From: Calditrichia bacterium
GTDB lineage: Bacteria; Calditrichota; Calditrichia; JAJRVZ01
DNA length: 64,000 nucleotides
Direction: 5' to 3'
Assembly (NCBI GenBank): GCA_963777955.1
Contig: CAVZSQ010000017.1
Location: 96,001-160,000, forward strand
Shown here: piece by piece, positions 1 to 64,000 of the stretch
Numbering within the stretch: position 1 is the stretch's first letter
How the letters are laid out: the number at the start of each line of letters is the position of its first letter
Translations under genes and position numbers: made by a program
The notes under the pieces: model-generated
Seen by the model: the letters and a program-made list of their open reading frames with translations, nothing else
Told to the model about the DNA's origin: nothing
Databases searched by the model: none

Positions 1-1045
1 GCAACGGCGTTAAACCAAAAAGTACTTTGGTATCCAGATCATAAGCATTAAAACCATTGGGCGACTGTTTCAGACCGTTGGTGGAGTTTTCAAGTTGCGG
101 ATATTTACTGTTCGCACCGCGCCGCAGGTCGCCATAACTCTTATAACTGTAACCGGCCTGCACTGCCAGTTTACGGTAACTGAATGTAAAATCTCCATGA
201 ATCGATTTTTCATTATCGGCACTGGCATAACGGCTAAAAAAATTAAAATCATAGTAGAATTGCCTGCTGTATAAATCCGGTTTTTTGCTGAGAACATTAA
301 TGGTCCCGCCCAGGGCATCGCTGCCATATAATACAGATGCTGGTCCACGCACCACTTCAATTTCATCGGCCATGAACTGATCTACCGTCGTAAGGTATTG
401 ATGACTACCCAGGCGATAAGTCGAATTGTTAATGCGGATGCCATCCACCAGTATTAAAATTTGATTTGAACTCAATCCGCGGATAATAGCTGAACCGCCG
501 CCATGATTGGTTTTCTGAACAGCGATGCCCGCTTCTTCACGTAAGGCCTCCGCTGTGGTTTTGGCCTCGCGGTTTTTAATCAGGCTGGCTGGAATAATAT
601 TTGTTTGTGCAGACACTTGTTCCGCAGATCGTTCGGAACGATTGGCGGTGACAATGATTTCACCGCTGGTATAAGTTCTGGATTCGAGAAAGACAGAATC
701 CAATCGGGTGATCCCGGCTGCATTAATGCGCAGGTCAGAGATAATCTTGGTACGATAACCGAGGTGGACAAAAGTCACCGTGATAATTCCCGCTTCAATA
801 TTTTGTATATTGAACAGTCCGGCAGCATCGGAACTCTCCACCCGGCCCAGGGCAGGAATTACTACGCGGACATCAGCAATCGGTTCAGCCGCCCTGCTAA
901 AAATTCTGCCCTCGAGTTCTCCTGCAGGCAGTTTAGCCTGACCCTGAACCTGATTCTGCAAAAAGAGAAATAGTACCAGAAATACGGAATAAAGGATACG
1001 GAATGACAGGATAGATTTCGCTGACCGGTCGTGAGTTATAATCAT
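1..1045 (-). CDS. TonB-dependent receptor, N-terminal part (carboxypeptidase-like domain + plug); runs off the window edge
   Basis: Read by hand from ATG at 1045 (GGGGAG RBS). Plug motifs 'GGGSAIIRGLSSNQILILVDGIRINN' and 'IEVVRGPASVLYGSDALGGTINV'. Absent from the ORF track, presumably because there is no stop inside the window. Confidence 0.9.
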   Translation of the reverse strand, partial: MIITHDRSAKSILSFRILYSVFLVLFLFLQNQVQGQAKLPAGELEGRIFSRAAEPIADVRVVIPALGRVESSDAAGLFNIQNIEAGIITVTFVHLGYRTKIISDLRINAAGITRLDSVFLESRTYTSGEIIVTANRSERSAEQVSAQTNIIPASLIKNREAKTTAEALREEAGIAVQKTNHGGGSAIIRGLSSNQILILVDGIRINNSTYRLGSHQYLTTVDQFMADEIEVVRGPASVLYGSDALGGTINVLSKKPDLYSRQFYYDFNFFSRYASADNEKSIHGDFTFSYRKLAVQAGYSYKSYGDLRRGANSKYPQLENSTNGLKQSPNGFNAYDLDTKVLFGLTPL

Positions 1046-1191
1046 TAATACTCCCCGTAAAATATACATATAAATCTATGTTGTAGTGACAATTTTTGAC
1101 ATTTCTTTACACAACTATAACATCTACTGGCAGTTCCCTTCGTACTTATAACAAGATGAAAAAATAAAAATTCATCTAGGAGGAATAGAAA

Positions 1192-1686
1192 ATGAAAAAT
1201 AAAAATTTTTACCTGGCTTTGTTAATCACTCTGGTTTTGACTTGCAGTGTTTTCGCACAGCAACAGGATCCTATCGACCGGGGTATTGAAAACTATTTAG
1301 CAGCCCTTAACTCAAAAAATGATGGCCTGATTGAATCGGCCATCATGAACCTCATGAAGTTAAAAACACTTCACCCTTCCCGTGATTATGCGAAGATCAT
1401 GTCTACCCTGGATCAGTTGACTCAAAAAACCTCTAATAAAACCATTCGCTACGAAGCGTTCATCTTGCTGCACTATCTGCAATACCCTGAACACTTCAAT
1501 TGGATTACATCCGGAGAGGATCAGCCGCTCGATGAGCTGCCTAGCCACGCTGCTGGTCAGAATCCATCAGCAAACGGAGTAGGGGCGCATCATTATTGGC
1601 CTCTGCTGATCTTCCGGGCAATCGATTATCTTCGCAACCCCTCGGGTCGGTCCCCGGGGGGTATTTATATTCATTTCTTTTTTTAG
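1192..1686 (+). CDS. Secreted hypothetical protein (3' end uncertain)
   Basis: AGGAGG RBS, signal peptide ending 'VFA'. The ORF runs through a terminator-like hairpin at 1637-1662, so the true stop may be earlier. Confidence 0.65.
   Translation: MKNKNFYLALLITLVLTCSVFAQQQDPIDRGIENYLAALNSKNDGLIESAIMNLMKLKTLHPSRDYAKIMSTLDQLTQKTSNKTIRYEAFILLHYLQYPEHFNWITSGEDQPLDELPSHAAGQNPSANGVGAHHYWPLLIFRAIDYLRNPSGRSPGGIYIHFFF
1637..1685 (+). terminator. Probable intrinsic terminator
   Basis: ACCCCTCGGG...CCCGGGGGGT stem followed by T-rich tract. Confidence 0.5.
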
Positions 1687-1712
1687 AGTAAAATAAAATA
1701 TATATTTATAGC

Positions 1713-2921
1713 ATGATGCGGAAATTCTGTCTGCCAGAATTCTCTGGGCCACGGGGCAGTAATTCCTCGTGGCAATTTCGTGTTTGCACATTAACCTTTA
1801 TTATTTTTACTATCATGACTAAATCTGCTCCGGCTAAACAAGATTCACTGCTGGTTTGTTTTCAGGTCGCAGCCAGTAATTTGCCTGATACGGCCAAAAT
1901 ATATATTGCAGGCAACCATCCGCAGTTGGGGAACTGGCAACCGGATCAGGTTGCTCTGCAGAGGCAGACCGGTACAAATATCTGGTCAGCCGGCTTTAGA
2001 TTCCCCTCCGGCCAGATTCTGGAATACAAGTTCACCAGGGGGGATTGGTCTGCAGAAGCTGCCAATGCGGATGGAACGGTTCCTGCGAACAGCATATTAA
2101 AAGTCGAAGAAGATACGACACTGGTTACTGAAATCAAATACTGGAAAGATGCCTTTCAGTATGAGATCCACAGACAAATTACCGGTACATTCCGTTATCA
2201 TCGCCGGGTTGAGGGCAATGACCTTAAGCCCAGGGATATAATTGTCTGGCTCCCTCCGGATTACGAAAAAAATACAAAACTCCATTATCCGGTTCTGTAT
2301 ATGCACGATGGGCAGAACCTGTTTGATCCGCATACCTCTGCCTTCGGGATAGACTGGCAGGTTGATGAAACCGCCGATAGCCTGATCCGGGATAAAAAAA
2401 TCAGTCCGTTGATTATTGTCGGCATTTACAACACTTCCCAGCGTAATGATGAATATGCACCCAATGATACCGGTCGGACTTACATGAAGTTCGTGGTGGA
2501 ACAGGTAAGGCCGTTAATCGATAGCACTTATCGCACTTTGACTGATCGGCAGAATACGGCTACCGGGGGTTCATCCCTGGGTGGATTGATTTCTTTCATG
2601 TTATTGTGGGAATACCCGCAGATATTTTCCAAAGCCGCCTGCTTTTCACCTGCCCTCAAAATCGGGGCACTGGATTATGTATCCCGGGTCCGCCAGGATG
2701 GCAAACAAAAACTGCCGGTCATGATATATCTGGATAACGGCGGTGTCGGACTGGAAGAAAAACTGCAACCGGGAATCGATGAAATGCTGCTAACCCTGAA
2801 AGATATCGGGTACAAAATGGATCGGGACTATTATTGGTACAAGGATAGTACGGCCACCCATAATGAATCAGCCTGGGCAAAACGGGTCTGGCGTCCATTG
2901 GTCTTATTCTGGGGCCGATAA
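1713..2921 (+). CDS. CBM20 starch-binding domain + alpha/beta-hydrolase (putative esterase)
   Basis: 'IYIAGNHPQLGNW...LEYKFTRGDW' (CBM20), 'YPVLYMHDGQNLF', 'GGSSLGG' nucleophile elbow, 'HNESAW'. Start uncertain. Confidence 0.85.
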   Translation: MMRKFCLPEFSGPRGSNSSWQFRVCTLTFIIFTIMTKSAPAKQDSLLVCFQVAASNLPDTAKIYIAGNHPQLGNWQPDQVALQRQTGTNIWSAGFRFPSGQILEYKFTRGDWSAEAANADGTVPANSILKVEEDTTLVTEIKYWKDAFQYEIHRQITGTFRYHRRVEGNDLKPRDIIVWLPPDYEKNTKLHYPVLYMHDGQNLFDPHTSAFGIDWQVDETADSLIRDKKISPLIIVGIYNTSQRNDEYAPNDTGRTYMKFVVEQVRPLIDSTYRTLTDRQNTATGGSSLGGLISFMLLWEYPQIFSKAACFSPALKIGALDYVSRVRQDGKQKLPVMIYLDNGGVGLEEKLQPGIDEMLLTLKDIGYKMDRDYYWYKDSTATHNESAWAKRVWRPLVLFWGR

Positions 2922-2964
2922 TTATACTCACTGCACCCGGGCAGAATTCTAAAGAGGGTAAACA

Positions 2965-3681
2965 GTGTCGGATTCAATCAAATCCATCGCTAAATTAATT
3001 GATCATTCTTTACTCCACCCCAAACTTGGTGATGAGGAACTGCAGGCCGGTTGTCTGCTGGCCCGCCAGTATGATGTCGCTTCAGTTTGTATCAAACCCT
3101 ACGCTGTACCTTTGGCCAGGGAAATTCTGGCAAAATCACAGGTCCGCGTGGGTACGGTTATCGGGTTTCCGCATGGCAGTAATCACCTGGAGATCAAAGT
3201 TAAAGAAACCGAAAGAGCCCTGGCCGACGGCGCTGAAGAGTTGGACATGGTGATCAACATCGGTAAAGTACTAAGCGCCGACTGGGCTTATATAGCCGAG
3301 GAAATCAGGACAATTAATAATATCCTGATTAATAACAACGGAATTCTTAAAGTCATCTTTGAAAATGATTTTTTAACTGATAAAAACTATAAACTGAAAC
3401 TTTGTGAAATATGCAATCAGCAGGCAGTGGCTTTTGTCAAAACCTCTACCGGATACGGCTTTGTTAAACAAAAGGATGGAAATTATAATTATAGCGGTGC
3501 GACCGATGCGGATTTGGTTTTAATGCGCAATAATTGTAGTAAATCAGTCCAGATTAAAGCGGCCGGTGGAATACGCACCCTGGATGATTTATTGCGTGTT
3601 AGAGCGCTGGGGGTAACCAGAGTGGGCACCACTTCCACTAAAAACATATTGCAGGAAGCTAAAGACCGGGGTTATATTTAG
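2965..3681 (+). CDS. deoC: Deoxyribose-phosphate aldolase
   Basis: 'IDHSLLHP', 'GTVIGFPHG', 'FVKTSTG', 'IKAAGGIRT'. Confidence 0.95.
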   Translation: MSDSIKSIAKLIDHSLLHPKLGDEELQAGCLLARQYDVASVCIKPYAVPLAREILAKSQVRVGTVIGFPHGSNHLEIKVKETERALADGAEELDMVINIGKVLSADWAYIAEEIRTINNILINNNGILKVIFENDFLTDKNYKLKLCEICNQQAVAFVKTSTGYGFVKQKDGNYNYSGATDADLVLMRNNCSKSVQIKAAGGIRTLDDLLRVRALGVTRVGTTSTKNILQEAKDRGYI

Positions 3682-3890
3682 ACTAAAACTAAAAAAGTTT
3701 GTCGACGATGTTTAAAACCTGATCTTTGTTCAAGAATTGTTTCGTAACTGTCGACAATTAAAGTAATATTCTCATTAAACCTTAAACCTTGCATTTTTAA
3801 ACGGGAAGGTTTAAATTTTTGGGGATGTGTAACTTCTTTAATTTTCAGTAAATTACACACTAATTTTATATAACAAGTCTGGAGTGTAAA

Positions 3891-6800
3891 ATGAATATTA
3901 AGGGGCAATACCAAAAGAGTTTTATACTTGTTGTTGTCGTACTGATTTACTTTTTGCACCTCTCGACACTTTATGCCCAGAAAGCCAGTGCAGAATTTAT
4001 CTCTACTATTATTCCCTCAAACTTAAATACGGGCCAGCAAGTCAAAGACGGCGTGCAAAATCTTACCTACAAGGACAATATTCTGTATGTAGTTAATGTT
4101 TGGGCTGGTATCCAGGTAATCGATGTGAGCAATGTTTATAAACCGAAAGAGATTGGACGTTATCAGAATGAACATCGCGCCCATAATTTATTCATCGATG
4201 ATAATTATGGCTACCTCTCCGATGAACTGGAAGGGGTCAGTATTCTGGACCTTTCCAATCCCACAGCCATCTCCCGCGTAGGCAAAATTCCCACTGAAGG
4301 TAATGCCTGGTGGGTCGAAGCGAACTTTCCTTATGTTTATATCGCCGAAGAAGAACGGGGAGTTACCGTATACAATATAACGGATGTGACCAATCCGATG
4401 CTCATCGGCAATTATGACACCCCCGGTTGGACCTGGGGATTGAATGTGCAGGGTGATTATGTATATGTAGCCGATAAAACCGGTGGACTATTGATCCTCG
4501 ACTTTACCGTAAAAGAATCCCCCGTCTTAGTCGGTCAATTCAAAGAACCCAGGCAGGCCAAAACGATCCAGATCGAAGATAATTATCTTTACCTTACCGA
4601 CGGACCCAATGGATTATTTATTCTTGATATCACCAATCCAAAATTCCCTGCTCTGGTCAGCCGGGTTAAAAGCGAAGGTTTTATTTTCAACGTTTTTAAA
4701 AGCGGAAAATACGCTTATCTGGCCAATGAATCTTTACGCCGTCTGGATATAGTCAGTTTAACCGATATAAAGAAGCCGGTTCTCGAAGCGAGTTATCAGG
4801 CGGACGATAAAATTTACAGCGTCTGGAAAAAGGATGTGTACGTTTTTGTCGCGGCTAATAGCAAGACGCTTATCCTGCGGCATAATAATCCTCCCGTACT
4901 GGCGGAAATTCCGGCCCAGACTGTTGATGAACAACAAGTACTTACAATTAAACCCGAAGGATATGATCCTGACGGCGATCCCATCTTCTATCGTGTAAAA
5001 AGTTTGCCTGACGGCGCCAGGTTCGATAGCACCAGCGGTGCTTTTAGCTGGACCCCGACGTATGATCAATCCGGACTCTATAAGAATGTAACGATCAGCA
5101 TCATTGAAAAAACAGATAGTAAACTGGCCACCAGTCAGACTTTTGATATTACGGTACAACATGTAAATCGCGCACCGGCACTTCCGGAAGTGGAAAATTA
5201 TACGGTTAGTGAAAATCAATCCCTCAGTTTTGAAATTAAAGAAGGGAGTGATCCGGATAAAGAGGATAAAGGTAAACTTGCCTACACCACCGAGAATTTG
5301 CCCGAGGGCGCAGTTTTTGATTCCCTGAAAAGAAAATTTACCTGGACGCCCAATTTTGACCAGTCCGGAACATATGCCCTCGATTTCATCGTCAAAGATC
5401 CCCCCGGTGCAACTGCCCGCGATGCCTCTACCATTACCGTGCTCCATGTGGATCGTAAACCGGTAATTGCGGCGATTGAAAATAAAACAGTTGACGAAAA
5501 TCAGAGTATGGAATTTACTGTCGAAGGCAGCGATCCGGATAAGGAGGATCAGAATATTATCGCTTACTCGGCCCGGAATCTGCCTAAAGGCGCTGTGTTT
5601 ACCGCTGCCAGACAACAGTTTGCCTGGACCCCATCCTATGACCAGGCCGGTGAATATCCAGACCTGTTATTTATCATTACCGCCGGTAAACAATCTGATT
5701 CGACCATGATGAATATTACCGTCAATAATATGAGCCGGCCACCTGTTCTGGAATCTATTGCAGCAAAAACCATCGATGAACAAAAACTCCTGTCTTTCAT
5801 GGTCAGTGCTACCGATCCTGATGCCGAAGATCAGCAGCGCCTGAAATTCACCGCACAGAATTTACCCCCGGGGGCAAAATTCAGCGCCGACTCGCTGCGT
5901 TTTAACTGGACCCCATCCTACGACCAGGCCGGCAGTTATGCGGAGATTTCCATAACGGTGACCGATCCTTTCGGTTTGAGTGACTCAAAATCTTTTACTA
6001 TTAATGTAAATAACATCAACCGGCCGCCGGTGCTGGCAGAAATACCGGCACAGATTGTGGACGAGGATAAACCATTGACCTTTACGGTGACCGGCAGCGA
6101 TCCCGATAAAGAGGATCAGGATAAATTAAAATACAGCGCAAAACAATTGCCGGCCGGAGCAACCCTGACAGATAACGTTTTTAACTGGACACCCGGTTAT
6201 GATCAATCAGGAGATTATGCGCCGCAAATTTCAATATCGGATGGTATCCTGTCAGATACAAAAACCGCGCAAATTACAGTAAAACACGTTAACCGTCCTC
6301 CTACCCTTGAACCGGTCATTGCCAAAACGGTCGATGAGAATAAAATTTTAGAATTTAAAATTACCGCCGGCGATCCGGATAAAGAAGATACCGGCCTGTG
6401 GAAATTAACCGTTGCCCAGTTACCTGAGGGCGCGGTTTTTGATCCGGCCACGGCTGATTTCAGCTGGACACCTAATTTTGACCAGTCAGGCCTGTATACA
6501 CTGAAGTTCACCAATACCGATCCGGCTGGATTGATTGCCGCCGAGGATGTTCAGGTAACCGTCAATCATGTAAACCGTACCCCTGTTTTCAATATCCTGA
6601 CCGCCCAGCCATTGGAAGAAAATACGCCTTTCAGTATGAACATCCCTGCCGGCGAGGATCCGGATAAAGAAGATGCGCAAAAATTGATTTATGCTGCACA
6701 AAATTTGCCGGAAGGTGCGACTTTTGACGCTGTGTCCCGCACCCTGTCCTGGACACCTTCCTATGCTCAGGCCGGTCAATACAATCTGAACATTTCATGC

Positions 6801-8031
6801 AGTGACGGCCCCTTCAGCGTAAAGCAACCTCTGAATCTGACAGTGAACAACATAAATCGTCCACCGGAAATCCAGTCGATCGCCGATCAAACAGTTGACG
6901 AAAATCAGGAACTTAATCTGCAGGTTATTTTCAGCGATCCCGACGAAGAAGATCAGGGCAAAATCCAATTAACAGCACTTAATATACCTGCCGGTGTGGA
7001 ATTTAATGATATAAACGGTGAACTGAGGCTGGAAACCTACATATGTACAGGCCGGAGTATATAATAATATTGAAATGACGGCAACCGATCCCGGTGGATT
7101 AATGATCAAGAAAAGTTTTAACATCACCGTTAATAATGTGAACAGACCGCCGTTGGTCAAACCGCTGGTCAAAACCACCATTGCCGAGAATACTCCTGTC
7201 AGCGTTACTGCCGAGGCGACAGATCCGGATCAGGAAGATGCCGGTAAATTACAATTTTCAGGCGATAATCTTCCCGCTGGAGCCACTCTGGAGCCCTCCG
7301 GCGGCACCTTCTCCTGGACCCCTGATTTTACCCAGGCCGGTGAATATACCGTCAATTTAAAAGTGACTGATAGCGGTAATCTGAGTGCTGAAACACCCCT
7401 GGCACTTTCGATCACCAATGTGAATCGTAATCCGGTTATCCAGCCTGTAGAAACCAAAGATATAAATGAAAATGAAACGGTAAAATTGAGTATAGCCGCC
7501 ACTGACGAAGATAAGGATGACCGCTTAAAATTCTCACTTGAAGAAGCACCACGTGGTGCTTCGATCAATGAGACCAGCGGCGAGTTGTCCTGGACTCCCG
7601 ATTATACCCAAGCGGGTGAATATGCATTTAAGGTTAAAGTCAACGATGGTACAATCGATGATGTCGCTATTGTAACCATAAATGTAAATAACGTAAATCG
7701 CAAACCTGATATTCAGGGTGTCAGTCCGGTGACAGCCACCGTCGGCGAATCTATTGAACTTAGTTTTAATGGTTCCGATCCTGACAATGATAAATTGACC
7801 TACCAGGTCTCGGGTTTACCGGCTGGCGCCAATTTTGACGTCAACAGCGGAAAATTCAGTTGGCAGCCGGGCGCTGACCAGGCCGGCTCATATAAATTTA
7901 CCGTAACCGTTTCCGACGGCACCGATTCGGCTGAGACGACAGCCGGCATCACGGTCAATCCGGCGGCAGTACCACCACCTGAACCCGTTCCGCCTGAATC
8001 AGCGCCACCGGAACAACCATCAACTCCGTAG
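3891..8031 (+). CDS. Large surface protein: LVIVD-repeat propeller + 11 tandem ~95-aa Ig/cadherin-like (He_PIG-type) repeats + Pro-rich tail; frameshift near 7030
   Basis: Signal peptide, repeated 'YAYVAD...GL.ILD', then repeats 'NRPP...DPDKED...LPEGA.FD...FSWTP.YDQ.G'. ORFs 3891-7064 and 7075-8031 join in the middle of a repeat. Confidence 0.85.
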
Positions 8032-8073
8032 GATCGATGGTCTGACTTGTAGATCAGAACTGATAGCAAGTAT

Positions 8074-8119
8074 ACGTGGATTGCCGCAATCATGGCGGTC
8101 AATCCACGTTTTCATTTTT
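8074..8119 (+). terminator. Intrinsic terminator
   Basis: ACGTGGATTG...CAATCCACGT stem followed by TTTCATTTTT. Confidence 0.65.
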
Positions 8120-8150
8120 GATCGTATTGATATTTTGATTTGCAGTGTCT

Positions 8151-8775
8151 ATGTCTCTCTGGCAAAACATAAAGAAAAAATCAAAAAGTTATTTCCTTTC
8201 GGGCATTTTGTTTTTCGTTCCGCTGGTAATAACCATTGTGGTCATTAAAGCGATCTTCACTTTTCTGGATAATTTGTTGTTTCCATATTTGCAGCCTTAT
8301 TTTGGATACTGGCTGCCGGGTATAGGTATTCTGATTATCCTGGGCATGATTCTGCTGACGGGTATGCTGGTAACCAATTATATGGGCCGGAAATTTTTCC
8401 AGTTCGGCGAGAAGATGGTCTTGCATATCCCCCTGGTAAAATCGATCTACGGTTCAGTCAAACAGATTCTGCAGACATTTTCCGGCCAGGAAAAACAGGT
8501 GAATAAGAAAGTGGTGCTGGTTGAATACCCCAGGGAAAATGTCTGGTCGGTGGGACTGGTCAACGGCGAGCTAGCTGCATCCGCAGACCCGGGCGGAGCT
8601 GTACAGTATCCTGATTATCGCCGCCATCAATCCCGCCTCAGGCTTTTTCATTATGGTGCCAAAAGAAAAAGTTATTCTACTTGATCTCAGCGTGGAAGAG
8701 GCCATGAAATGGATAGTTTCCGGTGGTATCATTACTCCCGATTCGTTCAAACATTTTCAGGCCCAATTGAAATAA
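8151..8775 (+). CDS. DUF502 membrane protein (frameshift near 8575)
   Basis: 'IPLVKSIYGSVKQI', 'VVLVEYPR'; other frame continues 'NPASGFFIMVPK...LDLSVEEAMKWIVSGG'. Confidence 0.85.
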
Positions 8776-9169
8776 CTAAAATCATCATCACCCTCCTGAC
8801 AAAAATAAGCAGCAGCATGTGCCGGCGCAGCTGACCGATTATTTTTCATTGGACATTGATTATTTCATAATTATATTAATAGTGTTAGATATTTATTACT
8901 TCTGATAGAATTCTGGATTCAGGCAATAATTATACCGGTTTCGTTAACGTTTTAAAGATAGCGGTGGGACGTATTATGACACGGCCGTATTCCAGGTTCG
9001 ATAAAATGTTAAAATTTTAAAAATACATCGAGTGAGGCGTGTTATTACACGGCTGTGCTTCTGCCTTTCGCCATGATATAAGGATAGTAAATACAAAAGG
9101 TTTCGGGAAAATAGTTGTATATTTTTTTTATTATTTATTTTATATTTTAGATGACGAAAAGACGGACTA

Positions 9170-9193
9170 GTCTAACTTAATTATATGTTAGGC
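9170..9193 (+). other. Putative attI site
   Basis: GTCTAAC-TTAATTATAT-GTTAGGC directly before the first cassette, with no attC hairpin. Confidence 0.6.
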
Positions 9194-9211
9194 AAACCTT
9201 GGGGAGGATAT

Positions 9212-9901
9212 ATGAAAATCTTTATCTTACTCCTCTTAATATTTATCTCAATCACGCTTTTTTCTTGCATAGATCTATCTGGACCTGAAGATCCATCACA
9301 TGCTCCCGGGAACATCTACGGTTATGTATATGATAAAATTTCAGATGAACCTGTTCCAGGTACACGTATTATTGTTCTACAAGGTGACGATTTCACCTTG
9401 ACAGATTCTTCAGGATATTTTGAAATTGATAGTATCAGCCAGGGTTATTACAGCATATTTGCCATCAAAGAGGACTATTATGTAGACTCTTTAAATATTC
9501 AAATTAAAACAAATGAAGAAATTCCGACAAATTTTTCAATCTCGTTTAAAGGATTGTATGCGATTACTGATTCATCAAGATATCACATTGAAAATCAACA
9601 AAATATTATAAAGGTAAGAATTATAAATAATGCGGAGTATACGCATTATCTATGGTGGTGGTGTGATATTATGTTTGAATCATATAAATATAAGGGAACT
9701 GCTTGGGAAATATTTTCAGCGCGTGCTTGTTTACTTAATGTGGCGCCCCAGCTTATTGAAATTGCAGCGAAGGATTCAACGATCGCACAGATGCCGATTA
9801 GCGAAGGAGGCAAGTTCTATATTAAAATTCCATACAGAATATCTGAAGACGATATAGACAGATTAGTATATACAAATATTTTTGAGGTAATAAAAAAATA
9901 A
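9212..9901 (+). CDS. Cassette lipoprotein with carboxypeptidase-regulatory-like domain
   Basis: GGAGG RBS, lipobox 'LFSC', 'GNIYGYVYD...TDSSGYFEI'. Confidence 0.8.
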   Translation: MKIFILLLLIFISITLFSCIDLSGPEDPSHAPGNIYGYVYDKISDEPVPGTRIIVLQGDDFTLTDSSGYFEIDSISQGYYSIFAIKEDYYVDSLNIQIKTNEEIPTNFSISFKGLYAITDSSRYHIENQQNIIKVRIINNAEYTHYLWWWCDIMFESYKYKGTAWEIFSARACLLNVAPQLIEIAAKDSTIAQMPISEGGKFYIKIPYRISEDDIDRLVYTNIFEVIKK

Positions 9902-9907
9902 GGGTTT

Positions 9908-10023
9908 GCCTAACACCGCAGTCCAGCGGACCCGCCTGAGGCGGGCCGGTTATACCTGGTCGATAAGCCGACCGCTTGTGGTCGGCTTATCGGCGCGGCG
10001 GCTTTTCCGTCGCGCCGTTAGAA
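9908..10023 (+). repeat. Composite attC (GCCTAAC...GATAAGC + mini-unit ...GTTAGAA)
   Basis: R'' 9908-9914, CCCGCC/GGCGGG core, candidate R' sites at 9962 and 10017. Confidence 0.75.
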
Positions 10024-10035
10024 TTTGGAGGTTTT

Positions 10036-10445
10036 ATGAGATCTGTTATTTTCTTAGAATTGTGTGTATTGCTTTGTTTATTATTTGGTTGTAATCCAAG
10101 TTATGTTAGTATGACACCAGAGCAAAGAAAAGAGCAATCCATTAAAGACTATGAGACAACTCAAAAAATGATAAATGAAGGGAAAATTACTTTTGAAGGT
10201 GGGGATGGTTCTTCAGAAGAAAATGCAATCATAATAAAGGGTACAACTAAGTCAAAATATGGTATAAAAGTCGAGTACATATATATTATGATGAAGCATA
10301 GTAATGGAGATAATGATTGGGAAATTATATCACAAGCTCTGGAGGAAATGATAGAAAAAAATATGATATATTCACTATAAAGAATAAAAAAACAGACGAA
10401 GAAAAAATATATTGTTTTGACATTACTAAATATTTTGGCAGATAG
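10036..10445 (+). CDS. Cassette lipoprotein, hypothetical (frameshift near 10350)
   Basis: Lipobox 'LFGC', 'GGDGSSEENAIII'; other frame ends 'YCFDITKYFGR*'. Confidence 0.7.
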
Positions 10446-10470
10446 AATAAATATATTATTGATCATTAAT

Positions 10471-10603
10471 TTCGCGAATTCATGTTTGAGTCCGGCAATA
10501 GCCGGACGAGTTTGAATTCGTCGAAGGTCTTTTTGCCTACTTTTTGGCCAGTCAAAAAGTCAGCCGCCGGAGGCGGAATAAGTTTATAAGAAATCAAATT
10601 TGG
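10471..10603 (+). repeat. Three-hairpin non-coding element, copy 1 (3' of a cassette ORF)
   Basis: TTCGCGAATTCA..GTCCGGC-AATA-GCCGGAC..TGAATTCGTCGAA; ACTTTTTGGC/GTCAAAAAGT; CCGCC-GGA-GGCGG. Confidence 0.9.
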
Positions 10604-10702
10604 CTCTAACACCACGCTCAAGTAGAGGACAACGAACCGGTTGAACGTGAATTGTAAAATGTGTGGAAATCGGTTTACGCCGGCTACCGTTGGTCGTTAG
10701 GT
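10604..10702 (+). repeat. attC
   Basis: CTCTAAC...GTTAGGT, long central region shared with other sites. Confidence 0.75.
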
Positions 10703-10723
10703 AGAAAAATTGAGGTGAAAAAT

Positions 10724-11264
10724 ATGTTTATCAAAAAGAATTTCTATTTTTGGATATTAATCATGTTTCTATTATTAAACTCAAATAATTTTGCTCAGGA
10801 TACACTTAATTATAGGCATTATAATTTTGGATTCGGAGTTACCTTACTAAAAGATTATACGTTTTATTTCCCGATATTTATTACAAATAATATCAAAATG
10901 GAACCGGAACTCTACTATCGTCGTGATTCAGATCCTTATCATGATCAGGAAAGTACAGAGTTAGAAATTGGTACAGGATTATTTTATTCGCGGCACTATT
11001 CTCAATTAAATATTTATTCGGGTTTGAGAGCGGTCTATAGTTTTTATAATAGCTGGGACAAGTATGAGGGAATCGAACTTGGTCCGACTTTAGGGGGTGA
11101 GTATTTTTTAGTCTGCTCGTTTCAGTCTTGGCACTGAAATGCAACTTAAATATTATCATCATAGGTACTCTTCCAGAAATGACCGCCAAGTTCCCCTTAA
11201 AGGTGTTACGAGAAGTGGTATCTGGACATATGCTTATTTCATTATGAGAATTTATTTGTTTTAA
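10724..11264 (+). CDS. Cassette small outer-membrane beta-barrel protein (frameshift near 11110)
   Basis: Signal peptide, alternating beta strands, 'GGEYF..RFSLGTEMQL', C-terminal Phe. Confidence 0.7.
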
Positions 11265-11290
11265 TTTTACAATTAAATATTTAGGTACTT

Positions 11291-11352
11291 GTCTATCAAG
11301 CGCTTTAAATCGAACCCGCCTTTGGCGGGCCGGTTATACCTGGTCGATAGAA
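11291..11352 (+). repeat. attC with non-canonical ATC/GAT core
   Basis: GTCTATC...CCCGCC-TTT-GGCGGG...GATAGAA. Confidence 0.75.
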
Positions 11353-11541
11353 GTGGAGAATATTTGAGAAGAATTAATTATAGATAGAATTGGTTTTGAA
11401 GTTCGCGAATTCATGTTTGAGTCCGGCAGTAGCCGGGCGAGTTTGAATTCGCGAAGGGTTTTTTTGCCTACTTTTTGACCAGACAAAAAGTAGGTCGCCG
11501 AAGGCGAAATAGTTATATAATTAATTAATTTTGGCTCTAAC
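11346..11541 (+). repeat. ORF-less cassette carrying hairpin element copy 2
   Basis: Between two attC sites, no credible + strand ORF, AT-rich leader nearly identical to those at 12994 and 17303. Confidence 0.85.
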
Positions 11542-11628
11542 AAACATTTGTTGTGGACGCCGAACCGACCAGCTTGAAATATAGAATATGCTAAGCCATC
11601 AGGCGCCTGTGACTTTTTGTCATTAAAC
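11535..11628 (+). repeat. attC (degenerate R', ATTAAAC)
   Basis: CTCTAAC-AAACATTTG...GTGACTTTTTGTC-ATTAAAC. Confidence 0.6.
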
Positions 11629-11640
11629 TTAGGACAATTT

Positions 11641-12085
11641 ATGAGAATATTTTATCTTTTAATTGTGCTTATTTCATTTTTTTCGAAAATCTTTGCTCAA
11701 ACTGAATCTGATTCTATTACTGTAACTGCGCTCGCCAGATCAGAAATTTCAATAATACAACTATTAGCTGATCTGGGGAAAATATCATAATTATGAGATC
11801 ATTGTTTCCGGATTTATGCACTTAAATTTTGAAGATCATGCTATTTATTTTTCCAAAAATCATGCAGATTTTTTGATTGGATCTGATGCTTTTTGGATTG
11901 ATTTTTCTGATACAGTAAAAGTTTTCGATATGGATATTAGTAATTCTAAAGTTGTTGGATTGAAAGATTTGAAAAATTTGAATAATAAATATGTAACTCT
12001 AAAAGGAATTTTTAATAAAAATAATAATGGACATCTAGCTTCATACTCAGGTGCTATAGAAAATATTACTGAAATACATGAGTGA
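11641..12085 (+). CDS. Cassette secreted hypothetical protein (frameshift near 11780)
   Basis: Signal peptide 'MRIFYLL...IFAQ', 'SIIQLLAD', continuing in another frame 'KYHNYEIIVSGFMHLNFE...YVTLKGIF...GHLASYSGAI'. Confidence 0.65.
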
Positions 12086-12177
12086 TTTAAAGACGGTATG
12101 ATGGATCTAAAGAATTAATTGGTATTGATAAAGCAACCGGTAAACTCGTACCTCTTGATTCAACAACAAATAAATAA

Positions 12178-12273
12178 GTCTAACCTGGGTATAAAGTTAA
12201 ACCTTCACGCGCCGGCTTTTCGCTAAGTTAAGTTATGTCAAGCGTTCGATCAACTTATACTTTGCAGATAAGC
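12178..12273 (+). repeat. attC (R' = GATAAGC)
   Basis: GTCTAAC..GTATAAAGTT...AACTTATAC..GATAAGC. Confidence 0.65.
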
Positions 12274-12304
12274 CCATTAATTAAAAATAAATTATTATAA
12301 AAAA

Positions 12305-12921
12305 ATGATTATTGAGACAAATACGATCAAATTAACTGAATTTAGTTAAAATGATGTCAAAGATATTATAAATCAATTAAATAATTCAAACTGTGAAATT
12401 ATAATTTTAGGTAAATCAAAATACGAATTTATTCAAGGTGCAAATAATGAGAATAAAGAATTTCAAATAGAAATTAGTGAACAAAAAAATAATGTGATAG
12501 AGTTCGTCGAACAATTAGATACATTTTATAATTAATGAAGTCAAAACACTTTTTATTCAATATTATAGAAATGATTCGACTTGGACTGAGAAATTTAAAA
12601 TGGAAGATTATATTAATAAGAAATGGTTACTTTTTAAGTGATAGTGCTAGAAAGGTATGCTTAATATTTGGTGCAATTTTACTCGTGGTGTACTTCGCTA
12701 TTCGTATAAATATTCCTGATAGTTCGTTAAGAAATATTTTGGGATTAAAGTGGTACTATTATCTGACCATATGTTGAAGTTTAATTTCTCTTGGGACTGG
12801 TCATGAGTTAAAAAACTTGAAAAATAATGAGGGAAATAACCAGGTTTATACAGTTGGAACGTGGATTGCGACAGCAATTTTACTTATAGTAAGTTTTTTG
12901 TCATTAGTTGGCATCATTTAA
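12305..12921 (+). pseudogene. Degraded cassette gene (membrane protein)
   Basis: Several in-frame stops and shifts; fragment 12535-12777 and a hydrophobic tail ending just before the next attC. Confidence 0.5.
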
Positions 12922-13000
12922 ATCTATCACCGGCCTCAACCAGATTCTGGCTTTGCCTGCCTGGCGACAGGTCGGGGCCGGTTATGCCTGGTCGTTAAAG
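12922..13000 (+). repeat. attC (R'' = ATCTATC)
   Basis: ATCTATC-ACCGGCCTCAACC...CCGGTTATGCCTGGTC-GTTAAAG. Confidence 0.75.
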
Positions 13001-13167
13001 GTGGAAAATATTTGAGAAGAATTAATTAAAAATAGAATTGGTTTTGAAGTTCGGTAGCCGGACGAGTTTGAATTGGTCGCAGATCCTTTTGCTGACTTTT
13101 TGGCCAGTCAAAAAGTAAGCCGCCGGAGGCGGGAATAAGTTTATAAGAAATCAAATTTGGCTCTAAC
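12994..13167 (+). repeat. ORF-less cassette carrying hairpin element copy 3 (5' arm of hairpin 1 deleted)
   Basis: Same leader as 11346 and same tail as 10581; lacks most of CGAATTCATGTTTGAGTCCGGC. Confidence 0.85.
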
Positions 13168-13278
13168 AAACATTTGTAGTGGACGGCGAACCGACAAGCA
13201 AGAATTGTAAATTTTGTGGTAAGTGGCTTACCACCACTAAAATATACCATCGCAAGGTAACTTTATTTTTCATTAGGA
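13161..13278 (+). repeat. attC (right end uncertain)
   Basis: CTCTAAC-AAACATTTGTAGTGG...CCACTAAAAT; probable R' ATTAGGA at 13272. Confidence 0.6.
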
Positions 13279-13282
13279 ATCT

Positions 13283-13822
13283 ATGGAGACAGATCTTAAG
13301 AAGATAAAGCATTTCGGCGAAAGACGTAGGAGAGAAAATTTTGCTTTTCGAGCATTTTTGAAAAACCTTGATATCAGTACAAAGAAATTAGATACACTTG
13401 TTTGTACTATTTTTCATGAAGTTTCATCTCAAATTGATTGTAAGAAATGTGCCAATTGCTGTAAACAGATGAAAATTATTTTAACAAATCAAGATATAAG
13501 AAGATTAGCAGATGGGCTAGATCTTCAATTAAAATCATTTAAAAACCAATACACAAGTTTAAGTGAAGATAAATCTGAGATCTATTTTAGTAAAATACCA
13601 TGTCCACTTTTAAAAGATAATCTTTGCTCAAAATATAAGTTCAGACCTACAGATTGTCGTTCATTTCCTCATCTGGAAAAACGAATATTTGTGTCAAGAC
13701 TCTGGGATGTTGTAGATAATTATTCGATCTGCCCGATTGTTTTTAATGTATATGAAATTCTCAAGAATAATTTATGTCCATATAAGGAATATGATATTTA
13801 TAACGAATATGAAATGTATTAA
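13283..13822 (+). CDS. YkgJ-family cysteine-cluster (CxxCxxCC) protein
   Basis: 'CKKCANCC', 'CPLLKDNLCSKYKFRPTDCRSFP'. Confidence 0.9.
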   Translation: METDLKKIKHFGERRRRENFAFRAFLKNLDISTKKLDTLVCTIFHEVSSQIDCKKCANCCKQMKIILTNQDIRRLADGLDLQLKSFKNQYTSLSEDKSEIYFSKIPCPLLKDNLCSKYKFRPTDCRSFPHLEKRIFVSRLWDVVDNYSICPIVFNVYEILKNNLCPYKEYDIYNEYEMY

Positions 13823-13827
13823 AATCT

Positions 13828-13914
13828 ACCTAACAAGTGCTTCAAATCGGACGCCGAACCAATAAGCATGAATTGCTAAATTGGTGTGACGGCTCTTCCG
13901 CCGCGCCGTTAGAC
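13828..13914 (+). repeat. attC
   Basis: ACCTAAC...CCGCGCC-GTTAGAC. Confidence 0.75.
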
Positions 13915-13943
13915 GCGCTTTCATATTAAAAATCAATTTATAT

Positions 13944-13972
13944 TTGAAATAGCAAAAGAAAACCCATAAAAT
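13944..13972 (+). promoter_or_regulatory. Sigma70-like promoter of the TA cassette
   Basis: TTGAAA-17 bp-TAAAAT, ATG 5 nt downstream. Confidence 0.6.
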
Positions 13973-13977
13973 TATAT

Positions 13978-14229
13978 ATGCCTACGATTCTTTTTATAGA
14001 TGGGTGGCGTTTTTTCTTCTACTCAAATGAGAAGAGGGAACCCATACATGTTCATGTGCAGAAGGGAGAGAAAGAGTGCAAATATTGGTTGGATCGTATT
14101 AATTTTGAAGTTACCGAAGCGTATTCATTTCAAATGAATAATAGAGACAAACGTATAGTAAAAAAGATTATATTTGAATACTTTGAAGTGATTGAAAAAG
14201 AATGGGACAAGTTTCAAGAGAGTAAATAA
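13978..14229 (+). CDS. DUF4160 protein (putative TA component)
   Basis: 'MPTILFIDGWRFFFYSNE.REPIHVHV..GEKECKYWL'. Confidence 0.88.
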   Translation: MPTILFIDGWRFFFYSNEKREPIHVHVQKGEKECKYWLDRINFEVTEAYSFQMNNRDKRIVKKIIFEYFEVIEKEWDKFQESK

Positions 14230-14230
14230 A

Positions 14231-14494
14231 ATGAAAATATATCATCGTATAAAGAATATTCGATTTCAAGAGGATAGACTTGTAATCAATATTGATAATA
14301 AAAATTATTCGTTTGAATTAATAAAAATATCCAAAAAGTTGCTGAATGCCACAAAAAAAGATAGAAATCAATATATTATTTCTCCATCAGGTTATGGAAT
14401 TAATTGGCCGACGTTAGAAGAAGATCTATCAATAGATGGATTGTTAGGAATAATTCATAAACCAACAGCAGTAAAGAAACAGCTATCATTTTAA
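14231..14494 (+). CDS. DUF2442 protein (putative TA partner)
   Basis: 'ISPSGYGINWPTLEEDLSIDGLLG'; adjacent to DUF4160. Confidence 0.88.
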   Translation: MKIYHRIKNIRFQEDRLVINIDNKNYSFELIKISKKLLNATKKDRNQYIISPSGYGINWPTLEEDLSIDGLLGIIHKPTAVKKQLSF

Positions 14495-14499
14495 GGTAC

Positions 14500-14562
14500 G
14501 TCTAACACCGGCCTCAACCGAATCCCGACAAAGTCGGGACCGATTATGCCGCGCCGTTAGAA
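14500..14562 (+). repeat. attC (short, canonical)
   Basis: GTCTAAC..TCCCGAC-AAA-GTCGGGA..GTTAGAA. Confidence 0.85.
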
Positions 14563-14566
14563 GGAA

Positions 14567-14980
14567 ATGAGAATGGGAACACTACTTCATAAATGCATGG
14601 TTAAGGCGACAATTAAAGAAGGTGAGAAGATTCGTAGTTCATTGAATTGGGCTTTTTCACGAAGAGAAATGCTTTATGTGATGTCTGATTCATTAAGATG
14701 CGGTGATTGGGAAATACCGTATTCGGAAATCGAGGATTCAAAAATTTATTCTGTACCATGGCTTTTTACTAATGCCTATGTACTTGTAGTGAAAATCAAG
14801 GGACAAATATATCAATTTGGATTAAATCCAGGACGATTTTGGAAAGGAGATCTTCCTTTTCCAGTGAAACGAGAAACTCTAGATAATCGATATTGGAATA
14901 TTGTTAATCTTATCAGAATTATTATATTTGGTCTCTTAGCTTATTGGATCATAAATGAAATAATTAAAAAATACTTCTAA
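14567..14980 (+). CDS. Cassette hypothetical protein with C-terminal TM helix
   Basis: ORF fills the cassette; stop codon overlaps R'' TTCTAAC. Confidence 0.75.
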   Translation: MRMGTLLHKCMVKATIKEGEKIRSSLNWAFSRREMLYVMSDSLRCGDWEIPYSEIEDSKIYSVPWLFTNAYVLVVKIKGQIYQFGLNPGRFWKGDLPFPVKRETLDNRYWNIVNLIRIIIFGLLAYWIINEIIKKYF

Positions 14981-15069
14981 CAATGGCATCAACCGGACGC
15001 CCAGCCGACTAGCGTGAATTGCTAAAATATGTTAAGTGGCTGGTCGCCGGTTATGCCTGGTCGGCGGAC
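14975..15069 (+). repeat. attC whose right end is joined to non-canonical sequence (G|GCGGAC)
   Basis: TTCTAAC..GGCATCAACCGG...CCGGTTATGCCTGGTC-G. Confidence 0.75.
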
Positions 15070-15089
15070 AGAGGGATCAGAGCAAGCGC

Positions 15090-15503
15090 ATGTGGTTGAC
15101 CGACGGGATACGTAGCCTCGTTGCCCGATACAGGTTCAATCGGACCTATGGGCGGCACCTGGGTGTCCTGTCGGTCACGGACGAGAAGCTGGCGCTCGGC
15201 CGCTACCGCTTGCATGGCACGACGACCGTTCTCGAGAACGACTGGCGCGTACCCTGGCAGAAGATCAGAAAGATCCAAGCGTACAAGCGGGACTGCTATA
15301 TCGTGGACCTCATCTGTCTCGCCCTCGAAACCGAAGATGGCCGGCAGTTCGAGGTCAACGAGGAGATGGATGGCTGGCGGGAGATGCAGGGCGCACTGGC
15401 GGCACGGTTCGGAATCCAAGAGGACGCGTGGTTCGTAGAGGTCGCTGTTCCCGCGTTCGCGACGAATCTGAAGACACTCTGGGCACGTGAAGGAGAAGCG
15501 TAG
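15090..15503 (+). CDS. High-GC hypothetical protein in the cassette array
   Basis: GC-ending codons; 'VPWQKIRKIQAYKRD...EVNEEMDGW...VAVPAFATN'. Confidence 0.75.
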   Translation: MWLTDGIRSLVARYRFNRTYGRHLGVLSVTDEKLALGRYRLHGTTTVLENDWRVPWQKIRKIQAYKRDCYIVDLICLALETEDGRQFEVNEEMDGWREMQGALAARFGIQEDAWFVEVAVPAFATNLKTLWAREGEA

Positions 15504-15547
15504 GTGGCATTCACCGGAGGCGGAATAAGTCAAAACTAATAAATTAA

Positions 15548-15608
15548 CTCTAACACTTCAGTCCACAGGACCTGCTTTAAGCAGGCCGGTGACTTTCGGT
15601 CATTAGTA
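15548..15608 (+). repeat. attC (degenerate R', ATTAGTA)
   Basis: CTCTAAC..AGTCCAC..CCTGC/GCAGG..GTGACT. Confidence 0.75.
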
Positions 15609-15625
15609 TACATTTTAGGAGAGAT

Positions 15626-16174
15626 ATGACAAAATCCTTCATTTCTATTTTAGTTATACTTCTATTTTATTCATGTTCAAAACCGATAGCGAATCTACAA
15701 CCCACTCAAAATGGAAGCTATTTCATAAAAGATTTCGGTTTTGAAATTACTTTACCTGAAAGTTGGATTCACAGCGAGGTAACAAGAAACGGCTCTGTTA
15801 CAGATTATAATTTTGTAAGAAAAGGAATTAAAGACAATACTGGATTATTAGTTTCACCATTTATTGGTATTATGTGTGAAAAGGTTACGAAGGATTTAAA
15901 TGTTCTTTTTTATTCAATGGCAAAAAGAGCACAATTTGTACCTTGGAATTTAGAAACTGTACTTACTGCTGAGAGTAAGGATTTCCCACTTGTGTATGGA
16001 ATTGGGTATATCGGTACATATAATGATGCAAACAATTTAGAACATAAAATTATTATTCTACATATGATAAATGACACAAATGGAATTCAAATAATAATTG
16101 ATGGGACTACTTCAATTTATGAAATCATGAAAAATGAATATTTAAGTATTATTTCATCAATTGTTTTAAAATAG
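15626..16174 (+). CDS. Cassette lipoprotein, hypothetical
   Basis: AGGAG RBS, lipobox 'FYSC', 'FGFEITLPESW'. Confidence 0.75.
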   Translation: MTKSFISILVILLFYSCSKPIANLQPTQNGSYFIKDFGFEITLPESWIHSEVTRNGSVTDYNFVRKGIKDNTGLLVSPFIGIMCEKVTKDLNVLFYSMAKRAQFVPWNLETVLTAESKDFPLVYGIGYIGTYNDANNLEHKIIILHMINDTNGIQIIIDGTTSIYEIMKNEYLSIISSIVLK

Positions 16175-16180
16175 TATGAA

Positions 16181-16241
16181 TGCTAACACTGGCCCCAACC
16201 GGACCTGCCTGAAGCAGGCCGGTTATGCCTGGTCGATAGAA
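16181..16241 (+). repeat. attC (R' = GATAGAA)
   Basis: TGCTAAC..CAACCGG-ACCTGC/GCAGG-CCGGTTATGCC..GATAGAA. Confidence 0.8.
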
Positions 16242-16250
16242 TGAAATAAG

Positions 16251-17096
16251 TTGAATTTATTGCCTATGCAAGACTATCAATATAGTAAAATGGCTAGAAA
16301 GAAATTTGCATATACTGTAATATATCTCCTAATATTATTTCATATTCTTGTGCTTATAATTATCCCAGTACTATTCGCTACTAATAAAGAGTTTGGATCA
16401 CAGGTACAAGGCGTTGTACATGGGTATATTGTATTTTATAATGCTATGATTGAGTGGGAGAATATGTACTTGGTTTTAGTTATGTGTAGCGCAATAGTTA
16501 TTGCAATAGTCGTTGAACTAATATTATTAATAATTCAGTATAATATTCACCAAATAAAATTAAAGAAAATAATAATTATAGTTTCCACTTGCTTTACAAT
16601 AGTTACAATTGATTTTATATTAGAGCACCCAACATTATTAGGATATGATATATTATTTCCGAAGTCAATTATTACTAAGTATGAATATGCATCGAATGAG
16701 TATAATAATTCTCTTGCTCCTGAAGACAAATATGAAATATACAACTTACTTATCAAATTCCCTTCTGATGTTTTTATATATGATAGTCTTCATAATAATG
16801 CTGGATTTAGGGGTTTATGGAGGCAGTACAGTATACCAATTGATCCCGATGTCCAAAGTATATTTAGAGAATATTGGGCGAAAACCAATGGTAAAGGTAA
16901 ATTTATTTCGAAATATTCATTAGAAGATCATGGTTGTCGTTTTGTATTTTCTCCAATAAAAAAAATTGGAAATAAAATAATTATAGGATGTGCGTATACA
17001 TGTGCTCCGCTTATAGGAAAAGGTTGGTATAGTGAAATAGAGAAAGTCAATAATAAATGGATTATTATAAAAGAACATCTTCTATGGGTATCTTAA
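16251..17096 (+). CDS. Cassette membrane protein (3 N-terminal TM segments + soluble domain)
   Basis: Hydrophobic segments; C-terminal 'CAPLIGKGW...KVNNKWII..LLWVS'. Start uncertain. Confidence 0.7.
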   Translation: MNLLPMQDYQYSKMARKKFAYTVIYLLILFHILVLIIIPVLFATNKEFGSQVQGVVHGYIVFYNAMIEWENMYLVLVMCSAIVIAIVVELILLIIQYNIHQIKLKKIIIIVSTCFTIVTIDFILEHPTLLGYDILFPKSIITKYEYASNEYNNSLAPEDKYEIYNLLIKFPSDVFIYDSLHNNAGFRGLWRQYSIPIDPDVQSIFREYWAKTNGKGKFISKYSLEDHGCRFVFSPIKKIGNKIIIGCAYTCAPLIGKGWYSEIEKVNNKWIIIKEHLLWVS

Positions 17097-17214
17097 ACGT
17101 TATACAACTAAAATCGTTATATGAAATAAAAGTAATATATAAAAACAAATTGCCGGATTAATATCAATTAATTCTGATGACTAACAAAATTATGCTGATA
17201 TAATTGATTTTATT

Positions 17215-17309
17215 TACTAACACCGGCCTCAACCGGACGCCCAGCCGACTAGAGTGAAATGCTAAGTTGGGTTAAGTGGCTGGTCGCCGGTTATCCCTGG
17301 TCGATAGAA
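17215..17309 (+). repeat. attC (R' = GATAGAA)
   Basis: TACTAAC..., near-identical to the 14975 site. Confidence 0.8.
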
Positions 17310-17560
17310 GTGGAAAATATTTGAGGAGAATTAATTAAAAATAGAATTGGTTTTGAAGTTCGCGAATTCATGTTTGAGTCCGGCAGTAGCCGGACGAGTT
17401 TGAATTCGTCGCAAATTTTTTTGCCTGTTCCTCGCTAGAGTTTATCCCGTTGAAAAACGGGACGGGGACAAGTTTTGGCCAGACAATAAAAATGCCCCCG
17501 CGAAAGCGGGGGTAGGCCGCCGGAGGCGAAATAATTCTAAATTACACGAATTTGACTCTA
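17303..17560 (+). repeat. Empty-cassette backbone with hairpin element copy 4, carrying two inserted mini-hairpins
   Basis: Aligns with 11346-11541 except inserts at about 17427-17472 and 17487-17512; ends at CTCTA with no attC. Confidence 0.85.
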
Positions 17561-17573
17561 CGGATCAACGGGT

Positions 17574-17962
17574 ATGACTAAACAGCAAGCGATTTCCGTC
17601 GCAACATTGAAGGCAATTGTTGATGCGTTCAACGCCCACGACCTGGACGCCATCATGGAGTTCTTTGCCGACGATTGCTCGTTAGACATGCCTCGGGGAC
17701 CGGATCCCTGGGGTAAACCTTCACGGGCAAAGCAGCCGTGCGAGAAGGCTTAGCGATACGCTTCAAGGATCTCCCGGACGTTCACTACAGTGACGACCGG
17801 CACTGGGTCAGCGGCAACATGGGCATGTCCGAATGGCTACTAACCGGCACAACGCCCGACGGAGTCCGAATTGAGGTACGTGGATGCGACCATTGGGAAT
17901 TCCGAGAAGGGAAGGTAATTAAGAAAGACTCGTACTGGAAGATCGTTGATAAATCCCTGTGA
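17574..17962 (+). CDS. SnoaL-like/NTF2 family protein (frameshift near 17718)
   Basis: 'IVDAFNAHDLDAIMEFFADDC...PRGPDPWG' joined to 'VREGLA.RF...EVRGCD.WEFREGKVIKKDSYWK'. Confidence 0.85.
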
Positions 17963-17971
17963 GTGTCAGCG

Positions 17972-18749
17972 CTCTAACATGATATGTAAGTGTGAACCCG
18001 AAGCATAGTAGATTTATAAATTATTGGCTTATTTCTTTATTATGATGATCAGATTGATGAGCCTTAAAGAATCATCCAAAATTTTGGAAAAATTTATGGA
18101 GAAGGTAAGTTTGTTTTTTATCTTCGCTAAAGGCTTCAAAGGGTGAATGCCGACTTCTAGGCGATTATTTTCCACGGCGACAGTTTAACCCTAATGATTC
18201 TGTAACAGTCGGTTTTGAGATGTGGTATGAGTTTTATCACGGCTAACCGTAATAGTATTTCGACCATAAAGGAAAAGCAGGATGTCGACGAGCGTATCTC
18301 ACATTCATTACTTTTCAACCAGATCGAATGAAGTAATTTTCATTACAGGTTCGTTTCAATCATGGATTTTAGGGGATGGAATAAATTAACATTATATGTG
18401 GCCTATAAGATTATCGATTTAAAGATGCTGCAAGATAGAATACTTTATGAATTCAGTTCAAGGATTAATGAAGAATTGTCACCCATTACCATTGGTCGTG
18501 GTGTGATATCATGTATATTTTATACAAGTATAATGGACATTTTGGGAAATTTACCATGGTTCCTCCGTGCATCCAAATTTATGCGCCACAATATTATTGC
18601 AATAATTGCAAAAGATACTACGCTCCCACAGATGTCATTTCAGCGAAACTAGAAGGTATTATTATTTATTTGGATATAGAATATCTGAAAATGATCAAGA
18701 TAGAATATTATTTTCAAATATTTTTGATGTTGTTAAAGAATAAAGGTTC
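17972..18749 (+). pseudogene. Truncated attC (CTCTAAC) followed by decayed cassette sequence
   Basis: Only short fragmentary ORFs; no recognisable R'. Confidence 0.4.
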
Positions 18750-18811
18750 GCCGATCACCTTAGTCCACTGGATCCCGACCTGTCGGGGCTAGTGACTTTC
18801 GGTCGTTGGGC
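18750..18811 (+). repeat. attC (degenerate R'', GCCGATC)
   Basis: AGTCCACTGG-ATCCCGAC/GTCGGG..AGTGACT..GTTGGGC. Confidence 0.75.
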
Positions 18812-18831
18812 ACTAGTAAATAGAGATATAT

Positions 18832-19200
18832 ATGAAATCCTACACACCGATAAACTTAAAAGAAAAACTATTAAAAATAGGGGAATTGTGGTCCCCGAAA
18901 GTAATTGCAGAGATAAATGATTACCAAATAAAATTAGTAAATATAATGGGTGAATTTGTCTGGCATGACCATAAAGAAACCGATGAAGTGTTTATTGTCC
19001 TTTCTGGTGAGATGATTATTGAATTTAGGGATGGTATAGCCCACCTTAATACAGGTGAGTTATTTGTTGTTAAAAAAGGAATCGAACATCGTCCTCGAGC
19101 AAAAGATATCTGTAAAATCATGGTAATAGAGCCTCGGGATGTAGTAAATACTGGTGATGCTGGGGGTACATTAACTGCACAAAATAATATATGGATCTAG
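18832..19200 (+). CDS. Cupin domain protein
   Basis: 'GEFVWHDHKETDEVFIVLSG...GELFVVKKGIEHRP'. Confidence 0.92.
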   Translation: MKSYTPINLKEKLLKIGELWSPKVIAEINDYQIKLVNIMGEFVWHDHKETDEVFIVLSGEMIIEFRDGIAHLNTGELFVVKKGIEHRPRAKDICKIMVIEPRDVVNTGDAGGTLTAQNNIWI

Positions 19201-19232
19201 CGCCAGAACGTTAAAATTAAAATTAATTGGAT

Positions 19233-19388
19233 TGTCCCGTCAGGGACAAAATATTTGTGGAAAAACAATGTCACCCTAATTTATGTATAGTGCCGTCAGG
19301 CCTGGCGGGAAATATGTCGTCCCTGGCGGGACTACAACAAATTATGGGAGATTTTTCGATCTAGAAATATTTCATCCCTGACGGGATG
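19233..19388. repeat. REP/REPIN-like cluster of four short palindromes
   Basis: GTCCCGTCAGGGAC, GTGCCGTCAGGC, GTCCCTGGCGGGAC, ATCCCTGACGGGAT in inverted pairs. Confidence 0.7.
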
Positions 19389-19443
19389 TTGATTGATAAT
19401 CATTAATATTTAATTACGTTAAAAAAGGGAATCTTTGCATTGC

Positions 19444-19505
19444 GTCTAACACCGCAGTCCACTGGGTCCGCCAGCTGGCGGGCCAGTGACTTTCGGTAGT
19501 TAGAC
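19444..19505 (+). repeat. attC (canonical)
   Basis: GTCTAAC..AGTC[C]ACTGG..CCGCC/GGCGG..CCAGTGACT..GTTAGAC. Confidence 0.9.
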
Positions 19506-19699
19506 TTGGAACTTATTTATAGAAGGATAAAATTTCTCGGGGTTTTTTGAATTTGGCGAATTTATGTTTGAGTCCGGCGTAAGCCGGACGAGTTTAAATT
19601 CGCCTTGATTTTTTGCTTACTTTTTGATCAAGCAAAAAGTAAGCCGCCGGAGGCATTAAAACGAATTTAGATATATAAATATGAAAGCCAAATCCTAAC
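19499..19699 (+). repeat. ORF-less cassette carrying divergent hairpin element copy 5
   Basis: Different flanks; core 19555-19654 with compensatory substitutions. Confidence 0.85.
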
Positions 19700-19787
19700 A
19701 CCGGCCTAAACCGGACGCCGAACCGACTAGCATGAAATGTAAATTTTGTGGTAAGTGGTTCGCCGCCACTAAAATGTACCGTTAAAA
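19693..19787 (+). repeat. attC (chimeric arms)
   Basis: TCCTAAC...GTTAAAA. Confidence 0.75.
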
Positions 19788-19813
19788 GACTATTAAAGAT
19801 GGGAAAAAATTAC

Positions 19814-19848
19814 TTGCAATTACGTACATAATCACGTACGTTATATAT
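19814..19848 (+). promoter_or_regulatory. yefM-yoeB promoter/operator
   Basis: TTGCAA -35; two GTAC-centred hexamers (19823, 19835) 12 bp apart, as in yefM-yoeB-type operators. Confidence 0.6.
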
Positions 19849-19862
19849 AAATTGAGGTGCTA

Positions 19863-20105
19863 ATGAAAACTATAAGTGTAACAAATGCAAGATCTAAACT
19901 ATATAAATTATTGGACGAAACAAATACTTCCGGCGAACCAATTCAGATTACCGGAAAACGATCAAACGGGATATTGATTTCAGAGGCTGATTGGCGAGCC
20001 ATTAGCGAGACCTTATTTCTCTTATCTATACCTGGTATGCGTGAATCTATTCGGAAAGGATTGAAGGAACCTATTGAAAAATGTGCGCCGGAGATTAAAT
20101 GGTAA
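19863..20105 (+). CDS. yefM: Phd/YefM antitoxin
   Basis: 'ISVTNARSKLYKLLDE...PIQITGKR..ILISE.DW.AI.ETLFLLSIPGM'. Confidence 0.93.
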   Translation: MKTISVTNARSKLYKLLDETNTSGEPIQITGKRSNGILISEADWRAISETLFLLSIPGMRESIRKGLKEPIEKCAPEIKW

Positions 20106-20365
20106 AATGGAAGCTGGTTTATACGAAACAGGCTCAAAAAGATGCAAAAAAAATATCAGCGGTAAATCTTGAGGAAAAAGCTATTGAGGTTCTAAAAATC
20201 CTTGCCGAGAATCCATTTAAGTCCTCTCCAGCGTATGAAAAACTTGTTGGTGACTTGACGGGAGCATATTCCAGAAGAATCAATATTCAACATAGAGTTG
20301 TTTATCAAATATACGAGAAAGAACATATTGTAAAAATTATTCGGATGTGGACGCATTACGAATAA
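20099..20365 (+). CDS. yoeB: Txe/YoeB toxin
   Basis: 'EKLVGDLTGAYSRRINIQHRVVY...MWTHYE'. Confidence 0.95.
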   Translation: MVKWKLVYTKQAQKDAKKISAVNLEEKAIEVLKILAENPFKSSPAYEKLVGDLTGAYSRRINIQHRVVYQIYEKEHIVKIIRMWTHYE

Positions 20366-20379
20366 TAAAATATATTATT

Positions 20380-20570
20380 TTCTAACACCGGCCTCAAGCG
20401 GACCCCGACAGCACTGAAAAAATCGAGAAACTGTTTCCGCTCGTGCTAGTGGTGCAGTTCGCCGTCCCCAGAATTGCTGCCCAACAACAACATGCAGTGG
20501 ATGATGTTTCGCGCAAAAGAGGAAAGGATATATATTTCCCTGATGGCTATAATGATAGACCACGTTAGAG
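20380..20570 (+). repeat. Truncated attC plus terminal degenerate attC
   Basis: TTCTAAC-ACCGGCCTCAAGCGGA half site; GCCCAAC (20479)...GTTAGAG (20564). Confidence 0.55.
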
Positions 20571-20730
20571 CCTGGTAACTTAATTGTTCAAGATTATAAT
20601 CAGTTCAACAGCTTTGAGGATAAAGTCCATTGGGATTTTCTTGAAGAATATGAATTAATTAGTAAATTAACATATAAGTGGAAAATTTTAAATGTGAATT
20701 AAGGATTGATTTGTTTGGGGAGAATGTAAA

Positions 20731-22203
20731 ATGAAGATTAAATCCTGCTTCCGGATCTCATTTGAACGGCTGTTTAATAGACAAAGTTTGACCTTTTTCA
20801 TTTTGGGATTATTGCTTAATACACCACTTTTCTCACAAATGCCAACTGCTTCTGAAATTGCCGGCACAATGAAGATTGGATGGAATATTGGCAACTCCCT
20901 GGAAGTACCTTCCGGAGAAACCGGTTGGGGTAATCCAATGGTAGACCAGGAATTGATCGATGCCGTGAGCAATGCAGGATTCAATACCATTCGAATACCC
21001 TGTGCCTGGGACAGTCATGCTGACCAATCTACATTGGAAATTGATCCTGCCTGGCTTAGCCGTGTAAGCGAAGTGGTTGACTATTGCTATGCTAATGATA
21101 TGTATATCATTATCAACTGTCACTGGGATGGCGGCTGGCTGGAAAATAATGTTACAGTAGCCATGCAGGATACAGTAAATGCCAAACAGGAAGCCTATTG
21201 GACCCAAATCGCCGACTACTTTAAAGATTATGATGAGCATCTCCTTTTTGCCAGCGCTAACGAACCTAATGTTGAGAATGCCACTCAGATGACTGTTTTA
21301 TTATCCTATCACCAGACCTTTATAGATGCAGTTCGAGCCACGGGTGGCAATAATAGTTCCCGTGTTTTGGTTATCCAGGGTCCATCAACCGATATTGACA
21401 AAACCAATCAATTGATGTCATCCCTGCCTGCAGATCAAATAGAAGATCACCTGATCGTCGAAATACACTATTATACTCCCTGGAATTTTTGCGGCCTGAC
21501 CAGTGATGCCGATTGGGGTAAAATGTTTTACTTCTGGGGGCAGGGCTATCATTCTGCAACCAATCCTGACCGCAACGCTACCTGGGGAGAAGAAGCAGCG
21601 GCGGAATCTTATTTTCAGTTAATGAAAACCAAGTTCGTTGATCAGGGAATTCCGGTGATTCTAGGTGAATACTCTGCCGTCAAACGCACATCTCTTACAG
21701 GAACAGACCTGGATCTGCATCTGGCTTCAAGGGAGTATTATTATAAATATGTTACCGACGCGGCTATTCGTCATGGTTTGGTTCCAATTTATTGGGATAA
21801 TGGCTATAATGGAAACAATGGTGTGGCCTTATTTAATCGTATCAATGGCGCAATCGTCGACCAGGGTGCATTGGATGCCCTGATAGAAGGTGCCGAAACA
21901 GGTACTTCGGTAGAAGAACAGCAAGCACCTAAAAAAAAAGCGGTTGATCAATTCATAACTGCGTTGCCAAATCCGGTTTCAGCTTCAACAGAGATTCAAT
22001 TGACTCTGGAAAAAGCTGCACATGTGAATATTTCCGTCGTTAACATTCTCGGACAAGAAGTTGCTTATTTTAATAACTTAAATTTCAGCCGGGGCGTAAA
22101 CAGTGTGACCTGGAATGCTTTTAACTTGCCGACAGGTGCTTACTTTATCAGAGTGAATAATGGTGCACATCAGTTGACCAGGAAAGTTCTAGTAGTACAT
22201 TAA
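20731..22203 (+). CDS. Glycoside hydrolase family 5 (endoglucanase-like) with C-terminal secretion/FlgD-like domain
   Basis: 'GWNIGNSLE', 'GFNTIRIP', 'ANEP', 'HYY', 'PVILGEY', 'WDNG'. Confidence 0.92.
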   Translation: MKIKSCFRISFERLFNRQSLTFFILGLLLNTPLFSQMPTASEIAGTMKIGWNIGNSLEVPSGETGWGNPMVDQELIDAVSNAGFNTIRIPCAWDSHADQSTLEIDPAWLSRVSEVVDYCYANDMYIIINCHWDGGWLENNVTVAMQDTVNAKQEAYWTQIADYFKDYDEHLLFASANEPNVENATQMTVLLSYHQTFIDAVRATGGNNSSRVLVIQGPSTDIDKTNQLMSSLPADQIEDHLIVEIHYYTPWNFCGLTSDADWGKMFYFWGQGYHSATNPDRNATWGEEAAAESYFQLMKTKFVDQGIPVILGEYSAVKRTSLTGTDLDLHLASREYYYKYVTDAAIRHGLVPIYWDNGYNGNNGVALFNRINGAIVDQGALDALIEGAETGTSVEEQQAPKKKAVDQFITALPNPVSASTEIQLTLEKAAHVNISVVNILGQEVAYFNNLNFSRGVNSVTWNAFNLPTGAYFIRVNNGAHQLTRKVLVVH

Positions 22204-22573
22204 ATAAAGCGGTGTTAATTGCGCCGCTCTTATTTTCTATCTATTTAAAAAAACTCCAGATGCTGTAATGAATCAGGAGTATTACAAACATGATATTGAC
22301 CTTCCCCTATTCATTGGACAACTTGATCTGAGAGTATTTCCTGTTGGTTAGACTGCTGTGGTAAAATTTTCAAGGTGAACTATTTCCGAATTTGTGGACA
22401 TACCAAACAAACAGACCATTGCCTCTTCGTCTAAATTCAATTATCTGTCTTGTAAATTTAAAAATATGTACTATATTTAATGTATAGTATGCGCTGTTGA
22501 CAGTTTATTCTCTGGTCATCCGGCAACTGCGATTATCAGGCAAAACAATTAATCATTCGGGGAGGATTTTCAA

Positions 22574-25500
22574 ATGAAACACAGTCACTTTAAAACCTTA
22601 ATATTCATGGTTTTGTGCTTTTATATCCATTCCGGCGCACAGGAAGATCCTTTGTCCGGGAATTACAATCTGCGCAATTCCAGGGAAATCATTTTTTCGG
22701 GAAGCAGCGCTAATCATTTTACTCAACAGGTTTTTGATTACTTAAATTTCCCCGCCAGAGGCGATTCATTGGTCGGCGGACCTTTCGATATTCTGTCCGG
22801 CGACAGTCTTCAGGTTTACCAGTATAACCAGGACTGGTATGACATGGACGCGGGGAATTTTTTTGGCGACGGCAGCGAGGAAACCGTTACCGCCTGGAAA
22901 AATCTCGACAATGGCATCTCCTTGCTGGTTTCCAGCATCGATCCTTTCAGCCGGCAGTGGCATTCGCAATTTTATGCTGAACTCGACAGCGGATTGTGGG
23001 ATATTGAATGGCCTTATAGTGAGTTTGGCTGTATCCGGGTCGTCAGCGGAGATTTTGACCTGGACGCCCAGAAGGAATTTGTACTGGCCTACTGGGGTGC
23101 TTCCGTATCCACCTTGAAAATGATTTTATATGATGGAGACAACACCGCTAATTTTCAGATCAAGGCTGTGAGTAATGAGCAGATCATGTATAACCAATTT
23201 ACTCTGGTAGAGGCATATACCTTTCCGTGGTTTGATTTGAATGCTGCGGATTTAAACCGCGATGGCCGGGACGAAATTACCCTGACCGGCGTGGAACCGG
23301 CAAATCCGGGCTGGCAGGTTTTCTTCCAGATATATGGATATGATAAAAATTTGCCGGATTTTGTTGAATACGGCAGAAAAACCATATATCAAAGCAGCAC
23401 GGATTCTGATTTCGACAATCCCTATCCTATCCGTATAGCGCTCAGTTCAGGCCACTTTACCGACCGTAAATTCATGGATTGCGCCGTAGGTGTCTGGGCT
23501 ACGGATTCTCTAAATATTTTCGAGTATGATGTGGATCAAAATTTGATTCTGATCAGGATTGATTCAAGTCTTACGGAAATAACCCAACAGCGAAATTTTA
23601 CCAAATATCTTGAGGAACCGGAAAGTTCAAAATTCGGCCTGGCCGCCGGTGATCTGAGCGGCACTGGATATGATTATCTTTTTCTGCAACAGCACCAGCA
23701 TCTGATAATTTACCGGGTCCAGCAAGATCTGACCCTTGAACACTTATTCGATCACCATGAGCAGTACCACTATTATGGTCTGGCCACGTCATCACGGCAC
23801 AACCTGGTTATAGCCGATATCGATACCGGTTTTACCGGCTTTAACGGCTTACCGGAAATCATCGTTTATGAAGGAATATATTTTAACTACTATCCATACT
23901 GGAAAGACAGGTTATCCGTGTTTGAAGCCGAACTGGACAGCAACGGCGCCGTGCTGGCACTTAATCTGAAAGCGATGAGGGATAATTTTGAAGATGCTGG
24001 ATTTTATCCTGACATCATGATTGCAGCGAATCTGGATATGGATGATATTCACCTCGGTACGCCGAAAAGATTCCAAAAAACCGATATCGTACAGCCGATC
24101 GTTGTACTAAATGCGCCGCCCATCCATTATGACATTCTTGACGGCACACCTTTTGATCTCTGTTCCGCCTATAATGAAAATGAATGCCAGTTCTTTTCAA
24201 AGTATCAAAAAATATCTGAAAGACTCGATCGAGGTATCGACGGAAGTTGTTAAATCGTGGACAACTTCCAACACGCTGAGCGGCAGTTTCAGCGCTTATA
24301 ATATTTCCATCGGTGCCAGTCTTTCGGAAAAATATGGAAAAAACTTTTCCAAGCGCGAAGGTTCGGCACATTCGGTGACCATTGAGGTCGCTGCAGACGC
24401 CATAGTGGACGACCGGATTTATGCAACGATTGTCGATTACAACCTGTGGGAGTATCCCGCCTTCGCCGGTAATACGCCAATCGGCCATATACTGGTGATC
24501 GAACCGGTCGCGGTCAGGAATCAATGGTTTCCCAGTAAAAGTTCGGTGGCCACGACCTATGTGCCCAATCATGAAGTCGGCAATATTTTTTCCTACAAAG
24601 AATATCCCGAGTTATTTAATAATGAAGAAGTTGCCAGCCTGATCAAGGGTTCTTACAGCCAGAGTTTTACCCTTGATGAGAACTCCGGTTATGACTGGGC
24701 ACTCACTTTCAATGATTTTTCAACTTCCGGGGCTGCCACTTCCAATACGGTCACACGTGAAGTAGGCGGTTCCGTCGGAATATTCGGCCTCTCAGCCGGT
24801 GTAACCGACACCTATGAAAGAAGCAGTACCGAGACCCACAATATTTCGGTAACCCAGAATCTTTCTTTGCAGGTGCATCTCGATCAGATTAACCAGACTA
24901 TAGGCGAAATTTATTATACCGTGACTCCGTATGCCTACTGGGCGACAAACGGCGCGCTGGTTATCGACTATGCCGTAAAGCCGGAACTTGCCGAGCCGGG
25001 ATATCCCCTGACCTGGTGGCAGGAAAAATACGACAACGAACCTGATCCAGCTTTTATTTTGCCCTGGCGTTATGATGAGGAAAAAGGCCTGGCCCCGCCG
25101 GCTGAAAAAAAATATCAGACCAAGGAAATTTTATTCACACCTGCTGAACCGACTCCCGGAGAGGTGGTCACGATCAGCGCCCGTATCCAAAACTATAGTT
25201 TACTGGCCACATCCGGTCCTGTCAAAGTGCGGTTCTATATTGGTAATCCCGACAGCGGCGGGACAGCCATCATCGGCGTCGGCGCTGAAACTGAGGTTTA
25301 TACGGAAAATATTATTCAGCCGCGTTCAGCCGCCTATGTTTATCTGGATTGGGAAATACCGGTTGAGCTGGAACAGTTTCCGCGGATTTACGCAGTAATA
25401 GATCCCGATCACGAGATGACTGAAATTCATGAAGGTAATAACATGGGATTCTCGGTTTTAGGCAAATACACCATTCCCACAAATATCAGTCAAAATGAAA

Positions 25501-25775
25501 AAACAGTACCTGCTCATTTCAATCTAAAACAGAATTATCCGAATCCTTTCAATCCGTTAACTCATTTTGAATACCAGTTGCCGAAAAAGTGTCAGGTCAA
25601 TTTAAGCGTATACAATATTCTGGGCCAAAAGGTAGCTGAACTGGTATCGAGGGATCAGGCCGCCGGCCTGTACAACATGACTTGGGATGCGTCGCAAATG
25701 GCATCAGGAGTTTACTTTTACAGGTTAAGCGCTGACGAATTTGTCTCTGTAAAAAAGATGTTATACCTGAAATAG
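22574..25775 (+). CDS. Large secreted protein: FG-GAP/VCBS-like repeats, Ser/Thr-rich domain, CARDB-like domain, C-terminal sorting domain (frameshift near 24230)
   Basis: 'ADLNRDGRDEI', 'GDFDLDAQKE', 'YAVIDPDHEMTEIHEGNN', 'QNYPNPFNP...ASGVYFYRL'. Confidence 0.8.
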
Positions 25776-25805
25776 CGTAACGGGAAAACTGATAAACAGA
25801 CACCG

Positions 25806-27338
25806 TTAAACGTCAAACTTTATTCCCTGAGCCAGGGGCAGTTCCTTACCATAATTGATCGTATTGGTTTGCCTGCGCATATAAGTTTTCCAGGCATCCG
25901 AACCCGATTCACGCCCGCCGCCGGTGTCTTTCTCCCCGCCAAAGGCCCCGCCTATTTCCGCTCCGGATGTCCCGATATTTACATTGGCAATGCCGCAATC
26001 CGAACCACGGACCGACAGAAACGTCTCTGCTTCCTGCAGGTTGTTGGTGAATATCGCCGAAGATAATCCCTGCTGCACTCCGTTATGAATTTCAATGGCC
26101 TTTTCTATTCCCCCGGTATACTTGATCAAATACAGAATAGGCGCGAAGGTCTCTTCCTGCACTATGGCATAATGATTTTCGGCCTCAACTATCGCCGGGC
26201 GGACATAACATCCTGATTCATACCCTTTCCCGCTGAGAACCTCGCCGCCATAGATGACTTTACCCCCTGCGCTCTTGACCTGTTTAAGAGCATTTTGCAT
26301 AGTCTGCACCGTTTCCTGGTCAATCAGTGGTCCCATATGATTGCCGGCATCCAGCGGATTGCCGATCTTCAAACTCTGATATGCTTTCAACAAGGATTCT
26401 TTAACTTTGCCATAGATCGATTCATGAATAATAAGCCGGCGGGTGGTGGTGCAGCGCTGTCCCGCTGTACCCACGGCACCGAACACCACCGAGGTCATGG
26501 CTAATTTAAGATCAGCCTCCGGGGTCAGAATTATCGCATTATTGCCCCCCAGTTCCATAATATATCTGCCCAGACGTTTGGAAATGACCTCTGCCGCATG
26601 TCTGCCAACTTCCGTAGAACCGGTCAGGGAAATGAGCGGAATCCGTTTATCGTTCAACATCTGCTCGCCGATAATCCGGCCTGAACCGATGACCAGGTTA
26701 AAAATCCCTTCGGGCAGATTATTTTCCTTAAGTACTTCCCCGATAATATTCTGGCAGGCAATGGCCGTCAATGGTACTTTCGAGGCAGGTTTCCATAAAT
26801 TTACATCACCGCACACCGCTGCAATCATGGCATTCCAGGACCAGACCGCTACCGGAAAATTGAAAGCGGAAATAGTCGCCACAATCCCCAGGGGATGATA
26901 CTGGTCATACATACGGTGATTCGGCCGTTCGGACTGCATGGTAAAACCGTAGAGTTGACGTGATTGTCCCACGGCAAAATCACAGATATCGATCATCTCC
27001 TGCACCTCACCCCAACCCTCCTGTAAAGATTTGCCCATTTCAAAAGACACCAGCGTGCCCAATGGTTTCTTATAGGCCCGTAATCGCAGACCTATTTGCC
27101 TGACTATTTCCCCCCTTTTTGGTGCCGGCATTGAACGCCAGTCCAGGAATGCCGCCGAGGCGGTACTGATTACCTTTTCATAATCTGCTTTAGACGCCTG
27201 GTAAACAGAAGCAATATACTCACCCGTGGCCGGGGAGTGAATCTTTAACTCCCCCTGGTCCCTGGTTCCCAGCCATTGCCGGCCGGTGGCCACACCATTA
27301 TTTTTATCTTTAATGCCCAGTTCTTTCAAGAATTCCAT
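25806..27338 (-). CDS. Aldehyde dehydrogenase family 7 (alpha-aminoadipic semialdehyde dehydrogenase-like)
   Basis: 'AFNFP', 'ELGGNNA', 'GTAGQRCT', 'ETFAP', 'GAEIGGAFGGEK'. Confidence 0.92.
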   Translation of the reverse strand: MEFLKELGIKDKNNGVATGRQWLGTRDQGELKIHSPATGEYIASVYQASKADYEKVISTASAAFLDWRSMPAPKRGEIVRQIGLRLRAYKKPLGTLVSFEMGKSLQEGWGEVQEMIDICDFAVGQSRQLYGFTMQSERPNHRMYDQYHPLGIVATISAFNFPVAVWSWNAMIAAVCGDVNLWKPASKVPLTAIACQNIIGEVLKENNLPEGIFNLVIGSGRIIGEQMLNDKRIPLISLTGSTEVGRHAAEVISKRLGRYIMELGGNNAIILTPEADLKLAMTSVVFGAVGTAGQRCTTTRRLIIHESIYGKVKESLLKAYQSLKIGNPLDAGNHMGPLIDQETVQTMQNALKQVKSAGGKVIYGGEVLSGKGYESGCYVRPAIVEAENHYAIVQEETFAPILYLIKYTGGIEKAIEIHNGVQQGLSSAIFTNNLQEAETFLSVRGSDCGIANVNIGTSGAEIGGAFGGEKDTGGGRESGSDAWKTYMRRQTNTINYGKELPLAQGIKFDV

Positions 27339-27500
27339 ATTTTTCCTTTCAAAAAATATTATTTTAAAAATCGATTAAATTTATCAAAAGTCCGGGAGAA
27401 ATAAAATCATCACCGCAAAAAATTTATCTATTTCCTATTGAAATAAATGTTTTTATCATCGTGCAATCTTTGTTATATTTTTATAAAAAAGGGGACTTAA

Positions 27501-28322
27501 ATGGACTTCCTCAAGATCGATCCGCAATCGGTTACTCAGATTCTGGAACAGTTCCTGGCTGCAGAAGTTCATAAATGCGGTTTTGATAAAGTCGTGCTGG
27601 GTTTATCAGGCGGACTTGATTCAACCGTCGTGGCATATTTATGTGCCCGCGCCTTTCCGGCCGGCCGGGTCCACGCTCTGATCATGCCTTATAAGACCAG
27701 TAATCAACAGAATATACAGCATGCCGAACTGGTCGCCCGCACCCTGAAGATCAACTGGCATTCTTTTGATATTTCAGCCATGATCGATGCCTTCTTTGCT
27801 AACGATTCCGGTGCTGAGGCAAACCGGCGCGGCAACCGTATGGCCCGGGAACGCATGTGTTTTCTTTATGACTATTCCTATAAACATCAGGCCCTGGTCA
27901 TCGGTACCAGCAATAAAACCGAATTATTGTTAGGTTACGGTACAATTTTTGGTGACCTGGCCAGCGCCATCAATCCCATCGGTGATTTATATAAAACTCA
28001 AATCCGGCAACTGGCGGAATATCTGCAGGTTCCCAGGGAAATTATCGATAAACCCCCTTCGGCAGATTTATGGAAGGGCCAGACCGATGAAGGGGAAATA
28101 GGTTATAGTTATGCTGAAATCGATCGATTATTATATTTTTTAGTCGATAAACGGTATTCCAGAGAAATGTTACAGGATTTAAAAATACCCGTCAAAATGA
28201 TCAAGGATATCCAAAGCCGCATACAAAAATCACAATTTAAACGCAGGCCGCCGATTATCGCCAAACTATCCAACCGTACTATCAACCAGGATTTTCGTTA
28301 CTGCCGGGATTGGGGAGTTTAA
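27501..28322 (+). CDS. nadE: NH3-dependent NAD+ synthetase
   Basis: 'GLSGGLDS', 'GTSNKTE', 'PIGDLYKT', 'KPPSADL'. Confidence 0.95.
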   Translation: MDFLKIDPQSVTQILEQFLAAEVHKCGFDKVVLGLSGGLDSTVVAYLCARAFPAGRVHALIMPYKTSNQQNIQHAELVARTLKINWHSFDISAMIDAFFANDSGAEANRRGNRMARERMCFLYDYSYKHQALVIGTSNKTELLLGYGTIFGDLASAINPIGDLYKTQIRQLAEYLQVPREIIDKPPSADLWKGQTDEGEIGYSYAEIDRLLYFLVDKRYSREMLQDLKIPVKMIKDIQSRIQKSQFKRRPPIIAKLSNRTINQDFRYCRDWGV

Positions 28323-28325
28323 AGT

Positions 28326-29027
28326 TTGGAAGAAATTATACCCGGCACCTTATACCTGGTCAGTACCCCGATCGGGAACCTGGGGGATATCACCTATCGT
28401 GCGGTTTTTATCCTGAATAATGTGACTGTGATTGCTGCCGAAGATACCCGTACGACTTCAATTTTACTGGCCAGGTACAATATCACCAAGAAAATGATCC
28501 CTTATTACAGTTATAATCAGAAATTTCAGACTCCGAAAATTATCGAGTTGCTGAAAAGCGGCAACTCGGTTGCCCTGGTTTCCGATGCCGGCACACCCGG
28601 AATATTGGATCCGGCTTACGATCTGGTCGTATCTTGCATCGAGCAGCAGATAAAGATTGTTCCCATTCCGGGCCCCTCGGCATTTTTGACCGCCCTGATC
28701 GCTTCCGGTCTGCCCTCCAACCGGTTTGTGTTCGAAGGATTTCTGCCCATCAAAAAAGGTAGACAAACAAAAATTCAAAAACTTGCCGGCGAAGAACGGA
28801 CTATTGTTCTTTACGAATCACCTCATCGCCTGTCGAAGACCTGCGCAGAGTTGCTGAACCAATGGGGAGATCGCCCCTGTGTGATGGCCAGAGAATTAAC
28901 AAAAAAATTCGAAGAATTTTTCCGGGGGAATTTATCAGGCCTGGTCGCCTTCCTCAAATCAAAAACAGTTAAAGGGGAAATCGTTTTAATAATTGCTGGT
29001 TGTAAATCAAATAAACATATAGATTAG
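28326..29027 (+). CDS. rsmI: 16S rRNA C1402 2'-O-methyltransferase
   Basis: 'TPIGNLGDIT', 'AEDTR', 'VSDAGTP', 'YESPHR', 'RELTK'. Confidence 0.95.
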   Translation: MEEIIPGTLYLVSTPIGNLGDITYRAVFILNNVTVIAAEDTRTTSILLARYNITKKMIPYYSYNQKFQTPKIIELLKSGNSVALVSDAGTPGILDPAYDLVVSCIEQQIKIVPIPGPSAFLTALIASGLPSNRFVFEGFLPIKKGRQTKIQKLAGEERTIVLYESPHRLSKTCAELLNQWGDRPCVMARELTKKFEEFFRGNLSGLVAFLKSKTVKGEIVLIIAGCKSNKHID

Positions 29028-29095
29028 TTGTTTGCACATTGATTAAATTTTGAGTCTGAATAAAAAGATGTATAAACCGGGCAGGATTGTTGTTC

Positions 29096-29734
29096 ATGTC
29101 AGATACCACCAGATTCATCTCCTTCGAAGGGATTGATTTTTCAGGGAAGTCGACCCAGATCCAGTTATTAAGAAATAAACTGGAACAGATCGGCAAAAAA
29201 GTAACCGTACTGCGGGAACCCGGAGGAACTCTGATCTCTGAACGGATCAGGGATATCCTGCTCGATGCAAGAAATAAAAATCTTACCGATATCTGCGAAC
29301 TGCTGTTGTACAGTGCCGCCCGGAATCAGCTGGTCACAGAAGTAATACAGCGGGAGCTGACTGCCGGCAATTTTATACTGGCCGACCGCTATGTAGATTC
29401 GACCACCGCTTACCAGGGGTATGGCCGGCAATTGCCCCTTGATTTTATCCGTACCCTGAATGCACTGGTCACCGGTGGTACGATGCCCCGGATTACATTC
29501 CTGCTCGATCTGGATCTAAAACAACAATCCTATCGTAAAAAAATCAGGGGGCAAAGCAGCGACCGCCTGGAAAAGGAGAACCTCGATTTTTACAACCGGA
29601 TCCGTACCGGCTACCGGAAAATAGCCTCAACTCAGAAACGCCGGATCAAGATCATCGATGCCAACCGCAGCATCGAAAAAATAGAAATTGAAATTTGGGA
29701 ATATGTATTGAAAAAATTGCAGTTAAAATTATAA
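29096..29734 (+). CDS. tmk: Thymidylate kinase
   Basis: 'FEGIDFSGKSTQ', 'REPGG', 'DRYVDSTTAYQG'. Confidence 0.95.
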   Translation: MSDTTRFISFEGIDFSGKSTQIQLLRNKLEQIGKKVTVLREPGGTLISERIRDILLDARNKNLTDICELLLYSAARNQLVTEVIQRELTAGNFILADRYVDSTTAYQGYGRQLPLDFIRTLNALVTGGTMPRITFLLDLDLKQQSYRKKIRGQSSDRLEKENLDFYNRIRTGYRKIASTQKRRIKIIDANRSIEKIEIEIWEYVLKKLQLKL

Positions 29735-29748
29735 AAAGAGAGATATAA

Positions 29749-31425
29749 ATGAAGCGAAACAATATTACCCTGATCGCCCTGCTGCTGACCCTGCTCATGC
29801 TGAACACCGGTCTCAACCAGGTCCGGGCTGATGAAAATGAGTATTATATCAAAGTCCGCAAGGGGCTTACTTATTTTCAGAAAGTATACGAACGGGTGCA
29901 GGCCAATTATGTCGAAGAGATCGATCCCTATGCTTTTGTCAAAACCGGCATCGAAGGCATGCTGCAGGCCCTTGATCCTTACACGGTTTTTATCGAAGAA
30001 GACGAAGATGTCCGTTTAAAAATTCTAACCACCGGCAAGTATGGCGGGATCGGGATGGAAATAGGGATCCACAATAATAATATTACAATAATCAGTCCCC
30101 TGGATAATTCTCCCGCCCAGAAAGCGGGCATTCAGGCCGGAGATATAATTACTAAAATTAATAATGAGCCGGTACAGAATTCCACCACGGAAAGGATATC
30201 GAAACTATTACGCGGTCCGATCGGTACCACTGTGCAAATCACTATTCTGCGCCCGGGCTATGAAAACGAAATCACCCTGATCATTAAACGTGATGAAATT
30301 ATCATCGATGATGTAACCTATGCCGATTTTGTAAAACCAGGAGTCGCCTATGTACGGCTGACCAGTTTTACGGAAAAAGCGGCTTTTGAATTGGTCTCGG
30401 CCATCAAAGTATTGCAGCAGAAGGGGGTGATCACCTCATTTATACTTGACCTGCGCGGAAATTCGGGCGGATTACTGGAAGCCGCTGTTGATGTCGCCGG
30501 TATTTTCCTGCCCAAGGGTACCCTGGTAGTCACTACCAAAGGATTCCGCGATGGTAAAAATGAATTTTCGACCAAACATGATGCTGTCTTACCGGACGTA
30601 CCGATGGTAGTCATGGTTAATGAAGGTAGTGCCAGTGCCGCTGAAATTGTAGCGGGATGTTTACAGGATCTTGACCGTGCTATTATTATCGGCACCCGTA
30701 CTTTCGGCAAAGGCCTGGTGCAGCGCGTATACAATATTGATAAAAACAGCAGTACCAAGATAAAAATTACTACCGCAAAATACTATATCCCCAGCGGGCG
30801 CTGCGTTCAAAAACAGGACTATACAAAAGACAGTATGGTTTTCGTTACCAGTGCGGCCACTGACAGCACCACCCTCAATAAAAATATCCCTTTCTATACC
30901 AGCAATAAACGCATGGTTTATGAAGACGGGGGTATCACCCCCGACCGCTATATTGAAGACAGTACGGTCGATTACCTGATTACCGAACTGTGGCGCCAGA
31001 GTCAGACCTTTAATTTCACCGTTCAATATCAAAAAACCCACCCGGAACTAAAAAATAATTTCCAGGTTGATGATAAAGTGTTCGATCAGTTCATGTCCTA
31101 TCTCGATGATCATAAATTCACCTACCAGATTGAGGGTGAAAACGAACTGAAAAAATTCATAACCATTTCGCAACAAAATAATTTTTCAAAAGATATTGTC
31201 CAGCAAACCGAGGCCTTAATTGCAAAACTGAATTCTTTAAAAAGAACGAATCTGCAGAATCATCGCCTGGAGATAACCCGCATGCTGCTCGATGAACTGG
31301 CAGAAAAGTATTTTGGTACCAATGAAAAAATACGCTATACCCTGGTGAACGATCAGCAACTGCCTAGCGCCATTGACATCGTACTGAATAATTCAGAATA
31401 CAAAAAGATATTAGCCATTAAATGA
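29749..31425 (+). CDS. C-terminal processing protease, S41A (PDZ)
   Basis: 'LDLRGNSGGLL', 'SASAAEIV', 'TFGKGLVQ'. Confidence 0.93.
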   Translation: MKRNNITLIALLLTLLMLNTGLNQVRADENEYYIKVRKGLTYFQKVYERVQANYVEEIDPYAFVKTGIEGMLQALDPYTVFIEEDEDVRLKILTTGKYGGIGMEIGIHNNNITIISPLDNSPAQKAGIQAGDIITKINNEPVQNSTTERISKLLRGPIGTTVQITILRPGYENEITLIIKRDEIIIDDVTYADFVKPGVAYVRLTSFTEKAAFELVSAIKVLQQKGVITSFILDLRGNSGGLLEAAVDVAGIFLPKGTLVVTTKGFRDGKNEFSTKHDAVLPDVPMVVMVNEGSASAAEIVAGCLQDLDRAIIIGTRTFGKGLVQRVYNIDKNSSTKIKITTAKYYIPSGRCVQKQDYTKDSMVFVTSAATDSTTLNKNIPFYTSNKRMVYEDGGITPDRYIEDSTVDYLITELWRQSQTFNFTVQYQKTHPELKNNFQVDDKVFDQFMSYLDDHKFTYQIEGENELKKFITISQQNNFSKDIVQQTEALIAKLNSLKRTNLQNHRLEITRMLLDELAEKYFGTNEKIRYTLVNDQQLPSAIDIVLNNSEYKKILAIK

Positions 31426-32831
31426 CCAAATCTATAAAGCTTTCCGACCAGACCCGCGACCTTTTTAAACGCCTCAATCAGGTTGGCCGGGAGAATCAAC
31501 TGAAAATATACCTGGTGGGAGGATACCTGCGTGATTTGTTGCTGGGTCAGGAAGGTAAAGATATAGATTTTGTCGTGCTGGGGGATGCGATTACCTTCGC
31601 TGAAAATTTTCGCAGGAAAAATTTAACTACCGAACTGGTGGTATATCCTAAATTCGGAACCTGCATGCTGCAGCTCGATGCATATAAACTGGAGTTTGTC
31701 TCAGCCAGAGCAGAACAGTACAGCAATAATTCGAGAAAACCACAGGTATATCCGGCGGATTTAAATGCCGATCTGAGCCGGCGTGATTTCACCATCAATA
31801 CCATGGCTGTAGATCTGGCCGACGAATCTTTCAACCAGATCATCGATCCGTTTCAGGGCAAACAGGATCTGAAAAAAGGAATTATACGTACCCCCCTGCA
31901 GCCGCAACAGACATTTAATGACGACCCGTTGCGCATGATGCGGGCCATCCGCTTCGCCACACAATTGTCATTCACCATAGAATCCGATACGCTGCAGGGA
32001 ATCAAAGATTGCGCCGACCGGTTAAAGATCATTTCCCAGGAGAGAATAACCGACGAATTCAACAAGATCCTGCTGACCTTCAAGCCGTCGCTGGGTATCG
32101 AACTGCTGGATAGTTGTAATCTGCTGCCTGTGTTTCTCCCTGAATTGATCGCCACCAAGGGGGTGGAACAGCGCCGCGATTATCACCATAAAGATGTATT
32201 TTATCATACACTGCAGGTGCTGGATAAAATTGCCAGGAAATCGGATAAACTGCCATTACGCCTGGCTGCCCTTTTCCATGACATTGCCAAACCGGCCACT
32301 AAAAGATTCGACGATGTAAACGGCTGGACTTTCCACGGTCATGAAGTAATCGGTGAAAAAATGGTCGCTGTTATTTTGTCCCGCTTGAAATACTCCAATG
32401 AAATAATAGACTATGTTAAAAAAATAATCCGTTTGCATCTGCGTCCGATGGCCCTGGTCAGCGACGATGTCACCGACTCGGCCATTCGTCGCCTGTTGTT
32501 TAATGCCGGTAACGAGTTCGATGATTTGATGGAACTTTGCCGGGCGGATATAACCTCTAAAAATCCGGCAAAATTAAAACATCACCTGGAAAATTACGGC
32601 CGGGTACTGGTCAAGGCCACTGACCTGGAACAACGGGATAAACTGCGCGTATTTAAAAGTCCGGTTGATGGGATTGAAATAATGCAAAAATTGAATTTAA
32701 AACCCGGTCCGCAGGTCGGTATAATAAAAAAATTCATCGAGGAAGCCATACTGGAAGGTATTATCCCCAACGATCACGATGCTGCCTTAAATTATCTGCT
32801 GGATAATAAAGAGAAACTGCCCGGGACTTAG
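31422..32831 (+). CDS. cca: CCA-adding tRNA nucleotidyltransferase (HD domain)
   Basis: 'VGGYLRD', 'DIDF', 'RRDFTIN', 'DDPLRMMRA', 'HDIAK'. Confidence 0.9.
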   Translation: MTKSIKLSDQTRDLFKRLNQVGRENQLKIYLVGGYLRDLLLGQEGKDIDFVVLGDAITFAENFRRKNLTTELVVYPKFGTCMLQLDAYKLEFVSARAEQYSNNSRKPQVYPADLNADLSRRDFTINTMAVDLADESFNQIIDPFQGKQDLKKGIIRTPLQPQQTFNDDPLRMMRAIRFATQLSFTIESDTLQGIKDCADRLKIISQERITDEFNKILLTFKPSLGIELLDSCNLLPVFLPELIATKGVEQRRDYHHKDVFYHTLQVLDKIARKSDKLPLRLAALFHDIAKPATKRFDDVNGWTFHGHEVIGEKMVAVILSRLKYSNEIIDYVKKIIRLHLRPMALVSDDVTDSAIRRLLFNAGNEFDDLMELCRADITSKNPAKLKHHLENYGRVLVKATDLEQRDKLRVFKSPVDGIEIMQKLNLKPGPQVGIIKKFIEEAILEGIIPNDHDAALNYLLDNKEKLPGT

Positions 32832-32863
32832 TCGGGTAATAAATTTTAATCTGTTCCTGCTGC

Positions 32864-33769
32864 ATGCTGACCGTAAAAAAAAATTTATACAAGCAAGCGG
32901 ATATTTTTAAGTGCGTGCATGATGTCCACCTGCATTTCAAGGCGCAGATGTCCCCCTATCATATTTTAATCGAAAAAAAGTGTTACCCGCACGGCTGTAT
33001 ATATTTCCACTGGAAATGTAAATTGCTGGCCAAACAGCATAAATGCTTCCGCAATTTTACAAAAGTTGGTAAAGAATGCTTCAATTGCCGATATTTTTAC
33101 GAAGAAAAGATCCACCAGTATCCGGAATTCCTGGCACCGGCGGCTGATTCGGCCGGGTTTATGCAAAATTTCGAGGATTTCGACGAATGGGTACAGCAAC
33201 TGAAAAACAAGCGGGTGCTTTGCGAAGGGACTGTCAGTGAAGTTAAACCCGACTTCGTCCTTAAAAAACATGACCAGCACTACCAACTGATCCTGCATGG
33301 TTACCTGGTTTCCTTCCCGGAGGGATATATAGATAACCAGTTTTTCGAGGATAGATTTTATCTGAGCATTTCTGCTATTACGCAGAAAAAACTGCTGTTG
33401 CGTACTGATGATATAATGGAATTTGAAGCCAGCTTGATTCTGGATCGCGGCCGGTTTAAGTTCAGCAAATCCGGCAGTTTTCATTTCCAGCAGCGCGGCA
33501 GCACAGATTCACTGCAGCAAGCGGACCCGCTGACACAAAAGATTTTCACCATTCACCCGGAACAACCGGCCCAGTGTCTGAACTGCCGCTATGGTACGCT
33601 GGTCGATATTGAGACAGCGGATCCCGGTCCCAAAAGAACGGTGATCTGCCTTCAGGGCATTCCCGAATATAAAAATTGTCCGGTATATACAATGCCAGCT
33701 CTGCATGAACATTCGGACCGTTGTGCCAATACGACCTGGAATGATTTTAAATGCCGCCATCTTTTATAG
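32864..33769 (+). CDS. Cys-rich hypothetical protein
   Basis: Intact 301-aa ORF in operon context, Cys clusters at both ends. Confidence 0.7.
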   Translation: MLTVKKNLYKQADIFKCVHDVHLHFKAQMSPYHILIEKKCYPHGCIYFHWKCKLLAKQHKCFRNFTKVGKECFNCRYFYEEKIHQYPEFLAPAADSAGFMQNFEDFDEWVQQLKNKRVLCEGTVSEVKPDFVLKKHDQHYQLILHGYLVSFPEGYIDNQFFEDRFYLSISAITQKKLLLRTDDIMEFEASLILDRGRFKFSKSGSFHFQQRGSTDSLQQADPLTQKIFTIHPEQPAQCLNCRYGTLVDIETADPGPKRTVICLQGIPEYKNCPVYTMPALHEHSDRCANTTWNDFKCRHLL

Positions 33770-33789
33770 ATAAGCCCATATATTAAACT

Positions 33790-34263
33790 ATGCTCTATTC
33801 GCTCAACCGCAGATGGAATTGGGGTATTTTCGTTTTTCTGGTGATCTGGATCGCTTTGATCATGCTGGCCCCTTTTTTATCCGCCGCGCCATCTCCGACC
33901 ATGCGTAAATTATCTCATTATATATACCTGTTGTTCAAACCAACCTGTCATCAGTTGCCTGCCCGCTCGTTTCACTGGGGTTTTTATCCTTTTGCTGTCT
34001 GTATCAGATGTTTTACTTTTTATGCTGCCGGCCTGATCATTGGCGGTTTTTATCTTTTTCGCACTGAAATAAAAATGCTGCCGCTGAGAATTTACCTGTT
34101 ATTGGCCGCGCCATTATTAATTGATTTTCTACTGGAAAAATTGAATCTCTATAGCGATCTTTGGATCGTACGTCTGACGACCGGTTTTATGGCCGGATTA
34201 GTATTTTTCCACCTGTTATTGTTAGCTGTAAGCGAGAAAAAGTATGCACAACAAGATGGCTAA
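33790..34263 (+). CDS. DUF2085 membrane protein
   Basis: 'CHQLPARSF...VCIRC'. Confidence 0.85.
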   Translation: MLYSLNRRWNWGIFVFLVIWIALIMLAPFLSAAPSPTMRKLSHYIYLLFKPTCHQLPARSFHWGFYPFAVCIRCFTFYAAGLIIGGFYLFRTEIKMLPLRIYLLLAAPLLIDFLLEKLNLYSDLWIVRLTTGFMAGLVFFHLLLLAVSEKKYAQQDG

Positions 34264-34270
34264 TTAGATA

Positions 34271-34738
34271 ATGGAAAACCGTAATATTCTGTTGGCGGGA
34301 TTCATCGGCGGATCCGTTACCGCTATTTTTAGTTCAATTCCTTATCTCAATTTTATCAATTGTTTTTGCTGTATCGGCATTATGCTGGGAGGTGCTACTG
34401 CTTTAGTGTCGTATAACCGTCTGAGCGCTGCCATAAATGATATAAGTATGCCTCTGGCCATAACCATCGGTATTACTGCCGGATTAATGGGGGCTTTTCT
34501 ATCTTTATTGCTCAGCTGGATTGTATACCTGCAATTAGGACACTGGGATATCCGTATGCTCCAATCCATGGTAGAACAGATGGAAGAAGTGCCGCAGCAG
34601 CTTGAAGAGGCATTGCAACTGCTGGAAGACAGAGCGGCCAGGGGATTCGACTGGGCCCCCACGCTATTTTCAAACCTGCTGATGTTCCCGCTCTTCTGTC
34701 TGGCGGGAGTCTTTGCTGACCCGCTTGTATCTGAATAA
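34271..34738 (+). CDS. Membrane hypothetical protein (3' end possibly frameshifted)
   Basis: 'IPYLNFINCFCC', several TM segments. Confidence 0.7.
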   Translation: MENRNILLAGFIGGSVTAIFSSIPYLNFINCFCCIGIMLGGATALVSYNRLSAAINDISMPLAITIGITAGLMGAFLSLLLSWIVYLQLGHWDIRMLQSMVEQMEEVPQQLEEALQLLEDRAARGFDWAPTLFSNLLMFPLFCLAGVFADPLVSE

Positions 34739-34793
34739 AAAAATTTCCGCCGGCACGGGTCCAAAGTACGAGTAAGCAGCAACTACTTTGAAT

Positions 34794-35306
34794 CTATTCT
34801 AATTCCAGCAGTACGTTTTTCCACAGATATTCTTTATTCTTCTGGGTGACTTGCAGGACCGACACATCTTTCCGGTTTTTCAGGCGAAACATATCCGGAA
34901 TTTCCGACCCGGCCAGGGTGGCAATCAGGGGAATCGGTGAGTTCATGATCTGTTTAACCTGTTCACAAAATTTTCTGGACAGGCACTCCATTCTGCCGAT
35001 TTCATCAATGATAAACAGGTCCACTTCTTTAGCGATCTCTAATTGCGGTAAAACCAGTTTTTCAAATCCTTCGACATTTATACCGAATCCGGCCATGCGG
35101 TGCGGCCCCTCGATGTATACATGTCCCAGGATCTGATCTCTTAACTCCATCGTGACTACCCGGAATCCTTTGCATACATTATTTTCAATAATTTCTTCTT
35201 TAAAAAATCCCCGGACGATCAAAGGACCCAGATCCTTGATCAGACGTTTAATCAATGATGTTTTACCAATCCCGGGCGGGCCGGTGATAAATATATTCTT
35301 GGTCAT
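34794..35306 (-). CDS. THEP1/NTPCR-like nucleoside-triphosphatase
   Basis: 'ITGPPGIGKT', 'IIDEIGRME'. Confidence 0.9.
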   Translation of the reverse strand: MTKNIFITGPPGIGKTSLIKRLIKDLGPLIVRGFFKEEIIENNVCKGFRVVTMELRDQILGHVYIEGPHRMAGFGINVEGFEKLVLPQLEIAKEVDLFIIDEIGRMECLSRKFCEQVKQIMNSPIPLIATLAGSEIPDMFRLKNRKDVSVLQVTQKNKEYLWKNVLLELE

Positions 35307-35491
35307 TATCCTGTACTTTACAACTCGTCTATTCCTTAACGGAAATTAAAAAAATCAATTTGGCAAGACAAGTAATAATTGCTAATCCATAAGAAATTAT
35401 CTTATTATGTTAAATGGGTATTTACCGGGAGGTTATTATGGCCACTTAGACCATATTGCATCATTTAAAGCGGTAAAGTATATTCTGGTTT

Positions 35492-36082
35492 ATGGATGAG
35501 AATAAGATTACATCCCTTTCCCCGTTATTTATGCGTTTCTATGCCCGCTGCCTGGCCTATCCCTATGCCGAACAGCAGTATGAATTGCAGCATCTGTTCC
35601 GGGTGATGGAAAATGAACCCATCTCCGCTGAGGAGAGCGAACATCTGGAAGCGATACTCAGCATTATCAATCAATACCAGGGTCAGGAAATTAAAATCCT
35701 GCGTGAAGATTTTGTCATGACCTTCACCAAGACATACTCCGGGCAAAGTTATTGTCCCCTGCTGGCCGGTGAGTTTACCTCCAGCCATAAAATACCCTAC
35801 GATTCTGAACCTGTACTGGAATTATTTTTAGAGAATGGACTTTCCGTGGAAGCCGATGAGTCTTTTGATTCGATAATCAACTATCTGGAATACCTGTCCA
35901 TGTTATACGAGCAATTCCTGGCCAGGGAGATTGACCTGGCTGCGCTGGAAGAATTTGTCAACGGGCATGTGCTGAATTGGATTCCACTATTCTGTCAGCA
36001 GGTACAGCAACAATCCAATCTGGAATTTTACAAGGAAGCGGCTGCAGGGCTCCATTTATTACTGCTCTGGCTCAGTGTATAG
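35492..36082 (+). CDS. TorD/DmsD-family chaperone-like protein
   Basis: 'E.FDSI...LEYLS.L', 'EF...HVLNWIP.F', 'FYK'. Confidence 0.7.
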   Translation: MDENKITSLSPLFMRFYARCLAYPYAEQQYELQHLFRVMENEPISAEESEHLEAILSIINQYQGQEIKILREDFVMTFTKTYSGQSYCPLLAGEFTSSHKIPYDSEPVLELFLENGLSVEADESFDSIINYLEYLSMLYEQFLAREIDLAALEEFVNGHVLNWIPLFCQQVQQQSNLEFYKEAAAGLHLLLLWLSV

Positions 36083-36100
36083 TTTATAGAAGGCATAACA

Positions 36101-36349
36101 CTTAGTACAAGTACCTGAGTCCCTTAGTTCCTGTAGTCCCTTAGTCCCTAAGTTATCTTTGCGACCTTTGCGGTAAAAAATAGAAAAAACAAACGCAAAG
36201 GACGCTGAGGAAAGCGCAAAGATCGCAAAGAAAATATTATTTGTTTAGAATAGATCCCGGGTCCTGTCTGCGCCAGGTCTTCGACATGCCCGGGATGACA
36301 ATGCATAGGTATTACTTAGGGACTCAGGTACTAAGGTACTCAGGTACTT
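36101..36349. repeat. Nested intergenic repeat cluster between convergent genes
   Basis: Outer inverted arms of ~8-bp units, inner CTTTGCG/CGCAAAG units and a REP-like GATCCCGGG...CCCGGGATGAC. Confidence 0.75.
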
Positions 36350-36368
36350 CTCTTTACACTTATATAAA

Positions 36369-36851
36369 TTACTCCCCCCGCTTCACCGCTCTATAATGCT
36401 TATATATCAAATATCCCCCCACCGCTATCAGAATCAACGACCAGTATTTTAAGATATGATTCAGACCGAGCAGGAACACCAGGCCCAAACCCACCATAAT
36501 CGCCGCCGGTATCAACAATCCTTTTTCTTTTTCGCCGAACTGGTACATCAAATAGAATCCCAGACCGGGCCCCATCAAAAAGACCGGCCACAGGTCATTC
36601 ATGTTCTCCCAGCCGGTAATCGTACAGTATAAGAATAACAGGCCAAACACCACTAATATTGTGGCCGGCAGCAGCAATCCGTAATTTTTTTTGTTTTTAA
36701 AATAACCCAGGGCAAAGGCTATACCGGCCAAAATTAACAATCCCGGCCAGATACTGGGAAAATCCAGGGCAATATAGTCTAAATTATCGGCCAGAAAGAT
36801 CAGGCCCAGGCAGACCAGTACCAAACCTAAAATAAAATCTGATGTTTTCAT
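36369..36851 (-). CDS. LiaF/DUF5668-like membrane protein
   Basis: Repeated 'WP..LI..G' TM motifs. Confidence 0.7.
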   Translation of the reverse strand: MKTSDFILGLVLVCLGLIFLADNLDYIALDFPSIWPGLLILAGIAFALGYFKNKKNYGLLLPATILVVFGLLFLYCTITGWENMNDLWPVFLMGPGLGFYLMYQFGEKEKGLLIPAAIMVGLGLVFLLGLNHILKYWSLILIAVGGYLIYKHYRAVKRGE

Positions 36852-37106
36852 GTTTAACCTCTGTTAACCTCTGAGTTTTATTACGTAAATCCCATTATTT
36901 TGTTCGATAAATAGATTTTCCTGACTATAAGTAAGCCCCCAGGCAGTTTATAATTTAAAAAACTGGTTCAGATCGGGCAAGGATTAAGCAGATTTGATCA
37001 TAAATATAAAATATTAACTCTTTCAAAATATTAAACGTATTCTTATATTCATAAATTATCGCTCGACATCAGACAATAAATCATAATAGAAAATGAGGGA
37101 GTACAC

Positions 37107-38189
37107 ATGGAAAAACGTATTTTTACTTTTAATCCCGGCCCTGCTGCCTTACCATTGCCTGTCTTAAAAGAAGCCAAAAAAGACCTGATCAGTTATCAGG
37201 GCGAAGGTCTCTCTGTCCTGGAAATGAGCCACCGCGGGAAAACCTTTGAAACCATAATCAAGCAAGCCGAAGCCTTATTACGGGAAGTAATGGGCATTCC
37301 CACTAGTTATAAAGTGCTCTTTGTGCAAGGCGGTGCCACCCTGCAGTTTGCTGCAGTGCCGCTGAATCTTATTGCCGAAAATCAAAGCGCTGATTACGTC
37401 ATAACCGGTTCCTGGGCTAAAAATGCCTTCAAAGAAGCCCAAAAACTGAATAAAAAAGTCAGAGCCGTGGCCAGTTCCGAAAGTTCCAATTTTGATCATA
37501 TACCCAGGGATCTCTCTTTTGATTCCAATGCAGCTTATGTTCATATCACTTCAAATAATACCATTTTTGGTACCGAATGGCATAAATTTCCAAAAACCGG
37601 CGCTATCCCCCTGGTTTGTGATATGTCATCCGACATCGCCTGCCGGCCGGTGGATGTAAGTAAATTTGCCCTGATCTATGCCGGGGCCCAGAAAAACCTG
37701 GGTCCGGCGGGTGTAACCATCGTAATCGTCCGCGAGGATATGTTGAGCAGAAGCCCGGAAAATATTCCGACCCTCATGAATTATAAAATTATGGCCGAAA
37801 AAGAATCGTTGTACAATACCCCCCCGACTTTCTCCATATATATAATGAAACTGGTCCTGGAATGGATCAAAAATTCAGGCGGACTGGAAAAAATCGGTAA
37901 AATTAACAAACGCAAAGCCAATATGATTTATAAAATCATCGACGCCAGCGGATTCTACCGTGGCACTGTACAAAAAGCCGACCGCTCCTGGATGAACGTT
38001 ACTTTCAGATTACCCTCGGAAGAACTTGAGAATAAATTTGTGAGTGAAGCCAAGGAACTGAACATGATCGGTCTGAAAGGTCACCGTTCGGTCGGCGGCA
38101 TCCGGGCCAGTCTTTATAATGCCGTAACACCCAAGGCGGTAAAAGCCCTGGCTAATTTCATGCAGGAATTTGAAAAAAAGAACAGCTGA
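37107..38189 (+). CDS. serC: Phosphoserine aminotransferase
   Basis: 'FNPGPAALP', 'EMSHR', 'YAGAQKNLGP', 'GHRSVGG'. Confidence 0.96.
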   Translation: MEKRIFTFNPGPAALPLPVLKEAKKDLISYQGEGLSVLEMSHRGKTFETIIKQAEALLREVMGIPTSYKVLFVQGGATLQFAAVPLNLIAENQSADYVITGSWAKNAFKEAQKLNKKVRAVASSESSNFDHIPRDLSFDSNAAYVHITSNNTIFGTEWHKFPKTGAIPLVCDMSSDIACRPVDVSKFALIYAGAQKNLGPAGVTIVIVREDMLSRSPENIPTLMNYKIMAEKESLYNTPPTFSIYIMKLVLEWIKNSGGLEKIGKINKRKANMIYKIIDASGFYRGTVQKADRSWMNVTFRLPSEELENKFVSEAKELNMIGLKGHRSVGGIRASLYNAVTPKAVKALANFMQEFEKKNS

Positions 38190-38523
38190 GAATCGGACAC
38201 TTTATTCCAGAATATATTCGGCAGTAAAAGCCGTTCCACCGGGTAAAGTCCTGACCTATGGGCAGATTGCCAAATATGCCGGCGTGGGGAAGAATTACCG
38301 GTTGATCGGATATGCCTTGCATAATTTGCCTGATCATTCCAACATTCCCTGGCAGCGGGTGGTTAACCGTTTTGGCAAAATTTCTTATAACCCCACACGC
38401 GGCGGCTGTGATCACCTGCAAAAAGTTCTGCTGGAACAGGAAGGGGTTGAATTTGATCTGGCTGAGAGAATCAACCTGGTTAAATTTGGTTATCGAAAAG
38501 CGAAAAAAAATTATAATTTTTAA
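38170..38523 (+). CDS. Alkyltransferase-like (ATL/YbaZ, MGMT family) protein
   Basis: 'GKVLTYGQIA', 'PWQRVVN' (Trp in place of the catalytic Cys). Confidence 0.88.
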   Translation: MKKRTAENRTLYSRIYSAVKAVPPGKVLTYGQIAKYAGVGKNYRLIGYALHNLPDHSNIPWQRVVNRFGKISYNPTRGGCDHLQKVLLEQEGVEFDLAERINLVKFGYRKAKKNYNF

Positions 38524-38566
38524 TACCCGATGTTGAATAATATCAAATAATTGGAGATTTGTTCTC

Positions 38567-39553
38567 ATGGATGAAAAAAATAGTTTCAATATTGAGCAAC
38601 TTAAAATCCCGGAGAATTTTCCTAAAATCATCCGGTACGGATTTATCTCTGTCATTGTGCTGATTTTTCTTTTTTCTTCCTTTTTCACCATCAGCCAGGA
38701 TGAAGTAGGGGTAATACTTCGATTTGGCAGATTTTCCCATCTGGCTAATCCCGGGTTGAATTTTAAACTGCCCTTTGGTATCGATAAACTGACCAAAGTC
38801 CCGGTATTGCGTCAACAAAAGGAAGAGTTTGGATTTCGGACTGCGGAATCGGATATCAGAAGCCGTTATGAAGAGAAAAGTTTTCTGTCGGAATCACTCA
38901 TGCTGACCGGTGATTTAAATGCTGCTGAAGTCGAATGGATAATTCAGTACCGGATTGAGGATCCTTATAAATACTTGTTCAAGGTGCGCGATACCTGGCA
39001 AACTTTTCGGGCCATGACTGAAGCTGTGATGCGCGAAGTAGTAGGAGATCGTACAGTCAACGAGGTCCTGACCATTGGGCGTCAGGAAATCAGCGTCGCC
39101 GTGCAAATTAAACTGCAGGAATTATGTCATCAATATGAAACCGGAATTAAAGTCGACCAGGTGGTTTTGCAGGATGTAAATCCACCTGAACGTGTAAAAT
39201 CTTCTTTTAATGAAGTTAATGAAGCACAGCAGGAGCGGGAAAAACTGATTAATCAGGCCCGGTCTGAATTTAATAAAGTAATTCCGCGGGCCAGCGGTGA
39301 AGCCGAAATGATGATTCAGGAAGCACAGGGCTACGCCCTGGAGAGAGTCAACAGAGCAAAAGGGGAGGCCAACCGTTTTAACTCGATTTTTAACGAATAT
39401 CGCCTGGCTAAAGAGGTAACCAGACAGCGTATTTATCTGGAAACTATGAATTCCATCTTACCCAAGGTCGGCAAGAAATTGATTGTCGATGAAGAGATCA
39501 AGGGTCTGTATCCTCTCCTGGATTTAAAGAAGGAGACCGGCAATGAGAAATAA
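38567..39553 (+). CDS. hflK: FtsH modulator HflK
   Basis: SPFH domain, 'MLTGDLN', 'QDVNPP', 'RQRIYLETM'. Confidence 0.93.
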   Translation: MDEKNSFNIEQLKIPENFPKIIRYGFISVIVLIFLFSSFFTISQDEVGVILRFGRFSHLANPGLNFKLPFGIDKLTKVPVLRQQKEEFGFRTAESDIRSRYEEKSFLSESLMLTGDLNAAEVEWIIQYRIEDPYKYLFKVRDTWQTFRAMTEAVMREVVGDRTVNEVLTIGRQEISVAVQIKLQELCHQYETGIKVDQVVLQDVNPPERVKSSFNEVNEAQQEREKLINQARSEFNKVIPRASGEAEMMIQEAQGYALERVNRAKGEANRFNSIFNEYRLAKEVTRQRIYLETMNSILPKVGKKLIVDEEIKGLYPLLDLKKETGNEK

Positions 39554-40496
39554 TACACTTATATTCTGGAGCATACTCTCTCTGCTATTGGTAATTTTTA
39601 TATTTTCGACAACCTTTATTGTTACCGAAAACGACCAGGTAATTGTCACCCGCTTCGGTAAACCCGTTCGTGATCCGATTACCTCTCCCGGCATTAAATT
39701 CAAGCTGCCCCTTGTCGAAGAAGCGAATTTTTTCGAAAAACGGTTTCTGGAGTGGGATGGAGATCCTAATCAGGTTCCCACTAAGGATAAACGATTCATC
39801 TGGGTCGATGCTTATGCCCGTTGGCGTATTGCTGATGTCCTGTTATTTTTCCAGCGCTTGACCGATGAACGCAGCGCCCAATCCCGTTTAGCTGACATTC
39901 TCGATGGGGAAACCAGAACTGCCGTCGCTAATCATGACCTGGATGAAGTAGTACGTTCCACAAATCGGACACCCGTCTCCGATCCGGATCTTATAGGATC
40001 GGATGAGGCGGATTCTCTGAAAACAATTAAAACCGGCCGGGAAAAAATTACCCGGGAAATTTTATCCGCAGCAGCAGCAAGAGTAAAAGATCTGGGAATC
40101 GAATTGCTGGACCTGCGCTTCAGACGTATCGATTATGTCGATGAAGTCCGTGAAAAGGTCTATGACCGTATGATCAGCGAAAGAAAACGGATAGCCGACC
40201 GGTTCCGCTCTGAAGGTCAGGGCGAGGCTTCCAAGATTCTGGGCGAAAAAGAAAGGGAATTAAAACGGATCACATCCGGTGCCTATCGGGAATCTCAGGA
40301 AATAGTCGGTCGGGCTGATGGCGAAGCGACTAAAATTTATGCCAATGCTTTTAACCGCAGTGATGAAACCCGGGAATTTTACCGTTTTCTAAAAACTATG
40401 GAAAGTTATGATTCTACCTTTACGGCAAACGACTGGTTAATTATTTCCAGTAAAAGTGATTTCTTTAAATTTCTTAAATCACCGGCTGGACGTTAA
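39543..40496 (+). CDS. hflC: FtsH modulator HflC
   Basis: 'TKDKRFI.VD.YARWRI', 'YDRMISER', 'FYRFLK'. Confidence 0.93.
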   Translation: MRNNTLIFWSILSLLLVIFIFSTTFIVTENDQVIVTRFGKPVRDPITSPGIKFKLPLVEEANFFEKRFLEWDGDPNQVPTKDKRFIWVDAYARWRIADVLLFFQRLTDERSAQSRLADILDGETRTAVANHDLDEVVRSTNRTPVSDPDLIGSDEADSLKTIKTGREKITREILSAAAARVKDLGIELLDLRFRRIDYVDEVREKVYDRMISERKRIADRFRSEGQGEASKILGEKERELKRITSGAYRESQEIVGRADGEATKIYANAFNRSDETREFYRFLKTMESYDSTFTANDWLIISSKSDFFKFLKSPAGR

Positions 40497-40510
40497 AATT
40501 CAGGCCAGTA

Positions 40511-40780
40511 TTAAGAATTTTTTAATAATTGGATTATCCCCAGGGTTATAAGTAGAACGGGTAATACTATTATAATAAGCGGAATTATAACTGCCGCGAT
40601 AACTGCACCAATCACTCCCAGGGGCAGGAAAACCAAAATTCCTATAATCACCGCACACAGGGCTCCCACAATTTTAAATGGAATAGTTAACACAAAAAAT
40701 CCGGCCTTCAGCAGAAATCCCAATATTTTTAATGCCATCACCGCCAGGAATATGAGCACTATCGCAACTAATATTTCCAT
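40511..40780 (-). CDS. Small membrane protein
   Basis: GGAG RBS, almost entirely hydrophobic. Confidence 0.7.
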   Translation of the reverse strand: MEILVAIVLIFLAVMALKILGFLLKAGFFVLTIPFKIVGALCAVIIGILVFLPLGVIGAVIAAVIIPLIIIVLPVLLITLGIIQLLKNS

Positions 40781-40860
40781 TTAAATCTCCAAATTTTTAC
40801 TCAGTGATCTATACGTAGGTCATTGCTTAAAGATTCAAACAGAAATGCAAACAGGCGGGA

Positions 40861-42981
40861 TTATTCTGTTGGCAAACCGTAAAGGTCACTTATGTCCAGA
40901 GGCGGCATGGGACCGGACAGCGGTTTATTGTCCCGGACATACCAGTTAAACCATTCTATTTGTCTGTATAGAAAATCAATTTTAGAAGTCTGCTTGCTGT
41001 TGCCATGCCCTTCCCCTGGATATTGCATATAACGAACCGCCGGATGATCATTCATTTTCAACCTGTGGTATAATTCCAGGCTTTGACCGGGGTGTACCCG
41101 GGTATCATTAGTACCCCCGCAGATCAGAAAGGCAGTCTGACTCTGCCGGGTCCAGTATATCGGACTGCGTTGTAAATTAAATTCCCATGCTTCTTCCAGG
41201 CTTTTTCCCATATGCACATACAAATCTTCCCAGGGTATATCGGTCGTACTTCTTTTGCTGATCAGATCGCTGATACCGACAGACATATGAACTGCTTTTA
41301 CATATTTCGTATAAAAAGTCCCAAACCAGGCAGCTGCATATCCGCCATAGGATCCTCCGGCTAATGCCACCCGCCCGGCATCGACGAGCCCTTGCTTGAC
41401 CAGAAAATCAATACCATCGGCTATATCATCAAACTCCTTACCCGCCGGATCTCCGTATCCTGCTTTACTGAAAGTATAACCATAACCGGTGCTGGCCCGG
41501 TAATTAGGATAAAAAACAAAATAACCCAGGCCGGCAAATACCTGGCCCGGATTGGCATAACGGCTCAGCCAACTGTTTGAATAGTGAGCCTCAGGCCCTC
41601 CATGCACATAAACCACCAATGGATACTTAATACCTTGCTGATAACCAACCGGATAGATTAAAATACCTTCAATTTCCAGTCCGTCCCGTGCGTTATATTT
41701 AACCGGGAGCTGCTCACCCAATTTTTTCTGCTCCAGCCATGGATTGACAGTGGTCATCCGTTTTATGTTCTTACCAGGTTCCCAGTAATATATATCTCCC
41801 GGCGTATTTGCCGCACTGCCGGTCATGACAAACTTTTTATGGTCGGCCGTGCAAGTTTGATTATCAAAAACAACTCCGGCATTTTTAGTGTCCAGCAATA
41901 CTTTTCTATTGCCGCCATTGCGGTTGACCGTACGTAATGTAGTCCAGACCCCTTCGGCTGACCGGTAAAACAGATTTTCATTATCAAGCCAGCCTGCCCA
42001 TTCCACATGTCCGCGGAAATCGGGTATGGTCAGATTGACCGCTGCACCCCCCTGTACCGGCACATAAAAAATCTGGCTCACGGCCTGGTCGCTGCTGTCC
42101 AGGCCGGCGGTATAAGCCAGGTAAGAACCAGCGGGACTCAGCGAATAATTTCCCAGCTTCCAGGGATTTTTCTTGATGATACTGACTGTTTTATGCTGTA
42201 AATCCAGGGCATAAATGCTGCGAAACATATATTGCTGATCAATTAAATTCTGGTCCGAGGCCGAGAAAACAATGAATTTACCGTCGGCGGAAAAGATAAA
42301 ATCCCAGATACTCAGGTCCCGGGTTAATTGTTCTACTTCAGTATTTTCACTGACCGGACCTGTATTTTGCCGGTATAAATTCCTGGATTTAATATTCTCC
42401 TCATAAAAGATAAAATTAAATCCCTGCTCTTTTAATTTTTTCTCACGGGGGGTGTCAGGGGTGCCGGCAATATAAACAAGTGCATTATTCTCCCACTTAA
42501 AATCAATCACCCCTGTTTTTGAAGCAGTAACCTGTACCGCTTCTCCGCCATCCCGGGAAATCATCCACACCTGGTCCGGGGCAGCGGCACCCTCTCCGCG
42601 GCGCATGATAAATCCAATCTGCGAGCCGTCAGAACTCCATTTAGCGGCAGAGACATTAACCTTACCGGTAACAAACGGCTTAATCTCACCGGTTTCCACA
42701 GCCAAAAGATATAATTCACTGTAATCCGGGCCAGGCGTATCCCGCATATCTCTGGCCTGCCGTAGAGTATAGGCGATCCATTTACCATCCGGACTGATCT
42801 GCGGTTGGGAGCAGGTTTTGAGATTCATTATATCCTGTGCAGTCAGCACATCCTGGGCAACAGCGGAATTCAAGTTTCCGGTTATAAGAGCAAACATTAG
42901 CACTAGTAACAAGAGTAAAAAATATTTTACTCTCCTGATTAGTGAATTGTCCGGTACTTGCAGAAGGTTTTTCCTGTTCAT
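40861..42981 (-). CDS. S9 family (prolyl oligo/acylaminoacyl) peptidase
   Basis: PD40-like propeller, 'HGGPE', 'GGSYGG', 'DTRV', 'EGHG'. Confidence 0.93.
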   Translation of the reverse strand: MNRKNLLQVPDNSLIRRVKYFLLLLLVLMFALITGNLNSAVAQDVLTAQDIMNLKTCSQPQISPDGKWIAYTLRQARDMRDTPGPDYSELYLLAVETGEIKPFVTGKVNVSAAKWSSDGSQIGFIMRRGEGAAAPDQVWMISRDGGEAVQVTASKTGVIDFKWENNALVYIAGTPDTPREKKLKEQGFNFIFYEENIKSRNLYRQNTGPVSENTEVEQLTRDLSIWDFIFSADGKFIVFSASDQNLIDQQYMFRSIYALDLQHKTVSIIKKNPWKLGNYSLSPAGSYLAYTAGLDSSDQAVSQIFYVPVQGGAAVNLTIPDFRGHVEWAGWLDNENLFYRSAEGVWTTLRTVNRNGGNRKVLLDTKNAGVVFDNQTCTADHKKFVMTGSAANTPGDIYYWEPGKNIKRMTTVNPWLEQKKLGEQLPVKYNARDGLEIEGILIYPVGYQQGIKYPLVVYVHGGPEAHYSNSWLSRYANPGQVFAGLGYFVFYPNYRASTGYGYTFSKAGYGDPAGKEFDDIADGIDFLVKQGLVDAGRVALAGGSYGGYAAAWFGTFYTKYVKAVHMSVGISDLISKRSTTDIPWEDLYVHMGKSLEEAWEFNLQRSPIYWTRQSQTAFLICGGTNDTRVHPGQSLELYHRLKMNDHPAVRYMQYPGEGHGNSKQTSKIDFLYRQIEWFNWYVRDNKPLSGPMPPLDISDLYGLPTE

Positions 42982-43062
42982 ATTTCCCTCAATATTATTT
43001 ATAAACATTAATATCAAAATTTATTGTACCGACCTGCAAATTTAAAATTTGCCCTGATTATT

Positions 43063-43872
43063 TCAATGAATTTGGAAATTCGTCTTAGCCGGACTGCTTT
43101 GTTTCTGCATCAGCCTGATTTTCTTCTCATAAATTTGCAGCAGTTTGTGTAACAAACGGATATCACGTTTTTCAGCCAGGGATCGGCCGATTAATCTTTT
43201 AAACCGTGAAATAAAATCATCCATGCTGTCCCTGGGTACAAACCCGACCTGATTCAGACTTGTTTGTAAATGATCATAAAAACTTTCCAATTCACCCTGC
43301 GTGGCCAGGTCATAAGTGTACCTGGTATTTTTTATATTAAGCGACTTAAAAAATGTGTGGGCATAAATCATCACCGACTGGGCCAGATTAAGAGCCGGTT
43401 TATAGGTAGCAGTTAAAATTGTCGAGTGAATATGACAGCATAGCAGTTCCTGATTGGTCAATCCGGTGCGTTCCCGGCCGAACACGATGGCAACCGGATG
43501 ATCGCTGCCGATTTCCCCGATCTTTTCCGCAATTTCTTCGGGAGTATAAAAGGGAAATTTAAACTGGCGCTTTCGTTGCGTGGTGGCCACCACTAACTTT
43601 TTATCGGCGATTGCCTCCTGGAAGGTATTGACTATTTTCGCCCGCTTAACAATTTCTTCCGATTGATGCGCCATCCAGTAGGTTTCAGGGTGGGTAATAT
43701 CGATTTGCGGATTTACTAATATCAGGTTCCTGAATCCGCATGTTTTCAGAGCACGGGCTGAGGCGCCAATATTACCATGACTTTCAGGTTCCAGCAGTAC
43801 AAAATATATATTTTTTCTTATTTTTTCGAAACTGGAGAGAAACGGTAGTCTGTTATTTGCACTTTCAGGCAT
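43063..43872 (-). CDS. trmJ: SPOUT RNA methyltransferase, TrmJ/LasT family
   Basis: 'GNIGASARA', 'FGRERTGL', 'LNLAQSV'. Confidence 0.85.
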   Translation of the reverse strand: MPESANNRLPFLSSFEKIRKNIYFVLLEPESHGNIGASARALKTCGFRNLILVNPQIDITHPETYWMAHQSEEIVKRAKIVNTFQEAIADKKLVVATTQRKRQFKFPFYTPEEIAEKIGEIGSDHPVAIVFGRERTGLTNQELLCCHIHSTILTATYKPALNLAQSVMIYAHTFFKSLNIKNTRYTYDLATQGELESFYDHLQTSLNQVGFVPRDSMDDFISRFKRLIGRSLAEKRDIRLLHKLLQIYEKKIRLMQKQSSPAKTNFQIH

Positions 43873-43899
43873 AGGACAAGTGATAAAAAAATAATTCCC

Positions 43900-45189
43900 T
43901 TAACCGGTCTTTTTACCCAGAATTTTCTGCCAGCCGGCCAATAAACGATCTGTCGCTCCGGTATTGCCCAGCACATATTGTTCTGCTTTTTGGCCGATTT
44001 TTTTACAAAGCGCCGGATCCAGTATGAATTTTTCAAACCACTCCTGTATCCCGGCAGAGTTATTAACAATAATACCCCCTTGATGCCCGGCTAACTTTAT
44101 AGCTTCATACGAGTTTTTATGCTCGGGACCATATAGAACCGGTATGCCGAAAATTGCCGGTTCCATTACATTATGGACCCCCTGTCTGAAACTACCCCCA
44201 ACATAGGCCGCATTGGCATATAAATATATGCCGGCCAGGTAACCGACTGAATCCATAATGATAATCCGCTGGCCGCGGATTTGTTCACGGTTGCTGAAAA
44301 GAATGCTATCCCAATCTTTGAAATAATCCATATGCGTCTTTATAGCTTTTTCTTCAGGCTGGTGCGGGATAAGAATTAAATTTACAGACTCATACTTTAA
44401 GAGGATATCCTTTAAAGCCGGGAAGAGGTGTTGTTCATCTTCCGGCCAGGTACTTCCGGCCGCGATGGTAAACCTGTGCTGATTCCATTCGGCCGGTAAT
44501 AACTGTAGTTTGACAGCTGCCTGCTTGCGGATCACCACCTGGTCATACTTGGTATCCCCCATGGTTTCGACCCTACAACCTGGATAAAAGGTTTTAAAGC
44601 GATCCCCATCCTCCCTGGAAATGGCAAAGATTTTGTCGAAATCGCAATACACTGTTCTCAAAAAATTTCTTACTACTGGTTTGGTCCTGGTAGAATTTTC
44701 GGCCAGTGAGGCATTGGTCAGATACACCGGTATCTTCAACTCATGAGCAGTCCAGATCTGATTAGGCCAGACATCATGTTTGGCCACAATAACCATCTTC
44801 GGTTTAAGTAAGTTATAAACTTTTTTCCAGTTGCCTTTTGTATCAAAGGGCATATACAAAAATAAATCAAGAAAATTATACTTTTTAACATGGCGATAAC
44901 CGGACGGTGAGAAAAATGTGACAATATTAACGGCAGAGTATTCTTCCTTGAAATGATGCAGCAATGGTTTTACGTGCTCGAATTCTCCCATGGACGCCGC
45001 GTGAATAAGTATGATTTTTTCCCCTGGTTGTCGCTGCGCAGTCCACTCGGCTAAGGTTTGTAAACTTTTATAGCGGGGATATAGACCTGAGCGGATCCTG
45101 GCAGAAAACAATGAAAATATGTGCGCTGTAACAAAAATAAGGGGGAAAATCAGCCACTTATATAAAATTTTTGCCAGAGTTTTAACCAT
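43900..45189 (-). CDS. waaA: Kdo transferase
   Basis: 'HAASMGE', 'GDTKYD', 'AGSTW', 'YVGGSF..HNVMEPA'. Confidence 0.9.
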   Translation of the reverse strand: MVKTLAKILYKWLIFPLIFVTAHIFSLFSARIRSGLYPRYKSLQTLAEWTAQRQPGEKIILIHAASMGEFEHVKPLLHHFKEEYSAVNIVTFFSPSGYRHVKKYNFLDLFLYMPFDTKGNWKKVYNLLKPKMVIVAKHDVWPNQIWTAHELKIPVYLTNASLAENSTRTKPVVRNFLRTVYCDFDKIFAISREDGDRFKTFYPGCRVETMGDTKYDQVVIRKQAAVKLQLLPAEWNQHRFTIAAGSTWPEDEQHLFPALKDILLKYESVNLILIPHQPEEKAIKTHMDYFKDWDSILFSNREQIRGQRIIIMDSVGYLAGIYLYANAAYVGGSFRQGVHNVMEPAIFGIPVLYGPEHKNSYEAIKLAGHQGGIIVNNSAGIQEWFEKFILDPALCKKIGQKAEQYVLGNTGATDRLLAGWQKILGKKTG

Positions 45190-45193
45190 TAAT

Positions 45194-46249
45194 TCAATTT
45201 CTTTCCTGTTCAATAAGTTTATACAGTTGTTGCAGGACAATCTGCGGGGTCAGCTCCAGCATACATTTAAAATGCCGTTCGGGACAATTCTTACGACCGA
45301 TATGGGAGCAGGGCCGGCAATATAACTTTTCATTTTGCACAACAACGCTTTTAGCCCGGTACGGGAAAAACCCAAACTCTTCAACTGTATTTCCAAAGAT
45401 AGCCAGCACCGGTATTTTTACGGCTGCAGCCATATGCATCAGCCCTGTATCGTTAACAATCAGGGCTTTTGCCCGGGACAGGACGATGGCACTTTGCAGC
45501 AGATTCAATTCTGCTGCCAGGTTAATGACCCGCTCACCTGTGGGGAAAACAGTATGTAAATACCGATCCCCCTCACCCCCCAGGATAACCAGTTTATAGC
45601 GGTGCGACTGCAGTAATGAAACTGTCAATTGCTTAAAATAATCTACCGGCCAGCGTTTGGTGTAAAAACCAGCCCCGGGTGCAATACAAATATATCTATC
45701 TGTATCCGGATCAAATTGCTTGTGCTTTAACTCTGTTTTCAGCACGTTCTCCAACCGGGCATCCCAGAACATATCCAATCCCTGCTGATCATCTTCAATT
45801 CCCAGGGCTTGGCCCACCTTTAAATATCGTTGAGGAATGGGCATAATATGTTTATAAATGTTTTTTTTAAAATGTACCAGCCAAAATTGCCTGACTTTAT
45901 CCTTTTTAATCCTATGGCGCAATCCGGCCGGATAACCGAAACGTAAATAGTTGCTGCGCCAATTATTATGCAGATCAAAAATATAATTATAGCCCTGAGC
46001 CCTGATCTGCTTCCTGATCATTTGCAGAGTATGGGTACGGTCACGGTCATCGAATTCAATCAGATTATCTATATTGGGATTGAACCGTAACAGATCTGCA
46101 TATTGCTTTTTCACCACATAATCAATCTCGGCATTAGTGACTTTTAATTTTATCTGCCTGAGGAATGGTGTACTTAATAATATATCTCCGATAGAACTTA
46201 AACGGATAATCAGTATTTTTAACCGCTGCCGGGATATATCGATATTCAT
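45194..46249 (-). CDS. GT9 LPS heptosyltransferase (WaaF-like)
   Basis: 'RLSSIGD', 'KRWP', 'NDTGLMHMA'. Confidence 0.88.
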   Translation of the reverse strand: MNIDISRQRLKILIIRLSSIGDILLSTPFLRQIKLKVTNAEIDYVVKKQYADLLRFNPNIDNLIEFDDRDRTHTLQMIRKQIRAQGYNYIFDLHNNWRSNYLRFGYPAGLRHRIKKDKVRQFWLVHFKKNIYKHIMPIPQRYLKVGQALGIEDDQQGLDMFWDARLENVLKTELKHKQFDPDTDRYICIAPGAGFYTKRWPVDYFKQLTVSLLQSHRYKLVILGGEGDRYLHTVFPTGERVINLAAELNLLQSAIVLSRAKALIVNDTGLMHMAAAVKIPVLAIFGNTVEEFGFFPYRAKSVVVQNEKLYCRPCSHIGRKNCPERHFKCMLELTPQIVLQQLYKLIEQERN

Positions 46250-47224
46250 TTTTTTCGGGAAATTACATAGTCGACAAATTTTAAAGCATTCTCTTTATAG
46301 GCATTATCCGGATAAATTTCAATACATTTTTTCGCTTTTTCAGCATAAGCGACAGCCGCCTGGTAGGCCTGTTTAAGACCACCATATTTTTCATTGAAAG
46401 ATATGATCTTCCTGATATCTTCCCTGTTTACACCCTTCTTGAGTAACCTTATAACAAAATTTTTCTCGGGGCCGGGTGCATTATTTAACGAAATAATCAA
46501 AGGTAGTGTGATTTTTTTTCCTTTAAGATCAGCTCCTACATGTTTGCCCAGGATGTTCTCCTTACCTTCATAGTCCAGCAAGTCATCTTTGATTTGAAAA
46601 GCAATACCGATATTTTCACCATAACTGGCCAGTGCTTCACGATCCGCAGGAGTATTACGAACAGTCATACAGCCCAGTTCACAGCAAGTCTGAAATCAAG
46701 GCTGCCGTCTTATCAGAAACCAATCTATAATATTCTTGTTCAGAGATATCCAGTTTCCTGCTTTTTTCTATTTGAAATAATTCACCCTTGCTTAGCCTTT
46801 TAGCAGTCTGGGCTAAAATTTCCATGATCTCCAGGCTGCCGGTCTCGGTTGCGCTGATCAGTGATTTGGCCAGTAAATAATCACCCATCAGAATGCTTAT
46901 TTTATTTTTCCACAGGGCATTGATCGAAGGGAAACTCCGGCGCACCTCGGCCTCATCGACCACATCGTCATGAACCAGAGTGGCCGTATGTAAAATTTCC
47001 ACCAGGGCCGCAACCAGGTATGTATTATTATTTGCATCCCCGACCAGCCGGGAACTTATTAAGACCAGCAGGGGCCGCAAGCCTTTACCGCGGTGACGGA
47101 CCAGATACTTGGCCACTTTGTCTACCAGGGCGACATCCGAGGACATGATTCGGGAAAGGGTTCGATGATATTCTTCTAATTCAGCACGAAGGGAAACTCT
47201 AATATGATTTAATAAAGGATTCAT
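46246..47224 (-). CDS. Polyprenyl diphosphate synthase (frameshift near 46685)
   Basis: 'LVHDDVVD' and 'KTA' in the first ORF; 'FQIKDDLLD' in the second. Confidence 0.9.
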
Positions 47225-47289
47225 CAGAACTGCAATATCAGATTCATTCTTTCACTCAGAACCAAAAATAGCGACAAGAAAAAATCTAA

Positions 47290-48033
47290 TCAAGTATTTA
47301 CTTTTTTAGATGAAAACCAGACGGAGACGTATATACTTAATTCATAAAGGATAACCAGGGGTACAGCCAAAAAGATCTGGGTCAGGGGATCAGGCGGGGT
47401 CAAAATAGCACCGACAATAAAAGCCAGGACAATAGCATGACGCCGGTATTTCCTCATGAACTGCGGGGTCAATATACCTATTTTGGACAGGAACAGGCTT
47501 AACATGGGTAATTCAAACACAATGCCAAATACCAGTATCATTCTGAGCAGGAAGCCCATGTAAAAATCGATTGCAATATTATTTTCAATATTAACCGGCA
47601 CTGCCAGTTTTAAGAAAAACTCCAGGGCAACCGGAATGATTACGAAGTACGCGAACAGTGCGCCGGCCAGAAAACAGACTACTGAAGCGGTAACAATGGC
47701 CGGAATCATTTTTCTTTCTTTTAACAGCAGGCCCGGAGCCAGAAACTGCCAGAATTGATAAAAAATTACCGGCAAACTTAATACAAATCCGGCCACAATG
47801 GACAATTCCAGCTCGATCATAAAGATCGATTGTACTTTAAGTGCCTGTAATTTAATGGGCGGATTTAAATTCTGTCCGGGGTATAACAAAATATCCATCA
47901 GGTTATCTGAAAAATAAAAACAGATAATCATCATGACCACAACTATCGAAATGCTTTTAATCAGCCGCCAGCGTAATTCCTCTAAATGATCGAGGAATGG
48001 CATTTCTCGTTCATCTTTAAGTTTAGTATTCAT
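47290..48033 (-). CDS. tatC: Tat translocase subunit TatC
   Basis: 'HLEELR.RL', 'PGL', 'FELP', 'TPPDP'. Confidence 0.96.
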   Translation of the reverse strand: MNTKLKDEREMPFLDHLEELRWRLIKSISIVVVMMIICFYFSDNLMDILLYPGQNLNPPIKLQALKVQSIFMIELELSIVAGFVLSLPVIFYQFWQFLAPGLLLKERKMIPAIVTASVVCFLAGALFAYFVIIPVALEFFLKLAVPVNIENNIAIDFYMGFLLRMILVFGIVFELPMLSLFLSKIGILTPQFMRKYRRHAIVLAFIVGAILTPPDPLTQIFLAVPLVILYELSIYVSVWFSSKKVNT

Positions 48034-48063
48034 GGAAGTTCTTAATAGATATGGTGTGAAAGA

Positions 48064-49371
48064 TCAATTAATATAAAGTGGAAATTTCTGACTCAATTCC
48101 CGTACTTCTTCACCGACCGATTTGATCAACTGCTGATTTTCAATGTCCGACAGTACCCGCTGGATCATCCGGGCAATAATCTTCATCTCCGCTTCTTTCA
48201 GCCCTTTAGTGGTCAGAGCTGCTGTTCCTACCCTGATTCCGCTGGTGACCATGGGACTTTTCGTGTCGAAGGGGATCATATTCTTGTTCACTGTCATCCC
48301 GGCAGCATGCAGAGCCTCCTCGGCCGCTTTTCCGGTAATATTTTTACTGGTCAGATCCATCAGGAAAAGATGATTATCCGTCCCTCCCGAAACGATATCA
48401 AATCCCAGTCTGATCAATTCATTGCATAGACATTGAGTGTTGGCTATGATCTGCCTGGTATACAATTTAAATGAGGGTTGTAAAGCTTCACCAAAAGCGA
48501 CCGCCTTGGCGGCAATAATGTGCATTAAAGGACCACCCTGGATTCCGGGCATGACAGTACTATCAAGTAATTCGGACATTAATTTGGTCCTTCCGGTTTT
48601 AGGCGCGGTTAGACCCATTATATTTTCACTGTCTTTCCCCATTAATAATAAACCACCCCGCGGACCTCTGAGGGTTTTATGGGTTGTAGAGGACACAACA
48701 TCACAATAAGGCAGAGGGGTCGGATGTAATCCGGTCGCGATTAATCCGGCCGGATGAGCAATATCCGCAAATAATACACATTTAACTTCATCGGCGATTT
48801 CCCGGAATTTCTCAAATTCATAAAACCGGGAATAGGCACTGGCGCCCACAACAATCATGGCTGGCTTACACTCCCTGGCCAACTTGCGGACTTCATCCAT
48901 ATCGATACGGCCTGTCTCTTTTTTCACGCCATAAGACACAACTTTATACATTCTGCCGGAAAAATTGACCGGCGACCCATGGGTTAAGTGGCCACCATGG
49001 GCCAGATTCATACCCAGGATTGTCGCACCGGGTTGAAGATAAGTAAAATAAACAGCCATATTAGCCTGGCTCCCGGAATGAGGCTGAACATTAGCGTAAT
49101 CACACTGGAATAATTGTTTGACCCTGTCTCTGGCTAAATTCTCTGCCTGATCGACATATTCGCAACCGCCATAATATCTTTTGCCGGGATAGCCTTCCGC
49201 GTATTTATTAGTCATAACTGAACCGGCAGCCTGCAGCACTGCTTTGCTCACAAAATTCTCCGAAGCAATCAGTTCAAGTTTGTAATCCTGCCGCTCAATT
49301 TCATGACAGATTGCATCATAAATCTCCCGATCGGATTTAGCTAATTCATCCAGCATGTTTTTCATTATCAT
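48064..49371 (-). CDS. glyA: Serine hydroxymethyltransferase
   Basis: 'LIASEN', '[13 protein letters not shown]', '[12 protein letters not shown]'. Confidence 0.98.
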
Positions 49372-49808
49372 CGACCTGTAAGTTTTGAGATCATGTCTAA
49401 CCTGTTTTGGTGTCGGCCCCCTTCAAAAGGGGTTTTTATCCATATTTCTACAATTTCCAGGGCCTGCTCGGGCGAAAGCTCGCGACCACCCAGACACAGG
49501 ATATTTGCATTATTATGTAAACGGCTTAATTCGGCGGTCCTCGCGTTATAGGCCAGAGCCGCCCGGATACCTTTTACTTTATTGGCAGTTATACACATGC
49601 CTATGCCGGTACCGCATATCAGAATGCCCCGGTCATATTCACCGCCAACAACAGCTTTGGCAACTTTATAAGCGAATTTAGGATAATCTGTAGAATCGGA
49701 ATCAGCAGGCCCGAAATCGGTGTAATCGTATTTATACAACTTAAAATGCTCTTTAATTGCTTCTTTTAAATCAAAACCCGCGTGATCAGAACTTAAAGCA
49801 ATCTTCAT
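49368..49808 (-). CDS. rpiB: Ribose-5-phosphate isomerase B
   Basis: 'SDHAG', 'CGTGIG', 'HNNAN', 'FEGGRH'. Confidence 0.96.
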
Positions 49809-49831
49809 TTGTTCATACCTTGTTTATATCG

Positions 49832-51044
49832 CTAACGTTTCTCGCGTACAAACCAGCGCTCACTGCTTAATAAGGACAGGGAAATCCCAAAAAACTTCTC
49901 CTTTAGATTAGCGGACTGTGCGTCCCCCCGTTGACCAAATTCAAAAGTAATATCAACTCTGTTCCGATGCTTGCGTACCGGTAAACTTAGCCCGGCACTT
50001 ATACCATATTCGTATACAGGATTGTCATCAGCAGTGACATTCAACTGACTGAAGAATAATCCTCCTCTCCAGGAAATATTTTTTAAAAACGGCACAAACC
50101 TCTTCTCAACCGGTGATTTTTCAAAGCCAAGGCCGATCCGGTAACTATCATTGATCTGCCCGACCTTGTTGTCATCTACAGTATAGGACTCGGACCAATT
50201 CTGATAAATACAGTCGATACCTGTTTGCCAGAGCGGCGATATCTTGTAATTTGCACCCAGAGCGAGCAAGGCCGGCAAATTGATATCTCTGGTTTGTTTA
50301 ATTGACTCAGACTGAATGGCTTGACTTTCGCTCCTGATGCATAGTTATACTGGTGGAAGATTTATATTTAAGTCCCAGGTCTATTTTTTCACTGACAGCA
50401 TAAAATCCGTTCAAGCCAAAATTTACACCGCGCAGCTGATATTCATCGTAGATATAGATATCACTGTAGACACTATTATTATATAATATGGAAATCTCAT
50501 CTTTAATCATGCCGAAATCATAACCAACTTCGAGTGCAAAAGAAACTTTTGGCAGCGGTGCATAACTCCCGACCAGTACCGCCTCACTTAAATTACCTCT
50601 ACTGTATAATTTGTGGACGAGATTGGAATCCGGACCAAATCCTGGAACTTTAATCCCGGTATTATTAATATACCGTGGAGTGAGACCCATCCCGATCACA
50701 AATTTCTGCCTTTTTAACGGCAGGGTGATAAATCCGCCCATAAAATTGGCATCGGTGGAGTATATGTCTGCCTGATTTGACTTTGTGCTGATTCCGCTGT
50801 AATTAAAACTTACAGATACGGAAGTATTCTCGAGCCTGGTCCACAGAGCATAATTCATTTGATTGATACATAAAGAGTCCACGAAACTCATTTCATACCC
50901 CCCGCGTCCTGCAGCTGAGGTCGAGTACGCATTCCGATAGGATCCGATCAGACGAGGTCCAAATCCAAAAATCGATGTACCGCCGGCAACCATGTCCGGT
51001 AGTACCAAGACGATAACTGTTAGAAGAATAAGATATTTTTTCAC
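49832..51044 (-). CDS. Outer-membrane beta-barrel protein (FadL/OmpP1-like; frameshift near 50300)
   Basis: Signal peptide, alternating strands, C-terminal 'GQRG...L.E...SLS...ERWF'. Confidence 0.7.
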
Positions 51045-51056
51045 TGGCGCTGACCT

Positions 51057-52277
51057 TTATAATCTGGATGGAGGACTTAAATAATATTCAATAATTATAT
51101 AGGGCCGGGTAGAGGGTACACTATTTTGAACACCCTTTATAGCATAAAATCCGATACTTTCATCTTTGTAAACGTGTTCAAGATAGAAAGATCCGCAAGC
51201 AATCTCTCCATTAATTATATTCTGCATAAATTTTTGACCGGCAACTGCTTTTTTCTGATTATCCAGACTTAGCTGGTCGGTTGTTTCTTCGCTTAGAATC
51301 AGGTTGAAATAAGTACTAAAATTGAAAGTCGAATCCAACTGAAAATACGGTAATTCATCAAAACCGCTTGTTACAACCCGCAGAAAAATCATCTGGCTAT
51401 CCTTGGGATCCAGCAACGATCTGTCCACATCCTGGTTGAAAACGAAATTGGTCGTCGATAGATAAGCATCGGCGGGTATGGGGGAAAGATCGAATTGAAC
51501 AAAGGAATAGATTGAATAGCCGCTCCCGACATAAATAGTATTTTGATCCAGGCTCCCGTGGAAATCAAGCAGTGATGCATCCTGGTTGGCATAGGTTGTA
51601 TCATATATAATTCCACCGGTATCGGTAGAGGTGTCTTTATAGATGAAGACCATTCTGGGCAGTACATCTATTGTACTATTTTCTAATGAATAAAATTCGA
51701 TTATCTGTTCTGCTGACTGATAATCGAAGAATAAACCAAAATTTTGCTGCCCGGCCGTAACAGTATCCCGCCAGATATCTACTAACTCAACCGGAAGATC
51801 AAGGGCAATCGTAGCTGAATCGGCGCTGCTGATGCTAAAATCAAGCGACGTAGCTGCAGTATAATCAATGTTTGACCGTACATCCCAGCTTGAATCTATA
51901 TTCACGTCGTCACCCCACGCTGATGTGACACGATAGATTGTACCATTGATCATGCTGGTGGAATCACCCAAATTGGAGCGCACCTGCAACAGTAATCGAA
52001 CCGTATCGACAACAATAGTATCATTCGGCAGATTGGAAAACTTCATCAGGAATTGAGCATCATATCCGCCGTATGATCCCAGCATCACTTTAGAACTTGA
52101 ACCGGTATTTACTTTACCTCCACTGAAAGTGCGGGCGGCGATGGCATAAAGGGTATCCCTCTTGATTTCACCATAAGCATTCAGCATGGAGCGATTAACA
52201 TCTGTTAACAGCATCTCATCCGAACAGGCAGAGAAAAATAAAAATAGTATGAGAGTACAATAAATAAGTTTCGTAAG
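51057..52277 (-). CDS. Lipoprotein (DUF4270-like); start codon unclear
   Basis: Upstream in-frame lipobox 'FLFFSAC' after a GAAGGAG RBS. Confidence 0.6.
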   Translation of the reverse strand, partial: LTKLIYCTLILFLFFSACSDEMLLTDVNRSMLNAYGEIKRDTLYAIAARTFSGGKVNTGSSSKVMLGSYGGYDAQFLMKFSNLPNDTIVVDTVRLLLQVRSNLGDSTSMINGTIYRVTSAWGDDVNIDSSWDVRSNIDYTAATSLDFSISSADSATIALDLPVELVDIWRDTVTAGQQNFGLFFDYQSAEQIIEFYSLENSTIDVLPRMVFIYKDTSTDTGGIIYDTTYANQDASLLDFHGSLDQNTIYVGSGYSIYSFVQFDLSPIPADAYLSTTNFVFNQDVDRSLLDPKDSQMIFLRVVTSGFDELPYFQLDSTFNFSTYFNLILSEETTDQLSLDNQKKAVAGQKFMQNIINGEIACGSFYLEHVYKDESIGFYAIKGVQNSVPSTRPYIIIEYYLSPPSRL

Positions 52278-52350
52278 TTATTCTCCTTCAGCAAATGTTA
52301 TTTTCAAAAATATACTTAATAATTTTTTTCAGATCAACCGCTGTCATGCT

Positions 52351-52956
52351 TCATTCACCGGCAGCGGCCTTAACTTGCTGCTGCGTGATTTGCCTGGCCA
52401 GAGCCAGCAAATCCTGACCTATTAAATCTGGTTGATATTCCCAGCCTTGACGATCATAGGTATATTCGCCCAAGCCGTAGCCGGTCAGGACCAGCCCCGC
52501 TTTCATATTTAATTGCCTGGCCATGACCACATCCTGATATCTGTCACCGATCGCGCAGGAAGCAGGTAAAGAAATGTTGTGCTCCTGTACTGCTCTGAGG
52601 ATCAAGCCCGGTTTTGGTTTCCGGCAGTCACAATTTTTACGGTACTCCGCCCGGCCTTCCGAGGGATGATGCGGGCAGTAATAAATTGCATCGATCCGCG
52701 CACCCTTGTTTTGCATTTCCATGGTTAAGCGATTATGCAAATCTTCGACCAGGGCTTCACTATAGTATCCTCTGGCAATTCCTGATTGATTGGTGATAAT
52801 AATGACTAAAAAACCTGACTGATTAAAAATTCTGATACTTTCGGCTACGAAAGGGAAAATTTTAAATCTGTCAGGATGGTTAATATAACCCATTTCCTCA
52901 TTAATGGTTCCATCGCGGTCTAAAAAAATTGCTTTTTGCATCTGCATGAGAACCAT
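52351..52956 (-). CDS. gmhB: D,D-heptose 1,7-bisphosphate phosphatase
   Basis: 'FLDRDGTIN', 'TNQSG', 'CPHHP', 'CRKP', 'GDR'. Confidence 0.9.
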   Translation of the reverse strand: MVLMQMQKAIFLDRDGTINEEMGYINHPDRFKIFPFVAESIRIFNQSGFLVIIITNQSGIARGYYSEALVEDLHNRLTMEMQNKGARIDAIYYCPHHPSEGRAEYRKNCDCRKPKPGLILRAVQEHNISLPASCAIGDRYQDVVMARQLNMKAGLVLTGYGLGEYTYDRQGWEYQPDLIGQDLLALARQITQQQVKAAAGE

Positions 52957-53052
52957 TTAACCGAGGCTGGTGAATTTTGAAATATCTTGGCCTGTGATCA
53001 TGATCTGTTGAGTGAGACTGACCAGAGAAAACTATCGAAGATCAGCTTCAGT

Positions 53053-54538
53053 TCAGAAGGTCGGAACAGTAATCTGATTGTAAATGTCAATATATTGTTC
53101 TGTCGACATTTCCCAGGAAAAGTCCTCGCGCATTAAGCGTACACGGGTTTCTTTCAATTGATCAGGTTTTTTATAAAGTTTCAGGGCCTTTTTTATACTG
53201 CGTACCAGATCTTTGATATTATGTTTTTCAAAGATAAAGCCGTTCCCTTTATTCTTATCCAGGTCCAGTTCCTGCACAGTTTCAGCCAGTCCGCCGGTCT
53301 TATGCACTATAGGTATCGTGCCATATTTAAGCCCGTACATCTGGATCATTCCGCAGGGTTCATAAAAAGCCGGCATCAACAGGAAATCACTGCCGGCAAT
53401 AACCATGTGCACTACTGTTTCATCAAAAGTCGAATTAAAATTTATTTTGTCCGGATATTTGTTCTGTAAATCCTGAAAATCCTTTTCGTACTTTTTATCG
53501 CCGATACCCAGGACTACAAATTGAATATTAAGCTGCAACAGTACTTTTATTTCTTTCAGAATAAGTGCAATTCCTTTTTCTTCATATAAGGGAGAGATTA
53601 TCCCGATGACCGGGTAATTTTCCTTGTACTTCAAATTGATCCGGGTCAGCAGTGCCTGCTTATTTTGTTCTTTGACCTCAATTTTATCCGGGGAATAAGG
53701 AAATGGAATATACTTATCGCTTGGTGCCGACCAGACGTTGTAATCTACGCCATTCAAAATACCAGAAAATTTAGAGCTGCGGGATTTTAAAAACTTGGAC
53801 ATTCCATAACTGTACTTGTCATTCTCAAAAATTTGCTTGGCGTAGGTTTTCGAAACGGTGGTGATCCAATCTGAAAAATATAGTCCCCCTTTTAACAAAT
53901 TAACATTCCCCGCATCATCTAAAGGTCCATCCTTGGCAGCAGCCAGAGCGTCAAAATCAAGCCCCAGGCCGGGATTCTTTTTTATGATGCCCTGATTCTG
54001 CAAATCATGGATAGTGAAAACAGTTTTGATTTGTTGCAGGAAATCATCATCTTTATAAATGGTTTTCAGATAAATCGGGACAAAAGACTGTTTGCCAATC
54101 ATTGCAATGAATGATGTCCGGTTTCCAGGATAGAATTTTTAAAGTCTCCAGTGCGGCTTTACAAAAATAAGCAAAGCGCTGGGCGTTGTCAGCATACTCT
54201 TTTCCAGTTTTGTTGTCCGTATACAAACCGACCCGGCCAAAATAATCCTGAATTTCCACAAAATATATTTGCACCTTACTATCGGGTAAAAATGCTGATT
54301 TGACATTTACGATTTTAGTTTCTCCATCAATGGTGACCGGGATGTCGCGCAAGCGAATCACTTCACGCAGGATATATTTCCGCTCGTTGATGGTCTTGTA
54401 CTTTGGCATGATCACCCGGATTTCATGATTCTTGGTCTTGATGCTTTTGGGGAAGGAACCCGTTATATCTCCCAAAATAGAAGTTTTAGCAAAAGGATAA
54501 ACCTCTGATGATATATACCAAATTTTTAACTGGTTCAT
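53053..54538 (-). CDS. glgA: Glycogen synthase-like GT5 protein (frameshift near 54075)
   Basis: 'SSEVYPFAKT', 'DNAQRF', 'IHCNDWQT', 'TIH', 'YEPCG', 'TGGL'. Confidence 0.8.
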
Positions 54539-54736
54539 AGTTTCTCCCTGCAAGTGTGCATCGAACTGTACAATTTAAAGACTGCTACTCGAAAAAAATC
54601 GACAAGACCATCCTTATACGGGAAACTGGATAAATCTGATTGATCTAGTACAGGTAATTTCATATATATTTCTAAGATAAAGAAAATTAAATAGATATAA
54701 CTTTATAATTTAACAAAATTTACACTGATAATCAAC

Positions 54737-55660
54737 TCATTTTCCTTTCCGCCATTCATTAAGTGCTTTATTGATGAAGCCATCATTTTTGACCAGCATT
54801 TTCTCCACAGTCTGAAGATCCAGATTCGTTATAGCCATAACAATGGCTGATTTGACCTGCCCCCTGGCCTGTTTCAAATAATTTTGTGCCTGTTCATAAC
54901 TGGCACCCGTGGCGGTCATGATAATTTTCTTAGACCTCTCTACCAGTTTTTTACTATTCTGCTGCAGATCGATCATCATATTTTCATACACTTTTCCTGA
55001 TTTAATCATTACGGCTGTGGTTAATATATTTAAAACCATTTTCTGCGCCGATCCCGCTTTCATCCTGGTAGAACCCATGATTACCTCCGGGCCCGGGACA
55101 GGACAAATGAGGATATCAGCTTGCACTTTTATTACGCCTGGTGGATTACAATTTATAAATATTGTTTTCGCGCCACGCTTTTTAGCTTCCAGGAGTGCAG
55201 CTAAGACATATGGAGTACGTTGACTGGCGGCCAGACCACAAACGACATCCCTGGCATTAATATCCCTGTCCCGTATATCGGCAGACCCTTGTTCAGAATT
55301 ATCCTCGCTCCCCTCCTGAGCCTGTACAAGCGAGGCAGTTCCCCCGGCGATGATTCCCTGAATGAGTTGTGGATCACTTCCAAAAGTCGGGGGACATTCT
55401 ACGGCGTCCAGTACGCCGATCCTGCCTGAACTACCAGCCCCGATATAAAATAGCCGTCCACCCTGGCGAAAAGCATCGCAAATCAGCTCTACGGCCTGGA
55501 TGATGTGGGGAATTTCCTGAGCGACTGCCGGTGCGACTTTATGATCTTCCTTATTAATCAGGCGTACGATATCCGCTGTGGTCATAAGATCTATTTCAAG
55601 CGAAGCCGGATTTCGACTCTCGGTGATTAATCCAGATAACTCGGTAAAAATTTCATCCAT
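54737..55660 (-). CDS. murQ: N-acetylmuramic acid 6-phosphate etherase
   Basis: 'GAGSSGRIGVLDA.ECPPTF', 'GPEV..GSTRMKAG'. Confidence 0.95.
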   Translation of the reverse strand: MDEIFTELSGLITESRNPASLEIDLMTTADIVRLINKEDHKVAPAVAQEIPHIIQAVELICDAFRQGGRLFYIGAGSSGRIGVLDAVECPPTFGSDPQLIQGIIAGGTASLVQAQEGSEDNSEQGSADIRDRDINARDVVCGLAASQRTPYVLAALLEAKKRGAKTIFINCNPPGVIKVQADILICPVPGPEVIMGSTRMKAGSAQKMVLNILTTAVMIKSGKVYENMMIDLQQNSKKLVERSKKIIMTATGASYEQAQNYLKQARGQVKSAIVMAITNLDLQTVEKMLVKNDGFINKALNEWRKGK

Positions 55661-56333
55661 GATTCTGCTGCCTCCTTACCCGTACGATAAATTTATTCTC
55701 ATCAACATCTGCTGAATTCTGCCACTCCTGATCGGGTCTGAGTATTTCAATATCCTGATTCATTTCTGCCAGCTGATGTAATTCGAGATCGATCTTGCCC
55801 CCTTTCATTACATATAAGGATCCATGGGGAGCCAGAGATTTTTCCGACCAGGCCCAGAGTGTTGCCACGGGTGCAACCGCCCGACTTACAACCAGATTAA
55901 AATGTATTTGCACATCCCGGGGCAAATCCTCAATTCGCGCATTGATAACTTTGCAGGGAATGTCTATTTTTTCGCATAATTCCAATAAAAACAGATATTT
56001 CTTGCGCGATGAATCTATTAAATATACAATTGTTTGAGGGAGTAATATCTTTATTATAATTCCGGGAAAGCCTGAACCGGAACCAATATCGGCGATCATC
56101 ATTGCAGTTTCGTCTCCGATCATACTGGCTATGAAAGCACTGGGCATGACATGTCTTTCATACAAATGATCAAGATCATGCCGCGATACGATATTCTGTC
56201 GCTGTGACCATTCCTTAATTATCGCACAGTACTGATCAATTTTATTCAACTGCCCGGCATTGACCGTAAATTTTTTACCCAGAAAACCTTTATAAAAGCT
56301 GTCCGGCTTGAGATTATGTTTCACGTGGAACAT
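55653..56333 (-). CDS. rsmG: 16S rRNA m7G527 methyltransferase
   Basis: 'DIGSGSGFPG', 'SRAV', 'KG'; follows mnmG. Confidence 0.93.
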   Translation of the reverse strand: MFHVKHNLKPDSFYKGFLGKKFTVNAGQLNKIDQYCAIIKEWSQRQNIVSRHDLDHLYERHVMPSAFIASMIGDETAMMIADIGSGSGFPGIIIKILLPQTIVYLIDSSRKKYLFLLELCEKIDIPCKVINARIEDLPRDVQIHFNLVVSRAVAPVATLWAWSEKSLAPHGSLYVMKGGKIDLELHQLAEMNQDIEILRPDQEWQNSADVDENKFIVRVRRQQNHG

Positions 56334-58191
56334 GTCCTGTCTGTTTTTCTTTTTCCAAATAGACTAATAGCACAGCCAGGTCAGCAGGAGAAATACCAGA
56401 AATTCGGGACGCCTGACCAAAACTGGCAGGCCGGATCTTGCTGAGTTTCTCCTTGGCTTCGCTGGAGAGAGAATCGAGAGAAGAATAGTTTAAAGCAGCC
56501 GGAATAGAATAATCTTCATACCTGGTAAATCTGGCCATCAACTGCTGGTTCCTTTTAATATAGCCGGCATATTTTGTACTGAATTCAACTTCCTGTACTA
56601 CATCATCATTGTATTGAACAGCAAGGTGAGAAAGAATTTCTTTTAATCCTATCTCCGGTCGTTTGATGATCGACTCGATTCGATCAGCCTGCTTCAGCGA
56701 TGGTGCTTGTTTACCAAAACAAGTATTATATTCATCCACACTTATTTTTTTCACAGAAATAAATCGGCGCAAGGTCTCAATTTCAGCGACCTTTTTATCC
56801 AGGCGTGCTCTATCAGCACCATCCAGCAAAGCATATTGAATCCCATATTTGGCCAGACGCAGATCGGCATTATCCTGTCGCAGCGATAATCTGAATTCTG
56901 CCCGTGAAGTAAACATACGATAAGGCTCTGATGTGCTTTTATTGATCAGATCATCGATCAGTACGCCAATATAGGCTTCTGATCTGTCAATTTTCAACGC
57001 TGGCAGCTTTAAAAACTTTGCTGCAGCATTGATTCCGGCAATCAAACCCTGGGCAGCAGCTTCTTCATAACCGGAAGTTCCATTAATCTGTCCGGCGAAA
57101 TAAAGACCTTCAATAAATCTGGATTCCAAACTATAGTTCAATTGATATGGCGGGAAATAATCGTATTCGACTGCATAGCCCAGTCGCACAATTTCTGCTT
57201 TTTCTAAACCAGCAATCGAGCGAATAGCATCTATTTGAGTTTTTTCCGGCAGACTGGTTGAAAATCCGTTTAAATATACTTCAGGATCTGTATACCCTTC
57301 TGGTTCGATAAATAACTGATGCCTCTCCCTTTCGCTAAAACGATCTATCTTCGTTTCAATTGATGGACAATACCTGGGTCCGAGAGATTTTATTTTTCCG
57401 GTGAACAGTGGAGATTGATTGAATCCTTCACGCAGAATCTCATGCGTCCTTTTATTCGTATATGTCATATGACATGGTATTTGTCGCTGAGGCAGGGCTG
57501 CAGTTGAAAATGAAAACGGGGTTGGAGGAATATCCGGCTCCTGCACGCTAAGATTACTAAAATCGATTGAATCCTTGCGGAGTCTTGGGGGTGTTCCGGT
57601 TTTTAACCGTCCCGCTTCTATACCCGCTGAGGTTAATGATTCAGTAATTCCCCTGGCTGGTTTTTCTCCGGCGCGACCTGCAGCAAAACTATTCAGGCCA
57701 ATATGGATAATGCCATTTAAGAATGTTCCGGTAGTTAAAACGATACTATTGCTCAATAATTTTTCACTATTATTCAGGATAACACCCTGAACCTTTTTAT
57801 CCTTTATTTCAAGTCCGCAAACAACAGCCTCAACTATTGAGAGATTCTTCAATAAACCTAATCTGGTTTGGGCAAAAGCAGCATATGACTTCCGGTCCGC
57901 CTGTGCGCGTGGCGACCAGACCGCCGGTCCCCGCGACTTGTTCAGCATTTTAAAATGTATTCCGGTCTGATCGGTGATCCTGGCCATTTCTCCACCCAGA
58001 GCATCAATTTCCCGTACCAGCTGGCCTTTTGCAATGCCACCTATAGCAGGATTACATGACATTAAGCCGATTTTTGTCCGTTCCATGCTCACCAGCGCTA
58101 CCCGCAGCCCCATTCGGGCTGCAGCTGAGCTGGCTTCAATGCCCGCGTGTCCGCCGCCAACTACAATTATATCAAAATCTGTGTTCATCAT
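56314..58191 (-). CDS. mnmG: tRNA U34 modification enzyme MnmG (GidA)
   Basis: 'GGGHAG', 'MSCNPAIGG', 'GPRYCPSIE', 'GQINGTSGYEEA'. Confidence 0.98.
   Translation of the reverse strand: MMNTDFDIIVVGGGHAGIEASSAAARMGLRVALVSMERTKIGLMSCNPAIGGIAKGQLVREIDALGGEMARITDQTGIHFKMLNKSRGPAVWSPRAQADRKSYAAFAQTRLGLLKNLSIVEAVVCGLEIKDKKVQGVILNNSEKLLSNSIVLTTGTFLNGIIHIGLNSFAAGRAGEKPARGITESLTSAGIEAGRLKTGTPPRLRKDSIDFSNLSVQEPDIPPTPFSFSTAALPQRQIPCHMTYTNKRTHEILREGFNQSPLFTGKIKSLGPRYCPSIETKIDRFSERERHQLFIEPEGYTDPEVYLNGFSTSLPEKTQIDAIRSIAGLEKAEIVRLGYAVEYDYFPPYQLNYSLESRFIEGLYFAGQINGTSGYEEAAAQGLIAGINAAAKFLKLPALKIDRSEAYIGVLIDDLINKSTSEPYRMFTSRAEFRLSLRQDNADLRLAKYGIQYALLDGADRARLDKKVAEIETLRRFISVKKISVDEYNTCFGKQAPSLKQADRIESIIKRPEIGLKEILSHLAVQYNDDVVQEVEFSTKYAGYIKRNQQLMARFTRYEDYSIPAALNYSSLDSLSSEAKEKLSKIRPASFGQASRISGISPADLAVLLVYLEKEKQTGHVPRET
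56317..56332. promoter_or_regulatory. parS: parS centromere-like site
   Basis: TGTTTCACGTGGAACA. Confidence 0.9.
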
Positions 58192-58194
58192 ATA

Positions 58195-58210
58195 TGTTTC
58201 ACGTGAAACA
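58195..58210. promoter_or_regulatory. parS: parS centromere-like site (perfect palindrome)
   Basis: TGTTTCACGTGAAACA in the mnmE-mnmG gap. Confidence 0.93.
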
Positions 58211-59596
58211 TTACTTTCCGATACAAAAGGTGGAAAATATACGCTCTAATATATCTTCAGTTACAGTTTCCCCTGATATTTCACCGATGGTCTCGCTGGC
58301 CTGCCTTAAATCAACACAGGCGAATTCATACCCTCGCTGTTTTTTTATCACTTTTCTGGCATTGCCTACCTGCTGGTGCAGGTCGTCGAGTACTTTCTTC
58401 TGCCGTAAATTCGTGATAATTAAATCATCAGACAGCCGCTGAGATTCCTGGATAATTTTGTCAATTATAGTTTTCTTTAATTTTTTTATTCCCGTGCCAT
58501 GCAGAGCTGATGTTTTAACGAATGAAAGTCCTGTTTTATTGATCATTTTCAGCAGCTGCGGCCTGGTTTTCAAGTCGCACTTATTAACAACTATGATAAT
58601 CTTTCCGGTGCTATCTGGTACCAGAGATTTAATATTGTCGAATAATTTGACCGACCAGGGCTCCTGGTGGTCAATCACCCACAGCAGAATATCCGAGATA
58701 GCGATCTTCGCTCTGGTCTTTTCGATCCCCTTTCGTTCGATTTCATCGGCTGCCTCCCTCAATCCCGCCGTGTCGATGAGTTTAAAGTGTATATCGTCTA
58801 TAATAATATCTTCATGCACAATGTCCCTGGTTGTCCCGGGAATATGACTGGTAATCACCCTGTCTTCGCCCAACAAAGCATTCATTAAAGTGGATTTTCC
58901 CACATTGGTTCGACCAATAATGGTAACCGTTATGCTGCCGCTGAGCATTTTAGCCTGATTATAACTATCTGAGAGTCGCTTTATATCTGATTCCAGCGAT
59001 TCCAGTCGATTACCGATTTTATCCTCAGATATATTAGCGACATCTTCCTCTTCCGGGAAATCAAGCAAAGCTTCCAACATTGAACGGATCTCTATGATCT
59101 CTTCTTTCAACCGGTCAAGTTTAATATTAAGTTCGCCGTTTAATTGTCTCAGTGAATTTTTTAGTCCCTGACTGGACTTGGTACTGATTAGTTCAGCTAC
59201 AGACTCGGCCTGGGCTAAACTCATTTTACCATTCATAAATGAACGGAAGGTGAATTCTCCGGGTCCGGCCAGCCTGGCCCCATCTTTAAGCAATACTGTG
59301 ATGATGTTGTCAATAATTAATGGATTGGCATGACATGATATCTCGATACTATTCTCACCGGTATATGAATGCGGTGTCCTGAAAACGGATACCAGTACCT
59401 GATCCAGAATCTGTCCTTCATTGTAAATGTTGCCCAGGTGAATCGTATTCCCCGCGGCACTGGTTAAATCTTTCCCGTTAAAACTTCGATTCACCAGGTC
59501 GATGGAATCGCTGCCGCTGAGTCTTATAATGGCAATACTACTTCGCCCTATACCAGTAGCCAGGGCAATTATTGTATCGTGGGTATTTTGCATCAT
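58211..59596 (-). CDS. mnmE: tRNA modification GTPase MnmE
   Basis: 'GRTNVGKS', 'GTTRD', 'DTAG', 'FCIGK'. Confidence 0.97.
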   Translation of the reverse strand: MMQNTHDTIIALATGIGRSSIAIIRLSGSDSIDLVNRSFNGKDLTSAAGNTIHLGNIYNEGQILDQVLVSVFRTPHSYTGENSIEISCHANPLIIDNIITVLLKDGARLAGPGEFTFRSFMNGKMSLAQAESVAELISTKSSQGLKNSLRQLNGELNIKLDRLKEEIIEIRSMLEALLDFPEEEDVANISEDKIGNRLESLESDIKRLSDSYNQAKMLSGSITVTIIGRTNVGKSTLMNALLGEDRVITSHIPGTTRDIVHEDIIIDDIHFKLIDTAGLREAADEIERKGIEKTRAKIAISDILLWVIDHQEPWSVKLFDNIKSLVPDSTGKIIIVVNKCDLKTRPQLLKMINKTGLSFVKTSALHGTGIKKLKKTIIDKIIQESQRLSDDLIITNLRQKKVLDDLHQQVGNARKVIKKQRGYEFACVDLRQASETIGEISGETVTEDILERIFSTFCIGK

Positions 59597-59695
59597 AGCG
59601 CAAATAAAAAGCCCCTTATATTTATCTGGCAGGGGCTAAGAAGGTAAAATTTTAATTATTGCAATGAATTTATGTTGTACAAATTTAACAGCTGA

Positions 59696-61476
59696 TTATT
59701 TCTTTACCGGAGATCTGACCAATGTCCCCCGGTTATCAATAAATTTCTGCTGCAGGATCGTCCAAAGATTAAACAGTGTATAATATAAATTCAAACCTGA
59801 GGGAAATTGATTGAATAAGAATAACATGAAAATCGGCATCAGATATATCATAGCTTTTTGTTTTGGATCCTGCATGCTCATTTTTGACTGGATAATCATA
59901 GAAACTGACATCAATATTGGCAGAACATTGAATTGATTACCATAGAAAGGTAAACTGAAGGGCAAGATAAAGATAGTGTCCGCCCGGGAAAGGTCGTCAA
60001 TCCAGCCGGGTATAAATGACGCTCCGCGCAACTGTATGGTCGACCTGAACACAATAAACAGGGCTGCCAGCAGGGGAAGTTGTAATAAAACTGGAATACA
60101 ACCCCCCAGAGGATTGACACCGTGCTCCTTGTACAACTCCATCGTGGCTTTTTGCAATCTCTGCGGATCGCCTTTGTATTTTTCTTTCAGTTCCACCAAC
60201 AGCGGTTGAATTTTACCCATCTCTTTCATGGAGCGGTAACTTTTCTTGGTCAGCGGGTATACTACTATCTTGACCAGAATAGAAAAGATAACTATTACCA
60301 GGCCATAATTAGAAATATAGCGATGGAAAAATTCTAACAGATCGACGATCGGCAGACTGATGATCCGGAAAGTCTTTTCATACCCGCCATGGCTGAGCAC
60401 CAACTGGTTCAGGCCGACGTCATATTCGTCCAGAATTGAATTATCGAGCGGACCCAGGTAGATCGTATATGAATCAATCCTGGATTGTTCATCCTTGGAT
60501 ATATTCAGGCTGGTGGTATAGCGTCTTTCGACTACATCATTGACATTAACGCCACGACCGCCAAAAGTCACACTGTTGGTCTGAACATTTCGGGGAATAA
60601 GTGCCGCCAAAAAATATTTTGTCCTGATGGCAGTCCAGGAACATAAACCTGTTTTATTTATTTCCGGCAGTTCCCCTTCTTTGGTGAGATCCTCGCTCTC
60701 CAATTCATCCCCCATACTGGCATAAATCTCGCTGTAGGAAAAATCCTCTACCCTGTTTTCTTCGTTGGCCGGTAATCCGTTTTTCCATATTAACTGATAT
60801 TCCTTATTGAGGAATAATCCCTGCGGATCACTGACTATAAATTGAAGATCCACATGGTAACGGTTGCCGTAGAAAGTGATCTTCTTCTCGATCCGGCTTT
60901 CATTATATGATAGATAATAATTCATCGAGAATGAGCCGTTCTCATCGATCGATACTTTCTCCCGCTCATTTTCAGTGTAAAAATAGAATTGATTGAGTTG
61001 GATCTTGTGGCTCTGGCCCTGCGCGGATAAGAACTGGATATCATATCCATTTTGTAATTCTTCATCAATTATTTTAACCGGCGATTTATCCGATTTATTA
61101 TATCTGGTCAAAGAATAATCATAAATCTTACCCCCGCCCCGGTTAGAAATTTTTACGTGAATCAAAGGGGTTTTAATCTCTGTGAATTTTTCCTGCTGAT
61201 CGGAATCGATATAAATACCCATTCCGGCTAATACTGTCTGTTCCATTCCGTCTTCAGGCTGTGCACTAACACCTGGGCTGACCGCGACTGCAGGTTCTGC
61301 CGGTTTTATTAACGTATCGCTGGTAGTGGCTGCCTGTTGAGTTTCTGGTCTGACGGTGGTGCAGGTGCCTGGAGGTGCGCCTCAGGCGCACCTTTATAAA
61401 TCAGTTGTTGATAAAAGGGATACAAAATAATGATAATGGTGATCAAAACCATTGCCAGGACAGATTTCTTATCCAT
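59696..61476 (-). CDS. yidC: Membrane protein insertase YidC (frameshift near the 5' end)
   Basis: N-terminal TM 'MDKKSVLA...' at 61476; 'GVNPLGGC', 'WIDDLS', 'PSGLNLYY'. Confidence 0.93.
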
Positions 61477-61501
61477 TGTATTATATATCCTATAACAATT
61501 T

Positions 61502-61711
61502 TTATTTAACCAGATCGATGCCGCCCTGGTGGAACGGGTGGCATTTACTGAGCCGGATCAGGGTGTACCAGAGTCCTTTAAATGGCCCATGTTTGGCAAT
61601 GGCCTCGTAACTGTAATGGGAGCAGGTAGGATAGAAACGGCAACTGTTCGGCAGCAGAGGCGACAGCAGCGTCTGATATATTCTGATCAGGCCAAGTAGA
61701 ACAATCTTCAT
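61502..61711 (-). CDS. yidD: Membrane protein insertion efficiency factor
   Basis: 'CRFYPTCS', 'CHPF..GG.D'. Confidence 0.95.
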
Positions 61712-62049
61712 GCTACACCGGATATTTTATCGTTAAGTTCATTCTGGATATCATGAAAGTACGCCCGGGTTTTGTAATGGTAATAGAACACACAATCATT
61801 GTACCGCTTGAATTTGGAGTGGTTATCTTTTAAGTATTTTCTGAGCACGCGCCTGTAATAATTTCGTTGAACAGCATTGCCCACAACTTTCTTGATTATG
61901 ATTCTGATTTTAAGATCCGGGTGCAGTGGATTATTAACCAGGGTGAGGTATCCATATTTCGTTTTTATTTTTATTTCATCTGACCGGGGCGCTGGTACAT
62001 CAGTAGTAAAGACAGTTTCTGCCTTATCCTTACCTGGTGAATTCATCAC
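61708..62049 (-). CDS. rnpA: Ribonuclease P protein component (divergent)
   Basis: '[15 protein letters not shown]'; between rpmH and yidD. Confidence 0.8.
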
Positions 62050-62182
62050 TGACAGTAAGTTTTTTTCTTCCTTTGGCCCGCCGGCGCGCTAATACAGTCC
62101 GACCGTCCTTACTGTTCATTCTTTCCCGGAATCCATGCTTGGCTTTTCTTTTACTATTATTTGGTTGAAAGGTTCGTTTCAT
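62030..62182 (-). CDS. rpmH: 50S ribosomal protein L34
   Basis: Read by hand: [50 protein letters not shown]. Confidence 0.97.
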
Positions 62183-62267
62183 TGGTTATCCTTTATTTAT
62201 ATCGATATTCAGAGCCTGTAAAATTACAATTTTTCTTCTGCAGAGTCAATGGTTTATTGCTCTTATA

Positions 62268-62420
62268 AGGGACAAAGAGACGGAGGGACAAAGGGACAAA
62301 AAAAGGCACTAAGGTACTAAGAAAAAAATCCCTGAGCACCTTAGTACCTGAGTTCCTGATAAATAAACCAGACCTTGTCATCCCGGGCATGTCGAAGACC
62401 TGGCGCAGACACGACTCGAC
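62268..62420. repeat. Intergenic repeat cluster related to 36101-36349
   Basis: 8-bp GGGACAAA/GGTACTAA units; 62375-62411 is the exact reverse complement of 36265-36301. Confidence 0.75.
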
Positions 62421-62528
62421 CTATCTGTTGCCAAGCATACTTTGTCTGTAGGTGGGGTGTGCAATAAGGAGAGTAGAAGTAAATGGTAAAGAAATCCTTT
62501 TGATCCCTTTATCCTTTGGCCTTATTAT

Positions 62529-63455
62529 TCATAAATCAATTCTCTTTAATTCTTTAATCTTTATATCATAACTCCAGAAACTGGAATCACTTTTCATGAA
62601 TAATAAGGGAGCAACAGCACTGGCATGAATTAGTTTTATATCACTCAGTTCCTCGATACACATTGGTTTATTCTGGCATATATATTCAGATTGATTCGAA
62701 TCCCACGCAATCAAACCCCAAAACCAGACAGTCCCATCGTTCTTCAGGGCCAGGCAGCGCGAACCGTTCGCTGATATGGCTATCACATCCGTAAGAGTAT
62801 CAATCTTTGACGGAATTGGATTATTGTTAAAAGTCCCATTCCCTAGTTCGCCACAGGGATTAATCCCCCAAGTCCAGACCGTATTGTCATTTTTTAATAC
62901 TATTGAATGGCTTATGGGATTATTCTGCAGATCTTGAACATCACTAATTTCCTCACTACTTAATCCACCATTTTCCGGCCCACGCCAGGCGCGATCGGGA
63001 AATTCACACAAGTCACCGTTATTCTGAAGCGCCAGGTTACCGGAGATTTTTTTAATATTAACCATCCCGCCGATCATTTCAGGATCCTGATATTTTGTCG
63101 GATCGATATAATCCCAATCTATTCTCCAAACCGTTCCACTCTCTTTCAATAATTCCACTCCTGCGCCTGCTATTTGTAATTGCTTTATCCCGTTTAAAAA
63201 TGAAATTTTTTGTGGCGTCAGTATGGTCGGAGTAACAGAACTCGAACTCATATGATTACCCCAGAACCAAATATTGCCTTCCTGGTCAGCGGCATTGGCG
63301 GCTCCGTATGCGAAATCAAGTGTAACAATCTTTTTCAGATTTATTACTTGTACGGGTTGTTCGCCTGGAATCATTGTTCCACTGCCAAGTTGTCCGCTTA
63401 AATTACGTCCCCAAGTCCAGAGGGTTCCATCAGACTTTACGATTGCCTCATCCAC
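62529..63455 (-). CDS. RCC1-repeat protein (5' end probably further upstream, frameshifted)
   Basis: 'DGTLWTWGRN.SGQLG.G', 'VWTWG.N..GELGNG'. Confidence 0.85.
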   Translation of the reverse strand: MDEAIVKSDGTLWTWGRNLSGQLGSGTMIPGEQPVQVINLKKIVTLDFAYGAANAADQEGNIWFWGNHMSSSSVTPTILTPQKISFLNGIKQLQIAGAGVELLKESGTVWRIDWDYIDPTKYQDPEMIGGMVNIKKISGNLALQNNGDLCEFPDRAWRGPENGGLSSEEISDVQDLQNNPISHSIVLKNDNTVWTWGINPCGELGNGTFNNNPIPSKIDTLTDVIAISANGSRCLALKNDGTVWFWGLIAWDSNQSEYICQNKPMCIEELSDIKLIHASAVAPLLFMKSDSSFWSYDIKIKELKRIDL

Positions 63456-64000
63456 GTCGGATTCAAGTATAACCGGGAAAACTTTAGTTAGGATTCAAGT
63501 ATTCGGTAGGATGATTACAACCAACTAATAATAAAATCATTAAAAATAGAAAGTGCTTTTGTTTAAAGGAAGTGAATTTTTTCCAGGAAGTCGGTATACA
63601 CAATGTTTTAGAATATATAATCATTGTGGCCTAATTCGTTATAAAAAATTAATGATTACGTCTAATCGTGGATTAATAGCAACCATAAAATAGGTATAAA
63701 CTAGGCAGACATCAAATAATTTAATATGTATTGTTCCTAGTCAACATAGAAAATAACAAACCATTTAGATAAAAGGTAACGATTACTTTGGCGAATCATT
63801 TGCGGTTAAAAAAAGATAAAGCACTACACAAAGAGGCAAAGGTATGCGCAGGGATCGCTGAGACTACCCGAAAACACCTTTTGATTACTTAATTACTTTT
63901 TGCCGGATTACTATAGTTTCTTTCTTTGCCTCTTTTTCCCTTTACCCTTTTTGTACATATTTTATTTGATTAGTATCATGTTAATTACCTGTTAATAATA

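Follow-up and report, generated by a model that had tools for sequence, protein, structure and literature searches.

A repeat with a predicted single-stranded triplex pseudoknot as cargo of gene-less integron cassettes in a Calditrichia genome

Gene-less units lying between attC sites and repeated in a chromosomal array have been described in Vibrio and in Treponema, where promoter activity is reported for them (10.1101/2023.11.21.568050, PMC6557892). Dispersed intergenic repeats of three blocks with intrastrand-triplex potential and without a mobility gene are known as BoxC, PIT and TM_ECO (Holder et al. 2015, PMC4666352), and the class IV pyrimidine motif, in the order third strand, pyrimidine, purine, was the rarest in that survey (4%). 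REP and REPIN elements with their RAYT proteins, and MITEs, are non-autonomous, multi-copy and hairpin-rich, and form inverted doublets (PMC2817692, PMC3184786). The element described here, from a window of 64 kb (the whole stretch of DNA that was analysed), has something of each: ORF-less units between attC sites, an A/T-rich three-block triplex potential of class IV, inverted doublets and, in some relatives, residence inside MITEs with 8-bp target duplications. Unlike the gene-less cassettes, it is a structured repeat found mostly outside integrons and shows no conserved promoter. To the BoxC-type layout it adds a pseudoknot, a word absent from the main text of PMC4666352, and a conserved internal-loop domain. 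Furthermore, it has neither the GT(A/G)G head nor the linked RAYT of REPs, and the bare element lacks the terminal inverted repeats of MITEs, whose ends belong to the vehicle and not to the core.

As an earlier note had proposed, the window contains five copies and one 3′ remnant, all on the + strand (Table 1), and a search of the whole stretch revealed no sixth copy. The same note had read three copies as the only content of their cassettes, which holds for copies 2, 3 and 5: attC-like sites delimit units of about 189, 167 and 193 bp, the sites 3′ of copies 3 and 5 being read by eye. Only copies 1, 2 and 5 are intact, with folding well below that of shuffled sequences both as RNA (z −4.9 to −7.4) and as DNA (z −6.4 to −9.4), whereas in copy 3 the 5′ arm of H1 is missing (z −0.7) and both H2 arms of copy 4 carry insertions. 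Copy 5 was said to have unrelated flanks; this is true of its 3′ flank when set against copies 1–4, but its 5′ flank matches a leader that heads a cassette of the sister genome, G043 (z 5.8–6.5) and, weakly, that of copy 2 (z 2.5–2.8).

Table 1. Copies of the element and associated integron features, in window coordinates
Feature	Position	Strand	Remarks
attI-like site, head of array	9175..9193	+	13-mer with 3 genome matches
Copy 1	10471..10576	+	element at 3′ end of gene-bearing cassette
Copy 1, parts	core 10483-10490 / 10507-10512; third strand 10530-10535; H2 10536-10563; H3 10564-10576	+	
attC-like site 3′ of copy 1	10604..10700	+	non-canonical fold
attC-like site 5′ of copy 2	11291..11350	+	G of R′ = 11346
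ORF-less cassette 2	11346..11626	+	AT-rich leader of 56 nt, element, trailer of ~30 nt, attC-like site 11535-11626
Copy 2	11402..11507	+	intact; core 11414-11421 / 11438-11443; pseudoknot 11457-11459 with 11478-11480
Copy 2, 3′ domain	third strand to 11466; H2 11467-11494; H3 11495-11507	+	GAA triloop in H3
attC site 5′ of copy 3	12922..12998	+	G of R′ = 12994
Copy 3 cassette	start 12994	+	copy 3 is sole content
Copy 3	13050..13132	+	H1 5′ arm deleted; triplex domain and H3 retained
attC-like site 3′ of copy 3	13161..13250	+	R′ decayed; read by eye, missed by PSSM
3′ remnant	15512..15547	+	H3 and cassette trailer, then attC 15548-15606
attC site 5′ of copy 4	17215..17307	+	G of R′ = 17303
Copy 4	17359..17529	+	small hairpins inserted in both H2 arms
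Copy 4 cassette	~250 bp, to near 17553	+	ends in R″ remnant
attC site 5′ of copy 5	19444..19503	+	canonical; bottom-strand z −6.8
Copy 5	19555..19654	+	intact; core 19565-19572 / 19589-19594; third strand 19610-19614
Copy 5, 3′ domain	pseudoknot 19604-19609 with 19627-19632 (6 bp); H2 arms 19616-19625, 19634-19643; H3 19644-19654	+	
attC-like site 3′ of copy 5	19692..19787	+	halves from two attC families; read by eye

In all, 23 copies are present in the genome: eight in element-only cassettes, one behind a cassette gene, two just after intI and 12 without attC; the pattern of core plus T-tract matches it 15 times and its reversed sequence never. The element is thus not integron-specific, 14 of the 23 copies having no adjacent attC. 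The cassettes nevertheless form a genuine lineage: across two genomes of the genus, cassette copies share homologous leaders and trailers that free copies mostly lack, and the AT-rich leader keeps a nearly fixed length of 56–57 nt in several diverged cassettes. Copies 2, 3 and 5 and four more elsewhere in the genome (C21, C23, C27a and C27b) lie between a core site of GTTRRRY type and a downstream attC that points the same way, four of these flanking sites being read by eye, and copy 4 is followed only by an R″ remnant. Energy folding often mispredicts long attC sites; by this method the 3′ attC-like sites of copies 1, 2, 3 and 5 are not canonical as folded bottom strands, and that of C23 is. 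No intI lies beside the window array. One is present on contig C20, split over three frames in the assembly with each piece below the family cut-off, and the attI-like 13-mer of Table 1 also precedes the first, intI-adjacent cassette there and an element cassette on C21. Combinations of leader, trailer and attC are shuffled among cassettes, G043 has cassette-like copies without an upstream attC, and five of the nine cassette copies are damaged by deletion or insertions. By eye, none of the 23 copies is surrounded by MITE-type terminal inverted repeats or a target-site duplication.

The element had been described as three hairpins, a description that misses both its triplex and its pseudoknot. 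Covariation shows a + strand folded into an internal-loop stem followed by an H-type pseudoknot with a triplex. The invariant part of H1 is the internal loop TGTYYGAG/CGAGTT beneath a variable tip; the GTCCGGC-N4-GCCGGAC cap, which the earlier note gave to H1, lies outside the conserved core, as it is swapped in some other copies and gives way to an AT-rich loop in others. Through T.A-T and C.G-C triples in the major groove, the T-tract adds a third strand to H2 and makes a pyrimidine triplex, and the linker between H1 and H2 pairs with the H2 loop. The stem-preserving changes first noticed in the window recur among nine genome copies at columns 15/49 (UA 6, CG 3) and 72/97 (CG 4, UA 3). In a deeper alignment of 232 unique 3′ domains, triple position 4 is T.TA in 168, C.CG in 50 and otherwise in 9, and position 5 is T.TA in 140, C.CG in 45, T.CG in 2, C.TA in 2 and otherwise in 26. 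Of 139 pairs, 101 have a third-strand C over C-G when read at the true register; shifting the register by −1, +1 or +2 leaves 4, 3 or 8, and shuffles give a mean of 31.6 (maximum 47), controls that overstate significance because the copies are kin, many of them from Pontibacter. With the same reservation, at least four Watson–Crick pairs close the pseudoknot in 157 of 232 domains (shuffled mean 45, maximum 64) and in 88 of 154 distinct types (against 20), and P1 pairs average 7.5 against 2.7 (n = 268). Such three-way covariation, together with the pseudoknot, is strong comparative evidence for a fold of this kind. By the pattern used, 22 of 49 triplex modules lacked the core.

Mismatches indicate which strand folds. 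Since P1 has G.T rather than A.C wobbles (16 vs 3) and G.A rather than T.C mismatches (22 vs 0), and since one H2 position is T-A in 109 and T.G in 63 sequences, the folding strand is the + strand; together with the GNA loops, the wobble asymmetry makes this the strand of class IV. The folded strand of the element is the attC top strand, whereas the bottom one is the substrate of IntI recombination. The P2 tips carry loops of DNA type, GNA triloops on stems of 2 bp, with C(GAA)G in 39, C(GCA)G in 29, C(GTA)G in 15 and C(GGA)G in 10 (93 in all) vs 3 GNRA tetraloops, and outside P2 hairpins with GNA loops number 134 on the element strand and 38 on the opposite one (GNRA, 15 and 6). DNA mini-hairpins are reported to form from GNA loops only, an RNA counterpart melting far lower (PMC13037366). 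The predominance of C-GNA-G loops favours folding as single-stranded DNA. We infer that the folding molecule is DNA and not RNA.

Relatives are patchily distributed over at least five phyla, either free or inside three unrelated MITE families: one of 232–235 bp, whose inverted ends measure 13 bp and which is flanked by an exact target duplication of 8 bp at 12 of 13 loci (G063), one of 382 bp (G084) and a third in G021, G022 and G029. Only the larger vehicles in G063 and G084 show both terminal inverted repeats and a target-site duplication, and among 80 loci from other phyla no inverted pair has a duplication longer than 2 bp on its two sides. No protein is encoded by the element, and no mobilizing or partner protein was found among the adjacent frames. 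Rfam yields no match at gathering score in the window, and in 55 loci of relatives no family hits the core or the third strand, even at relaxed E-values; its family RF02421 overlaps 12 nt of the triplex in three loci of one genome. The element belongs to a widespread, uncatalogued family of small DNA repeats. The earlier note had named many genome-wide copies without attC association as a sign against its reading, and this is borne out by half: most copies of this genome, like almost all of those in other genomes, sit at a distance from attC sites, several of them in MITEs.

A possible function is suggested by the core. The short-tip form of the family matches ColE1 exactly over 15 nt (1330–1344; chance 0.16 even at two mismatches), with the motif YYGAG-C-GNA-G-CGAGT following the origin region at a distance of about 90 nt (NC_001371), and a version with three mismatches in the F–G gap of phiX174 (NC_001422) is not above chance (1.0 expected). 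We take both segments to be PriA priming sites (n′-pas, or ssiA). The 19-nt core occurs at no fewer than 117 viral loci vs 5 for the reversed pattern; among the matches listed, 45 of 70 distinct contexts are without P1, and the commonest contexts fall within an open reading frame that belongs to a single lineage. Some core-bearing viral contigs have Rep-type helicase frames, and a core with a 4-nt loop is present in the intergenic regions of pre-CTX and fs2, on the gene-sense strand in pre-CTX (judged from rstR) and antisense to all genes in fs2. Because its motif occurs near the replication origins of plasmids and of single-stranded DNA phages, the element may be a portable start signal for DNA synthesis. 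It differs from n′-pas in that the motif forms the internal loop of a chromosomal repeat, under a tip that is often long or unpaired, and is joined to a triplex pseudoknot, for which inspection by eye gave no counterpart at ColE1. In the window copies a 7-bp stem replaces the ColE1-like GC-GNA-GC tip, a place that in some relatives is taken by an AT-rich loop without pairing. The triplex module shows no lagging-template bias in G156 (21 of 34) or G134 (2 of 7), taking the terminus to lie opposite dnaA.

We tentatively favour, at somewhat less than even confidence, a non-autonomous module that folds as single-stranded DNA, entered a cassette lineage by one or a few captures and is possibly a priming signal. 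Of the three options in the earlier note, the non-autonomous ssDNA element packaged as a cassette fares best, the overall interpretation of the note being partly supported. The cargo is a member of the widespread repeat family, whose single-stranded fold selection would maintain. In this genus, as its context shows, it was captured between attC sites, and the cassette was then multiplied and shuffled, presumably by IntI; in other genera the element rides MITEs with terminal inverted repeats. In the weakest step, the internal-loop core would be a host priming signal of the n′-pas/PriA type, as in ColE1 and phiX174, which on an exposed strand (a lagging template, or an intermediate of recombination or transposition) could recruit the restart primosome, with the triplex knot holding the site in its fold and protecting it against SSB and exonucleases. 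Vehicles carrying it would gain completion of second-strand synthesis, and hence copying. Many window copies are decaying passengers. The bolder form, a portable PriA-type module locked by a DNA triple-helix pseudoknot, spread across phyla by aiding the copying of its carriers and serving this genus as a replication-signal cassette, is possible but rather doubtful.

The layout of the telomerase pseudoknot resembles that of the element, and the same fold could act as RNA, a compact non-coding RNA or 3′-end shield with a telomerase- or ENE-like U.A-U triple helix, which the cassette would deliver into the array transcript as a stabilizing or processing module. This ranks second among the options of the earlier note, and we hold it to be unlikely, if far from negligible. 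All nine cassette copies are sense to the array, yet they are not nine events because few captures gave rise to them, and across flanking genes there is no orientation preference (84 of 147, p = 0.10). Pyrimidine-motif intrastrand triplexes do occur in RNA (PMC4666352), and T.G is common at one H2 position (63 of 178), but the loops are of DNA type and the core stands alone in replicons of the single-stranded DNA type. RF02421 (Bp1_684) is a Burkholderia candidate sRNA detected by RT–PCR (Khoo et al. 2012, PMC3521395). In a relative from the Burkholderiales its 5′ end takes in the purine arm and H3 on the folding strand, but it excludes third strand, pseudoknot and core and does not match the window copies; the cited text calls it an sRNA with no mention of repeats, and RT–PCR would not separate an sRNA from read-through. 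An unlikely reading, too, is a selfish repeat of REP or BoxC type whose fold is recognized by an unlinked single-strand nuclease (HUH/RAYT, GIY-YIG or DUF559), the priming likeness being convergence on very stable DNA motifs (tandem G.A below a GNA loop). Cassettes and MITEs would then be neutral landing places. The MITE shells indeed carry other hairpin cargos, BoxC-like ones included, inverted doublets 270–580 bp apart recall REPINs, cassette copies are often damaged, and loops of the GCGAAGC type are also reported in REPs (PMC2817692). The genome encodes four proteins of the Y1-transposase family, but none lies near a copy, no protein family recurs among 1520 neighbouring frames of 293 elements or between 33 close pairs, the GTAG head is absent, and the 15–19-nt match to ColE1 and phage intergenic DNA spans unpaired positions. 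Least probable is a promoter or terminator tuning the expression of the array: most tested gene-less Vibrio cassettes have sense promoter activity and oral ORF-less ones are also active (10.1101/2023.11.21.568050, PMC6557892), and the AT-rich leader of nearly constant length fits this, but sigma-70-like sites number 50 against 46.4 ± 6.0, which is no excess, and occur in the leader of one of five copies (copy 5). A section heading of the Vibrio study calls in silico identification of such promoters impossible (10.1101/2023.11.21.568050). H3 with its T-run resembles a terminator in four of five copies, on the minus strand and so pointing against the array; moreover, the core is conserved mainly outside integrons, and regulation leaves the triple covariation unexplained.

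The element bears on the role of gene-less integron cassettes, on the persistence of intrastrand-triplex repeats and on the selection of DNA tertiary folds, and the conversion of non-coding chromosomal repeats into cassettes bears on cassette origins. Its match to origin-region DNA of a plasmid and a phage makes the proposed function testable by the standard ssi assay. Should the priming idea be wrong, an uncatalogued family of structured repeats with an unusual fold would still stand; if it is right, the family would be a case of a natural DNA tertiary structure backed by covariation and would give gene-less cassettes a new class of function.

In its 3′ domain the element forms an H-type pseudoknot, with the first loop seated in the major groove of H2. 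The earlier note had described the element as covarying; T.A-T and C.G-C triples and a pseudoknot covary across 232 unique 3′ domains, taken from 293 unique elements in core-bearing loci and in the genome of the window (G000). T was a fixed requirement of the search patterns in the T-tract and the H2 arm, at positions one to three of each (four positions in one locus set), and only the later triple positions are therefore informative. Position 4 holds T.TA in 168 domains, C.CG in 50, C.TG in 4, T.TG in 4 and C.TA in 1, and position 5 holds T.TA in 140, C.CG in 45, T.CG in 2, C.TA in 2 and other combinations in 26, where short tracts end. Of 139 cases, 101 place C over a C-G pair; shifted registers give 4, 3 and 8, and none of 2000 shuffles exceeds 47. 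The bases directly 5′ of the T-tract form at least four Watson-Crick pairs with the H2 loop in 157 of 232 domains (shuffle mean 45, maximum 64). Kinship among the copies inflates the shuffle controls. The pseudoknot pairing abuts the T-tract in 138 of 198, its paired sequences are diverse, and the position of C in the triplex varies between copies inside single genomes. On the 5′ side, P1 averages 7.5 pairs against 2.7 in the control, and the invariant TGTYYGAG/CGAGTT loop could hold tandem G.A pairs with T.G (236) or C-G (57) as their closing pair. Since wobbles are distributed asymmetrically, the + strand is the one that folds.

The element probably folds as single-stranded DNA. Intact window copies have fold z-scores of −4.9 to −7.4 with RNA and −6.4 to −9.4 with DNA parameters. 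The short P2 tips read C(GNA)G with all four bases at N (39, 29, 15 and 10), and the other tips read C(GTCA/GTTCA/GGTCA)G in 68 cases and GNRA tetraloops in 3. The rest of the element has 134 GNA hairpins, compared with 38 on the opposite strand (18 against 28 by strand in a control of distant DNA), and 15 GNRA hairpins compared with 6. In PMC13037366, the DNA mini-hairpin is described for GNA triloops only, with an RNA counterpart that is far less stable, and GNA-type loops are placed at the G4 origin, ssiA and the N4 promoters. A fold acting as RNA, which we rank behind DNA, would be compatible with the triplex, as pyrimidine triplexes can also form in RNA, and with the fact that the Rfam family RF02421 begins at the purine arm of a Burkholderiales relative; this overlap was the only match on the element in relaxed Rfam scans of 55 relatives' loci, and the window itself gave none at gathering score. 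Orientation relative to flanking genes, taken from crude longest-frame gene calls, had no bias.

All five copies and the 3′ remnant lie where the earlier note had placed them. Throughout G000, the core pattern matches 15 times, against none in the reversed genome, and nhmmer recovers 23 element copies (21 at E<1e-10 and two truncated copies admitted by eye). Element-only cassettes account for eight of them (copies 2-5 of the window and those on contigs C21, C23 and C27, the last with two, C27a and C27b), copy 1 sits behind a cassette gene (1/23), and an inverted doublet past intI accounts for 2/23. The link to attC sites drawn in the earlier note thus stands in part: 9 of the 23 copies are in cassettes, and 12 have no attC nearby, so the element is not specific to integrons. 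Since the 100-bp surroundings of strong attC sites take up only about 1% of the non-coding DNA, 9 of 23 is nonetheless an enrichment.

These nine cassette copies are not nine independent events. Leaders and trailers, the cassette DNA 5′ and 3′ of the element, are homologous among them and to their counterparts in the sister genome G043 (z reaching 12.7), and free copies mostly do not have these flanks (z no higher than 2.2 for leaders and 3.3 for trailers). This indicates one or a few captures followed by multiplication and recombination, a cassette lineage within the genus. At three sites, free copies occupy the identical place in G000 and G043. In contigs from an unrelated wetland sequencing run, the element is joined to different trailers and attC sites. 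Two DNA runs lack the array of the window and contain related junctions of element and attC only. For several element cassettes, their own attC does not fold canonically, and five of the nine cassette copies are damaged. Beyond G000, an attC-like site lies near 4 of 284 elements, convincingly only in G043.

No integrase adjoins the array of attC-like sites that makes up the region, and at the head of the array is an attI-like 13-mer that also stands 5′ of the first cassette beside intI on C20. An attC model built from 15 window sites, which would overlook other attC types, gave 51 matches in G000 against 13 in a reversed control. A possible link of the element to intI comes from a single locus; in the assembly, intI is split over three reading frames. 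Coordinates of these and other features are collected in the table. The hairpin unit near the array head is a second type of gene-less cassette, and the DUF4160-DUF2442 pair is presumably toxin-antitoxin-like. T9SS sorting domains are also present in the window and suit a Calditrichota genome, as does the Calditrichota-named record L186 mentioned below.

Coordinates of features in the window, in other contigs of its genome and in further loci (L)
Location	Feature	Details
window:3891-8031	Large Ig/cadherin-repeat surface protein	Split over two reading frames (1057 + 318 aa)
window:9175-9193; G000:C21:182926	attI-like 13-mer opening two integrase-less arrays	A copy adjoins intI on C20
window:9908-19787	Many mosaic attC-like sites, the 5′ half from one attC family and the 3′ half from another	Bear the same small interchangeable hairpins as the H1 caps
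window:9958-10017	Tiny ORF-less unit with a hairpin, between attC and a second R′ site	Hairpin recurs on C27; the first cassette after attI on C20 starts with it as well
window:13978-14494	Two-gene cassette DUF4160-DUF2442	
window:19225-19395	Separate hairpin repeat family	In 3′ region of cupin cassette
window:19857-20365	Two-gene cassette YefM-YoeB	
L013:3332-3600 (G000:C20)	Inverted element doublet	31 bp past intI stop codon
L506:601-737	Three tandem cores	2.2-kb contig with Rep-type helicase frame
L490, L522, L536, L564, L578 (~position 601)	Stand-alone core with common 9-nt 5′ flank	Five phage contigs; in L536, core ~30 nt past phage integrase frame

Within the phylum, 25 of 86 genomes contain the element according to a covariance model, possibly a lower bound given that H3 and some outer pairs were out of register in this model (R1). 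Across species genomes, a pattern scan returned at least 120 loci, among them Bacteroidota, Pseudomonadota, Bdellovibrionota, Bacillota and Calditrichota, with one Calditrichota-named record (L186) among the matches. In one order the 3′ module occurs in 17 of 81 genomes, in a second order in 6 of 61, and by BLAST it is also present in Ralstonia, Burkholderia and Ilyobacter replicons. None of 150 genomes sampled from the phylum of G090 matched the strict pattern, and the family is therefore patchy. Sequence searches found no plasmid match to a window copy and no E. coli match to one Burkholderiales triplex module; plasmid matches from another search arose from flanking DNA and were dropped.

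The element is a repeat family that also travels in MITEs. In G063, the core lies midway in a 232-235-bp MITE whose inverted ends are 13 bp long; 13 of 14 loci matched at both ends, and 12 of these 13 have an exact target duplication of 8 bp. In G084 the vehicle is a MITE of 382 bp with ends of another sequence and two 8-bp target duplications, scored by eye, and a third MITE family carries the element in G021, G022 and G029. The same MITE ends also hold other hairpin cargos. The end pair in G063, G021 and G029 encloses several unrelated ones, BoxC-like and others (L417-L436, L457-L476), as if a MITE shell there were collecting structured repeats. Two further genomes (G038 and G039; L071-L074) have the element in tandem arrays of 400-480-bp period, mixed with short tandem repeats. 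No partner protein was enriched among the neighbours of elements or between close pairs; an IS110-like frame and a repeated transporter-like gene between close pairs were judged unrelated.

The element thus rides in both MITEs and integron cassettes and is neither. It works like the intrastrand-triplex repeats, its 3′ domain falling in class IV of the PMC4666352 scheme, and it differs from BoxC in class and composition. The Pseudomonas R200 repeat may be alike; PMC2718517, as searched, contains no R200 sequence. Searches of Rfam and of a literature with thin coverage of subscription papers returned no description of the element, though motifs of this kind could be listed in the PMC4666352 supplements, and short motif sequences retrieved only papers unrelated by title. 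It is real, structurally unusual and, as far as searched, apparently undescribed in print.

In sequence, the core resembles n′-pas, the primosome assembly sites of PriA type. A 15-nt stretch of ColE1, downstream of the origin region, matches it exactly, and the F-G gap of phiX174 holds a three-mismatch match that is not above chance; both sites we take to be PriA-dependent primosome assembly sites. At least 117 viral loci contain the 19-nt short-tip core, and the reversed pattern matches 5. P1 is absent from 45 of 70 distinct viral contexts, and a triplex pattern lies downstream of the core in 9 of 70 (2 of 70 by a stricter generic test, which was set aside). The most frequent viral contexts, inside an open frame of one lineage, may not be signals. 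Among 45 frames scanned near viral cores, most without a family, Rep-type helicase frames lie beside or over the core in three contigs and a phage integrase in one. One context matches CTX-type phages and fs2, in which the core has a 4-nt loop. Conversion of these phages from single- to double-stranded DNA depends on the host according to PMC4439123, which names neither the core motif nor PriA. Against priming, the core strand differs between pre-CTX and fs2, crude longest-frame gene calls give no lagging-template bias (21/34; 2/7), the tip is longer in copies of the window, and the core pattern is absent from 22 of 49 triplex modules, some with variant tips. If the element does fold as DNA, its core might be a priming site that favours its carriers, a reading that we hold tentatively; an integron cassette with such a priming module as its payload would be a rather unlikely, if testable, extension of it.

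Follow-up and report, generated by a model that had tools for sequence, protein, structure and literature searches.

The array and its host assembly

The window, by which we mean the whole 64,000-nucleotide stretch analysed here (positions 96001-160000 of contig C17 in the host assembly, G000), carries a cassette array that spans approximately 9190 to 20450 (Table 1). The array opens at an AT-rich site that we read as a putative attI, and similar AT-rich sites also begin arrays on C20 and C21 of G000. A complete integron would have intI next to attI and the array, and no integrase lies beside this start. The sole intI of G000 is found on C20 and is read in three frames; in all four relatives the gene is intact. 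Using profiles made from the sites in the window, a search of the entire genome gave 48 attC-like and 22 element matches in G000. When four long housekeeping genes of the assembly were checked, two, rpoB and one dnaE, proved to be split by frameshifts, and rpoC and a second dnaE were intact. The G000 assembly carries indel errors, and single-base oddities at the locus therefore weigh little.

Table 1. Features of the cassette array in the window.
Feature	Position	Strand	Basis or remark
attI-like array start	9165..9193	+	read from sequence; upstream gene is DUF502
Second gene and element cassette: low-GC gene (10037-~10447), 22-bp spacer, intact element, tail, attC	10017..10696	+	
Empty element cassette (leader, three-hairpin element, tail)	11346..11541	+	profile matches, fold
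Empty element cassette, first hairpin shortened	12994..13167	+	profile matches
Host-type long attC of the upstream cassette	14975..15063	+	R' core lost after crossover G
5' junction: foreign cassette start, four bases shorter than the donor start	15063..15071	+	comparison with L001
High-GC gene (137 aa), weakly PH-like predicted fold, large unnamed family	15090..15503	+	GC3 0.77
3' junction, 8-bp microhomology CCGGAGGC	15514..15521	+	common to donor 3' UTR and last hairpin of the element
Tail and R'' of element cassette, C23 / G001:C229 subtype	15522..15554	+	28/33 and 27/33 identity
Host-type short attC gained by the gene	15547..15609	+	folds at z -2.89; crossover ATT at 15602
Opposite-polarity fusion: element cassette without attC joined to SnoaL-like gene of 54% GC	17303..17978	+	
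Empty element cassette	19499..19699	+	profile matches

Several further units were observed. Mini units starting with GAT lie at 9963-10017 of the window and at C27:98253, C27:99200 and C20:47820 of G000; in each, an almost perfect hairpin leads into the 3' half of a different attC type, and further hairpins are nested in some of them. One of them stands first at attI beside intI on C20, and a related nested form occurs in genome G001 (L027 190-303). Two-gene cassettes occupy 13978-14494 and 19857-20365 (DUF4160/DUF2442; YefM/YoeB-like toxin-antitoxin pair). The paralogous cassettes at 9185-9901 and 18362-18792 are 71% alike over 134 bases, and the latter looks decayed. A second family of palindromic repeats, with GTCAGGGAC-type arms, is placed between genes and attC sites (window 19220-19400; G000 C18:6300-6420 and C21:182500-182600). 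At 3891-8031 the window encodes a long protein built of about ten repeats of 93 aa; it is split at 7064/7075, and an assembly indel may be the cause.

The high-GC gene and its product

The preliminary description of this DNA drew attention to a GC-rich segment with a single open reading frame, and this is confirmed by its composition (60% GC at 15064-15513, against 28-32% in both neighbouring genes). The protein family of the 137-aa product comprises 1286 cluster representatives (E of 0.001 or below). Pfam holds no family for the protein, and at most 2 of 125 family members match any one Pfam family; PADLOC likewise has none, and in the Atlas only unnamed clusters match. The structure is predicted with a pLDDT of 95. 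In a structure comparison most of the top rows were PH-fold chains, the best with a Z of 6.2 (below 8) and an rmsd of 3.5 over 74 residues, and none of the Foldseek matches to the model reached E 0.001. The model aligns mainly, and weakly, to chains of PH-like domain proteins (bacterial PH proteins such as 3dcx; Rtt106 and SSRP1). A binding or adaptor role for the protein is a guess, and no observation links it to the fusion described below.

A cassette-borne homologue

Scanning metagenomes for the gene gave two loci, L001 and L002, which are identical over all 3480 bases compared and are counted here as one sequence. At L001 the gene's counterpart forms a whole high-GC cassette (2670-3197) that includes an attC of its own, and the gene stands in a row of genes with four related attC-like sites between them. 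The assignment of these sites as attC is based on their anatomy (spacing and end boxes), since the attC model trained on the host matches two of the four weakly (E 0.09 and 0.16) and their consensus fold holds no compensatory pair among 11. A trace of IntI at L001 is below significance (E 0.62). An attC of the L001 type is also present, intact, on C20 of G000.

Window and L001 are identical at 402 of 458 bases, ungapped, from 15064 to 15521, with no identity beyond. The identity begins at the first bases of the L001 cassette, and both ends of the segment map to cassette ends; the window retains the L001-like 5' UTR from the R' box onwards and the 3' UTR up to the shared word CCGGAGGC. The donor is known from this one sequence at 88% identity, which is not the true parent. 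Another relative of the gene, P0002, is 93% identical. Searches of the species genomes, the other genomes of the phylum (0 of 85), plasmids (by DNA and by protein) and viral contigs (with P0004) returned no donor, and no un-fused ancestor was seen in which the gene is followed by the foreign attC and then by the empty cassette. It is unlikely that L001 descends from the fusion in the window, since it bears its own foreign attC.

These results bear directly on the origin of the unit. In the preliminary description the locus was read as a possible snapshot of cassette genesis, a search of 15063-15513 for donor context was proposed, and a simple deletion fusing two pre-existing cassettes was named as the outcome that would speak against genesis. 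A homologue with context does exist, but it is already cassette-borne, and a deletion of that kind is what L001 shows. Genesis de novo calls for a non-cassette origin, and the nearest homologue with context is in a cassette; a fused cassette calls for an upstream partner that was complete with its own attC, which L001 supplies from a single sequence. The proposal of cassette genesis is therefore not borne out.

The 5' junction

The upstream attC was described as ending in G and running on as GCGGACA rather than TT, which the sequence bears out. When folded (z -4.45), its bottom strand leaves the ends of the R boxes unpaired. A second G/GCGGA junction lies at C18:6510 of G000. We considered the non-GTT junction as a special mark and rejected this, because it is the majority state: attC sites with this 3' end in G000 (n = 18, leaving out one match on C26 that is not an attC) continue as GTT in 5 cases, GAT in 6 and otherwise in 7, so that 13 of 18 are non-GTT. 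All three G001 sites of this attC type continue as GTT, and on the public contigs X1, X2 and X4 the same type runs on as TT at the position equivalent to 15063.

At L001 the cassette start, GTTGGGCGG, is complementary to its own R'' (CCGCCGAAC) at 8 of 9 positions, and the window has the same start minus four bases, which leaves a match of 3/9. Scored over the 7-base core, the fused cassette matches its own R'' at 3 positions, the lowest value among the 13 window cassettes scored (4-7 in the other 12). Of the features of a canonical cassette, the unit thus has the folded attC at its end and lacks the GTTRRRY start complementary to its own R''.

Small losses, of a few bases, immediately behind the crossover G recur, at window 15063, at C18:6510 and C21:182938 of G000 and at L001 3197. 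A loss of four bases is supported in the window by L001 and on C21 by the element leader; the cases at C18:6510 and L001 3197 are without a known parent. Since L001 comes from a different assembly, these losses are not all errors of G000.

The 3' junction and the acquired attC

About ten bases past the stop codon the sequence had been reported to switch to the tail of the hairpin element. The interval is indeed ten bases, with the switch at 15514, and a tail profile made without this copy recovers the tail there at E 2.5e-4. To the left of CCGGAGGC, 30 bases match the donor at 24 positions and five elements at 7-10; to the right, 33 bases match the donor at 7 positions and the tails of the C23 and G001:C229 elements at 28 and 27. 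Over four cassette types, a random join would overlap by at least 8 bases at 0 to 0.11% of position pairs. Taken with the cassette-borne homologue, these comparisons fix both breakpoints, the microhomology and the ancestry of the tail. The donor 3' end has two words, of 8 and 9 bases, in common with the last-hairpin region of the element, and the second lies at the donor R'', which makes a two-step path possible. The piece lost amounts to 77 donor bases and, for a neighbour of the C23 subtype, a further 113 (approximately 190 in all). Action of IntI at this junction was considered and rejected, as no GTT/AAC core is present there.

On the public contigs X1, X3 and X4 the element body precedes the tail. 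Record 15 of run X2, aligned with window 15506-15556, has non-element-like sequence before the tail in the 30 letters shown and is possibly another tail-only join.

What follows the tail was called a normal attC. A host-type attC is present, but its crossover departs from the normal form (Table 1). The site scores 69.6 bits with a model whose own training set includes it. With its own attC gone, the unit ends in that of the downstream cassette, as a fused cassette does. A stands in place of G at this crossover, as it does at 11618 of the window and at C3:3485 and C21:185005 of G000; cytosine deamination on the bottom strand could account for these cases, as could error.

Gene-less element cassettes and other fusions

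The element is a three-hairpin repeat (fold z -7.9) that is palindromic, extragenic and dispersed in multiple copies, in the manner of REP and MITE-like sequences. Of its 22 copies in G000, 13 are not beside a detected attC; the nine array copies comprise seven that are empty with their own attC, one that is empty with the attC lost and one behind a gene. Element matches occur in 17 of 86 genomes of the phylum, and Rfam returned one chance match only. A scan for the tail pattern matched only G000 and G001 among the 86 genomes, the matches L056 and L057 in species genomes being left out of the counts, and gave none in viral contigs. Two inverted copies follow the intI stop directly at C20:46326-46572 of G000, and another adjoins an intI fragment on C22. 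No element was found beside intI in four loci of relatives, one of these being cut at that point.

A second gene, placed at 10036-10445 by the preliminary description and said to replace the leader of an empty cassette, does lie upstream of an intact element at the spacing given in Table 1, but the join falls in the AT-rich leader and not at a hairpin. Its frame breaks near 10380, and the homologue P0154 backs an end near 10445. Over 114 bases, the element tail of this cassette shares 93% identity with the empty cassette at 12994. The gene has matches in 0 of 85 other phylum genomes and is without donor context. G001:C229 is likewise a gene with an intact element and attC, joined in the AT-rich leader and without donor context, and an attC deletion also explains both cases.

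In the opposite-polarity fusion the tail meets the SnoaL-like gene at the R'' box; within 17560-17978 this gene is read in two frames and is followed by a decayed attC. Five plasmid matches at approximately 68%, which come without flank information, give it no donor context. In the two genomes surveyed (G000 and G001), general erosion by deletion fits the pattern of fusions better than a directed route does.

Probable origin of the unit as a fused cassette

We consider it very probable that the unit is a fused cassette, in which a foreign cassette lost its attC by a short deletion and now ends in the attC of a gene-less neighbour. IntI would first have integrated a pre-existing high-GC cassette of foreign origin at an attC of the host, as the position of the junction at the first bases of the cassette suggests. 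Four crossover bases would then have been lost, most simply by slippage between short TCG repeats, an account that presumes a parent start complementary to its R''; an assembly error is possible at this step. In the second step, a deletion between two copies of CCGGAGGC would have taken the foreign attC together with the leader and body of the gene-less cassette (about 190 bases for a C23-subtype neighbour), probably promoted by the hairpins on both sides. We infer this order of events. Fusion through slippage at attC hairpins is described in reviews (PMC8876359), and PMC4670013 also describes attC loss by slippage as a way to fused cassettes; a 41-bp attC deletion arose during an evolution experiment (PMC8024014).

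By extension from data on IntI1, the fused unit is probably not mobile on its own, since its 5' core is gone. For IntI1, an unpaired core lowers recombination from 2.2e-3 to 6e-6 and a mismatch at the first base brings a 1,000- to 10,000-fold drop, while the enzyme tolerates a T-to-A change at the second base when it is paired (PMC2811028); a truncated attC is reported not to be excised alone (PMC4670013). Any movement of the gene would probably take the upstream cassette (14556-15063) along with it, and both cores flanking the fused unit are non-GTT.

A broader reading is that empty element cassettes are recurrent attC donors, with hairpins as preferred break sites and incoming genes regularly refitted. 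Empty cassettes would then be a chassis for cassettes that already exist. Of the earlier suggestion, a chassis supplying attC to newly captured genes, one part holds, the gene now using the attC of an empty element cassette, and the other does not, the gene not being newly captured. Units of gene, element and attC do recur (window 10017 and G001:C229), eight empty copies are available in the G000 arrays, and at 15514 both the break within the last hairpin and the two words shared with the donor 3' end would suit such a route. Only one of nine tails that lead into an attC start, that at 15514, is without the element body, however, and the other two gene-bearing cases are joined in the AT-rich leader and lack donor context. 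At 17303 the polarity of the fusion is reversed, the foreign-type attC persists intact on C20, and the product is probably immobile alone. We regard recurrent donation as unlikely.

Still less likely is an assembly chimera or error, by which a foreign read would have been joined into the contig. Such faults have some precedent here, in the frameshifts of rpoB and one dnaE, in an intI that is read in three frames in G000 and intact in its relatives, and in a contamination of 5%. Spanning reads are absent: none of 24 runs holds more than 0.10 of the words of the stretch, and the contigs of 4 of these runs bridge neither 15063 nor 15514, gaps that carry no weight either way. One X2 contig covers 287 bases of the gene with 3 differences and ends inside it. 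A chimera would, however, require a false join at each end of a 450-base stretch, the first exactly where the cassette starts and the second at an 8-base word that would be too short for assembly overlaps, and the 5' junction recurs at C18:6510. An error in the four-base loss alone would leave the main reading unchanged.

De novo capture of a non-cassette gene into an empty-cassette backbone, to which the sharp GC step, the non-GTT start and the element tail past the stop had pointed, is most improbable, as the homologue is a complete cassette whose 5' UTR, and 3' UTR to the shared word, are kept in the window, and as the upstream side is the neighbour's attC and not the leader of an empty cassette.

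Significance and comparison with known systems

In the window, a natural exchange of one attC for another can be followed at base resolution, for a gene that was not newly captured. Uniform attC sites have been taken as a sign of cassettes forming in their host (PMC5371416), and attC type serves to infer cassette origin (PMC8352920); a single swap shows that the link between attC type and origin can break. Its importance would be wide only if swaps are common and their products mobile. It is doubtful, but conceivable, that gene-less hairpin cassettes form a standing supply of host attC, with microhomology deletions at hairpins refitting foreign cassettes. If this were true, it would help to explain why sedentary arrays combine uniform attC sites with mixed genes, gene-less cassettes would gain a role, and attC type could misreport the origin of a cassette.

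Our literature search, of partial coverage, found no report of attC replacement via a gene-less cassette. How cassettes form de novo is described as an open question (PMC5371416, PMC8352920). The gene in the window resembles such a case in having acquired a host-type attC, but it was already cassette-borne; how an ordinary gene turns into a cassette is not seen here, and the locus is silent on how a non-cassette gene first gains an attC. The paralogous non-coding cassettes of Vibrio and ORF-less cassettes (PMC1382264, PMC8876359) are, like the element cassettes, multi-copy and gene-less with a normal attC. Compared with these cassettes, the cargo here is a three-hairpin repeat that is also found at 13 places without an adjacent detected attC.

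Further parallels are the cassettes fused by attC loss, blaGES-1/aacA4 and blaOXA-10/aadA1 (PMC4670013, PMC8876359), in which, as in the window, the upstream attC is deleted and that of the downstream cassette is kept. Fused cassettes are thus a known kind, and the net effect at the window is an attC swap. In contrast to the known examples, the array is environmental, the 5' core is damaged too, and the break falls within a hairpin repeat, at a microhomology of 8 bp. The downstream partner also differs in being gene-less and almost wholly deleted, and for this reason the unit has the appearance of a one-gene cassette whose attC is new.
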